Assembly: GCA_020891255.1 (NCBI GenBank)
Contig: BQFW01000008.1
Location: 2,232,001 to 2,296,000, forward strand
Reading direction: 5' to 3'
Length of the DNA stretch: 64,000 bases
From: Entomortierella parvispora E1425
Lineage: Eukaryota > Fungi > Mortierellomycota
Shown: positions 1-64,000 of the stretch, in pieces
Numbering within the stretch: position 1 is the first letter of the stretch
How the letters are laid out: every line of letters begins with the position of its first letter
Made by a program: the position numbers and the translations under genes
The notes under the pieces: model-generated
The model's input: only the letters and a program-made list of their open reading frames with translations
What the model was told of the DNA's origin: nothing
Database searches by the model: none

Positions 1-3000
1 TTCTTGTCTGGCCCATCGGCCTTGGAACACAACTCGCTCGCCTTCTTGATCGTCTCGGGCAAGGACGACATCAAATCATTCTCCAACAGGAACCAGGCAC
101 TCATCACCCTCAAGTTCTCGGCCGCCACACACAACGCATTGCGCTTGTTGCTATTCTTGATCGAGGGGTCCGCGCCATAGAGCAACAACATTTGACACAG
201 ATCTGCGTCATCCATCCGCTCGAGGACCATGTGCAATGCCGTCGACTTTTTGTGGTCCTGTGCATTCACCTCCGCTCCCTTCTTGAGCAGTAACTCAACC
301 ACGGGTCCCATCGGCTCCTTGCAATGGTGGATGGCATAGTGTAAGGCCGTCCGTTGGTAATGCTGATCCGTAAGTTTGGCTACCAGGGCTCCATACTTGA
401 ACAAGACGCGCATCGTCTCCACCAAGACCTTGGTCGAGTTCAGATTCGAATTTGTGAACAGGACCATCAGTGGTGTGCGCTTCTTGCTATCACGCACGTT
501 GCAGTCCGCTCCAGACTTCACCAACATTGTCACAGCCTCCAATGGGTTGGGGTATTGCTCGCACACAAAGTGCAGGGCCGTCATGCCGTTTTGATCTGCG
601 CGATCCAAGGAAGCTCCGTATTGGATCAAGACCTTCATGGTCTCCATGGCATGGCGCGATCGAGCTGCGACCAAGAGCGCAGTCGGGTGAGGGAAGAATC
701 CGATGGATTGGTTCACCAGGTATGGGTGAACCTTCAAAAGTCTTTCAATCAACTCAACATCGCCCTGGGTGATGGCTGTGAAAAAATCGGATGATTCATC
801 TTGATCCAGCTCCTTGTAGGGATCTGCAAGACTGTAAAAGTTGTCAAATTGGAACCGAGGTTTCGTAGATGACGAAGAGGGTCCAGCTCCTGTTGCAGCA
901 GTGGCTTGGGCTGAGCCTGCAGAAGGTGCGGCTGTTCCATGAGGGGTGGTCGTCGTTGACGCTGTGGAAGGGGTCGTTGAGGGGGGTGGAGATCCTTCTT
1001 TGCCATGTCGCTGGTCTCGAGGATCCGAGGATCCATCTTCGGATGCAGCGTGACGTGATGAGGCTAGAGAACAATATGTATAAGTCAGTATCTCAATGAA
1101 CAACTCCAAATCATCATCAGAGAAGAACTCAAAACATGAAGCGCCGACTTACTGGATCCCTCGTAATCTTTTGAGCCATCTGGTGACTTGCTTGCGACTA
1201 ATGATAAATAATACGCAAAAGAACAAACTGTTAGCGCGACTTTCATATTTAAATGAGAAGGAGTCAATTTTAGACTGCATACCTTTGTGTTCCCGCGCCT
1301 TCTGAAGTCCCGCACGAATAGTGTCGACAACTGGGAAGTAACCTCCGGGGCCTCTGGCGGCTGCTGGCGCTGATGATGACGATGAAGACGTAGCAGATGA
1401 GGCACCCGCATTGTTGCCAGCGTTCACTAGCGCGGCAGCGACCTTTTGAGCTTCAATTTGCCGACTTGTCAAGGCAGAGTTGATTCCAGTCTGAATCTTT
1501 CCATCGAGTTGCCTCGATGTCTTGTGAGGAGCTGGTGCGGCAGCTGACGATGATGCCGAGGAAGGAGGCGCAGATGGAGACTCTGAGGGTCGTTTGAACA
1601 CATGTGGCTCTAAGGGACTCACAATAGGGAAGCCCATGGGAACTTGTCGAGCAGGGGTGGATCGAGTTTCTCCGGCGGCGGAGGATGGGGAGGACGATAG
1701 TGATGAGGAAGGGGCCTCGGATTCACCAGATCGCTTGTCCTGGATAACTTTTCCCTTGGGTGCTGAGGGATTGTAGGTTGTCGTGGGGACGTACTTGATG
1801 GGCGTGACAGGGTTCCTGGGTGCTTCTCCAGCAGCGACTTTGTTAAGACCTGCAACCCCGTTCAGACTTGGAGATGGAGGGGGTCCTGCTGGTGGTTTGG
1901 GAGATGGACCCAACAATGGTGAGCCTGAGGGCTTTGATGGTGGCCCAGGAGCCAAGCGTCCAGCCTGACCTGTAGGTGGCGAGATTGTCTTGGATGGTCG
2001 AGCAGATGAAGCTCCATTTGATCGCCCAGAGGATGGAGAGACAATCTTTGGGCGAGAAGGAGGAGAAATCACACGAGGAGAATTAACTTGACCTGGATAC
2101 GTGGGTGGTGGTGGTGGTGCTCCTGGTGGTGGTGGAGAGATGGTAGAGATGGTCTTGAGAGAAGCGAGATTCAACTTTTTGACAACGTTCACCATCGAGA
2201 TGCCGTTCGCCAGAGCCAAGGACGCTGTCTCTGGCAAGACACCGTTGGTTTGCTCTGCAGCAGTCGCAGGGACTGAGATATCTTTTGGGGGAGTTGTAAG
2301 TGCAAGTGCCTTGAATTGAGGAAGAGGGGGAAGTAACTGGTTGTCATCAGGGTTTCCAGATGATACGTCAGCCTCTGGAGTAGGCGACACTCGTGGGCTC
2401 GTCTTTTTGTCATTAGGCGAGTGCTCCACAAGTGGGTCGTTGCTGACGGTGGGGCTGTCTGGGAAAGGGATGGAGGCCACGGGTTTATTGGCCGCCTTGT
2501 CTCCATTTGCATGTCCTTGATCGACATTACCATTCCGTGCGCTCTTTTTGTCCTGGTCCGCTGCAGATGCTGTTCCATTGGCAGCCTTAGTTCCTTTGGC
2601 AGGTTGGTCCCCAATAAATGAAACTCGAACCCCGGATCGATCACGGATTGGGACTGAGGGAATACCCTGAACTGCCAGACCTACTAATGACTGACGTGCC
2701 ACTGGTCCCTTGGAAGGTGGAGAGGCAGGTCGCATATGTGTCGTGTTCTCGGGTGAAGACTGTAATGTCGTTTCGTTCTCATAAGGGAACGGAGTGCTAG
2801 GCGCCACCATTGAATCACTTGAAAGGGGTCGGGGAGGGCGAGGTGAGATTGGGCGATTTGCGGCTGGGCGAGGATTGAGCTGTTCTGCTGCCAACATCTC
2901 GACCAGCTCGGAGAGGACGATTTCCATGTTGGGTCTATTTTGCGGCAATCCATCCCAGCACCGCCTGTAGAGCATCTCGTATTCGATTGCGGTTCCAGAC

Positions 3001-4125
3001 ACAGTCTTTTCACGAACACCGGCAATGATGTTGACCGCCAGCATGACATCCTGTAATTGAGCCTCAAATGGAATCACACAACTTGATAACTCCCAAAAGA
3101 TAACGCCCAAACTGTAAATGTCGCATTTGGCGTTATAGGTGTAAGTAGGGTTCTGCATCCGCTCCGGCGCCACATATGGTACGACGCCAAAGAGTCCTGC
3201 CTTGGTGGTATAGATCGTCTTATTGACAGATTTGCTCAATCCGAAATCCGTGATCAGGGCCTTTCCACCAGTGTCAATCAAGATGTTGCGCGAGTGAAGA
3301 TCGGTATGGAAGATGTTTTCGCGATGAATGAAGTCGAGTCCACTGGCAACTTCCCAGGCGAGTCTGTACTTGGTCAGCCAAGTGATCGAGACATTGTGGT
3401 TCTCGAGATAATCCTGTAGACAACCGTTTTCTGCAAACTGCATGACAATGCAAGTGTCGTGCGTGAGAGGGTGTTTGGTGATGCCAAAGAATTTTACAAT
3501 GTAGTTGGAGTCGTGGACCTGCTTATGCATCTTGAGCTATAAGGGGGTTGAGAGGGGCGCATGTTAGAGTGGATGAAGGACCTTGGTTGAACCGAGCGCC
3601 TTTGCAAACTAGGTATCCCGGAAGGACGGCAATGGATTGGGCGTAACGCCAAAGATAGCTGCAACCAATGGATACAGGGACGGCGGGTCAAGCCTGGCGT
3701 TGGCGGGTTCTCGGTTGATTACTGCTCTTCCCAGACAGAGAGCGCCATCCTTGCATGCTCCTGTTCTCTTGGCTATCCTGGTTCCTCATGGTTATCCATT
3801 CTGAGATTATCCCCATAGGTTCATCCGAACAAAGGTCGAGCAAAAGAGTGAATAATATTAAAAAAAGGAGAGGGTTGTCAAGAGTGCTTACTTCTTTGAT
3901 GAGATCATTTGTGTTGTGTTGCTCCTTGATGGCGACGTGCATGTTACGCCAGGCACCGAGATGGATAGTACCGGAGCCACCCTTTGCGACATTGTATTTG
4001 ACCTTGCTGATCTCAGAGAATGGGATCATGCGGACATGTTTGTCCTTGACGGCATTCTTGAGCCATTCCTCAGCGCGCGAGTTCTTCTTGACCTGGGCGC
4101 TCTGTGTCCTGTCGGTGGCGACCAT
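1..4125 (-). CDS. Tyrosine-kinase-like (TKL) protein kinase with long Pro/Ser-rich linker and C-terminal ankyrin repeats; 3' end runs off the window
   Basis: Exon 4125-~3891 has KGGSGTIH...VAIK. Exon ~3536-1283 has HTDLHSRNIL, DFGLS, YVAPE, DIYSLG. A micro-exon lies at ~1198-1153. Exon ~1063-1 translates to ankyrin repeats (GMTALHFVC, QRTALHYAI, KSTALHMVL, GADPSIKN). GT..AG junctions seen. Confidence 0.88.
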
Positions 4126-6999
4126 GGGAGAAAGGAAGAACGGGGTGAGGGGGGGGGGGACTGTGGTTCCTCCTAGAGGTTGGGTATCGGTCTATGCTGC
4201 GGGTAGAACTCCTGTTTCAACAGGGGAAAGAGATGAAGGGAGCAAGACCAAGAATGCAGATGAGTGGAATGAACTGAATGAATGAAAATAGGAAGAGGGA
4301 GAGAGATGATCGGCTCTCTTTTTTTTTGTTCGTCCTCGAGAGTTGAAGCGAAGAGTGTTTGTGAGCACGGCTGCGATTTGTCGCAGAAATGAAAACCGGC
4401 GAGCAGCGCAGGAATAAGGGTGACCATGGAGGGGTTTTTTGAGCTGGGTGGGAAGGACTTTCAACGAAGGGTATGTACTGGAGACAGACATCAGGACAGA
4501 AGAGACGCCTGCCTAAAAATACTCGGGCGAACATAAAGCGCTCTCCTTGTCTCTTTCTGTCTTCGAGTAGATGGATGTGGTATCTCTTTTTCTTTCTCTC
4601 CTTCGCCGAAGTGCACTCTCACCTTGTCCCAGTTGGCTTGTGTGTTCAAAGATCAGTCGGTTCTGGGGTGTCTGTTGCTTTGTTTTGAAGTGGAAGAGGA
4701 AGAGGAAGAGGAGCAATAAAGGAGAACAAAGGAGATCCAAGTTGCGTCGGAGAGAGAGAACGCGTCGAGGGAAGGCTGCGCTCGGGAAGGGTCGTGAACA
4801 GAAGGATGAGGAGGAGGATTAGGATGATAGAGAAGAGGGAGATGAGTAGGGGACCAACGGACAGGGGAAGGGCGCAAGAGTGAGGAAGAAGAAGAAGAGA
4901 GAGAGAAACGAGAAAAGAAAAAGAGGGGAGCGAAGAGAAAGATGGGCCTGGTGGACAAACAAACAACTTCTCAATCAATCTTCCGATGGTAGACAGGCTG
5001 GGCTCTGCTCAGTCAGCTCTGCCCTGTCTTTCAGTCTTTCAGCTTGTGTGCCTGGCTCCATGTCTGCCTGTAAAGATATCTGTCGGTCTAGCAGCATGTC
5101 TACTCATTGCCAAGGCCTCTTTGTCTGTTCCCTGCTTCCATGTCGAGTCCTCTTCCCGCCCTTCTCCCTCTTCCCCTTCTCAATGTGTCTTTGAAGGCAA
5201 ATAATAAAAACGATGCGCCCGTTTCATTTCTCGATCCTTGCTCATCCACACCTGCCCCCCTCTTTTTTTATTTCCTTCGCTTCTTCAAACACGGACCTCA
5301 CTCTCTGTCTTCATTTCGACTCCTTGCCATTGCGTGGGAACCATTCAGAGAGAGCAAGAGACCCTGACCCGACTGGATCTGACCTGACCTGACCGGCGCA
5401 CAGTGGTTTTGATCCTGTTCGCCAGTCGGCCCCGTCCTCTCCGCTCACTCGCTACAATCGCCCCATCCAATTGCGACTTCTTGTGTGCAATGACCCTCTC
5501 CCCGCCACACGCTAGCATCAACCTATCCAACGAGGGGTAAGATCGAATCGAATTTGCGGGCACAGGGAACACACGGACTGCAGAACGAAACGCACGAGAA
5601 TCCCGCGAATGCGAAGTGTGGCGAGCAACATTTTGGATAAATGTTTTTCTTCAACTTGAGAGCCAGTGCAGCAGATTCAGTTCAGGGACAGAAAGACGAC
5701 AACAACGACGACAACAACAACATCAACAAGGATACAACACAACACAACACAACACAACACAACAGCAACAACAGCAAAAGATCGTCCGTTCACTATAATC
5801 CAGACAATGCCATAACGGCCAGAAGAGGTATACCTTTCTTTCCTCTGACCAGAGGACCTCCCAACATACTTCGCAATGAAAATGCAATGCCCCGAGAGTA
5901 TCATTTCAAAAATAAAAAGTACGGTATATATATATATTATTTTTTTTTGGCTCTTTGAACGTCCAGCTGTCCTCACCCGGGAGTGATTGTCCATCACGCA
6001 CAATTGTTACATGACAAAAAAATATCAATTGACTTGCCGACTTGCCAACTTGCAGCACATTTACGAAGAAAGTACATTCGTTATTGTACGATTGTGCAAC
6101 GTATGAAGGAAACCGAGCTGCCAATTACTCTAATTTTACTCGCGATCTGATATCGATTATCCCATTTGTGCCCTGCCCTGAATGGTGGGTACGGCATGGA
6201 TGCTCTCGTTCAGTCCCGATGCACAATGCATTACATCGATAAACCAAAGACACTACTGGAAGAGAGAGACAGACGCGTGAAGAGAGAAGTAGCAAAAGGG
6301 CAACAAAGCATGTTTTCGTGTCTGGCTCCCGTATTTGGGGAGGTAAGACCTTGGCCTCTCGCCTTTTGTTCCAGCTCTCGCACTGACACCCTCTCTCCCT
6401 TCTTTTCTAAAACACTTGTGCCTCGTCCGGCCTCTTGTCTACCTTAGCGAGGCATGATCTCTTTTGCTTTGTCAGGTATATATTGAGGCCGTAAACACGT
6501 TCTCGACTGTCAATATGGCTTTCTCGTTCTTGTCGTTATTTTTTTAAACGAAATTGCAGTTTGTGCAACAGTCGCACACAACACTATTTTTACCCCTGAA
6601 CAGCAACGAGCTCGCCGCCACATGGAAACACAGGATACGACCCTTTTTTCCGCCTTCGTATTCCTCCGTTCTTGTGGTCAACGGCCGAGACATCAACAGA
6701 ACTATCGACAGAACTATCAACAGCTACATTCCTGTCCCCCGAATCCTAGAAAAGCGAAATGCTCGAAACCACAGAAATCTTGGTCACAAAGATAATAAAA
6801 AAAATGCGCCAGGAGACATGTGGTTTTATTTCGCACAAAAGTGCACAGATCTTTCTTTAGAAACAGCCTGTGGATTAAGGAAGGAAGAATGGGCGCAAGC
6901 GGTGCTGAAATGGCCAAGAAAAAGAAATATACAAAAAGACAGTGAAAATGGTAGAAAATCAATGTGCATGCGGATAAACCTTGGAAGTAGCATGCACTT

Positions 7000-8428
<1,429 letters not shown>

Positions 8429-8745
8429 GTTTGTAGGTTGGATTTCGTGAAAAAAAACAATAAAAGAAAGGGAAATATGTACAAAAAGTAGTAAGGGAGG
8501 AGCAAAGATGATCAGGTATATGGACAGAAAAGGTCTCTCCTGGTCGCATGCGCTGAGGGTGGCCAGAGTCAGGGGATGAGGATTAGGATGGTGATGCAAA
8601 GTCCGCATTGGCTGCGAAAGGTTTGGTCACGTGATCTACATTCAAGAACAAAGCCACAGTCCCTGTCACCAGCCATGTCCCAGTACAGGCCATCTCTTAC
8701 ATCTCGCTTCATCACCCCACAAAGACTCGACCCCATAGTACCGCC

Positions 8746-9466
8746 ATGCTGCTCGACAACGACAAGGTACCAAGGATAACTGGAGATGCAGGAACCGACA
8801 GAGAAAGTCGGAGAAGCTACGGACATTTCTCGATGCTGTACCCGATGAAGAAAACTGATCAGGAAACCTTCTCTTCTCTCTCACAACTCGACCGTAGTTC
8901 CTCACAAAGACGGCCAAGGCCTTTGAGGATGCAAAGACATCCAAGACTGTATACCTCACCATGAAGAGACGTAAGGAGAGCCAGTTTGGAAGCATCAATG
9001 GACTCGCGCTTTTGTCCTTGTAGAACTGACCTTGTACTTTCCCTATCTCAATATTATCGACTACAGATAACTACTCAACGAAAAAGATCAGGGCCGCAGA
9101 GGAAGCAGCAGAGACAGCTTCAGGGGATGCTGTCATGGCTACGGATTCACAAGACAAAGAGTATCCAACTATGGTTCGCCTGTCTTCAGGCACAAAGACA
9201 AAAGTCAGCACGCTTGTAAGGCCCTAAGGAATAACTACAGTCAACATCAATGGCTGCTGAACATGCAGGACATTGAGAAAGAGGATGAGCTAGGAGGTAT
9301 ATTTTCTATTACTGAACTCAACTCTTATGATCGCTCATTGTAGGTGCAACCTCAGGATCTGGAGCGCTTCATGGTGCAATACACAAACATCATCAAGATC
9401 AACATGGACGCACTCAAGAAGAAGGAGAGGAAAAAGGCGGTCAAGGCCAAGAAAGCAACTGCTTAG
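8746..9466 (+). CDS. SRP14: Signal recognition particle 14 kDa subunit (4 exons)
   Basis: Spliced translation MLLDNDK|FLTKTAKAFEDAKTSKTVYLTMKR|...EYPTMVRLSSGTKTKVSTL|VQPQDLERFMVQYTNIIKINMDALKKKERKK...* matches the SRP14 pattern. Confidence 0.88.
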
Positions 9467-9560
9467 AATAAGAATCAATCACACAATAATATACCGAGAA
9501 TACGGACACCAAAACAACCGCGCCTCAAGGATGGATGGAGCAATTATATCGTTATTCTGT

Positions 9561-10302
9561 TCAAGCGCTTGAATCAAAGAGAGGCTTAAGGTCATATTCT
9601 CGCACCATCTTTGCCAAGGGAGAAAACAGGGGTCGATAAGGCCCCTTGTCATCAACCAATTGATCGTGAGTGATCCATTCCCATTTTTCACACTTCAAAG
9701 GCTCCATTATGCGGGCCTCGGCAATGCCAGGTGCATTGGCAGAGACAAAGACCGTGACATAGTGTCGATCGATGTCGGGCATGATGTTGTTGTTGGCTGT
9801 GACAAATTTAGCCGAGGAACGGTCCAACTCCAATCCAGTCTCTTCCAGGGATTCACCTGTTGAACGAAACGGGAATCAGCTTCTTTTTTTTCCCCTCGGA
9901 TCTTTTTTTTCTTAAATTCTACAGTCAGGTTTTCCATTGACACTTACGGAGAGCGCATTCATCAAACGATTCACCAAACTCGAGGTGGCCTAACAAATTT
10001 TGAGCCGACAGATGACAACATGTTTAGAGAGTCTGCAAGGTGGGTCGTGTATCATCTTGTAGGCGACATGCTGTAGATTAGGGCGTGTATACCTCCCGCC
10101 AACTGCCATGTATCTGTGTTGGTCGAGAAATGAAAAATGGGTTAAAAGTGTGTTCACTCGTCTCGAATGGTCAGGTCAACTCGTTTTGGCAATATATACC
10201 TGCTCCGTGGCTTCCGATCCTCCTGCCGACGAGGACCTTGTGCTGGCGCATAATAAGCACACCGACGCCCACTTGAACTGCCTTCTGCATTGCTGTCATC
10301 AT
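9561..10302 (-). CDS. Nudix hydrolase, NUDT15/MTH2-like (4 exons, two very short)
   Basis: Spliced translation VQVGVGVLIMRQHKVLVGRRIGSHGAG|TWQLAGG|HLEFGESFDECALR|ESLEETGLEL...HYVTVF...MEPLKCEKWEW contains the Nudix box. Confidence 0.88.
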
Positions 10303-10829
10303 GTATTAGAAATGTGAATGGTTGAATGGAGAGATGAATGTGAAAAAAAAGTGTGAGATCTCTCCGCTTTATTAACGAACAGTCAGAATGAATCACACTG
10401 CTGTGGGGGTCGTTCTGGGTCCGGCAGACTCAGGCCGCACTATAGGCTTGCTGCTCTCCTGAGAAATTTTCTAGAATAAAACATCAGTCAGGCTCTACCG
10501 ACTGCCGCTGTGGTGAACTGTGGGCACACTTCGGGGGCTGGCACAAGAGTCAGGTTTTTTTTATTTTAAAAATGCGACTCCTCTCTAACCGGGTGGCCAC
10601 TGGGAACTAGGAGGCAGATTCTTTCTTAGAGAGCGATTTTATTTTCTGGAGGCGAAAGGAGGACTATACTCTAGGGAGCGTCCCGGCGATACCTGCACAA
10701 ACCATATGTGCTTTTAAAAACAGGCTGTGTCTTTCTAGAGAGAAGATTCAGGGCGTGCCAGCGAGTTTGGACTGCCATCCAGATCTGGGACGACCCCCTG
10801 TGACAAGTTTTTTTTTGGGCGTAACCTTT

Positions 10830-12283
10830 TTAAAAAGCATCGTTAAAGTTTCCGTCGTCATGCCCGGTCCATGGTGGGGGGCTCCTGGCGTCTGCGCCGT
10901 AGATTAGTTGTACTATAGAGCAACAGAGTACATTCCGGGGAAGCGTCAGCATTTGAAAAATAATATGCGCAAAAAAAAAAAAAAAAAAAAAAAGAGTGCG
11001 GAGTTGTTGTGGATCAATGTAGATTCTCCTTCATCCACAAACAACAAGCATCACTTACAGGCAAAGTTAAGAGCGTAGAGGATAAAGAGTCCCAAAGTGA
11101 GCAAGGTCGGGATCAGCCTCGCGTAGTAATCGACATCCTGTCGTTTGGTTACCATATATAAATGGCGTTTGTGATAGAGCGTCGTAGCGTACACTAGTGT
11201 CAGTAACGCCAGCAACAAGGCTCCACATCCAACGTAGGCTGCCACGCCAATGCCAAAACTAAGCAGCAGGACTGCAATGGATCCCTGAAGGACTCCAAAT
11301 CGGATCCAGTGGAGGTACAAGCGCTCATTCGAGAATTGAGCTAGACGACCCATTCGGAACATCTCGATCTCACGGTAGGTCAGGAACCGAGGAGTCCCGT
11401 CGCTGTTCCTTTTCCGGAAGAAGTTCTTGTATTTTCGAGGACGAGGCTTGGTGACAACAGCAGTTTTTTGGTATGACGATGTTTGGTATGACGATGTTTG
11501 TTTCCTGGATGAGGAAGTAGAGGGTCTTCTGGAGGTGGTGGTGGAGTTCAGAGAAGTCGTGGTGTCCACGGTTTTCATGATGGGGGAAGAAAACATGGCA
11601 CTGTGGTGGCGAAGTGTTGTTGAGGTTGAAGCTGTAGGGGACAGTGGAGATGGAGGTCCTGGTGGTCCTAGTCGTTGCCCTGTTGGAGACTTCGCTGGTC
11701 GTTCAAAAGTCCTTGAAGAGTAGTTTTCTTTACCACTGAAGTAGCTCTGGTCCTTGAATGGGTTGCTGTTGCCTCCATTACCAGTAGGACTGGAAGTAGA
11801 AAACATCATAGACGAGCCTCTGGACGGCAACTGTGGATATGGTGGGTACTGGTCAAAGTCTAAAGGGTTGTGGCTGTGAAAAGTTTTTCTTTGTCCTGTG
11901 GACAGTGCAGAGGAAGCGCGAGGGTTGTTGTGGGAAGATGGAGGAAGGGGTGGAAGGATGTATTGTTGTAGAGGTGAGTGCCGTTCAGAAATGGGTACGC
12001 GTTGTGAGGTGCTGAAAAGGCCCGTGGATTCGATGGGCGGTAAAGAAGGTGCTTTTGAGAATGACGACGAAGTGGAGGTTGCAGGGGGAGCTGGGGAAAG
12101 TGAAGGATCAAAGAAGTCCACTTGTTCGAGATCGGACCTTCTCTTCCAGTCGTGTCTGGTCTGCTGTTGCTGATGGTTACGGGACTGTTGTCTTCCCTTT
12201 GCGTTGTTATCGCCCGAGTTCAGTTCCACGTCCACCAACGCGGTGAATGAGGACGATGATGAGGGTGGTGCTTGAAAGACCAT
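10830..12283 (-). CDS. DUF202 / VTC1-like membrane protein with long low-complexity N-terminus
   Basis: FSNERLYLHWIRFG motif followed by three hydrophobic segments. A GTAAGT donor near 11058 leads to a short last exon ending TAA at 10832-10830. Confidence 0.72.
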
Positions 12284-13478
12284 CTCTTACACGGCCGAGA
12301 GAGAGAGGAAAAAAGATGAAGGGAGCTAAAGAGAGACCGAGGACGAGAAATGAGAGAAGAAAGAGAAGGAATGAGTTAGAACGATCAGAAACAAGAAAAG
12401 AAGCTGAAAATGAAAACGGTTTCTTGCGCGTAAAATAATAAAGTAGGTGAGGACAGGGCTGGGTTGACTCTCCCTTCTCGGCCAGTCCTTTTGGGGGTGT
12501 TAATCCTCGGTATATTGTTGCTGTTTGACATTGGCTCTTTCGTTTGTTGGTGGTACAGCGATGCTCCCGAGAGGACGGAATAGTCTCGAAAAGAAAAAAG
12601 AAGAATCATACATCTCCGTTCACAACTCTTTTGCCAGCCCAGAATAGATCTCCTCGCCTCAAGGTAGTCATCAACGAAGGAAAGCGCGCCTTTGGAGTTT
12701 TGTCGCCTGCGAGCAGAGACTGCAGCTGAAAATGACGATAGAGAGGTTGATTGTCGACTCTGGATGCATGAGCATGCTGCTCATTGGCAACAGATCATTA
12801 TAGGGTGTCCTGTGGCGCAAAGCAGGCAATTTATTTTTTTGGAGGGGACGTGCGCCCATTTTTTGTACCTGTGCCTGGATATTTCCCGGTAAATGATGCC
12901 TTGCGCGTTTCGGCTTAAAAATGACCAATAGTGGAAGAACAGGGGTGGAAGGAATGGAGGAATGAGTGAAGAAATGAGAGATCGAGGAAAGGACTGAGAG
13001 ATGCGAACAGGCTCTCCATCTCCCATCAATGGTATTTATCTTTTGAAAGAACATGTCAGGAACATGTTTGTAGCCTATTGCATAATCAATACATGAGAGA
13101 GACCTTTCGGAAGGACAAGAAATGGTTATTTCCAAGCGATGTTTATTGAATGTCTAGGGGATGAACTGATGAAGCTGAATGAAATGACAACTGGTTGAAG
13201 AAAAATAAAGTATCATCAAAGGATCGTTTGCAGGTTCGGAAGATCATCAGGAATCATCAAGTCATGAAAGAGTATACCCTCTCGAGAATAGAACGGGAAC
13301 AATAAGGGGACTACGGAGAAAAATGCAGAAATAACGAAAGGGTAATGAGTGGGGTGTGTGGAGCAAGGGAGGTATTAACGTGAACACTGATTCGAATCAC
13401 GAATCCAGTGCAGGTGGTGTTTTTGTACATGTCTATTTGTTGATGCTGAGGCCCTTCCAAGTGGCAGAGGTGATGACC

Positions 13479-15291
13479 TTAGTTGCGGTACTGGGGCAAC
13501 ATCTCATCTTCGCTGAAGCCAGCGGTAGGGAACTTGCGAGCAAAGGCTTCAACCTCCTTGCGGAGGGCCTGGATCTCGGGGATGTGGCTTCCATCAGCAA
13601 CATAGTCCTTGAAGTCTTTGACCTTCTTGCCACCAGCCTTGGAGTTAGCATCCTTGGCAATCTTGACAGCGCGATCAATGAATCCGGCAACCTGGGCAAA
13701 GTCCTTCTCGTCCAAACCGCGCGAGGTCATGGCAGGGGTTCCGACACGGATGCCTCCGGGAATCATAGCGGACTTGTCACCAGCAACAGTGTTCTTGTTT
13801 GAAGCAATGTTGACCAACTCCAAAACTCTCTCGACACGAGCACCGTCAATACCCTTAGAGCGAAGGTCGACCAAGATCAAGTGAGTATCGGTACCGCCGG
13901 AAGACATCTCGTAACCGAGCTTGGTGAAGGCATCAGCAAAGGCCTTGCTGTTAGCCAAGACCTGATGCTGGTACTCCTTGAAAGTCTCAGTCTTGGTCTG
14001 CTTCAAGGCAACAGCCAAAGCAGCGATAGTATGGTTGTGGGGACCACCCTGGTGGCCAGGGAAGACCGAGGCGTTGATGGGGTTCTCAAGATCGTACATG
14101 ATCTTGTTACCCTTCTTGTCAGTGCCACGAACACCCTTGCGGTAGAAGATCAAGGCGCCACGGGGACCACGGAGAGACTTGTGGGTAGTGGTGGTGACAA
14201 TGTCCGAGTAAGGGAAGGGCGAGCGAAGAACATCGGCGGCAACCAATCCAGAGATGTGAGCCATATCCGACATCAAGTAGGCACCACATCCGTCAGCGAT
14301 CTTACGCATACGAGCGTAATCAATCTCACGAGGGTAGGCCGAAGCACCGGCAATGATGATCTTGGGGCGGTAGAGCTTGGAGTTCTTCTCCAATGTGTCG
14401 TAATCAATCACTCCAGTCTTCTGGTCAATCTGGTAAGGGAAGGTCTCAAAGTAAGAAGACACCATGGAGATCTTCTTGGTGTCGGTCTGGTATCCGTGGG
14501 ACAAACTATTGAAAGAGCGAGATAACATTAGCCTCTGATTTGATGCAAACCATCAATTGAGCTATGTAAAGTTATGTAAAGCGGCACCTACTGTCCTCCG
14601 TGGGGGAGATCGAGACCCATGAGGCGCTCGTGAGGCTTCATCAAGGCACCGTAGACATAGAGGTTAGCAGGGGCACCGGACAAGGGCTGGACGTTAACAC
14701 CCCACTCGGCGGGGTCCAAGTTGAAAGCCTCAAGAGCACGCTTCTGGCAAAGACGCTCGGACATGTCGATCTGCTCGTTACCGCCATAGTATCTATAAAG
14801 ATCAACTTATCAGCATTTGTTCATTGTTCGCTCAACATCCTTCTTTTTTTCAGCTCGGCAAGCATACCTGGCACCGGGATAACCCTCCGAGTACTTGTTC
14901 TGGAGGATGGATCCAAGGGCGCCCATAACGGAGCGAGAGGTGAAGTTCTATGGACATCGATCAAAAGGCGGGGGAGGTGGTTTCAGCATATCTGATTAAT
15001 GAACCATGTTCAGCTGGCTGGCTGATCTCCGACCAATACCAATACATCCGCCTGGGCATGCACGTTTTCATGCGTCCGGTCCTTACCTCGGAGGCAATCA
15101 AGACGATCGACTCACGCTGTCTCCTCTTCTCACGCTCAATAATATCAAACATCTCGGGGTCTTGCTCCTTGAGGGAGCGGTTGAGGAGCTAAATGCAACG
15201 AGAAGATCAAAAAGGAAGAGTTAGCATCAGTGTCTTGGGAACACGCTCGTTGCTCTCTCTCACACACACATACATACACTCACACACACAT

Positions 15292-15325
<34 letters not shown>

Positions 15326-15657
15326 TCTTCAAGTTATACACAGCAATCATACCTCCTTCTGACCAGCAGGGAAAGCCATGCCGCGCTATAGTAACCACAA
15401 GATAAAAGTAAAAACGTTAGTCACCTTGGCCGATCAATCGTTCATGCGCCCGTTGTGGCCTCTTGGGGCTGATCCTCTCCAAACCGCCAGAGAAAGACTG
15501 TGGGTCAGGATCGATCCTGTCGCTCTCAAGCCTTCATGACGGTATTCGAGCTTGACATTCGTAAACCCGTACTTACCGAAAGGACGCGGGTGGTGATAGC
15601 GGGAGTGGCAGCGCGCTTGGCGAAAGCGGCGGCGGTTGTGGTGAGAGAACGGAACAT
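13479..15657 (-). CDS. SHM1: Serine hydroxymethyltransferase with N-terminal mitochondrial presequence
   Basis: Exons give [27 protein letters not shown]|[11 protein letters not shown]|[14 protein letters not shown]...LIASE|NFTS...[11 protein letters not shown]|YYGGNE..., plus [21 protein letters not shown] (PLP lysine) and [11 protein letters not shown]. Confidence 0.96.
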
Positions 15658-16794
15658 TGCAAAGGGGAATGTGGATGAGGCTGAGGGACTGAGGGAGAAT
15701 GAAGGAGGGAGAGAGGGGAAATGGGGCGAGAGGGGAAGAAAAGTGCAATGGGGAGGGATGGGGAAAGCGGAGAAGAGAGGAAAGTCAAAGACAAAGAAGA
15801 AAAAAAGTGAAAAAAAAAAGTAACGGCTGCTTCTTCAGGGCGCATTTATTTACGTTTTTTTTTTCTTCCTTTCGGAAGGACACGTCGCGATCCCTTTGTT
15901 CGTTCCTTCCTCTTCCTACGGATCCATGCTCTGCGTGGGGAGGAAAGAAAGAATGCCCAGCGGGGAACGTGCTCAGTAGCAGTAGGGGGCAATGACTTGA
16001 CTCTCAGGTCATGTATCCCCTCCTTATCGGTTCATCCACACTCGCACCTGCCTCTCGTCCCTGTTTACATCTGCTTGCTTGGATGGGAAGCTCAAGGCTT
16101 CTCTGGTGCCTCCTGCAAGAGCTCGACTCAGCATGCTACTCTGCCACAAGCACAGCAGGTCCCATTTTTGCTTAGTTGAGCCGTAATGTCGCATCTGCCA
16201 TCCCAGCTGGGTGGCGGTTTATCCCCCTCTCTCTCCCCTCTCTGTTAGAACGTCCATCAGGAAGAATTTATATATTTAAAAAACAGGAGTGGAGCGGGAA
16301 AACAAGTTCCCTTCCATTAGCGATCCATGATCCCCTTGAGCATCCCCGTGTCCTTTTTTTTAATAGCTCTAGAAAGATAGGAAGGGAGAGTGCGTGAGAG
16401 TGTGAGAGAGAGAGCGAGAAAAATCGTTGTTGAGCAGCAATCACAACCACTCTCCTACTACAGTCTGAGCAGCTTAAACTGTAGACTGCCCACAGTCAGA
16501 CTGACAGATTGGCATAGAGGCGGACAGGCAGCCAAGTCGGAAGCACCACAGAGATGCAACAAGTTGGACCACCCACCGCCCACCACCACCCCATGGGCCA
16601 TTTTTTAAGGTTTTTGCTCGGTGGTCCACCGAGTCAAAAGGAAAAAAAATCGCACTGGGCGCGTGCAACGACGACTGAGTGCGAAAAGAAGCCCACAAGT
16701 AAGCACGTGACTGATTCTTGTTTTCCAGTCCCTTTGCCACCATTTTTGAGAATGCTGCTCATTTGTCAATTCGCACGGTCAATGTTGCTTCCAC

Positions 16795-19700
16795 ATGGTC
16801 GAAATCGATGCCGAGAGGGAGCAGCAGTTCAGAGGTACGGAAGCTGTCCTCATTCTCATGGGTGTTCTGTAGCTCTTTTATCTAAGGAACTGATCATGTA
16901 TTTTTTTTTTCGTTCTACTTAACAGCGGCCCTAACGCAGGGCATACTGGACCGGCACCATGAAGATGTCTGTGAAATCCTCTTTGCACCCGACACCAGCC
17001 AGCACTACTCTCTTGTTATCGAGTAAAGAGCCGTGGCCATAATCTACTTTGTTTCCATCTGAAGTACATTACGATAGACGATTGCTAACTGCCTCCGTTT
17101 TTTTATATTCCTTTTTGCTCAAATTCAGTATCATGGCTCTAGTCGACTCTGCTTCGGATTCTCAGCTCTGGTCTCAATTGGCTCTCTCACCCCATACTGT
17201 CCTGCCTATTCTGGACTCAATCCTTCAGGATGTACAGAAGGAGTTGATCCGCATCAATGAGGAACCACCCACCCATTCCCAATATCACAATGGAGATTAT
17301 TCGAGGACGCCAATGTTTCTCAAATCAAAGTGTTCGGCAAGAATCATGGGATTACCTGCCGCAGAATCCAGGAGAATGACAATCCCGAACTCTGCTGATG
17401 TTGGTACATTCTTGTCTATCACCGCAACTGTGGTTAGGTAACTGCCTCTTAATCTGCGATACGACCACAGTTGTTGATGTTCAATATCAAGAAAGACTTC
17501 TAATGTTGACTCCTCGACCTATTTAACGTGGCTTTTGTTTGCCATAGAACTGGGGCTGTCAAAATGTTGGAAAGTGCCAAGAAATGCTATTGTGCCACCT
17601 GTAAACAGTACTTCGACGTCGTCCCTGATGTGGAGCAGTACAACCAAATCGAGATGCCAACGCGCTGTGGCGCCACCGGCAATACGAAGCCGTGCCCTGG
17701 ATCCAAGTTTCAAATTGTGGAGTCCGTCCCAGGTAAATAATGGTAAAAAAAGTTTTGTAACGACTACTTTCAAAAGCAACAAACCACTCAAATTTTGTAA
17801 TATATTTTTACATAAGGACAAATGCCTGACGGATGCCGGGATTATCAGGAAATCAAAATCCAGGAACAGACAAACAAGCTATCTATGGGCACTATACCCG
17901 GATCTATGGTCGTGATCCTCCATGATGACTTGGTAGACCATGCAAAATCTGGGGACGATGTCACAATCACGTATGTATTTCTATATGCGGTATCAGTCCT
18001 GGTTGCCAACACATGATCGTGAAGTGGATATCTAACATTTCTGTATCTGATGTAGTGGAACTGTAATTCGGAGATGGAAGCCAACCCAGGCGGGTGAACG
18101 ATGCGATATCGAATTGGCCCTGCTGGCCAACCATGTCTTTATTCACAACGAACAGCGAGTAGGCGTGGGCGTTACAGAGGAACAGCGACTTGAATTTGAG
18201 CAGTTTTGGCACTATTCCAGGATTGTAACACGAAAGCAGTTCTCCGCCAGAAACTCCATTCTAAGTCAAATCTGTCCCAAAGTTTACGGACTCTACATCG
18301 TCAAACTTGCTGTAATGCTTGTTTTAACAGGAGGCGTTCAAAAGGTGGACAGGTCTGGTCTCAAAGTACGTGGAGAACCTCATCTGCTGCTTGTTGGAGA
18401 TCCTGGAACGGGCAAGAGTCAGTTTCTTAAGTATGCTGCGGAACTGAACCCTAGGTCTGTCTTAACTACAGGCATTGGAAGCAGTAGCGCTGGACTTACT
18501 GCTACAGCCGTTCGAGACGGAAACGAATGGCAGCTAGAGGCGGGCGCGCTTGTTCTGGCAGATCGCGGCCTTTGCTGTATTGATGAGTTCGGAGGCATGA
18601 GGGCGAATGACAAGACAGCTATCCACGAAGCAATGGAACAGCAAACCATTTCAATCGCCAAAGCCGGAATCGTTTGCAAGCTCAATACCCGCTGCTCAGT
18701 CATTGCCGCCACGAATCCAAAAGGAAAATACGATCCCGAACAATCCGTCTCTATCAACATTGCCCTAGCAAGTCCTCTACTCAGTCGATTCGACATTGTG
18801 CTGGTACTCATGGACACGGGCAACATCAATTGGGACCAAAAGATCTCATCGTTTATTCTGAAGAATCGGATGTACATAGATGGAGAAAACGTACCCCTGA
18901 AGACGACCCTTTCCCGCAAGGATATTCTGAGGCGACGCAGCCGCCTCCGGAGACGGAGGAAACTTCGAGAGCTGGAGGAACAGGGTATCACTGATCCAGG
19001 GGAGGTCGAAGCTGCCTTGATCTTGGATAGAGAGGCCGAGGAACACGAACGGCTTGAGGAAGAGAGACAGCTAGAAAACGCAGAGGCAGCTCAGAATGAC
19101 GAGGATGATGAAAGCCAAGAAGGACGTGGGAATAGGAGCGGAGACATGGCTGGCCCCAACAGCGAAGTTAAACAGGAACCCTGGCCTATTGACAAACTGA
19201 AGGCGTACCTGATCTGGACAAAGTCTACCTTTGAACCTAGGCTGACTCCTCCTGCCGAACAAGTTCTTGTGTCTTACTACCAGCTACAGCGAAGAGCAGA
19301 TATTCGAAATGCTGCCCGAACGACCATTCGACTACTTGAATCTCTAATTCGCCTGTCGCAGGCACACGCTAGACTCATGGCGCGCGATCAAGTCACCGTT
19401 GAGGATGCCGTTGTTATTGTATCATTGATGGAAACAACAGCGCAGGGAGGAGCAGCCTTGTTAGGTGCAATCAATCCTCTGCATGCAAGCTTCCCTAAAA
19501 ATGCAGAAGATGAGTACCGTCGGCAAGAGGAGGCCATGTTGGGCCGTTTAGGACTGATGCATCTAGCCTCCAACGCCACTCAGTCGGACGAAGATGAGAA
19601 CACTATTGGCCGAAATGAAGACTCGCGGCCCAGGGCAGCCAAGCGTCGGCGCCCTGGAAGTAATAGTGATGGAACAACGAGTCGTTACTTTCAAGGCGGT

Positions 19701-20129
19701 GAGAAAAATGATCATGGTTTAAGCAACGGAAGAACCCTCGGTGCTAATGGCAGTGCTAGCAGTATGGTCTTGGGCGATGACGAGGAAGCTGCGATGCTCA
19801 ACAAATATCGAGCATTGGATGGAGTCCATATCAAGGAGGAAGAGGAGGACAATGAAGAGCCATTAATTGACCGACGTACTTCAAGACGGTCTGCGGCGGC
19901 GGTTCCGGTTTTGCCTCCGACACAAGAAGACGAAGACGATGACGGCGAAGACGATGAGAGGATGCAAAGAAATCGCAAAAAGATCGATAAAGGCAAAGGT
20001 GTTGACCGGGATCTGCACCCACTGTTGCCTTCTGTCAATTCTGGATCGCCTATGGTTGATGATGACGAAGAGGAGGGTCCATACCCGTATGGCCAAGGAC
20101 CTAGCGACCAGGGATCTCCTGAGATCTAA
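16795..20129 (+). CDS. MCM9: MCM9 helicase (MCM8/9 family, multi-exon)
   Basis: N-terminal zinc finger (CYCATCK...[10 protein letters not shown]), [90 protein letters not shown]. These follow MCM9 as recalled, not MCM2-7. Confidence 0.9.
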
Positions 20130-20322
20130 GCATCGACTTCTTGGGCTTCAAAAATAAAAGTGCAGTAATATCCTGGCGTGTTCGCTGTTCGCGTTTGAAA
20201 GTCACGTGATGATACGTCGGAGTTGAAAATAGCCGCCCACATACATAAAAATTTTCCTGCGATCAAAGATCAGATCCTCCTCTTTCACTCCCCATTCAGA
20301 TCTACCGTCAACATGGGATGAT

Positions 20323-20463
20323 TCAAGATCAGACGCGACCTACTGACTAAGTTGACCCAGGCACAATGATGATGAGCGATCGCCTCCGTGATAGGAAAGC
20401 CTGATGCTTATTCGTTGCTCTTGAGGTTAATTCTGTTCGCGAGATCGCGTCTGGTCTTGATCA
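20323..20463 (+). other. Long hairpin upstream of the snoRNA pair (candidate structured ncRNA or processing stem)
   Basis: TCAAGATCAGACGCGA (20323-20338) pairs with TCGCGTCTGGTCTTGA (20445-20460), 16 bp with one G-U. The loop contains ATGATGA and CTGA. Confidence 0.4.
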
Positions 20464-20560
20464 CTTTCATTCGTAAGTCAACTCTTTCCAGAATTCTTCT
20501 CCTATTTCCTTTTGCGTCTTTCTTTTTTTTCTTTTGAAGCCTCGAGTGCATATAGTTTTT

Positions 20561-20634
20561 GGATGATGATTACAGGATTTTCCATCCGCGTCTAAACAAT
20601 TATGTTGAGATTTTATGTTGCCTTCCTTCTGACC
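20561..20634 (+). ncRNA. snR52: Box C/D snoRNA, snR52-like guide for 18S rRNA Am420 (yeast numbering), copy 1, intronic
   Basis: GG-ATGATGA (box C)...CTAA (D')...ATGTTGA (C')...TGTTGCCTTCCTT-CTGA (box D)-CC. The guide is complementary to conserved 18S AAGGAAGGCAGCA and the D+5 rule gives A420. Lies in a GTAAGT..TAG intron (20473-20765). Confidence 0.85.
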
Positions 20635-20914
20635 TTTACTCTATGTCATCTTTCAAGAGGACGAGAGAGAAAAAGATGTCTTTGACGAAGAATCAAAGAA
20701 ACTTCCGCGCAAATCATTCAACTACCTTGTTTCCTAACATGGCATTTTACTCTTGATGTTGTTAGAATTCACGCTATTCCATGGGCTTGCTTCCAATTGA
20801 CTGCTCTCTCTTTCTGGACCTTGACTTTGTAAGTGTTCTTTTTTTTTTTTATTTCAACTGTACTTTGGGTACCCTTCTTTTTCTCTTTTTATTTTTCTCT
20901 TGCAAATCCTATTT

Positions 20915-20988
20915 GGATGATGATTACAGGATTTTCCATCCGCGTCTAAACAATTATGTTGAGATTTTATGTTGCCTTCCTTCTGACC
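20915..20988 (+). ncRNA. snR52: Box C/D snoRNA, snR52-like, copy 2, intronic
   Basis: Identical to copy 1 (81-bp exact repeat, 20558-20638 vs 20912-20992); follows a second GTAAGT donor at 20829. Confidence 0.85.
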
Positions 20989-22035
20989 TTTATGATTTGC
21001 GAGAATGGAGAAAACGATACGTGGGATTTTTATTTCATTAAGAAGAAAGAAACAGTGCAATTGTTCTGACAGCTTTTTCTTTTTTCTTTTCTTTTCTTTC
21101 TCGCTGAGCAGAATCTAGCCCATATCCTTTACCAGGGTCAATGGCATTCGAAAAGGTAATGGTGTGTCTCATGTTAGCAAGGATATGTAGATTTTGAATA
21201 CAAAAATAAAGAATGAAAAAAACGTATATCTGTTCAAATGGTCATGTTCGAGAAGTGGGAAGCTCAGTGCTGAAATATTTTGGGTGCAACTGGCCGGAGA
21301 CGCTCTTTGCCATCGAGGTAAAAAGTCATGTATTATGAGGCACAGGAGATTGGCAAGAGGAGAGATGGCCGAACCAGTGTAGATTGAAATGAGGTTCCAG
21401 TATCCAACAAGTTCCCACTAGGTGTGTTGTGGTGAGAGCAGCGTTTGACTCTACAAACTAGCACCTTAATGTCCTACCAGAGGGGTTGTTTCTCTTGTTG
21501 ACAGTCACTCCATGTAAATAGAGGGACTGTGTTTCGATTTTTTGAGTCCTTCAATCGCTTCCCTCTTCGCAGGTTGTGCACGTTCGCGTGTGCAGTCTGT
21601 GGGGAGGGAATTTGCACAGAGAGACCCTTTCCCTCGATGTGAAACGGAAGGCGATGAGAAGCAATACCAGGTGCAGTTAAAAAAAGCTTTTTACTTCGAT
21701 AGGTCCTTCATTGGGCCACTCGTGGGGCGAGAAGAAGAAAGGCTGCCCATATCCATTTATTATCCATCACACAAAAAAAAAACAAACGCGTAGACAGGCA
21801 TGGATCAGTTGTTCGACCGTCCTTTTCTTTATCTTTTCTTTCCTACTTGCACCCAGAAAAGCGTAGAACAGGTCGTGCCTCGTTTGGAGAGGCACCACAA
21901 GACATACCATACGTGAAACCCCGCTTTTCAAGTGGGGTGAGTTGTTGATTTATGGAAGAGGCTGTAGATTTTAAGAAGTGAATAGGGCTCTTGAACACGC
22001 GCCTGTAAAAAAATAATTGTGAAGGGGCCAATGGT

Positions 22036-22121
22036 GTCGACTTTTGATCAACATCTCGACCAAAAATGGGATGATTGACCTCCGTCGACTTTTGGAAGGG
22101 CTGGGTGACAGTCGACTTTTG
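22036..22121 (+). promoter_or_regulatory. Three copies of GTCGACTTTTG upstream of the alpha/beta hydrolase
   Basis: Exact 11-mers at 22036, 22084 and 22111. Confidence 0.4.
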
Positions 22122-22313
22122 AGGAGAATTTAGTAAACAAAAATATGACATCCCCGGGATTTTTCTCCGAGTGCTTCTTCTACCCTCGCCCTCCTTTCTT
22201 GTTTCCGTTAGACTTTCTACTTTTCACTCCAAACGCAACACAACAACTTGGCCAGGGCGCCCTCAAGGAACACGGATTTGCCGTAGGTATTCTCCAATCT
22301 CTACCACCCCCCC

Positions 22314-22351
<38 letters not shown>

Positions 22352-22451
22352 CATATATCACTGCTTCCATTGCCTGCAGGGAGTCCTAACCTGTCCTGTA
22401 CACCTTTTTTCTCCTTTGCCCTCCTGAAGAGAATCCGTTGCCCTCTTGCGC

Positions 22452-23890
22452 ATGTACCTTACAGGCTGTAAGTCAACCACCCTTTTGTCAGACTCGAGTA
22501 GTCGGTCAAGGAGGAGAGGCGCTTTTACTAATCGAATGTAATCTATTCGATTTTGGCGAGGATAGTGTCTGGGGTAATCAAGTACTCGTTCAAAAAAGCA
22601 ATTGGCCGCGCACCAAAGACTCTGCCTTACAAGAATGGTGCCTTTGTCGCATTCCTCAATGCCTCCATCGATCGCGCTTCTCTCCCTCTAGCCAGGCAAT
22701 TCACTGCGAAAGCAACTCAGACCGTCCTTGCTCGTGCTGGCTTGGGCATGGAAGCAGAGCTGGCGAAGTGCGCTACTCTTGTGGAAGAAGGAAAGGAAGG
22801 AAGAGAAGGGTCAATCGGCTGGAAAGGATTATGGATTCCGTACCAGGGTGGGTTGCCTATCAAGGATCCCCATCAAAAAGACGACAGCCTTGGGGCAAAA
22901 GTCGATCATGGTGATGAGAACGCGTTTAATCCTAGCGAGGGAAGTGACCTCGTGATACTGCATGCTCATGGCGGAGGCTTCATTGACGGAAATGCTTCGA
23001 GTAAGGTTCCATTCTGGCTTCAGGTGATGAGCAAGACCTACGTGACTCATGGGACGAAGATCTCTGTTCTGTCGTTGGAGTATAGTAAGTTTTTTTGCAC
23101 AGGCGCTCATGGATCGGTCTAAAGATTATTGCAACTCGCATGCCAATGTAATTGACTAAACTACATCAGGCTTGGCCCCAGAGCATCCCTACCCGACCAG
23201 CTTCTACGAGTGTCTGGCTGCCTACAAATCACTGGTCGTCAACCATCATGTTGATCCAAAACGAGTCGTGTTTTGTAAGTCCACGACTTGGGTGTGCTTC
23301 TCTCTTCTTAAGAACCTTCCTTTTTTTGTTTTTTTTTTGCTCTGCTGACATCTCCTATGTCATATTCCTTCCCCATCCTGTTACGTTTAGGTGGAGAGTC
23401 AGCAGGTGGAAGTCTCATGCAAACACTCGTCTTGAAGATACGCGACGAGCCCCAATTGGGTCTCTCGCTGCCTGCAGGGACGGTATTAACGTCACCTTGG
23501 CTGTTCACCGATCCCAAGCGACTTGAGGCTCTTTCGTTTGATATCCTCACGCCCCCCTCCGTCGAGTTCATGATGGATTGCTACTCCAGTGGAAGCGGCT
23601 TTTCTGTAGCAGAGTTGATAGAAAACCCTTCTGTCTGTCCTTTGAAGGCGTCCACACTGGCAGGTTTGCCACCCATGTTGGTTTACATAGGAGGGGCCGA
23701 GATCTTCAGGCCGTCGATCGAGGAATTTGTCAAAAGAGTTCAGGCCGAGGGCGTCGAGTGCCAGGTGGAATTGAAAGAAGACAGATGTCACTGTTGGTTT
23801 CAGAATAACCTCGCATCCACAGAGGAGGATCGCCAACAGGCTATTGCGGCCCTGGCCTCGTTCCTGAACAAAGTCCAAGCTAGTCGTTGA
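22452..23890 (+). CDS. Alpha/beta hydrolase, hormone-sensitive-lipase family (Abhydrolase_3); N-terminal start uncertain and may extend to ~22145
   Basis: LHAHGGGF, GESAGG (GxSxG), LTSPW, YIGGAEIF, HCWFQ motifs across spliced exons. Confidence 0.85.
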
Positions 23891-23951
23891 CCTGTCACAT
23901 TTTTGTAGAGCACTTTTAGTTGGAAATATCTACAAAAAGTCAGTCTATTAT

Positions 23952-26589
23952 CTATAACACGCCAAGCAGCGAGATGATCATGTTGAGGTTATCTCGATAC
24001 TCCAAATGCCCCCCTACGATATCTGTCAAATCTACATTCTCGATCCGAGACGCTGCTTCGACAGGTCGTAGACCTGCTACATCCAGTCCCAGCGCATGTA
24101 GCCTAAAGATGGATCCCAGTACGACATCCTTTTTCGAATATCCATTCACGAATCGATGTGATACAACAGATGACGCCGCCTTCCATTTTTCCGTGAGGTC
24201 AGTCTTGATCGGTGCTCCCAATAGTACCACAGAATTAACCAGACCAAATTCTTTCCTCTTTGCCAGCTCCAACAAGCATTCCCAAATGACTACCGCTCCA
24301 GTCGAGTAGCCAATCAGTGTGGTTGGTCGAGCTCCTTGAACACGCTCGGTCAAGATATCAGCGAGAACATATCCAGACTTGCGAGCTCTATCCATGGCCA
24401 CGGCCCTATTGAAATCAAAGTCGTAACATCTGTTAGATAATTCTCTTGCACATTTGTAGATATGAGTAGAGGGTTCACGAACATTCATTGCTTACCATGA
24501 ATTATCAATGAGGTCACCGGCTCGCATCAGTCCAAATGGCAGCACCAAGGCACTAGCCAAAGCTGCAAAGACAGTTTGACTGATCACCTGGGTTGATACC
24601 ATCCGCACAGCCTCAGTTGCTACAAACTTTTGGAAAGCATTTCCAAGCGCGGCCAGTTCTGCCGGTTCGAATGTAAGGTGGAACACGTCAGTGCCCTCCA
24701 ATGCATGCTCAGCCGTGCTCTGCCATGCGTCTGTTATTTCGGCTTCATCAAATAGATATCCAGAGATGACAATTGCTAGCTATTGTGAAAAGAAACGAAA
24801 ATTTTTTGTAAATATTTGTGTGCTCTGACCAGTCGATCTTTTTTTTTTTTTTTCCGGGTGTCTGATTATAACCTACATGCAATGATGGTATCATGGGTAA
24901 CGTTGGATCTTTGACCAATGGTGTGAAGGAAAGCACTTTGAGATCTAAAGGAGTATAGTCATGAAGCGTCAGAGCTGGCATCAAGATGTCAAACAGAGGC
25001 TGACTCATTGACTTCCCATAGTTGAGAGTCATTCACTTACCTTTTGTTCGCCTATGCATCTTGTAACCGGCGAGTCCTCCACCGGCCAAACCAAACAAGG
25101 ACGCCATCACAGCAATACCTGCGGTGGTGCCAAGGACTGCGGCCCCAGAACCAAGCAAAACGCCTGCTCCAACAGCCACCAAAGGTGCCGCCAATCCTCC
25201 TGTGAGCCCAATGACTGTCGCACCAGCCGCAATTGAGAGGCCTGTCGCCACGTACTTCCAAGTCTTCTTCTTGCGTTCCAGTTCCTGCATCGATGACTGT
25301 GCCTGGTTATGCATCGCCACTCCGTGCTGCGTCAGCGGTCCAGTTTGCGCCTGATCATTATTCCGTGAGCCGCCAAGATTTTTGAAAAAAGCCCCGACCT
25401 TAGCACCAGCAGCGGCCGCAGGACCAGCGGCTCCACTTGCTCTGTACTGCTGTTCCTCCTGTTGCTGCTTTTCCTTGAGTCTCCGTTCCCGCTCCAGCTC
25501 CTCTCTTTGAGCCTCGATAAGCTCCTGTTGGTAAAAGTAGAGGTGCTGCGCGATTTGTTTCTCCACGACCGAAAAAGAGTCGAAAGACAACAAGAGATAG
25601 TTGCACATGGTAAAAATAACTGCTCGAGCACGCGCATCATACTCCAGCGGCTGCACGCGACCACGTGATGCCTGACTAGAGGTGCTTTTTGTTGACCCCG
25701 ACGTGGCTGAATCTTTGCTCAAATCGCTTGGCGTCCTGGGTGGCAATGCTGGAGAGCCTTGAGAGCCTTGAGAAGAAGGAGATCTGGGCGGCAGCTGCGG
25801 CGGTCCAATCTCGACTGGCGGCGCCAGGACTCGGTGGTCGATGTTGTGCTGAAGACCTGGATTTGAATCTGAGTGATCGCCATCGGTTGCTGATATGGAG
25901 TACATGTTGTCCTTTTCAGAGTACACGGGTGGAATGTCGAGATCCAGTCCTGCAAACTCGTGGCTCAGCGCCTGAATAGGGACTTTGCGGCTCCTGGTAG
26001 AGGGCTCGAATCCTAGGCCGATGTAAAGTAGATCGTTGATGACCTCTGTTCTTATATCTAGCTCCTCCACATCCTCGTCTGCGGTGAACTGCTGTTGGTC
26101 TGACACGGAGGAGGTGAGAGAACGTGTTGGCGAAAAGGGCGGTGATCCAACGCTCGGGCCGTATTGCCGAGGTTGTTGCAGACTTCTTCTGGTCCGCATC
26201 GGTGACGTTGGCGGTGAGGAGATGGGGGTCGATGTGGAGGAAGCGTTGGAGGATTGTGAGTGTCGTACACGGCGCTGTCGAAATCTAGCAGGGAGCAAAG
26301 GTTCCGCCAAGACTTGCAGGTTACAGTCTTGATAGGACCCGTTCTCCTGCAGAGAAAGCAACATCTCTTGCTCCTCGCGTGAGTGGATGCCCAGTTGGCG
26401 GAAGAGGGAGCGAAGGAAGGTGTGTTTCCAGGGCAGGGTATCGATCTGTGCAGTCTCAAGTGAGGTGATGGCGCAGGCAGCCAGAGTGGCGACCGAGAGA
26501 GCCTGGGCCTCGGACCAGTGCTCAGCAAAGGTCTCGATGGCACACACGGTCGCGGTCTCGTCATGAGGTTGCATGTCAGCTGTGTTCAT
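23952..26589 (-). CDS. DUF726 / TMCO4-like membrane protein (multi-exon)
   Basis: KYVATGLSIAAGATVIGLTGGLAAPLV hydrophobic block, GARPTTLIGYSTGA, VVLLGAP, RFVNGYSKKD, GGHLEYR. Confidence 0.88.
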
Positions 26590-26884
26590 GGTGAATGGCG
26601 GGGATGAGTGCAGCAGATGCAGTTATGATGGAGACAAAGAAAGAGAAAGAGAAGCGGAATGGGAGGAAGAGAGTAAGAAGAGAGAGAGAAGGGAGAGAGA
26701 AGGGAAAGAGACGGAGGAGGTAGGAGGAAGAACACGAAGGAAGGGAAGGAGCACGAAGAGCAAGTTCACTTTCCTTCTTGCGCTGTGCCCCGTTGTGTCG
26801 ATGGGCACCAAGGCGCGTCAAAATGGCTTAGATAATTCTTGAAATAAATCATGATCCCTCAATAATCACAAACACCATCTTGCG

Positions 26885-29143
26885 ATGACTCGGACTCGGC
26901 GGGAGATGGAGTCTATGTATGCTTTTGCCGATGACATCAACATACCACAGCTTCGAAACTCCATTCAAACGCTTATAACACATGCTAATTGTCTACCGTA
27001 ATTGTCCAGTTATCAACTTTGATCCCCGACTCTCAGATCCCCGCCCCTCAGATCCTCACCTCTCAGAGCGATGCCTTTCTCATTGATAGCTTTGGTCCCA
27101 AAGTAAGTGATCTCTGCTGTCCCGTGGTACTTGTGATTACTTCGGCTGGTTATTGAAGACAACTCTTCATTTTCGTTGTTTCAAGACACTGAATTTAGAT
27201 ATCGGTGGTGCTCGTGGCGCTGAACTACCAGACGCCTTGGAATCAATCGTGGGCGCCTTTTCCAAGATAGAAGAACTATTATTATCGGACTCACCCACTC
27301 TGCCTGATGATGAGTGCGATGAAGACGAAGACCAACTAGTTGCAAAACAAGTATCACCTATAGACAGTCTGGAGGTAGGAGAACTATTGCTTTTTTTATG
27401 CTTTTTTTTCATATTGATGCTGATCTCATTTACAGGCGTTAGAACGGAGCCGCATGCTTGTTAAAGCACAACAACTTCGCGCGGCCTCTGAATCAACTAA
27501 AGGATATGTTTTTGCCGATCGATTCATTGAGGTTGCCGCCAAATCGCTGGGTATTGACCTTGATCATCGCATCACTGAGCGTTTAGGCTGGGCTGGCCAG
27601 GAGAGAGCACCTCAGCTTTGTTTTTTTGTCTTGAAGAAGGACTTCGAGGAATGGAAGACAAGCCATGCGAATTTTCTTGGAGTTGAGTTCAGGACAGGAA
27701 GAGGACAATACATATACCATGGCTCCAGCCGAACTACTCTTGGACATCATGGCAAAGACGTGTTCAAGTGTAACCGATCAGGACACCTGAAAAAGACGAA
27801 AACGACTGATGGTAATGATACGGCTATGATTGGCACTGAACAGGCCGTGGTACGCAAACGTAACCGGAAGATCCTTAGGGAGACGATCAAGACAGGCTGC
27901 CTTTCAGAGATGAAGTGCATTTCTATGAGCAAGAAGCGCCTGGACGGGTCTTCTGTTGAGTGTTTTGAGATCATATACACCTTTGAGCACAACCATGCTC
28001 TTCCAGAGAGCGAGAACGATACAGGAACGAAATATCTGTCAGCAGAGTCGAGAGAAAAGATTAAGCGCCTTCTGCAACGGGGAGGGTTAGTCAAGGACGT
28101 CCTTCAGAGGATGCAGATGCATGCAAAGCGCTTCTCTGAGTTTGGAAAGAACAGGATATTCAGGGACGACATAATCACGTACCAGGATGTTTATAATATC
28201 TACCATCAGATGATGATAAAGGAGGTCGAGAGAGATAAAGACCCTGACTTGTCGGCAACAATGTGGATCGAGGAACTTGCAAAAGATGGGTACTACACCT
28301 GTTACCAATCTGGACTCTACTATGGCTTCTCGTCGCCGTGGCAGTTGGAGCAGCTGAAGCTGAACGGGAAGATTTTCTGCTTTGATGGAACACATAACGT
28401 CTACGGGTAAGTCCTAACTGAATTTTCACTTGCTCTTTCGTTGCTTGGTCTCTCTTCGATGGACCATATCATAATTCTCTAGGACACTATATCATTTTGT
28501 TAGGAATGACGCACAACTTTATACAATTGTTGTCAAGAGTCATGAAACAGGCTTTGGAATTCCAGTGGCCTTTCTTCTCACAAAGTCGACCGACCAGGAG
28601 ATATTCAAGACGTGGTTCAAGGGCTTGAAAAGCAGGATGTGGAACAATTTCCGAATTTCTTACGCCCCTGACTATGTCATAACGGACCAAGGGAATGTTG
28701 AGATTTGCGCCATAAAGTCTGCCTTCCCACTGGCTAAGATTCATTTCTGCGCCTGGCATGTTCTGCGCGCATGGGGTAAAAAAATTACCTTTGATTTGAT
28801 GGGCATCAACAGAGCTACCACAACTTTTGCAGAACGCGCTGGTCTCCGTGAACAGGTATGAAACGCTCACAGATACCCTCAATCAATCATAAGGGTCTGC
28901 TAAATTTTTTTTTGCCCATTCTACATATAGGTACTGGTCTTGCTCAAGACAATGATGTATGAGCCACAGTATTGGTGTCATGTGCGAAATCGGACTCGAA
29001 AATTATTTATCTGCATTCTGTTTGGCTCTGAGACAGCATTGATCGCTTTGTTTGCAATGATAGATCCAACACTCCCGTCAGCGATATTAACAAACTCGCG
29101 TAATGTCTTGATGACATCTTGTCATTATATGATAATTCGGTAA
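26885..29143 (+). mobile_element. Mutator-like (MULE/MuDR) transposase, apparently 3'-truncated; no TIRs recognised
   Basis: GCLSEM...YTFEHNH zinc-finger-like segment, FCFDGTHNVYG (first catalytic D), GIPVAFLLT, VITDQGNVEICAIKSAFP..IHFCAWHVLRAW (second D, CxxH). No TNNxxE third-residue region seen downstream. Outer limits approximate. Confidence 0.8.
27021..27065 (+). repeat. Three tandem 15-bp imperfect repeats (GATCCCCGACTCTCA-like) in the 5' part of the MULE
   Basis: GATCCCCGACTCTCA / GATCCCCGCCCCTCA / GATCCTCACCTCTCA. Confidence 0.7.
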
Positions 29144-29747
29144 GGATAGGCTGCCCTTCTACAACTGAAAGGAAATGACACTTCGTCAGGCAAATCTGAC
29201 ACGTTTTTTTTTCTATGCTACTTTTCTAGGTGATCCTGAACCACAGGTAAATCTATTGTGACTGGTTATCTCGTCAACCACAGTACCATTGATGAAAACT
29301 AAGCCACTTTGTCAGCTTCTAGGTTCACCGGCAGGCATCGTAATGCAACAAGCAACGCAACGGGCGCGGTGGGCTTCCGGGTGCAAGAGAAGTCAGACGA
29401 TGGAGATTATATAGTGGCTGCAAGGCCTCCAAAGTGTCTAGCACCTAACACGCAAGTAGCTTAGAAGCCAAGCCACATCTCTGTGAGCACGATTGTTAGA
29501 ATAAAAAAAAAAAAAATCGCAATGCAATACGCCACCAAAAAAAAGGAACGCTTCGCTCATTCGACGCGCATCCGCGATGCGATGAATGGATCCCTTTTTT
29601 GTTGTTCCTCTTTGCTTTTTCTTCTCTCACTGTACCCCTGCCAGCGGTGCCACCTCGCTGCTGTCTCTGTCCCTCGCTCATCACTCTCTCCCCTTCCTTC
29701 TCTCTCCCCTTGTACTCCGCAACTAATTCTCCCCCTCGCTCACGACC

Positions 29748-32700
29748 ATGATCACCGCCGGAGCCAGCCAGGACAGAGTCCCGACATCGCAGGACTTCCT
29801 TTCGCAAACACAAGATGCCAGTGTCGATACTCTATTCCAGAAGGTCATATTTTACCTCAACCCTTTCCTCGGTGCGGAAAAAGTCGCAAAGGTATGACCC
29901 TAGTTGGAGCAATGGACATGGACCGTCTCCTTTAACCCTGGCGCATTGGACCTTGGTTGACAAGAAACGCCACCAATTTTTTTTATTTTCCCACCAGCTC
30001 GAGTCAAGTCTCTGTAGACACGGAGCTGTCATGACTACATCCTCTGTTGACACGCGAGGCGCCTCAATCACCACTCATATTATCACGGATGACCTTGACT
30101 TTCCCGACTACAAACACGCAAAAGCTAGGGGTATCGACATTGTCAAGGTGAGTTGTAAATTCCTTGTTGTCATGCGTAGCGCCTCAAGTGGAATGTGAAC
30201 TTTTTCTTAACATTAAGGTCTTTGGTCTTTTATTTCCAGCCTGAATGGGTTTATCGCTCAATAGCCTTAAACTCCTTACAAGAGTAAGAACATGTACATT
30301 GACTCCAACACCTCTTGTAATGACCGTCGCCTAACAATTCTCAACATTGTGTTCATAGTCCGTCCCGTTTCTCTGCCGACCCTTATTATATTTTCTCCGG
30401 GGTTGTACTTACAACAACAGGAGTAAGGAAACTTCGAAATCATTGGTCTTTTATCTTTCTGTGTTCGCCTACTAACTGTGACATTATTTGCTTAGCTGCC
30501 GGCTTATGACCGAAAATTGGTCCGCGAGGCCGTCGAGAAATTTGGTGGTAGCTATGTAAATGGAGTAACAGAGGATCTTACACACTTGATCGCCTTAGCA
30601 GCAACAGGGGTAAGTTCTTTGGATTCTCATATATGAGGTCAGCTGTATTCGTCAGCCTGAAATAACCATGTCATCATGTAATATTTCTGATCACTCTAGG
30701 ATAAATACGATTATGTTATGGATAACCCAGAGCTGAAAATCAAGGTCGTCCTTCCTACCTGGTTCCAACTCTGCTGCAATATGGGGTGTCTTTTTCCAGA
30801 GGTATATTCAAATGGATGTGTGCACATGAGAGTTGCTTTCGGCGAACCATACAACTAACACCTCTCCTCATCTTAATAGAACGTATACGAATTTCCTGAC
30901 CCGCCCATGCAAAACCCTTCGTTCGACCCATCTCAACTGGAAGTTGCGAGCTTGGGCGCCCCTCAACTCTATTCCAACAGTGTCAAGTCCGTGGCTGCAT
31001 TTCTGAACTCTCCTAGCCAAGGGCATGGCATGTTTTTGGATGGACTTCGCATTGTTCTGGGGGAAGATCTTACCATGCTGCCAGACCTTAGAACAAAATT
31101 CGTGGAGAAAATTGAATACGCTGGCGGAATTGTACTGAACAACGCAGGGGACTTTTCCAAGGAGGACGTCGATGTTGTCATCTGCCGGTTCAGATCAGGA
31201 CCCCTGTATACCAAGGTATAATTCTATTTATCAGTCATCGTGACGGCGTTACTCAATTTATCTGCCAGTTTATGATAGAGCTCTTAGTAACGTTCCCTTC
31301 ATTCCCTTCTTCCGCTCTGGAATAATAGGCGAGTAAGGATGGAAAAATTGTGGCCACTGCGGACTGGCTGTTGCATGTTTTGCAAACTGGCGCCATATCA
31401 TCTCCAAAAGCTTCTCTACTTCATTACCCGATTCCCAATGAACCAATCGCGGGCATGTCATCACTTATCATCACCGTCTCAAACTACACCGGCTCTATTC
31501 GCGAATATCTAAAGCGTTTGGTTCAAGCTACAGGAGCAACATACAAGCCAAACCTGACAAGTCAGGCTTCTCCAGATCCTACCACTCACATCATATGTGG
31601 AAAGTAAGTGCAGGGTCATTAGTAAAGCCAACATTACATACCTTGATCTAACCTTGCGCTCATTCTATTTTATTAGCGCTTCTGGAGACAAATACGAAAA
31701 AGGTCAAGAGTGGAACGTTAAAATCGTCAACCACCTCTGGATTGAAGACTGCTTTCAACGCTGGTCCATGCAAAGTGAGACCCAACACCGCTATACAATG
31801 TTTCCACCTTTCAACCAACTATCTTTGGTCTTTGGATCAAAAATCTCACCAGAATCTGCTGAGGACTGGTATCTTTCTGCAGAGGACGATGAGGATATTA
31901 CACTGGTGAAACACGAGGAAGTCGAAGGCGTTGTCAAGGATATTATCAAGCAGGACGATCCTTCTTTGAAGCGCTCCCAGAGCCCGATTCCAAAAGTCGA
32001 GGCATCTTCAAAACTAACAGATGTCCAGCCGACCTCGAAATCTGGCCCCCCCATTGACCGTTCATCACCACCGCCGACTCTTACTGTCTCAAAACACACA
32101 GTTTTACAGACAAGAGCTAAGACTTCACCTGTGCCCAATACCAGGACTCCCTTATCTCCACCGACGCTGCCTTCTGGAACCATTGCCTCTCCTTCATCTA
32201 CGCCTATCGGCCCACTAGCAGCTTCAACATCAGACACGTTCGCCTCACCTCCGCCCACCGCAATGTCTTCGCCAATGAAGAGCAAACCCAAAAGAGCAAA
32301 GGAAACTTCTCCAGAGTCAATACCAACCCCAGGAGAGAGCCCTGCCCCGCGTAGTAGAATGCGGGGTGCTGCCATGGCAGCGGCCACTGCGCTCAAAAAT
32401 CTTGTGCCAGACATGAATAACTTTCAAGAGGAGCTTCAGAACGAAAAGAAGGCGTCCAAGAAAAAGAAGAAGACTGCAATTGTGGACGATGCTGTGGAAG
32501 AGGATGCTTCAGACATGGAAGTTGATGCTGAGTCAAGCAAAACTACCGCTGCTTCATCATCCCCTCCCAAGAGAAAACGAGTGAGCGTTGCTGGTGAGGG
32601 CCGGAGTTCGCCCATTGAAAGCGACGACGATGATAACTCGACCGCCAATAGCAGTCGAGATGAAATTACACTAATCTCCAAGGGACCGGCCAAGAAGGTC

Positions 32701-33671
32701 AGACGCACGACAAAGGCCGAAAAAGAGAAGGAAGTCGCAGCTCCTGTGGAGGCGATGGAAACAGCCTCAAGTACTCAATCAGGCAAGAAGGACGCGAAGC
32801 AGGCGATACGCTACATCACTACTGGCCTTCCAAAGGAGCCTGCAGCAAAGCAACTTAAAGTCCTAAAGTCTCTTGGCATCTCTCCCACAACCTCCATCGA
32901 CCGCTCTACACACCTTGTCGCCAAAGGCATTTCTCGCACAGAAAAGTTTTTGGTGGCCGTAGCACAGGGCAAGGTGATTGTTCACGAGGATTGGCTTCAA
33001 GCTTGTATAGATGCCAATTCTGTCCTAGGTGAGTGTCAGACTTCGAGTCTTCTCTTTGCTTTTTCTTTTTTTTTTTTTTTTTGTGGTGAACCATTACATA
33101 TCACATATTGATGAAATGCTTTTTTACCTTTTCTGGGATAGACGAGAACGAATATCGAATCCAGGACGTAGAAAATGAGGAAAAGTTTGGTATGGACCTG
33201 TCCCAGTCGTTAAAGATCGCACGGGAGAAGCGAGTCTTTGAGGACCATGTATTTTACATCTCACCTTCGGTTGTGCCCAAGCCTGCGGCCCTGAAGACTC
33301 TTGTCGAGGCAGGAGGTGGTCGGACTTCGGCTCTGCTCCATACAGGTTTGAACTTTCTGAAGGAGACCATCCAAAAGCAGAAAGAAAGGGAAGCCCAGTC
33401 TGAATCTGAATCACGAGGATCCAAAGGACGAGGCCAAAGCAAAGCAAAGGGAGCCAAAAAGAGTGACGGCGCCGACCACGACGAGGACAACGGCGAGGGC
33501 GAGGACGAGGATGAAGACAAGGAGACGATTGCAGTAATCTCATGCGAGGATGACCGCGAGATGTGGGGGCCGATTCTGGAGGCCAAGGCCCACGTATACT
33601 CTCACGAGTTGATCATCCAGAGCATCCTGCGGCAAAGCGTAGATTTGGGAGCCACCCACGCCCTCGCGTAG
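29748..33671 (+). CDS. Multi-BRCT DNA damage scaffold, Brc1/Rtt107/PTIP-like (multi-exon)
   Basis: Several N-terminal BRCT exons (THLI, PTWF, THIICG, NHLWIEDC), a Ser/Pro-rich linker, and a C-terminal tandem BRCT (THLVAKGISRTEKFL...HEDWL; VFEDHVFYISP..VEAGGG). Confidence 0.85.
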
Positions 33672-33680
33672 TATGTACAG
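33554..33680 (+). repeat. 127-bp direct repeat, copy A (last codons and stop of the BRCT gene)
   Basis: CCGCGAGATGTGGGG...GCGTAGTATGTACAG, identical to 34570-34696. Confidence 0.95.
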
Positions 33681-34026
33681 TGGTAGAGTGGTAATCAACG
33701 AGAAAATGCGAACGTCACGTCACGTGATTTCTATGTGAAACACTGCGAATGGAGCAATTCCGCACTGAGAAGGGTAGTTCTGGGAGTGGGAACGGAGAGA
33801 ACGGGCTCATTTTTGGAACAACCCCAAAAGCACCTCTGAAAATGCAAATGCGAGCGAAGCTCGATTAAAAAAAAATCCCCTTCTCATGAGGTTGGCCTAC
33901 CTGGATCTTTCTATTTCTCTATCTCTTGGCCCGACTCGACTTACCCTCATCTTCTACAACGCTCTCTGGTGATCTTCACAGTGACGATTGAGAAGAACAT
34001 CATCATCATGGAAACTGTTTTATTAG

Positions 34027-34057
<31 letters not shown>

Positions 34058-34058
<1 letters not shown>

Positions 34059-34819
34059 CAGAGTTCGTCAATTGTCGTTGTTGACTGAGCCTGAGCTCCC
34101 ACTGTGTTGCCCTTACGCTTTGTCTGACGATCTCGAAGTGATTTTTGGAAAACAGCTATCTTTAGGCTTGAATCATCCAACTCCTTCTGGAGGATCGAGA
34201 TGGCCTGGTCGTGGGTCTGGTTCTCGTGCTCCATAATGAACTCGATCTCCCGGATGATGGTCTCTCGGTTGTTGATGTAACGGTATTCACTTCTGTATGC
34301 CTCCTGAGTGGGATATCCAAGTCTTTTGTCCAATTTCTGCACAGGATAAAGGCGATCGAATTCAGAAACAACGGCGCGAATAGTGTCTGCCTTCCTACTG
34401 AATTGAAATGGACCTATGACTGTTGCTGGCCTGCAAGCCAACCCTTGAGTGCCGATTGTTGTTGCCATTGCTGCTGTTGTAGCTGTTGTTGTTGTTGCTG
34501 TTGTTGTTGATGATGATGATGACGCCGATGCTGATAACGATGATGTGGTTGGTTCCATATCGACGTCCTCCGCGAGATGTGGGGGCCGATTCTGGAGGCC
34601 AAGGCCCACGTATACTCTCACGAGTTGATCATCCAGAGCATCCTGCGGCAAAGCGTAGATTTGGGAGCCACCCACGCCCTCGCGTAGTATGTACAGCTAA
34701 ACTCCCCGAAATGCATAAAGACGTGAGAATAAATTAGTTGAAAATATAAAGGTTTGTACTTTTGTCCTCGGATTTTTTGTTGCACTTACCGATGATGCTG
34801 TAAAGAAGATTGTGCTCAT
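34058..34819 (-). other. Chimeric ORF ending in a GCR1_C-like DNA-binding domain (Crypton-type 3' fragment)
   Basis: FQFSRKADTIRAVVSEF...YINNRETIIREIEF...QAISILQKEL...LR resembles GCR1_C. The upstream part is the antisense 127-bp BRCT-gene copy. A putative intron at 34789-34697 links it to an ATG at 34819 (222 aa). Confidence 0.6.
34570..34696 (+). repeat. 127-bp direct repeat, copy B (captured host-gene fragment abutting the Fanzor 3' region)
   Basis: Identical to 33554-33680, offset 1016 bp; flanks on both sides differ from copy A. Confidence 0.95.
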
Positions 34820-34850
34820 TCCACATGAGCCTCACTCGCGCGAGTGAACT
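34677..34850 (-). ncRNA. Candidate Fanzor omegaRNA (scaffold from ORF end to 34697, plus flank-derived guide)
   Basis: Position 3' of the Fanzor ORF; palindrome TCACTCGCGCGAGTGA (34847-34832) over the stop codon; GCTCAT-5nt-ATGAGC hairpin (34830-34814); sharp sequence boundary at 34697. RNA limits are inferred. Confidence 0.4.
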
Positions 34851-37800
34851 TTGGCGAGCGCTTTGTCGAAAGGCGCTGGCCATGTCTGTGTTTGTAGTTG
34901 AGTACCCAGACATCTGGAGAGATTTTCGCCAGCGTTATGGTCTCTGTCGATGTCCCAAATGCAGTTTTCACAGAGGATGGATCTGCCTTGCTGAACTGCC
35001 CGGAAGCGACATCGGCTGCAGAACTGACTGGACCGAAACTCCGGGAGCTTCACCGCTGGGATGCCATTGGCATTCGCCTATAATGTATAAGAGAACCAGA
35101 TGTTAGATATAACACCCCTTACTCTCTTTGAAAACCGACTCCAGCAACACTTACTGTCCGCGCTAGTTCGTCCAAGGTTTTTTCCTTTCGGCCGCCAAAG
35201 TCCCCGTCACCTATTCCAAGAACGGCTGGCGTCTCTCGATACTCCTGAACTTCAGTCGGTGGAATATTCGGGTGGGGAATATGCGCCATCTTGATAGCCG
35301 CTGCACAGACCAAGCTTTTGTCGCTTCGAATCGCCGTCCTCATATCATAAAGATCCTTCTTGAAACTGATTGATCCGTAAAAGATCCTTAGCTTCTCAAA
35401 TGCAGCGAGGCGAGGTCTGAGCCAGTCTAAGTGGTTGCTATAGAGTGCGCTGGCAGCTGCCCTCCAATCGCAAACCGTTGTCCCGTTTTCCTGTGTGACC
35501 TTCACTTGTACGGGAGCAACATCTGCAATCAATGTGTTCTCCAGTTTGTCGATCCCATGGGTCTTTTTCTTTGCGTTTAGACATCCAATGTATCGCTTTT
35601 GAATGTCTTTAGCCACGGTGTCGGTGATATCGAGGGTCTGTGAAAAGTCAGGGTACTTGGTGTGTACTGCGACCACGCTTGCAGGTTTCGCCCGGCCTGG
35701 ATCTACCCCGATCCCGATAAAATGCGGGCCACCCAAAGACTGAACACGCTGCGCTGTTGAAAAGAGGTCCTGGACATATGGTAGGGTTTTCGCATGTACT
35801 GCTGCAGCCTTTACGCCTGCGAGGTTTGGCTGTACCACCTGTCCCTGCCCTGAATTTCCATGTCCAACACTAGAACTCTCATTAGGATTTTCAGTCTCAC
35901 TTCCAGGCAGGCTCTCCTCCAGCACAGGATCAGGAGACGTCCAAAGCTCTGAGTCGTATATATCCAAGGATGAAGGTAAAGCGGAAGATGCAGCAAAAGG
36001 TAGAGCGGAAGGCAGAGCAAGAAAACCTTCCTCTGGAGCTACGGCAGGGATATTGTGCTGATAACCACTGCCAGTAGGACTGGGGTTGCTCTTCGTATTC
36101 TTCTTTGGGCGTAATGTGGTCAAATCAAAAGCCAACACATGGAGGTTATGACCGTCCGTCTTGATGACACCCGTCGGAACATAGTGTCTTCGAGGTGTGT
36201 TCTCGGCGCTACTGCTCGACCCCGCATGCAGACCATGTAGAGTCACGTCTCGCAGTTGTCGTTGTTGTGTAGCTGACATGTTGCTTAAAATGTCCTTCAG
36301 CCGTTGTAGTTCAACCTCCATCGACTTAAGGGCGTTCGAGATTGATCCACTAGTCGTATGGATGTTCGCGATGGTGGGGGGAGGGTTACCAGGAAGCTGT
36401 GACCATTGCCCCTGAAACACCGAGATACGATGGAGTATGTCTTGAGAATCTGCCAGCCCTGGGTCCTGTTTTTTAGCCAAACTGGAGCATTCCTTCAGGA
36501 GAGCGCAGAGTGTTTTGTCGATTGATGTGTATTCATCCAGGTGCTCCAGCTCTGTTTGAATTCTCAGGCGCGAATCAGGGATGAACAAAGCGCGATCACT
36601 GTTCATGGCCGGGTTCATGAGAGCAGTGCCACGTCTGTACGAGGTATTTTTCGACATGAAAAAGTTGAAAAATAGCTCCCCTCTGTGGGCGATTGCTCGC
36701 TGTTCGGCGGCCACGACCGTTCCAGTGAAGATTGCACCTAGTGCACTCTTTGTAGCTGGTGTAGGTTTGAGGTGTCGGCATGCATCAACGAACTCCCTTT
36801 CGGTTAGGTCCAGGTCCCGGTCTTTGAAGGCGATCACAGGGAATAGCGCAACTTGACTGTCGGGTCGCAGTAACGCGTTCAGGAGCAAGTGAACGGATAC
36901 GGGATCGTGCAGCTTTGACCGACCAGTGCCTTCAATCGAATCCAGGAAAAGTCGTCCTTGCTCGGACTTTGAGAATTGTATCTGCTGGACAAGAACCTAG
37001 CGAACAGGACAGAGACAAGAGTGAGCGACGAGCAAAGAGACAAAGACCATAAAACATCGCACTATGAATGTCAAGCACTTACTCGCTGCTTAAGTTCGCC
37101 GACGTTTCTCAGAACAAGGCTGCAGATTAAGTCGTGCGCGCTGCGTGCGCAAGATTCCAAGAACTTGGCGCTGACCGCCTTCTCTGGTCTCTTTGTAAAG
37201 GGGTCGAATAAGATCCCGCCGGCCTGCTGGTTGCTATGCTTCTTTTTGAACTCCAGTACCACCGTAAACGCAAGCCGCTGTGTGCCTTCGCACTTGAGCT
37301 GAGTGAGGGTAGCATCTGTAAGATCGTTCCATCTCCAAAGGGCTCGTACCACATGATATACGAAGATTTGACTTGTGTAGACTGGACCAAGTGCATCTTT
37401 TCTTTTCTTGACGTCGTCCTCGTCAAGAGTGGGGTGAGACTTGAAAATAGACAACGCATAGTCTTGCAATACCGCGATCGCCGACCAAATTGCGTCAGAG
37501 TTTGCTTTGACCAGGTCCATTATTATTGTCCGCATGGATCGGTACGTATCCTGTACTTCCAATAGTGTCGATCCCTTCATCTGGCTTTCAAGTCCTTTGT
37601 AAAGTGTGGAGCACAGAGTACCCGGCTGGAGTGACACCTGGGAAAACGTTGTTTCCAGAGTGGCTTTAATGTGCGTGGTATCGTGCTCCCTCCTTGCCGC
37701 AGTGACTGAGCCAGCCGAAGACGTCAAGTCACCCATCTGTTTGTTTACAGCATGTCGCGCCTTTCTGCTTGAACGGTTGTAAATGGGCTTGGAGGTAGCG

Positions 37801-39739
37801 GCCTTTTTTTCGTTCGTCTTTTTCTTCTTCTTTTGGCTTGTCTCCTGCGAAAGGGAACGTTTCTGACTGGTTGCGGCAGTAGGAATCGAAGACGAACCTG
37901 CTGGGTTGTCATCTTCCAAGTTCTGGTTGACTAGATCCGTCGTAAGTGGTGAGGATCCAGTTTGGTTGTCAGAGTTGCTGGTGTGGGTAGCGTTCGGAGT
38001 GACGGGGTGGACTTTTGGAGGGCCTATGGACTGATCGTATAGCCCCACGGGTCCCTCATTCCTAGACCAGCCAGGGGGAAGACTCTCCGACCAAGCTGTG
38101 CGATCATGATGCCGAATCTTTGAAAGATAGTCTGGCCGCGTTCTATCCCTCATGAATCGCAGAAAGCTATTCATAAAGTGCAGTAGTGTTTAGAAAGGGA
38201 TCTTCGGCATGGTATGCTTTCTCTCTGTATAGCAATATGATACCATACCCTTGCTTAATCTCTGTCTGACTTGAGCTTCCTCCTTCAGGGACCACAGGCA
38301 ATGATGAGGCGCTTGACCTGATGAAGGACGGATTGATGACATTCGTTCAGAAAAGAAAAGAAAAGAAAAGAAAAAAAAAGAGTGACAATTTGAGATATCT
38401 TACCTTGCGGTTGGTTTGGTCCTCTTGTTCCTGTTTGAGAAATCGCATAGGGGAGAAAACAAGTCAGTACTGCTGTCCTTGAGTGCCTTTCAATAGGACA
38501 AACGCTTGACACTTACCTATATCGAAGCTTGGAGACTTCATTCACGATATGCAGCATCAAGTGGTCGACGAGCTTTGCCGCATTATCCTCCAATATGATG
38601 CCGGTGTCTGTATCCTCCCTATTGTCGACGAAGATATCCACGCTGTTCTCAAAGACAGCCTGATCGATCGAATTCTGAGAGCAGAACTTCTTGACGTAGT
38701 CGACTGCCTTTGGCATGTCTGGCATTTCGTCCATGTCGCGGATGGTATCCACAATCTTGGTAAGGCTTAGGCCGGGGACCTTTCGATCGTAGTCATTCTC
38801 CGCCAGAACTGCCACAGCTTGCCATTGTTCATAAGACAGCTCAAGACTCCCGAGGATCGCCCCGATATCATATTTGTAATACCGGCCACCTTGAGGACTC
38901 TTGCGCAACACGTATGAAGCTCCGTGGAAAACATTGTCGCTATCAGCCGACGCGACCACCGTGTCTTCCTGCTCTTCCTCAGCATGCCTACTGATGCAAA
39001 CATCGGCCTCCCCTGGGCAGGCGTGTACCTTCCATCCCTTTGAGCCGAGTTGATTGCCAAGTGTGTCCCAGTCCCTATGAGTGATTGCCTTTGTATTTAT
39101 CCACGCCTTGAGCAGTGGGCCGCGAATCCTCTTCACTAACCGAAGTAATTGGTTCTTTGTTGGCTTGGCCTTTCCGGCTGCAGTTTTCAGGGACACTTGC
39201 GATTGCAGATGGGCAAGATGGGACAAAACGGATGATGCCTTGTGGACAAACGCTGCAATCGCTCCGATTCGAGAACGATCTCTTTTCTGGCGGGCGTATG
39301 TCTTTTGGATGGATCTGGCGCCGTCAAAGTGGAGTATTCCTTGGTCTTTGGAAAACTTTTTCAACAGTGTTTTGTCGATCGCCGCCGAGATGTCGATCTC
39401 AAATATTTCCGAGGGGACTGGTGGGAGCGTAGACTCGGAGCCGATCAGTGATAAAAACTCCGTGTTGCTCTTGATGGCATCAGTCTCAAGAGGAGGGACT
39501 TTGGTCAAAAAAAGAGAGATCTCAGCGGGAAGCATGTAGGGTGCCTCGAGGTTGGCCGAGGAGTTCATGTGATTTTTCATTTCCGCAAAGATCTTGTTGC
39601 AGCGGATGCTTCTCGCAAGCGCAAACAAGATAGCAGGAATGTCGATGTGGACTCTCGGGAAAACATCTTTGGGCACAACTTCGGGATACTCCAGGCCTTC
39701 GATGTTGGCCAAGTACGGCCAGGTACTGGCCACGCCCAT
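34832..39739 (-). CDS. XPG/FEN1-like 5' nuclease fused to Fanzor (eukaryotic TnpB) RuvC nuclease; 6 exons, 1496 aa
   Basis: Exons 39739-38517, 38430-38404, 38317-38249, 38166-37083, 36996-35155, 35077-34832 join in frame at GT..AG sites. XPG motifs: MGVASTW, VHID, HFDG, GEADV, SADSD, ENDY..VPG. Fanzor motifs: KTDG, IGVDPG (RuvC-I D), PEFRSSQFCSRC (RuvC-II E + CxxC), CENC..DRDHNAGEN (CxxC + RuvC-III D). Confidence 0.88.
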
Positions 39740-41120
39740 CTATGACACCAAAGACGATTAAACAGCCTCAGTTAGATGGATATGTACTACGCTGACTACA
39801 GTTCACTCTCCTGATGGAGCTAAGAGTCCAACTCAAAGAGGACAACGGCAGTTTGCGCTCTTTCCCCGTGCATATGCCAAAAGCCTTGTCTCGAAAAGAT
39901 ACACTGTTTTTGTACATAGAGCGTGATCCTTACAGTCAGTGACGGCAAGCTCTGAGTGTCCAAGGGCGGTGATAGATGATGATGAGTGCAGAAAAGTAGT
40001 AGTTTGTAATATTCAGTGAATAGAGCAGGGATGGTGAGAAAGGAAAGGAGCAAGAAAGGACGAGTGGATGATCGATAGCTGGCCATCAGATTTCCAAAAA
40101 AAACCTAGGATAATTTTTATTATTGATGCCCCTCGCAGTTGCACCCTACAAACACAATAACACTAATATATTGTGCTTTGCACCTAAAAAAAAATAATCT
40201 TGCAGATATCATGATGATAAAATGAAACACATTGAGCAGTCACCGCGATCAATCTTGAAAACTGCCCGCCAAGACCTGCACCTCTTCGTTTTTCCTTTCT
40301 TTCTGTCTTTCCCAACTCACCCACCATTTCCCCCCCCCCCCCCCCCCCCCTTCCATCCCCCCCAACTACCGAATACCACACACCTAGACACACACCTACG
40401 GCCACACAAGAAGCTCGAGGAGGTCGACGAGAGGAGAGGACGATGACGAGGTAAATGTTCTGCTCTCTTTGGAAGTTTTGTACCAAGGAACCTTGCTAGA
40501 GGTTGTTCGAGCATCCATACTGACTTTCCTTCGTCTGGTGAACGATCGTTCCTTGCCTCGTTATATAACCTTCAGGTTCGTGTAAAGCTTTTAAGGACAA
40601 AAGGACAAAGGCAGTGCCTCCCTGTGGAACAGACGCGGCCTTCAGACCTTGTCTTTTGCGTTGGTGCTGTAGAGATGGTCACACAACGCTCACTTCTCAT
40701 ACTGTCGTCATCTAGACTCCATCAGAGACCTGCGTGATGCGGTCTCTCCTTGCGAACACGAGTCTATTTGCAGTTTGCTTGTTCGTTTGAGAGTTTGATC
40801 AACACTGATCCTTGGATGGGCACATGATGATCCAAAGCTAACTTCCACCTCCACCCGCTTCACTCTAGACTTGCGAACATCTTTTGCGTATATGTTTTGC
40901 GAACAGGCACCATTCTTTGGTCGCACCCCCAAACGAACACCAGCACCATAGGTCTGGATCAAAACCTTCCACATGTATCGCGAGTCGATCCCATGTCAGG
41001 AATTGAGTTCTCTCTCAACTTATGTAAGTATTCTCAGGTCAAATCTGCTTTCTGTCTCGTCAATTACAACTGAGCGCCATATTAATAAATTTTCTCTGGG
41101 TCATTTCTACCTGATAGTCA

Positions 41121-44100
41121 CATTTCCATAAAATTCACGGTTCATTTTTGTTGAATGGATTTTTATGGACGGCCTATGAGGGCGTGTGTAACATAGTCAG
41201 GGCCATTGCCAATGGACCGTCAAAACCAATGAAATTTTGTTTTCGCCCCTTTTTATCCATTATGAGATGATGAGCCACAGTCCCCCCTGACGGTCTGGCA
41301 TCGTCTTTGATCAACGACTGCCTGTCGAATCTCCGTACGTACTTCTCTCCTCCCTCCCTCCCTCCCCTCCCCTCTCCCTCCTCCCTCTCCTCCCTCTCTT
41401 CCCTTTCCTCTCACTCACTGTTTCTCTGTCGTATTTTTCATGTCTGCGTGTGTGAGAGCGTGTGTGCGCACGCGCATGTGTATTTTATTAAAAAAAAAAA
41501 AAAAAGGAAAAAAAAAAAAACTATGGTTGCTCTTTTGCTTTCACCTTTCCTTTTCCTTGCTCTTTTTCTTCTGAGCTTCCAAACCTCTTGGAAACCTTTT
41601 TGGGCAAAAGCTTGTAGTATGCTGCAATTGAGCAAGAGTTGCAATCTTCCTTCAGCATGTCCTGAAAGTCTTGAAGAGCTTGTGCAATCATAGCCATGTC
41701 AATTGGTGTGTTATCCGGGATGTAGCGCAAGACCGATTGAACAATCGTCTTCTTGAATAAGTAGAGACCTGCAAACCCGTTTTTCCCATCAGGGTTAGCC
41801 GAATTCTTTTCACTGCGCCATAGATTTGAATACCATGAATCCATCGTCACGACTGAGGGGCTACCATTGACACCATAGAACCACTCTTGCCAAACCCCCT
41901 CTAGCGTGTTTGGCCGAGGGACCAACGTGCACAAAGGCATGTGCCTGGGCATAGGAGGGTCAACCTCGCCTCTCTCTCTTCTGTAGTGCGCAATTACTAC
42001 AGCCACAGCTTGGATTTTATCTTGAGTTTTGACAGAATGGCCGCTGTCATCATGACAACGTGGATGGATAATGGAAGGAGGAGGAGCGACTAAGCTCGAT
42101 TCTTCTACCCTCGATAATTGCAGGCTGAGAATCGGGGCACCTGGGGCTTCCTGCTCTTTTGACAGCAGACCCAAACGAGGTAGAACGGACCCTTCAGTGA
42201 TACTCAAGCCTCCTTGTTCTTGTTCTTGGGTTATAGAGGTCATCCGACCAGCAGCATCTGACAGAGAGGCCGCTAATGACTTCACTAGGGCATCAATCTT
42301 GTCATTCACCTTGCCCATACCTTGAACGACACCCTCAAGGACATACTGATTACGCTGCTCTGCATGCAAGGCTCGGCGGTCCTGGTAGACTTGGAGCCTC
42401 TCAATGTTATCCGAGATCTTGGAGATCGCAGTGCTCATTGTTTGTTGTCGGGAAGTTTGCTGTGATATGAGGGCATTGGCGGCCTCCAGTTGCCGCTGAA
42501 TAACAGGTGCCACGGACGTTAGGTTGCTAGGGCGAAGGGAAGTGTGGGCTAACGTTTCTGCCATCAACTTCTTAAATGCCAAAAATTCCGGAGACCTGAA
42601 TACTTCACGCTTGAAAATAGGGTGCCGGGAAGATTTGTTCTCGGCCAATAAAAAAGACGGCGGCGTCCTGCAGAATGACTTTCCGCAAGTGGGCAAGCAG
42701 ACAAAGATGCCGTCGACGCGAGATTGCCTCATCAGAGAGAACTTTCCGTGCAGCCCTTTTCTTGATTTTTTTGATCTTAATATTTTCCTCTTGACGTCCG
42801 TAGAATATGCTCCGATCCAGCATGATGTTGTCGATGGTCTGGATCCAGAAAGGGTCGTAGTGCTTTTTGTCCTCAGGATTTGAGCATGCACGTTCAATGA
42901 ATGGGAAGACCATGCGCTGTAGCTCGAGGTCTGGAATGACATTACGCTCCAGCCAAAAGTTTTCCGTACGGCCATTCTCAAATCCGGCCATTTGCAACGC
43001 CACAGATGCATCGACGCCGTCGAGGTAATGGGTGATGAGTCGGTTTGTCCCCCAGCCGCCGTGTTTCGATATATCTTCGTGCGTGGCTCCAGTCAGCCGC
43101 GCCAAAAAAGCACCCAGTCGTCTACTGAGATGGGTTGCTTTGCCTTTGACACCAATGTTGAGATAATCCTGGACCTCGCGTGTCTGCTTGTACTGTGTGG
43201 CATATCGTATCTCTGATGTTCGTGTGGTGGACTTTGACAACAAGTGATAGTTGACCCAGTCGTGATCTTCTACTCTAGGCGGAGGGGCAGCCGATGAGGA
43301 AGTAGGCTAGATAATTCAGATTAGAAAGGGGTAGAGCCTCACCCAGCTCATAAAATGTACGTCATAATCAAAAAGTTCAAACTTACCAACCAGTACTCAA
43401 GCAGATAAAAGGCTAGAGCACCGACAGGACACGCTTCCACGTCTGGGTTTCGTACCACGACATTATATCGGATCTTGCCATTATTGTTCATTTTTCCTTG
43501 TCTTGTCATCAAAACCACACCAAGGACGAATTTTCTCTCCTGCTCCCGATCTTTCCGCACTGGACGTGCAACATTCTGGCCAAAGAGGTCGATCAATCTC
43601 ATCCTGCGTGTGGTTTCACTGCGGCACATCATAAAAAATCGAAGGGCGGCGTCAGCTCGATGGCGAAGACCAGTTATCACTCGTGTCCATTTGCTCTGTT
43701 CGCCCTGTATATTATGGTGCCAAAAGTGCACCATTACCATCTTGACATTCTCCAAAGGGTCCTCCTCGACAAAGTTTGCTGAGCCTTGATCGGTATCTGT
43801 CGCTCTCTTCGTGACCGCCACTCTTCTTTCGTAACTCGTAATCAGGTCCCTCAGGTAATCCATCGGCTTTCTCTCGAGACACCTGAACATGACTTTGTTG
43901 TCTGGGTCCACACGTTGCTGACGGTAGAGTTCTCCGATGGCGGATGCGTGTAATTTTACCGTTGAGAGAGACGGTGCATTGGCCGGTAATCCCCTGTCGG
44001 AATGACATACATTCTCACCGAGGTCGTCATTGACACTATCGCTGTCACTATCGTTGTCATCATCAGTGTCGTCGCTATCATGACCATCGCTGTCACTGTC

Positions 44101-45268
44101 ACTGTTGTCGTCGCCTCTTTCTCTCTCGTCTTCAATTGCTTTTTCTTTTCCCGCGCATTCCAGTAGGTAAAATGATGATACCTGTTAACATGGAAGTTGA
44201 CATAGAGGTCATTCTGATGAGAATACGTAGACAATGGAGATACAAAATGTGATTATCGGTTCTTACCCTTGCTTGGGTCCTCTTTCGATGCAGTTAAACA
44301 AGTCCAGTAACGCAAGACTTTCTCTTCGATGACGTTGGCGTCTGAGTATCCAGCTTCCGTGCACCATTTCTAGTCATTAATGAGTTTATGGGTGTTTGTA
44401 GTAGACGAATTAGAAAAAAAAAAAAAAAAAAAAAGGATAAAGGGCACTGTCAGCCATGATCAGCCACGATCGTACACTTGGCCCAACTTACAGAGAATAC
44501 GGCTTGATATCGGTCATAGAGTGCACGCGTCGACGTCTTGATACTTTCCCTTCGCTGTTCGCGGACAAGTTGCATACAGGCCAACTCCTTTTGTCTCAAG
44601 TCAAGCTCATGAGCTTGACGCGCCTTCTTGTCCGCATGGAACTGCGCGACAATAGAAGTACTAGACGAGATTCCTTGCGTGTTGTCGTGTTGTCGTGACG
44701 CCGCGAGCTCGGACGCGTCGAGTGAATCCTGCAGGTACAACGAAGCCCAGAGAGATGGAGCATGAGTATATAGGCAAACAGAATGGCATAGAGGCACACA
44801 GATGGCACTGTTCATTCCGCAGCATGCGTAGAGCTGACGTAGTCGAGTCGAGCATTACATTAGATTCACGTTGAGATGAATCGACTTGCTGGGAGCATGG
44901 TTGCTGGCCAGTTGTCGGAGGCTCTCGTTTCTGTCGTTTTCGCGTCCGCTGTTGTTGCTGTTGTTGCTGCTTGGGTTCCTGGGGCGGTTCCTGGTCCTGT
45001 TGAGACAATTGATGCTTGGGCATTTGGAGAAGGTGCGCCAATGAAAGAATGTAAAAAGAATGATGTAGCAAATGTGCCGCATGCATGAACGGGCCCAGGC
45101 GCCTGACAACCCCCTTTATTCCCGTGGACAAAAAGAAAATATCTGTTTTTTGGCCCTTGTTCAATTTCATGGGCTGGTTCATCGGGCCAATAATGGACTG
45201 CAGGCGCGACGACGATTGGCCGACTTGGTCACGTGACTTTATGGACCGTCAATGTCCAGGAAGCGTCT
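41121..45268 (-). mobile_element. Crypton (CryptonF-type) tyrosine-recombinase transposon, copy 1 (~4.15 kb)
   Basis: Encodes YR/NDC10_II-like motifs and a GCR1_C domain. Boundaries defined by the tandem repeat; CA dinucleotide at all three junctions; imperfect subterminal inverted repeat. Confidence 0.88.
41521..45023 (-). CDS. Crypton tyrosine recombinase + GCR1_C, copy 1 (spliced; at least one +1 homopolymer frameshift; start tentative)
   Basis: MCRSE (R), QGKMN (K), RNPDVEACPVGALAFYL, THLSR (HxxR), GGW, HYL (Y), AGF, LRKVILQDAA / HPIF, and C-terminal NTLEGVWQEWFYGVNGSPSV..LWR. Frame break at the A6 run 42650-42655. Confidence 0.8.
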
Positions 45269-48200
45269 CATTTCCATAAAATTCACGGTTCATTTTTTGT
45301 TGAATGGATTTTTTATGGACGGCCTATGAGGGCGTGTGTAACATAGTCAGGGCCATTGCCAATGGACCGTCAAAACCAATGAAATTTTGTTTTCGCCCCT
45401 TTTTATCCATTATGAGATGATGAGCCACAGTCCCCCCTGACGGTCTGGCATCGTCTTTGATCAACGACTGCCTGTCGAATCTCCGTACGTACTTCTCTCC
45501 TCCCTCCCTCCCTCCCCTCCCCTCTCCCTCCTCCCTCTCCTCCCTCTCTTCCCTTTCCTCTCACTCACTGTTTCTCTGTCGTATTTTTCATGTCTGCGTG
45601 TGTGAGAGCGTGTGTGCGCACGCGCATGTGTATTTTATTAAAAAAAAAAAAAAAAGGAAAAAAAAAAAACTATGGTTGCTCTTTTGCTTTCACCTTTCCT
45701 TTTCCTTGCTCTTTTTCTTCTGAGCTTCCAAACCTCTTGGAAACCTTTTTGGGCAAAAGCTTGTAGTATGCTGCAATTGAGCAAGAGTTGCAATCTTCCT
45801 TCAGCATGTCCTGAAAGTCTTGAAGAGCTTGTGCAATCATAGCCATGTCAATTGGTGTGTTATCCGGGATGTAGCGCAAGACCGATTGAACAATCGTCTT
45901 CTTGAATAAGTAGAGACCTGCAAACCCGTTTTTCCCATCAGGGTTAGCCGAATTCTTTTCACTGCGCCATAGATTTGAATACCATGAATCCATCGTCACG
46001 ACTGAGGGGCTACCATTGACACCATAGAACCACTCTTGCCAAACCCCCTCTAGCGTGTTTGGCCGAGGGACCAACGTGCACAAAGGCATGTGCCTGGGCA
46101 TAGGAGGGTCAACCTCGCCTCTCTCTCTTCTGTAGTGCGCAATTACTACAGCCACAGCTTGGATTTTATCTTGAGTTTTGACAGAATGGCCGCTGTCATC
46201 ATGACAACGTGGATGGATAATGGAAGGAGGAGGAGCGACTAAGCTCGATTCTTCTACCCTCGATAATTGCAGGCTGAGAATCGGGGCACCTGGGGCTTCC
46301 TGCTCTTTTGACAGCAGACCCAAACGAGGTAGAACGGACCCTTCAGTGATACTCAAGCCTCCTTGTTCTTGTTCTTGGGTTATAGAGGTCATCCGACCAG
46401 CAGCATCTGACAGAGAGGCCGCTAATGACTTCACTAGGGCATCAATCTTGTCATTCACCTTGCCCATACCTTGAACGACACCCTCAAGGACATACTGATT
46501 ACGCTGCTCTGCATGCAAGGCTCGGCGGTCCTGGTAGACTTGGAGCCTCTCAATGTTATCCGAGATCTTGGAGATCGCAGTGCTCATTGTTTGTTGTCGG
46601 GAAGTTTGCTGTGATATGAGGGCATTGGCGGCCTCCAGTTGCCGCTGAATAACAGGTGCCACGGACGTTAGGTTGCTAGGGCGAAGGGAAGTGTGGGCTA
46701 ACGTTTCTGCCATCAACTTCTTAAATGCCAAAAATTCCGGAGACCTGAATACTTCACGCTTGAAAATAGGGTGCCGGGAAGATTTGTTCTCGGCCAATAA
46801 AAAAGACGGCGGCGTCCTGCAGAATGACTTTCCGCAAGTGGGCAAGCAGACAAAGATGCCGTCGACGCGAGATTGCCTCATCAGAGAGAACTTTCCGTGC
46901 AGCCCTTTTCTTGATTTTTTTGATCTTAATATTTTCCTCTTGACGTCCGTAGAATATGCTCCGATCCAGCATGATGTTGTCGATGGTCTGGATCCAGAAA
47001 GGGTCGTAGTGCTTTTTGTCCTCAGGATTTGAGCATGCACGTTCAATGAATGGGAAGACCATGCGCTGTAGCTCGAGGTCTGGAATGACATTACGCTCCA
47101 GCCAAAAGTTTTCCGTACGGCCATTCTCAAATCCGGCCATTTGCAACGCCACAGATGCATCGACGCCGTCGAGGTAATGGGTGATGAGTCGGTTTGTCCC
47201 CCAGCCGCCGTGTTTCGATATATCTTCGTGCGTGGCTCCAGTCAGCCGCGCCAAAAAAGCACCCAGTCGTCTACTGAGATGGGTTGCTTTGCCTTTGACA
47301 CCAATGTTGAGATAATCCTGGACCTCGCGTGTCTGCTTGTACTGTGTGGCATATCGTATCTCTGATGTTCGTGTGGTGGACTTTGACAACAAGTGATAGT
47401 TGACCCAGTCGTGATCTTCTACTCTAGGCGGAGGGGCAGCCGATGAGGAAGTAGGCTAGATAATTCAGATTAGAAAGGGGTAGAGCCTCACCCAGCTCAT
47501 AAAATGTACGTCATAATCAAAAAGTTCAAACTTACCAACCAGTACTCAAGCAGATAAAAGGCTAGAGCACCGACAGGACACGCTTCCACGTCTGGGTTTC
47601 GTACCACGACATTATATCGGATCTTGCCATTATTGTTCATTTTTCCTTGTCTTGTCATCAAAACCACACCAAGGACGAATTTTCTCTCCTGCTCCCGATC
47701 TTTCCGCACTGGACGTGCAACATTCTGGCCAAAGAGGTCGATCAATCTCATCCTGCGTGTGGTTTCACTGCGGCACATCATAAAAAATCGAAGGGCGGCG
47801 TCAGCTCGATGGCGAAGACCAGTTATCACTCGTGTCCATTTGCTCTGTTCGCCCTGTATATTATGGTGCCAAAAGTGCACCATTACCATCTTGACATTCT
47901 CCAAAGGGTCCTCCTCGACAAAGTTTGCTGAGCCTTGATCGGTATCTGTCGCTCTCTTCGTGACCGCCACTCTTCTTTCGTAACTCGTAATCAGGTCCCT
48001 CAGGTAATCCATCGGCTTTCTCTCGAGACACCTGAACATGACTTTGTTGTCTGGGTCCACACGTTGCTGACGGTAGAGTTCTCCGATGGCGGATGCGTGT
48101 AATTTTACCGTTGAGAGAGACGGTGCATTGGCCGGTAATCCCCTGTCGGAATGACATACATTCTCACCGAGGTCGTCATTGACACTATCGCTGTCACTAT

Positions 48201-49419
48201 CGTTGTCATCATCAGTGTCGTCGCTATCATGACCATCGCTGTCACTGTCACTGTTGTCGTCGCCTCTTTCTCTCTCGTCTTCAATTGCTTTTTCTTTTCC
48301 CGCGCATTCCAGTAGGTAAAATGATGATACCTGTTAACATGGAAGTTGACATAGAGGTCATTCTGATGAGAATACGTAGACAATGGAGATACAAAATGTG
48401 ATTATCGGTTCTTACCCTTGCTTGGGTCCTCTTTCGATGCAGTTAAACAAGTCCAGTAACGCAAGACTTTCTCTTCGATGACGTTGGCGTCTGAGTATCC
48501 AGCTTCCGTGCACCATTTCTAGTCATTAATGAGTTTATGGGTGTTTGTAGTAGACGAATTAGAAAAAAAAAAAAAAAAAAAAAGGATAAAGGGCACTGTC
48601 AGCCATGATCAGCCACGATCGTACACTTGGCCCAACTTACAGAGAATACGGCTTGATATCGGTCATAGAGTGCACGCGTCGACGTCTTGATACTTTCCCT
48701 TCGCTGTTCGCGGACAAGTTGCATACAGGCCAACTCCTTTTGTCTCAAGTCAAGCTCATGAGCTTGACGCGCCTTCTTGTCCGCATGGAACTGCGCGACA
48801 ATAGAAGTACTAGACGAGATTCCTTGCGTGTTGTCGTGTTGTCGTGACGCCGCGAGCTCGGACGCGTCGAGTGAATCCTGCAGGTACAACGAAGCCCAGA
48901 GAGATGGAGCATGAGTATATAGGCAAACAGAATGGCATAGAGGCACACAGATGGCACTGTTCATTCCGCAGCATGCGTAGAGCTGACGTAGTCGAGTCGA
49001 GCATTACATTAGATTCACGTTGAGATGAATCGACTTGCTGGGAGCATGGTTGCTGGCCAGTTGTCGGAGGCTCTCGTTTCTGTCGTTTTCGCGTCCGCTG
49101 TTGTTGCTGTTGTTGCTGCTTGGGTTCCTGGGGCGGTTCCTGGTCCTGTTGAGACAATTGATGCTTGGGCATTTGGAGAAGGTGCGCCAATGAAAGAATG
49201 TAAAAGAATGATGTAGCAAATGTGCCGCATGCATGAACGGGCCCAGGCGCCTGACAACCCCCCTTTATTCCCGTGGACAAAAAGAAAATATCTGTTTTTT
49301 GGCCCTTGTTCAATTTCATGGGCTGGTTCATCGGGCCAATAATGGACTGCAGGCGCGACGACGATTGGCCGACTTGGTCACGTGACTTTATGGACCGTCA
49401 ATGTCCAGGAAGCGTCTCA
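45269..49419 (-). mobile_element. Crypton transposon, copy 2 (head-to-tail with copy 1)
   Basis: ORF track repeats at a 4149-bp offset; the differences noticed between copies are homopolymer lengths. Confidence 0.88.
45670..49172 (-). CDS. Crypton tyrosine recombinase + GCR1_C, copy 2 (same frameshift; start tentative)
   Basis: Same translation as copy 1; frame break at the A6 run 46799-46804. Confidence 0.8.
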
Positions 49420-49722
49420 ATAACCTACATAAGAACTCCATAAAATAAAAATTGATCACGGGACCGCGGACCGCCGCTGGCTTCTCGGAGACTCACCCAC
49501 TGAGTGGGTGAACACCGCCACCATTTTGTCTGTCGGCCGCAATTTGACTCCCTTTGGGGCTCACTCGTTCGTCTTCTTCCCCCCACTCTTTGAAGTGTGC
49601 TCCAATTCATTTCTCTCTTGTTCGTTCCTACCTTCATTCATTCCTCTTGTCCTCTCTCCCTCCTGTTCCTTCCCATACCTCGTCCTGTTCCCCATCCCTT
49701 TATACCATTCCTCCCTCTCCTA

Positions 49723-52700
49723 ATGACTGACTCCATTGGTAATCCCCTCTTTCATACCCTATCTTTCTGGCCCCTCTTGGCACTTGTAGTCGTCGTCTAT
49801 TGACACACCTATCCTCGTGGCTGATCCTCTCTAGATGTCCAGGCATACCTGGAAAAGACGCTGAACGAGCGCATCATGTATATCGATGGTGCCATGGGTA
49901 CCATGATCCAGCGTCTGCGCCTTGAAGAAAGCGACTTCCGAGGTAATTATACCCCTCTCTGCGTCAGTCGTCCCTACACTTCATTTGGGAAGTGACTCCA
50001 TCAAAGAATGACTCGTGGGAACTAGAGCCGTGCTCTTGAACAACGGAAAGAAGCGTGGACGATTTGGATGACCTGAGCGACCTGGACCCACCTCTCACGA
50101 AAGAGCAGATAAAGAATGGCGTTTTTTTCGTTTGATCTGAATCGATCAAATGTGACTCGACACTCAGTCCACGCTTCAAAACCCTTTTTTTTTTTTATTG
50201 AGCAAACGCCATTATGGTTTCCCCAGAGTTGTTCAATCGCCCGCCTGAAAGAATTATCGTGCCTGTCGGACTCCGACAGAGTGCAGGGAAGGAAGGAAAG
50301 AAACGACCGAGCTGAGTAGGAAGTTCACATGACAGGACTGGACACTGCTGGACAGGAACAAACCTCCAGCCAGCCAGAAAGACAGACGGGCAAGATCTGT
50401 TATCAGCAGCCAACCAGCCAATTCAAGCACGCTATTTTTCCCTGTCCCCACACACAACGCTAACGCCGCTCTCACCCCTTCCTATGGCCTCCCCACCTGT
50501 TACCCCAACCATATCCGTCCTCCTCATGCTCCATCAGGCGAGGAATTCAAGAATCACCCCAAAGATCTCAAGGGCAACAACGATATGCTGGTTTTTACTC
50601 AGCCAGACGCCATTGAGCTCATCCACTGGCAGTACCTTGACGCTGGAGCAGATATGGTCGAGACCAACACTTTCTCGTCCACCTCCATCGCCCAGTTGGA
50701 TTATGGTCTCGAGAAGTCGGCCTATCGCATGAACAAGGTCGCAGCCGAGGTTGCAAAGAGAGCCACAGCCAAGGTACCCTATTCACCAGTGCACAGCCAG
50801 CCGACTCAGGGGATGAAGAGGGGGGGAATGTACCACCAACCGGACGTCAACAAAAAAAAAACTTTTCTTTTTTCCAGCCTCTCTTTATTGACCCGTCATG
50901 ACCTCTTTCGTAGATGACGGCTCTCACACCTGATCGACCCCGTTTCGTTTGCGGTGCACTTGGACCAACAAATAGAACCTGCTCCATCTCGCCCTCCGTG
51001 GAGAACCCTGCCTTCAGAAACGTTACATTTGATGAGCTCGTGGAAGCCTATGCAGAGCAGACGAAGGGTCTTTTGGACGGAGGAGCGGATATCCTCTTGG
51101 TTGAAACAATTTTTGATACCCTGAATGCCAAAGCCGCCCTGTTTGCTATCGACCTTTGCTTCTCTGAAGGATGTCGCCGGACACCTGTCTTTGTCTCGGG
51201 AACAATTGTCGACATGTCAGGACGTACACTGAGTGGACAGACAGGAGAGGCTTTTGTGGTCTCGATGAAGCATGGTACACCCATGGCCATTGGCCTTAAC
51301 TGTGCGTTGGGAGCTGATCAAATGAGACCCTTCATCTACAACATTGGCCAGGCCGCAAAGTCGCACGTTATTTGCTACCCCAACGCTGTAAGTACCTCCG
51401 ACATTGGGGAGTGTCATTGCGTAATATTCGAGCTGGTATCTAGAGCTAACGTGGATCGTGTTTATATTGTTAGGGTCTTCCTAATGCTTTCGGTGAATAC
51501 GACGAGTCTCCAGAAGATATGGCCAAGCAGGTTGAGGTGTTTGCAAAGGAAGGATTGGTTTCGATCATTGGAGGATGCTGTGGTACAACTCCAGATCATA
51601 TCCGCGCCATTGCCAACGCTTGCAAGAAATACCCCCCTCACCGTTTCGAAAAGGAACCAGTGATCAGCTCCATGCTGCTGTCGGGTCTGGAACCCCTCAA
51701 AGTAGACCAGTCAAGTAACTTTATCAACATTGGAGAACGTTGCAACGTTGCAGGATCCCGCAAATTTGCACGCCATGTACTCAAGGGAGAGTACGACGAG
51801 TGTTTGGCCATTGCTCGTGCCCAGGTCGAGAACGGAGCCCAAGTGGTGGATGTCAACTTTGATGAGGGTATGTTGGACGGTGTGGCGGCCATGACCCGAT
51901 TCTTAAACTTGCTCAGCAGTGATCCCGATGTGAGCAAAGTGCCTCTGATGGTGGACTCTTCCAACTTTGCCGTCATTGAAGCTGGATTGAAGTGCGCCCA
52001 GGGCAAATGTATTGTTAACAGTATCTCGCTCAAGGCAGGAGAGGAGGAGTTTGTTCGCCAGGCTACGATCGTTCGCCGTTTTGGTGCCGCCGTAGTTGTG
52101 ATGGCCTTTGACGAACTTGGACAAGCCGACACGAAAGAGCGCAAGTTTGAGATTTGCTCGAGGTCCTACCATATTCTTGTCGACCAGGTCGGGTTCAACC
52201 CCAATGATATCATCTTTGACCCCAACATCTTGACCATCTGTACAGGAATGGAGGAGCACAACAACTACGGAGTCGAGTTTATTGAGGCTATTCGACTGAT
52301 CAAATCCAACTTGCCAGGAGCAAAGATTTCGGGAGGTGTCTCCAACTTGTCCTTCTCATTCCGCGGTATGGAAGTCATCCGTGAGGCGATGCACAGTGTG
52401 TTCTTGTACCATGCTATCAAGGCTGGCATGGACATGGGTATCGTCAACGCTGGTTTCTTGACTGTCTATGACGACATTCCCAAGGACCTGTTGCAGCTGT
52501 GCGAGGATGCGGTTTGGAACAGAGATCCCGAAGTCACGGACAAGCTTCTCGCCTATGCCCATGCTAATGCCAAGGGCGCCAAGAAGGAGGCTGAGACGGA
52601 GGAGTGGCGTTTGAAACCTGTGGCGGAACGCCTGTCGTATGCCTTGATCAAGGGAATTGTCAAGTACATTGTCGAGGACACAGAGGAGGCTCGCCAGGAT

Positions 52701-54392
52701 TTGGAAAAGTACCCCCGTCCCCTGAATGTCATTGAAGGACCTCTGATGAATGGTATGAGTATCGTTGGAGACTTGTTCGGAGCCGGAAAGATGTTCTTGC
52801 CTCAAGTCATCAAGTCGGCGCGTGTGATGAAGACTGCAGTGGCACATCTGATCCCCTTCATGGAGATTGAGCGTCTCAAGAACATTGCCGAGAAGGGATT
52901 GGCGGATGATGACAACTGGTACTCTGGCACTGTTCTTATGGCTACGGTCAAGGGAGATGTGCACGATATCGGCAAGAACATTGTGGCAGTCGTATTGGGC
53001 TGCAACAACTACAGAGTCATTGATCTCGGTGTCATGACGCCTTGCGACAAGATTATTCAGACGGCCATTAAGGAAAAGGTCGATGTTATTGGACTTTCCG
53101 GCTTGATCACGCCTTCGCTGGATGAGATGATTCACGTTGCCAAGGAGGCTGAAAGAGCAGGACTCAAGGTGCCAATTCTTATTGGAGGTGCCACTACTTC
53201 CAAGACCCACACGGCGGTGAAGGTCGCTCCTCGGTACACCCAGCCTGCCATTCACGTTTTGGATGCATCCAAGAGTGTGGTCGTGGTTTCGAGTTTGTTG
53301 GACGACAAGGTCCGGGAAGACTTTATTGAGGACATCAACGAGGAATACGAGGAGATCCGCGAGGACCACTACGAAGGTCTGAAGGATCGCCGGTACCTTA
53401 CTCTCTCGGCTGCGCGGGAACAGAAGCTAGTCTTGGACTGGACCCAGGAAAAGATTGTCAAGCCCTCGTTCATGGGCACGAAGGTCTTCAAGGACATTGA
53501 TCTCAACTCTGTCGTAAGCCACATTGACTGGAACCCATTCTTCCAGGTGTGGCAGCTCCGCGGCAAGTACCCTAACCGTGGCTACCCCAAGATCTTTAAC
53601 GACGAGACTGTGGGAGTCGAGGCCAAGAAGCTCCATGAGGAGGCCTTGGTGATGATGAAGAACATGATTGACAAGAAGCAATTGAAGGCCACTGGCATTG
53701 TTGGATTCTATCCTGCCAACAGTGTTGGTGATGACATTGAGATTTACGAGGACGAGTCCCGTTCCAAGGTAGTCGCCAAGTTCTATGGATTGCGCCAACA
53801 GGCCGAGAAGGAGAAGGAGTCGTCCGAGAAGTACATGTGTCTTTCAGATTTTGTTGCTCCCAAAGAGAGTGGTATTGCCGATTACCTGTCCATGTTTGCC
53901 GTCTCTGCCGGATTTGGATGCGATGAGCTCTGCGAGGAGTTCAAGGCCAACCACGATGACTATGGATCAATCATGGCCAAGTCCTTGGCGGATCGTTTGG
54001 CCGAGGCCTTTGCGGAAAAGTTGCACGAGGATATCCGCCGGGAACATTGGGGCTATGCACCAGATGAGGCCATGGATGTGACCGACATGTTGTCGATCAA
54101 GTACCAGGGCATTCGACCTGCACCCGGCTACCCCTCTCAGCCCGATCACACAGAGAAGAAGACCATGTGGGAGCTTGGCGATATTGAGGCACAAACTGGT
54201 ATTAGCTTGACCGAGTCTTTGGCCATGGAGCCCGGTGCATCTGTCTCTGCGATCGTGTTTGGACGTGGACAGTACTTTGCAGTGGGCAAGATTTCAGAGG
54301 ATCAGGTGACGGACTATGCCTCTCGCAAGAGCATGGAGAAGAGGGAGGTCGAGACGTGGCTGGGATCTGTTCTCGCGTACGACAATGAGTAA
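49723..54392 (+). CDS. MTR: Cobalamin-dependent methionine synthase (MetH/MTR), 5 exons
   Basis: IDGAMGT, KGNND, ETNTF, GLNCALG, GGCCGT (Zn ligands), [10 protein letters not shown], pterin domain, [13 protein letters not shown] (B12 DxHxxG), [22 protein letters not shown] (reactivation domain). Confidence 0.97.
50036..50279 (+). other. Structured RNA element (nested stems plus pseudoknot) in the 595-nt intron 2 of MetH
   Basis: Perfect complements 50036-50044/50228-50236 (9 bp), 50050-50060/50167-50177 (11 bp), 50115-50124/50204-50213 (10 bp, crossing the previous), and hairpins 50131-50150 and 50263-50279. Confidence 0.55.
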
Positions 54393-55877
54393 ACTATATT
54401 GATACCTTGCTAGAATATCACACTCGTAGAGGTGAATAAACATTAAAGTATCAGAACAAACACATTGTAAGCAAACATTATGGGGCGATCATCTTCACAG
54501 AACCGGGTGCAGGATCCGCAAAGGTATTGTAACAAAGGTTTATGGCCCATCTTGGGAAAACAAAAACGACCACAAAAAAAAAAAAAGAAAGAAAAAGAAA
54601 AGAAAAGAGGAAAGAGCCTCTTGCCGCGGAGGTTTTAAAACTCGGGGTACCCTGTCCGAGAGCCAAGCAAGCTCTTGGCATTTTGTTTTGCTCCGGGGGT
54701 GCACATGCTCTTTCTACTTTCAAAGATTATTCATCCGGGTTGCAATAAAGTCTGTGGGGGGGGGGGGGTATGGACAGTTGTGGAGGACAATGGGGTGATA
54801 GACATCTCATGGGTTGAGCACGGGTCTGAAAAAAAGTGTCGTGTCTGTCACGCGTTCTTCGAGGGTGTCACCTCTTTTTTTTCTCTGTTGAGCACTTTAC
54901 TCGACGAAAATCGGGAATGGTGGATGAGGCGTAAGTAACTGAGGAGCCTTTTGCTTTGGTTGGTTTGAGTTGTTTGGTCGATTCCAATTGGGGGGGCAAG
55001 AAAGAAATGAGGAAGAGGAAGGGTGAATTCAAAAAAAAAATAATAAAGGAAAGGAAAGGAGGGCTGAGAAGGAGGGCGGGTGTGCAAACAGACTTTCAAA
55101 AAAGAAACTCGTACTTGCTTGACAAAGAGCTAACCCTTGATCAGCATGTTTTGTAGACTTTCTCGCGTGGAAACACGAAGGGAGAGGAAAGGTACAAAAA
55201 ACAAACTGGGGAACAGTGGAGCTCTGTTTGTTTGTTGTCGTGGAGAACAACTCTTGTGTTCAGTAGCTTTCTTGGCAGACACAATGAGAGCCTTCCTCGA
55301 CCGCTGAGAAGAGGCATGCTAAAATGTCCAACTATCCCACAGTCATTTTGAAGAATGGCTGGTAGTCTTGAGCGCGAACTGGGAAGTCCAGGCAGTGGGC
55401 TATGGAAGAAGCAAACGTGTACCTCGTGCTGTGCAGTCTTATCAAGAAATACCAAACATAGGATCCCTACGCCTACGTGAGTATTCCACGGTAATGGCCA
55501 TGGCCTGCAAGCCCCACACCTCAACACTCAGGAACTAATAGATACAAAGTGCAACACAGAACAACAGGGCTCTCTTTCAGTAACAGGGCGCGTTACAGGC
55601 AGCCTCTCCCTGGTAGAGAAGACTTTTGTTCAAGGACCTCAATGCGAGGGCGAGGCCCGAGATTGTGGTCTTGCTCTGGGGAGGTATAAAAGAAGGACCC
55701 CACGGCGACCTTTTACTAGCCCCGTCGACTTCTGTTCAGCTGTCCTCCTCCCTACCTTCTCTCTCGCTCTCCCATTCTCCGCGTATTCACGCCTCTGAAC
55801 CCTCCATCACCCCACCCAAGCTACTTCCCCCCTCAATAACCTCATCCCGCAGAGTCTCACTTCGTGCTCTATCCACC

Positions 55878-58800
55878 ATGGCGTTCGACATCCGCGATGA
55901 CGAAGCAGATCACCACCCGGATGAGTTTGAGGAGTACGACAATGTGAAAGACACTGCCCCACCAAAGTTCTACCGACGGCGCAAGTTCTGGATGTTCTGC
56001 ATCCCAAACTTGATCATTGCCACCATTGTCGCTGTTCTCCTCGGGCTATACGTAATCATGCCCAAGATTGCGCAGAGTTTGATGAACAAGGCCACCATTG
56101 AGTTTGACCAGATTGTAAGTGGAGGAGTTCTTGGTTCATGGTTTCGATTATGGAAGAATGGCAACTTCACCTTGATATTTTCGTACTTATGTGCTACTTT
56201 CTTCACTTCGCACTTTGATTTTTATAGGACATCACCAACCCCTCGGCTACGAGCATGAATATTGCTATGGTCGGCAGCATGAAAGATACAGGCCCATTCG
56301 CAGCCGAGATTTCTTTCCCTGGAGACGTTACCGTCTCTTGGAACGGTATTGTTCTCGGCACGACTCAGATTCCTGGCAGCAGCAAGGCCTCGTAAGTCAG
56401 GCCATTCATTTTCCGACCCTGTTTGACGATGGAGCTGTCTGATGGTAATGGGCCAGAGAGCTTTTCCGCTAATTTTTCTTTCTTTTTTTTTTTTTATCCG
56501 CCTCTAACTCAACTTCCCAGTGACGGTCATGGTTCTCTCAACCTAGCCAGCAGCTTCACTGTGACCAATACCACCGGCTTTACCGAGTTCTCATCCTACA
56601 TGCTCAATGCTGAAAGCTTCACTTGGCACCTCGAGGGGAAGCTGAACGTCCATGCCCTTAGTCGCACGGTCAAGAACCTTGACTTGAAAAAGGACATCAA
56701 AGTCAGCGGTAAGTGAATGGCATGACCACTCTTCTCATTATCATCCCTATTTTTTCCTTTTGCTGACTCTATCTTTTGTCCTCTCAACCCAGCCTTCAAC
56801 GGTCTTAATGGAATTAAGATTGACAAGTTCTCACTGCCCGGTGACGATCCTAACGGAAAAGGCATCATTATCGAGATCGATACCACTGTCAACAATCCTT
56901 CGTCTATCCAGATGTACATGGGAAGCTTGACTCTTGCCATCTCCTACAAGGATGTCCTCATGGGTTATGTTACTTCCACTAATATGACGATGGTCCGTGG
57001 TCCTCAAACAATGACTATGACTGGAGTACTGATTCCTCAAAATACCACTGAGGGTCTCGCCGCCACATCCGAGATGATGTCGCGGTATATTGGCAATGTT
57101 CTCACAAACACTACGGCCACGGGTGTTGATGTCAAACCGGATGGCATCAACACGCTTGGATGGCTTTCGGATGCAGTTAAGAGCCTCAAGCTGGTCGTCC
57201 CTCTTCAAAGCCCCGTGCCTCTTCAACTTATCAAGTCCTTGAACCTCGGGGCGTTGGGTCTGGTCTTCACCCCTCCTACCGCCTACGAGCCCATCACCAC
57301 CTCGACCGGCGTTCTTGCCAATTACAGTCTCCCTGATGGATTCAACTTCAACATTTCGTTCCAGCAGGTCTCGAACTCGTTTGCTTTGACCCGCGGGGGT
57401 GTCGTTATCGCCAACCTCAACTCCTCCTACAACCCTTCGACGTCGGACATGGCTGCTGGCACTTTGACTTTCAACCTGTTGGCCACCCCACTCTTGGTCC
57501 CTGACGCATCGCACCTGCCATTCCAAGAGTTCAATCGTGACTTGACCATTGGAGCAGATCTCCCTTTCAATGTGGTTGGCCAGGCGTCGGTCTACGCCAA
57601 CACATCCATCGGCGTCGTCAATCTGGTCAACATCCCCTTTAACGCGTCAACCCAACTGAGTGGTCTCCAAAGTCTTGCCAACCCAGCCCCCACTATCACT
57701 TCCCTCCAGGTCGTGTCTGGAACTCCAACGGGTTTGACGATGAACATTTCGGTCATCATTGTCAACCCATCGTCGATCTCGCTCAACGCTGGTGATGTTG
57801 TCCTTGCTCTGGTCTATAAGGGTATCAATCTCGGAACAGTTACCATGCCCAACTTAAACATTATCCCAGGGGCCAACGCCATCGCCACCTCGTCCACGAT
57901 TGACCCAGCCAAGTCACCCGAGGGTCTTGAGTTGTTGAACCTGTACACTAGCGGCGCTGGTGCCACCGTTAGCATCGCTGGCACCCCTACCAGCACTGAT
58001 GTTGAGTCTTTGAGTCTGGCCTTTAGCGCTTTGAACATCGAGACTCAGATGCCGGGACTTCAGTCCAAGCTGCTCGCTGGTGCATCCTTGCTTGTCTTGA
58101 ACACCACTCTCATCAATGGTCTTGCTCAGACAGTTGTTACTGTCAACAACCCCTTCGTTCCTGCGATGACCATCCTGTCCATCGACTCCAAGATTACCTA
58201 CAATGGCGTGGCTGTCGGCTCCGTCGTGTCAACCTTTGCCACACCTCCTGTTATCCCTGGCGTCGGCCAGGGTACCATTACCGCTAGCCTGGCCATGAAC
58301 ACCAATCCCCACGATCTCGTCACTCTCATCCGCACTCAAGCCATCAAGAATGGAATGAACACTGCTGCCTTTGATGGATTGATCTCGCTCCAGTCGGGAG
58401 GCAATCCCCCAGCCAGTCTTTTCGTTGGATTTAATGTTGCCGACTTTACCCTCAAGGCCATGACCGGTCTCCAGGTCGACATCACCATGGTCACAACCGT
58501 CAAAGTTGGGGACTACCAGGTCACGATCCCCTACACTCAGACAGGAGTTGCCACTACCACAGATGCATCGTTGTTGAAGCTGATCCCCATTGTCGGCACA
58601 CCCATTGCCCAAGCACTTGTTGACGGCTCGGTCCTTCAGTTTGATGCTATCAAGATTTTATCGCCTTCAGACACCAGCTTCCAGACCGACATTAACGGAC
58701 TCATTTCCAACACTGGGCCGATGGATGCTCAGATTGTATTCCCCAACCCTGTCACTGTCTCCTACGGTGGCAAGGTGATCGGCTCTATGGCGATGCCCAC

Positions 58801-60987
58801 TGTCAATGCTGTGGCCGGCAAAGGAGCCGAGCTGAATCTCACCGGTGTTGCTTTTACCATCTCGGACATTACTGCCTACACGGACTTTACAATCTTTGCA
58901 CTTAACAACGCCAAGTTTGAATGGACGATAGCCAGTACTGGTGTCGTCGTCAATGCCATGGGTGTTCCCATTCCTGGAGTGTCCATGTCCAAGACTGTGA
59001 CCCTTGATGGTTTCAACAAATTGGCGGGTCTCCAACTTTCTAGCAACTATACTATTACCGACGTGGATGATCAAGGTCTGCATCTGCTTATTGGTGCCTC
59101 CTTGCAGAACCCCTCCACCATTGGCATGACTATTCCTGTTTCACAGTTTAGCACGGTCTTCCATGGCACGACTCTTGGACCTGCTGTCGTCAACGGCCTG
59201 ACGTTGATCCCCCACGGGACATCTGATTTTGCTCTGCAAGCTATGATTGTCCCCAACGCCAATGTCGACATGACGCCCTACCTTGTTGGGATCTTTGAGA
59301 ATGCGCTGAGCGGTGCCAATACCCCTCTTCAGGCTATTGGCACTGGCGCTCCTGGTGTTTCTTGGTTGGATACTGCCCTCAAGAGCTTAACATTGGAGAC
59401 CGTCCTTCCTCCTTTGTCCGCGCCTCCAATCCAGTCTGTGACGATCAACGCCATGTCGATGGACTTTGCATGCGACAGCTGTGAGCTCAATCCAATTGCG
59501 ACCTCCAACATCACGGCCGTGACAAACCTACCCTTCGCCAAGGACGCACCAATCGTGTCCTTAAAGCAAAACATCTTTGTTCTGGATTCCAATGGTTCAG
59601 TTGTAGGCAACCTCATCACGCCCTACAATAACGCCACAGTATCTGGCAACACAGTGTCAACGACCACTCCACAGTCACCCTTAGTGGTCAATCCAAAAGA
59701 CCAGGCGACGTACTCTACCTTCATCAACGATCTGAACCAAGCCGACCATTACCAACTTGGACTCAACGGCACCGTAGATTCCATTCTGAAGCTGGGGCCT
59801 TTTGGAAATATCGAGGTCAAGGGCATCAGGCTCGATGTGAAATCCAACTTGGACGGACTCCAGGGATTGAAAGTGGTCGACCTTCGGTATATTGCCGGTT
59901 TCAAATTTGGAATTAGCACGGTCGATATTACTTCTATTGTCAACATCCATAACCCGAGCAAATTGACCCTCCACATCGGAAAGTTGACCCTTCGCTTGAA
60001 TGCCACGACCGGCTATGCAGGCGTCACTGTTATCCCTGATCTGACCCTGGTTCCTGGCGACAATGTGATGCCAAATGTGGCGAATTTAGAAACGTCAGCT
60101 CCAGGTACCCGCGAGGTTCTGGGTGGAACCACGGTTGGGCCAGTTCCTTTGACCATGTACGCCTTCCCTGGGTCTAGTTCGAACAAAGCCCTAGATGCTG
60201 GATTGCAATCCTTGGTCAGCACGACTATTGAGCCGTTCCAGCTTCGGAGTCCTGTCCCCGCTCTTCTCTACGATAAAGTCTGGACGGTCACTGCTTTACC
60301 CAACACGCTACAGGATGGTATCGTGGATGTCACGGCAAAGTTCAAAAACCCTTACGCTGGCATGCCCTTTGAGATCCTGTCTGTACTTCCTGATCCTCAG
60401 GTGTGGAGCACTCAACAAATGCAGATTCAACCTTCAAACTCTACCGGCCCTGGAATTTTTCTCCCCATTGGTGACTACTCGATGTCTCTGGCGGAGGATG
60501 GTTCCTGGCAAGAGGTGACCTTCAAAATGCAATCACAAAAAGTAGGCGCCGATGTGACCGCCACATTCGGGCCCTGGTTCGAGGCTTCGCGGACTCAAAA
60601 CGTAGGAATGACCGTTACCCTGGCCCCAGTGGTCGAAGTTGGAAATCCGCCGTTGATCACCAACCCTGGTAAGTTCTCTCGCATTTCCACTGCCTTGTCT
60701 GCTTTTTGGGGGGGGGGGGATCTTGTAAAAGATTAACCATGCATGACCTTTGCTTTCCTCTAAAAAAAATAGATTTCTCAAGTCTAAACTCATATCCCTT
60801 GAATGGAGGCGCATGGAACGCCACCACCTGGGATACTCAGTTTTCAGCTGGTGAAGGTCTCTACACAGTTTACCAGTATATCTTGAGTCTGACGACGCCA
60901 CGACCCCCGACGCCCAGTGGATCATCTACACTTGCTGCCACGTTGTTGCCTACAGCGACTTCAGCTCCTTTGGTTCCTTCACCGTAA
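55878..60987 (+). CDS. Large type II membrane protein with tandem DUF3712/LEA_2-like beta repeats (multi-exon)
   Basis: Acidic N-tail, RRRKFW followed by one TM helix, then recurring NPSxxxxxxG modules (NPSSIQMYMG, NPSSISLNAG, NPSTIGMTIP, NPSKLTLHIG), FTW and KTVTLDGFN motifs. Confidence 0.8.
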
Positions 60988-61194
60988 CCCACGGTTTCCA
61001 CAGTTGCCGTTTAATATCACTCTCTTACTCTTCTCCATCAGATTTGGAGTAGCAATCCCATCCCTCCACCATTTCATCCCTTCATAGCCCTGAATAATAA
61101 TTTTCAGGTTGTTTAAAAAATGTATTTCCGAGAAGTGATGATGTGCCCAAATGAAACAAGGGCGTGTCCTATCCGTGGGGGATAGAACTACTCT

Positions 61195-63392
61195 CTAAAG
61201 CGCTTCAGCGGAGCGGCTTTGGGACTCACTCAAGTCCTTCTTGGCCTCACATTCTTGCTCATACCTCTTGGAGGGCTTTTGTGGGTGCAAAGGAATCGTG
61301 CCCCGGTTTTCAACCTTGGGCAGGAACGCGACCTGAGGACGATAGCCGGCGGATTTTGCATATTGTCGTTGCTGAACGGACTGGGGCAGGTTCATGAGGA
61401 TCCACCGGAAGATTCGGTCCGAGAGCGTTTGACCGGAGAGGACCTTTGAGAATTGTTCGCTCAGTTTATACAGCATCTTTGTCCGTTCATACCGTTGCTC
61501 GTAATAGCTTTGGAAGGCGTCCGTAAGGCTGTCAACGGAGAGGTTTTTGAGGTCATAGAGACAGTTGGCGAGGACGACTGCGTCTTGGATTGCGTTGACG
61601 GCACCTGTTCGAGGTAGGGAGGGAGAAAGGGATACCTGTGAGACTCTTCACTCGATACTATTGAACGAGAGCAAGGAACATACCTTGACCGGCAGCTGGC
61701 AACATCTGATAGTGCGTGCGGCAGGAGGAGATTAAAGCAACGTTAGTATCAGACAATCGAAGAATCTTCGCAGACCCCGAGCAATGCAGCTGCTTGTCGA
61801 CTGCACGTTTAACCCCAGTCTCTCATATTTACCTTGTGGCATGCTATGGCGATGGTCAAAGGGCCAGATAGTCCATAATAAATATTAGTGAAGATGTCTC
61901 CGTGATCGCAGTTTTCAAAAAAAAAAAAAAAAAAAAAAAAAAGGCGGGGATCTCTAAACTCGCCCACACATATCACTTACCATCTCCAATGAGCACACAG
62001 CGGCCATGGTACCATGTCTGGAACATCTTATGTTCAAGAAAGACTTTGGAGATCAACTCTGGAGGAGTGGCGTCAATGATATCGCCCATCTTACCCCCAA
62101 AAGGCGAAGGCCTGTTATAAAACTCATCGATCATTTCCTGGTTGGCCTCTGGTCCCCATTCAGAGTTCATAAACTGCTGTCGTCTGGCCTCCTCCTTGCT
62201 TTGGAACTGAAGCGTCAGCTGCCAGGCGATACGATTGTTGCGCATGGAGACACAGCCCCACTGGAGTAAAGTAGAAAAAAAGGCATCAGAACAACAGCAA
62301 CATATTCTTGACTCATTCAGACATTCACACAAGTAAAAGTAATTGATGAAACTTACGCCATGTCGATCTCCTCCAACAGCCGACTTGAAGTGAGCAAACT
62401 CATCCTTCAGTTGAGGATACTTTTCAGAATCCATCGGTTCTGTCAGGCCCACCATACATGTGAATCCAACCTCCAATTGCTTCTTGTCCTCCTTGGGCAG
62501 TTTTCCCTGTTCTTCCAAGTCCCTGTACATGTTTTGTCTGCAAGCACTATAAGTGCCGTCTAACCATTTTGGAGTCATTGTTAGATTTCAATTGCCACTT
62601 TTGTTTTCAAAAAAGACTTTGGAATGTCTGAAGAAAAAAAAGGTCATCGTCTTACCTGCCCCGACCACCATATCAGCAATATATTCACTGTTGTCTGCGC
62701 AAGTGACCACAACCTTGTCCTTGTGTTCCTCCTTCTCTTCGATTTTGAGAACCCTCTTGCCCCAACCAACTCTCTCGGTTGGAATCTTGGAAAGCATCAG
62801 CTTGTACAAATCAGGTCTAGGCAGTAAGATGTTTTCATATCCGCTCCTATAGGTCCCCAACAGCAACAAGAGCGAGGCATATCAAAACGAAGGAGAGTCA
62901 TTAGTAACGTCATCTGTCATTTCTTTTTTTTTTTTTTTTTTTGTTTTTGTTTTTGCTTTCTTGATATATCGGCAATGAGTGGAGGCGCGTCAGAGTTAGA
63001 AGATAGTGTTGCTTTACAATCCTTTCAAGTCCCGGTGCACGAGTTCGCCAATGAGGCTTAGATTTTCGTTATAATGAAGAACTCTTGGGAAAGGGAGCGA
63101 GATCGCATGCAACTCTTCGAGCATTCCAAGTTGTTCAAACAAGGCCTGGATACCAGGTGTCAAAGACATGACGGACCGTTTGATAGAAAAAAAAGAGAAT
63201 TAGGATCAAAAGGTGAAGTTGGGCGCAAAAACTGTGATTGAATCAATTACCCAACGGTTTGAGAGTGATGGCCCGTTCGAGAATGCAGTAATCAATGCCC
63301 ATACGCTCCAGAAGCATGCCCAGCATGAGGCCACCCAGGCCGCCGCCCACGACAATCACTTTGGGCAGCGGTCTTTCGCTTGGCAGGGACAT
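61195..63392 (-). CDS. FAD-dependent monooxygenase (FAD_binding_3 family, multi-exon)
   Basis: KVIVVGGGLGGL (Rossmann GxGxxG), ILERA, MVVGA(DG), WYHGRCVLIGD, GAVNAIQDAVVLANCL. Confidence 0.9.
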
Positions 63393-64000
63393 GGTTAAGG
63401 TCTGTGGGGTTTGAAAATAGGACCGTGAGTGATGGAGGAGGAGAGAGGACAAGAATGTGAAAGTGGCAGAAAGGTGGAAAGAAGGTGGAAAGGCGTCGGG
63501 GGCTATTTATCTGGCTTGCTCTTTGTCTCTCTCCCCGTCCAAGGTCGAGAGACTTTTATCCTTTGTGCGCCGTGAGCACCATTGAGATTGAAGCAACGGT
63601 GGTCACAAGAAACACAACACCTCCGAGGGTACCACAACAGAGAGAGATGGGCAAACCGGTTGCTGTTCTTGCGGAAGGCATGCATGTTTACAGCGAAAGG
63701 TGGGGCAATGCTCGTTTCCCTATTTGCTTGGCGCTTTCAGAAGAGGTCTCAAGATCTAGGCGACAGGCAGTAAAAGATCTTCGAGCTCTGGCTAAATGGG
63801 GACAGTGCGCCAATTTTTGTTGGGCGAAGCTCAATTGTCTCTCCACTCCACCTTCTCTATAATAGCCCTCAGGAGTCAAATGGCGATTTGCGGATAATCT
63901 GCTTGAGGCACTGTTTTGTCGCTCTCTTTTTATGATGTTTGATCTACGAAAATAAAACGCTTCATCCTTGGCCAAGACTCTGCCATCCATTGCAGATCCA

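Follow-up and report, generated by a model that had tools for sequence, protein, structure and literature searches.

The locus described here is a transposon-rich gap separating two housekeeping genes within a 64-kb stretch of the Entomortierella parvispora E1425 genome, referred to as the window, and its features are collected in Table 1. The two large exons of the host gene on one side match the Pfam families BRCT_2, RTT107_BRCT_5, BRCT and PTCB-BRCT, and the coding sequence ends with a TAG stop codon at 33669-33671. Orthologs of this gene are present in Mortierellaceae, and an outgroup contig (L059) carries a distant ortholog with an identical C-terminus (...THALA followed by the stop). A repeat search and direct reading of the sequence showed, as an earlier note on this DNA had claimed, that the 127 nt at 33554-33680 (A1) are 100% identical to those at 34570-34696 (A2), with 1016 bp from start to start, and a whole-genome search found only these two copies of the repeat in the entire 38.9-Mb, 20-contig assembly. 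The BRCT gene is intact and A1 is its genuine 3′ end.

Table 1. Features of the locus by position in the window. RE and LE are the ends of element F on the Fanzor 3′ side and on the far side.
Feature	Positions	Strand	Details
Host multi-BRCT gene, RTT107/PTCB-BRCT type, exons with introns	30907-33671	+	Pfam
Repeat copy A1: 118 nt that close the BRCT coding sequence, stop included, then TATG, TA and CAG	33554-33680	+	
Second perfect match (in A1) to the 20 nt flanking F at A2; spans the BRCT stop codon	33656-33675	-	
A1/B junction TA-CAG-TGG-TA: terminal CAG of the element kept, then TA-GA, the family consensus target	33676-33685	.	
Spacer B, apparent 3′ remnant of a Crypton-type element, truncated at 34569	33681-34569	-	GCR1_C tail ORF (34061-34558) plus 377 nt of 3′ region
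Repeat copy A2: host flank 34570-34691 (122 nt), TA 34692-34693, then the 3 nt that start the element (34694-34696)	34570-34696	+	
Element F, main part, from RE inward; Tc1/mariner-like, TA-flanked, 27-nt imperfect inverted repeats	34694-40172	-	
Fanzor exons: 589-aa ORF with GVDPG and 73-aa ORF with CxxC...CxxC and DRDHNAGEN	34832-36888	-	
XPG/FEN1-like nuclease exon of F	38513-39739	-	Pfam XPG_I, E 5.6e-4, under gathering score
Insertion into F: R1 (0.95-kb repeat, to about 41120), then two head-to-tail Crypton copies (41121 to about 49423)	40173-49424	-	
F resumes, LE subterminal region: 20/21 nt match at 49425-49445, weaker beyond	49425-49458	-	
Unique DNA upstream of the methionine synthase gene, adjoining the damaged LE side of F	49460-49830	+	

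The sequence to the right of A2 belongs to a family of 5.5-kb elements, here called F, with 7 other full-length copies as well as partial copies and solo ends in the genome. The window sequence is 94-98% identical to these 7 copies, which differ pairwise by 0.8-4.6%. The aligned junctions of 8-10 copies showed that all F copies begin, in window orientation, with flank and TA followed directly by CAGCTAAACTTCCC, and that intact copies all finish in ...GAGAAGTTCGTCTG followed by TA and flank; conservation between copies halts exactly past CTG-TA, and the ends of F read TA + CAG...CTG + TA. The TA was found at 10/10 junctions on the RE side and at 5-6 of 8 on the LE side, the remainder being mutated. 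The terminal inverted repeats, CAGCTAAACTTCCCGAAATG and CAGACGAACTTCTCGAAATG, start with CAG and match at ~22 of 27 nt. TA flanks and inverted repeats are hallmarks that suggest an element of Tc1/mariner type. No transposase domain was found among the F ORFs with Pfam, and a genome search for the inverted-repeat pattern returned known F ends only and no autonomous transposase carrying the same repeats. Because the pattern occurs nowhere else and no transposase is encoded inside, the family is probably moved in trans.

These alignments place the end of the window copy at 34694, its TA target duplication at 34692-34693 and the start of the variable flank at 34691. The earlier note was right that a Fanzor-bearing mobile element is the neighbour of the repeat, and 34570-34691 is the true 3′ flank of that element. 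Its element end at 34697 is displaced by the aligned copies, all of which read TA and then CAG. Nor does A2 begin straight after the element, as had been stated, since its last 5 nt (TACAG, 34692-34696) are the TA duplication plus 3 nt of the element. The description of A2 as a host-derived copy thus applies to 34570-34691 but not to 34692-34696, as judged by the aligned ends of 8-10 copies.

On its minus strand, F carries an XPG_I-like exon, a 367-aa exon and the Fanzor exons, which were searched separately and not as one spliced protein, and its ORFs are intact in nearly all copies. The last Fanzor exon matches Pfam PF07282 (Cas12f1-like_TNB; E 5.6e-8, 33.3 bits, cut-off 26.3), the C-terminal zinc-finger domain of Fanzor/TnpB nucleases, which here precedes the RuvC-III motif. 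When the 73-aa exon was compared with PDB, TnpB/Fanzor chains came out best, aligned at CxxC...CxxC...DRDxNAxxN, with a weak E of 0.1 for ISDra2 TnpB and a Fanzor chain. GVDPG, a candidate for the Fanzor-type DPG signature of RuvC-I, was read directly in the 589-aa ORF; this exon gave no Pfam match and no PDB sequence match. The XPG-like exon is kept in all F copies. The fold of 227 nt at the RE, where a structured omegaRNA might be expected, was no better than that of shuffled sequences (z -0.88). An Rfam scan of 33400-35200 gave nothing above threshold, and a 5.8S-like hit on the + strand (34757-34899; 19.9 bits vs 42) was taken as chance. On the LE side, the flanks of F copies display a (T)TC-TA motif in 6 of 8 cases (P about 4e-6), which may be regarded as a candidate TAM of the F nuclease; the corresponding consensus LE-side target of the family is TA-GA (6/8 copies).

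The window copy of F has been damaged. Its homology to other copies stops at 40172, and the idea that F is merely truncated at this point was rejected, as the continuation was found at 49425 beyond the inserted elements. F has lost its final 18-30 nt here, and with them the LE inverted repeat and its TA; the LE terminal motif was not found anywhere in the 64-kb window. Because the copy is split by R1 and the two Crypton copies and is without the far inverted repeat, it is stranded and no longer excisable as a unit. It has 53 private substitutions (about 1%), versus 0 differences in 127 nt between A1 and A2, a mild hint that the duplication arose more recently than this copy of F.

The spacer B between the two repeats is 889 bp long and single-copy in the genome save for a CAA/TTG microsatellite. 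Its ORF has a Pfam GCR1_C match and no paralog in the genome. A word-based protein search within the length class of B returned no relatives, since these are about three times longer; an exhaustive protein search returned 12, the best of them 426-517 aa in length and aligning by the C-terminal third only. In the closest full-length relatives NDC10_II, the recombinase-like domain of the Cryptons, which are tyrosine-recombinase elements, is followed by GCR1_C, and B shares 69% identity with one relative (P0010) across 112 aa. The N-terminal two-thirds of the Crypton gene, the recombinase part, is absent beside B, and elsewhere in the genome only distant Crypton families were found. Judged by these alignments and domains, B is the 5′-truncated tail of a Crypton-type gene, a relic and not an element, so that 34569/34570 would be a breakpoint within that gene. 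Other origins were considered and rejected: a copy of the resident Crypton, to which B has no significant similarity; a host gene with paralogs, none of which were found; and a tRNA/SINE origin of its A-box-like start, where no tRNA was found. An A-run lies in the middle of B, directly after the stop codon, and a long GTG-started ORF extending from A2 to B is a chance product of the reading frame.

The identity of A1 and A2 covers the flank, the TA and the CAG and so reaches 3 nt into F. Since A1 also ends in the CAG of F, it was once joined to the same F end or was copied from such a junction, and the shared CAG therefore dates the duplication after the insertion of F and places the break 3 nt inside the end. 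With mariner-type DDE transposases, cleavage of the non-transferred strand falls 3 nt within the element end, and the same stagger at F is assumed here from Tc1/mariner enzymes in general. We consider it probable that the duplication is a DNA-repair scar at the RE of a TA-targeting inverted-repeat transposon carrying an XPG-Fanzor gene, and the A1/B junction is a candidate excision footprint or end-joining junction. F would have entered the TA that lies 5 bp past the BRCT stop codon, in which case the host part of A2 is simply its original flank. A later double-strand break at the RE junction, 3 nt inside the end, would have left CAG on the flank, and imperfect repair would then have given one product in which the flank and CAG were joined to a truncated Crypton fragment (A1/B) and another in which 127 nt of flank plus CAG, either kept or resynthesised from a sister copy, were still joined to F (A2/F). 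None of the 7 other F copies has a duplicate flank nearby, in a comparison that covered 5 kb to one side of each and about 0.6 kb to the opposite side, so the structure is a one-off and not a property of the family. Two simpler origins were rejected. The repeat is not a target-site duplication of F, both copies being on the same side of the element, and a retrocopy origin of A2-F or of B does not fit junctions without poly(A) and a length and intron regions as in the other copies.

We infer the order of the repair steps, for which three sub-paths fit about equally, and in each of them the duplicated flank would be a by-product and not an acquired guide. In sub-path (i), F would first have stood at the junction of A and B, a second A-F unit would have arisen by duplication or copying 0.9 kb away, beyond B, and excision of the original one would have left the footprint TA-CAGTGG-TA. 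The A1/B junction reads CCACTC-TA-CCACTG-TA-CATAC in element orientation, a TC-TA site followed by 6 extra nt ending in the CTG of F, and the TA-GA after these 6 nt, being the consensus LE-side target in 6/8 copies, would favour this path; against it, CAGTGG is not a canonical CAG/CTG footprint and several further events would be required. According to sub-path (ii), a Crypton would have inserted 3 nt inside the RE and later broken, after which the F-side end would have been extended by 127 nt copied from a Crypton-free sister chromatid and then end-joined to what was left of the Crypton tail. A single repair event would in that case account for the A-B-A arrangement, the truncated B and the CAG in both copies; that B begins with TA-GA would be coincidental (about 3%), and the need for a separate event to lose the LE tip counts against this path. 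Sub-path (iii) begins with the defective LE, on account of which the transposase would have cut the RE alone; the flank end would have kept CAG, the F end would have been extended from the sister, and Crypton DNA would have been captured as filler. A gapped-pattern search of metagenome contigs gave no match to an empty allele. Among the outgroup loci, one contig ends inside the BRCT gene, and the second (39% identity), in which another gene follows downstream, is too distant to be decisive.

The position of the element end also bears on what the Fanzor of the window copy could recognize. The guides of Fanzor1 and TnpB are read from the RE flank (PMC10432273, PMC13565253). Fanzor1 TAMs comprise 4-5 nt and include the 5′ TA, the 5′ TSD being part of the TAM and the 3′ TSD part of the scaffold (PMC13565253). 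SpuFz1, the Fanzor1 of Spizellomyces punctatus, cuts 16-21 nt into its target, and each single mutation of its TAM, CATA, abolished cleavage (PMC10432273). With the element end at 34694, the guide deduced in the earlier note wrongly takes in CUG and UA. By analogy with the published Fanzor1 structures (PMC13565253), the variable part would start CAUACUACGCG, with the 3′ TA belonging to the scaffold. What stands is that such a flank-derived guide, which the stranded F could still make, also matches A1 (33675-33656). The 5 nt upstream of this match are CTGTA, the same as at the junction of F itself at A2. Anything that keeps A2 from being cut by its own nuclease therefore protects A1 too, and A1 is no better a target than F's own locus. 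The earlier note saw no TAM at a left end; the LE flanks of other copies now offer (T)TC-TA as a candidate, but A1 is without this motif at the right distance, CTGTA being different from it. The motif has an NNTA shape like CATA of SpuFz1 and differs from TGTA at position -3. At 33655-33660, the expected Fanzor cut position, there is no indel and no difference between A1 and A2. A match does exist in the host gene, but nothing indicates that it is cut, and cutting is hardly to be expected.

These observations make it very unlikely that the duplication was left by Fanzor cutting and subsequent repair or is a host fragment captured in the manner of a spacer, as the earlier note suggested, and that the guide actively targets the BRCT 3′ end 1 kb away. 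Such a reading can draw on the flank-derived guide logic published for Fanzor1 (PMC10432273), on the perfect second match of A1 to the F flank, on the intact nuclease ORFs and on the XPG/EXO1-like domain, which could favour resection and copying repair. However, the repeat has its boundaries 0 and 127 nt away from the junction, which agrees with the transposase cleavage position and not with the 16-21 nt of SpuFz1 (PMC10432273). The undisturbed sequence at 33655-33660 likewise speaks against a cut, and the CTGTA upstream of A1 is the self junction, unlike the TC-TA of LE flanks. A captured fragment is further opposed by the count of duplicated flanks at other copies (0/7) and by the nature of the intervening DNA, which is a truncated Crypton relic and not host sequence tied to targeting; moreover, we know of no acquisition step in OMEGA systems. 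The A-B-A arrangement might also be a natural consequence of XPG-Fanzor activity, which we consider improbable: once F had departed or been cut at its RE junction, the fused 5′ nuclease would have resected the end and 127 nt of flank would have been resynthesised from a sister chromatid, (T)TC-TA would be the TAM, and the extra bases at A1 would create a 'homing-resistant' allele. If true, the locus would be the first natural scar in which a eukaryotic OMEGA nuclease had carried out restorative homing for a DDE-type transposon.

The arrangement might instead predate F, in which case a host duplication (A-B-A or A-B-A-B) would have been present already, F would have entered the TA of the second copy, and the sharing of CAG would be coincidental. 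Tandem duplications do arise spontaneously, F does target TA, and a later deletion near the LE is evident anyway; this history nevertheless requires a 1-in-64 coincidence for CAG, its LE-side flank CA would depart from the TA-GA consensus, and an extra deletion would be needed to remove a second B, which together render it unlikely. As for the assembly, collapse or mis-join is unlikely because there are 20 contigs for 38.9 Mb and a single-copy 889 bp between the repeats. We give hardly any credence to an artefact in which reads of two alleles or nuclei, with and without F, were falsely joined. Mortierella-type fungi are multinucleate, and 'empty-like' and 'filled' junctions do occur together in one contig, but the assembly is chromosome-scale, the B/A2 junction has unique sequence on both sides and no overlap that an assembler could use, and long reads have no difficulty in spanning two 127-nt copies set 1 kb apart.

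A transposon-end repair scar thus remains our preferred reading, and we regard it as a real but ordinary one-off rearrangement that adds one more case to a familiar type of scar. Cut-and-paste transposons are known to leave footprints, duplicated flanks and deletions next to them. The occurrence of Fanzor1 in TA-flanked inverted-repeat elements (PMC3627910), flank-read guides (PMC10432273, PMC13565253) and the coordination of the TAM with transposon target preference have already been published. As a worked example, the locus fixes the true ends of an XPG-Fanzor transposon family, and the asymmetric flank motif yields a testable candidate TAM. For the stranded copy there is a perfect off-site match within the intact BRCT gene, yet in a 'self' context. 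The locus is also a concrete place at which footprint formation, sister-copy repair and Fanzor targeting could be told apart.

Fanzor1 is known from TA-flanked Mariner-type elements such as SPu-1 of S. punctatus (Bao & Jurka 2013, PMC3627910). F resembles the SPu-1/SpuFz1 elements (PMC3627910; Saito et al. 2023, PMC10432273) in its TA flanks, terminal inverted repeats and many near-identical copies, in the Fanzor 3′ end beside the terminus with no transposase inside, and in an NNTA-shaped flank motif, TCTA in F, as a TAM candidate only, versus the CATA TAM of SpuFz1. It differs from them in its length of 5.5 kb and in also encoding an XPG/FEN1-like nuclease part, and the window copy differs in being stranded without the LE repeat and in having a 127-nt duplicate of its flank nearby. 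In TnpB/OMEGA restorative homing (Meers et al. 2023; PMC13565253), as would apply here, the RE flank supplies the guide, which is directed at the empty donor site, and the LE flank together with the 5′ TSD makes up the TAM; such homing has been shown for scarless IS605/IS607 elements only (Meers et al. 2023; PMC13565253). Unlike the sites of restorative homing, A1 has 6 extra nt that shift TC-TA off the match, so A1 would be resistant.

The 5′-truncated Fanzor1 CRe elements of Chlamydomonas have long flanking duplications of 44-443 bp (Bao & Jurka 2013, PMC3627910), and the window copy is similarly a Fanzor1-bearing element that has suffered damage on the 5′ (LE) side and is accompanied by an exceptionally long direct duplication of its flank. 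In CRe, however, the duplication is TSD-like and stands on both sides of an element with a Helitron-like carrier, whereas here both copies are on the RE side and flank a Crypton relic. Compared with the excision footprints of Tc1/mariner, P and Ac/Ds elements, the 6 extra nt CAGTGG are non-canonical, and the duplicate lies 0.9 kb off with a Crypton fragment between; as in the footprints and aberrant repair products of those elements, the terminal 3 nt of F are kept beside TA at A1, and a flank duplication and an adjacent deletion are tied to one element end.

The window copy of the Fanzor element is interrupted, 55 nt from the tip of its LE (the end opposite the Fanzor 3' side, or RE), by a single inserted block consisting of R1 and two head-to-tail Cryptons. 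R1 is a 0.95-kb repeat with at least 10 copies in the genome, and because the adjacency of R1 end and Crypton start was seen again on another contig, R1 could be either a non-autonomous partner of Cryptons or a site that they prefer as a target.

Coordinates of features in and beyond the window
Feature	Location	Strand	Detail
R1 and two Cryptons	window 40173-49424
R1-end/Crypton-start adjacency	C14:1778721-1779729
Final element homology before unique DNA	window 49446-49470		about 4 changes/indels in 17 nt
CCGCG	window 49464-49468
Longest ORF call	window 34058-34675	minus	205 aa, GTG start
5.8S rRNA match (Rfam)	window 34757-34899	+	19.9 bits vs gathering score 42
Solo RE-like piece	L015:1490-1591		about 95 nt; 78-82% identity to element's last 100 nt
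Solo RE-like piece	L016:1490-1587		about 95 nt; 78-82% identity to element's last 100 nt
LE flanks with TC-TA motif	copies L037, L039, L040, L041, L048, L038		element orientation

At the LE-side junction, divergence of the final element homology far exceeds that of the rest of the window copy (about 1-3%), a pattern that would fit error-prone synthesis where a repair event joined the ends. A 5-mer in this stretch, CCGCG, also opens the 127-nt repeat and is a possible microhomology.

Around that repeat, the longest ORF fuses the duplicated BRCT tail, read in antisense, with the GCR1_C tail of the Crypton. This open frame is fortuitous, and gene-calling software could list it as a protein. The 5.8S rRNA match, on the strand opposite the Fanzor 3' region, falls below the gathering score and is probably chance.

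Two solo pieces elsewhere in the genome, bounded as TA/CAG...CTG/TA, carry splice-site-like motifs, with GTAAGTGC close to the start and a terminal TTTAG. Neither Fanzor nor transposase lies near them, and one sits immediately downstream of a PPR-like host gene. They are possibly miniature or introner-like RE derivatives.

TC (mostly TTC) directly precedes the LE-side TA, in element orientation, in six of eight independent Fanzor-element insertions (P about 4e-6); window 33684-33690 is a stretch to compare with this motif. Unlike the LE-side flanks, the RE-side flanks of the same insertions are variable. Since the motif is asymmetric, TCTA/TTCTA is a candidate TAM of the XPG-Fanzor nuclease, whereas a TA-targeting transposase is expected to prefer its flanks symmetrically.
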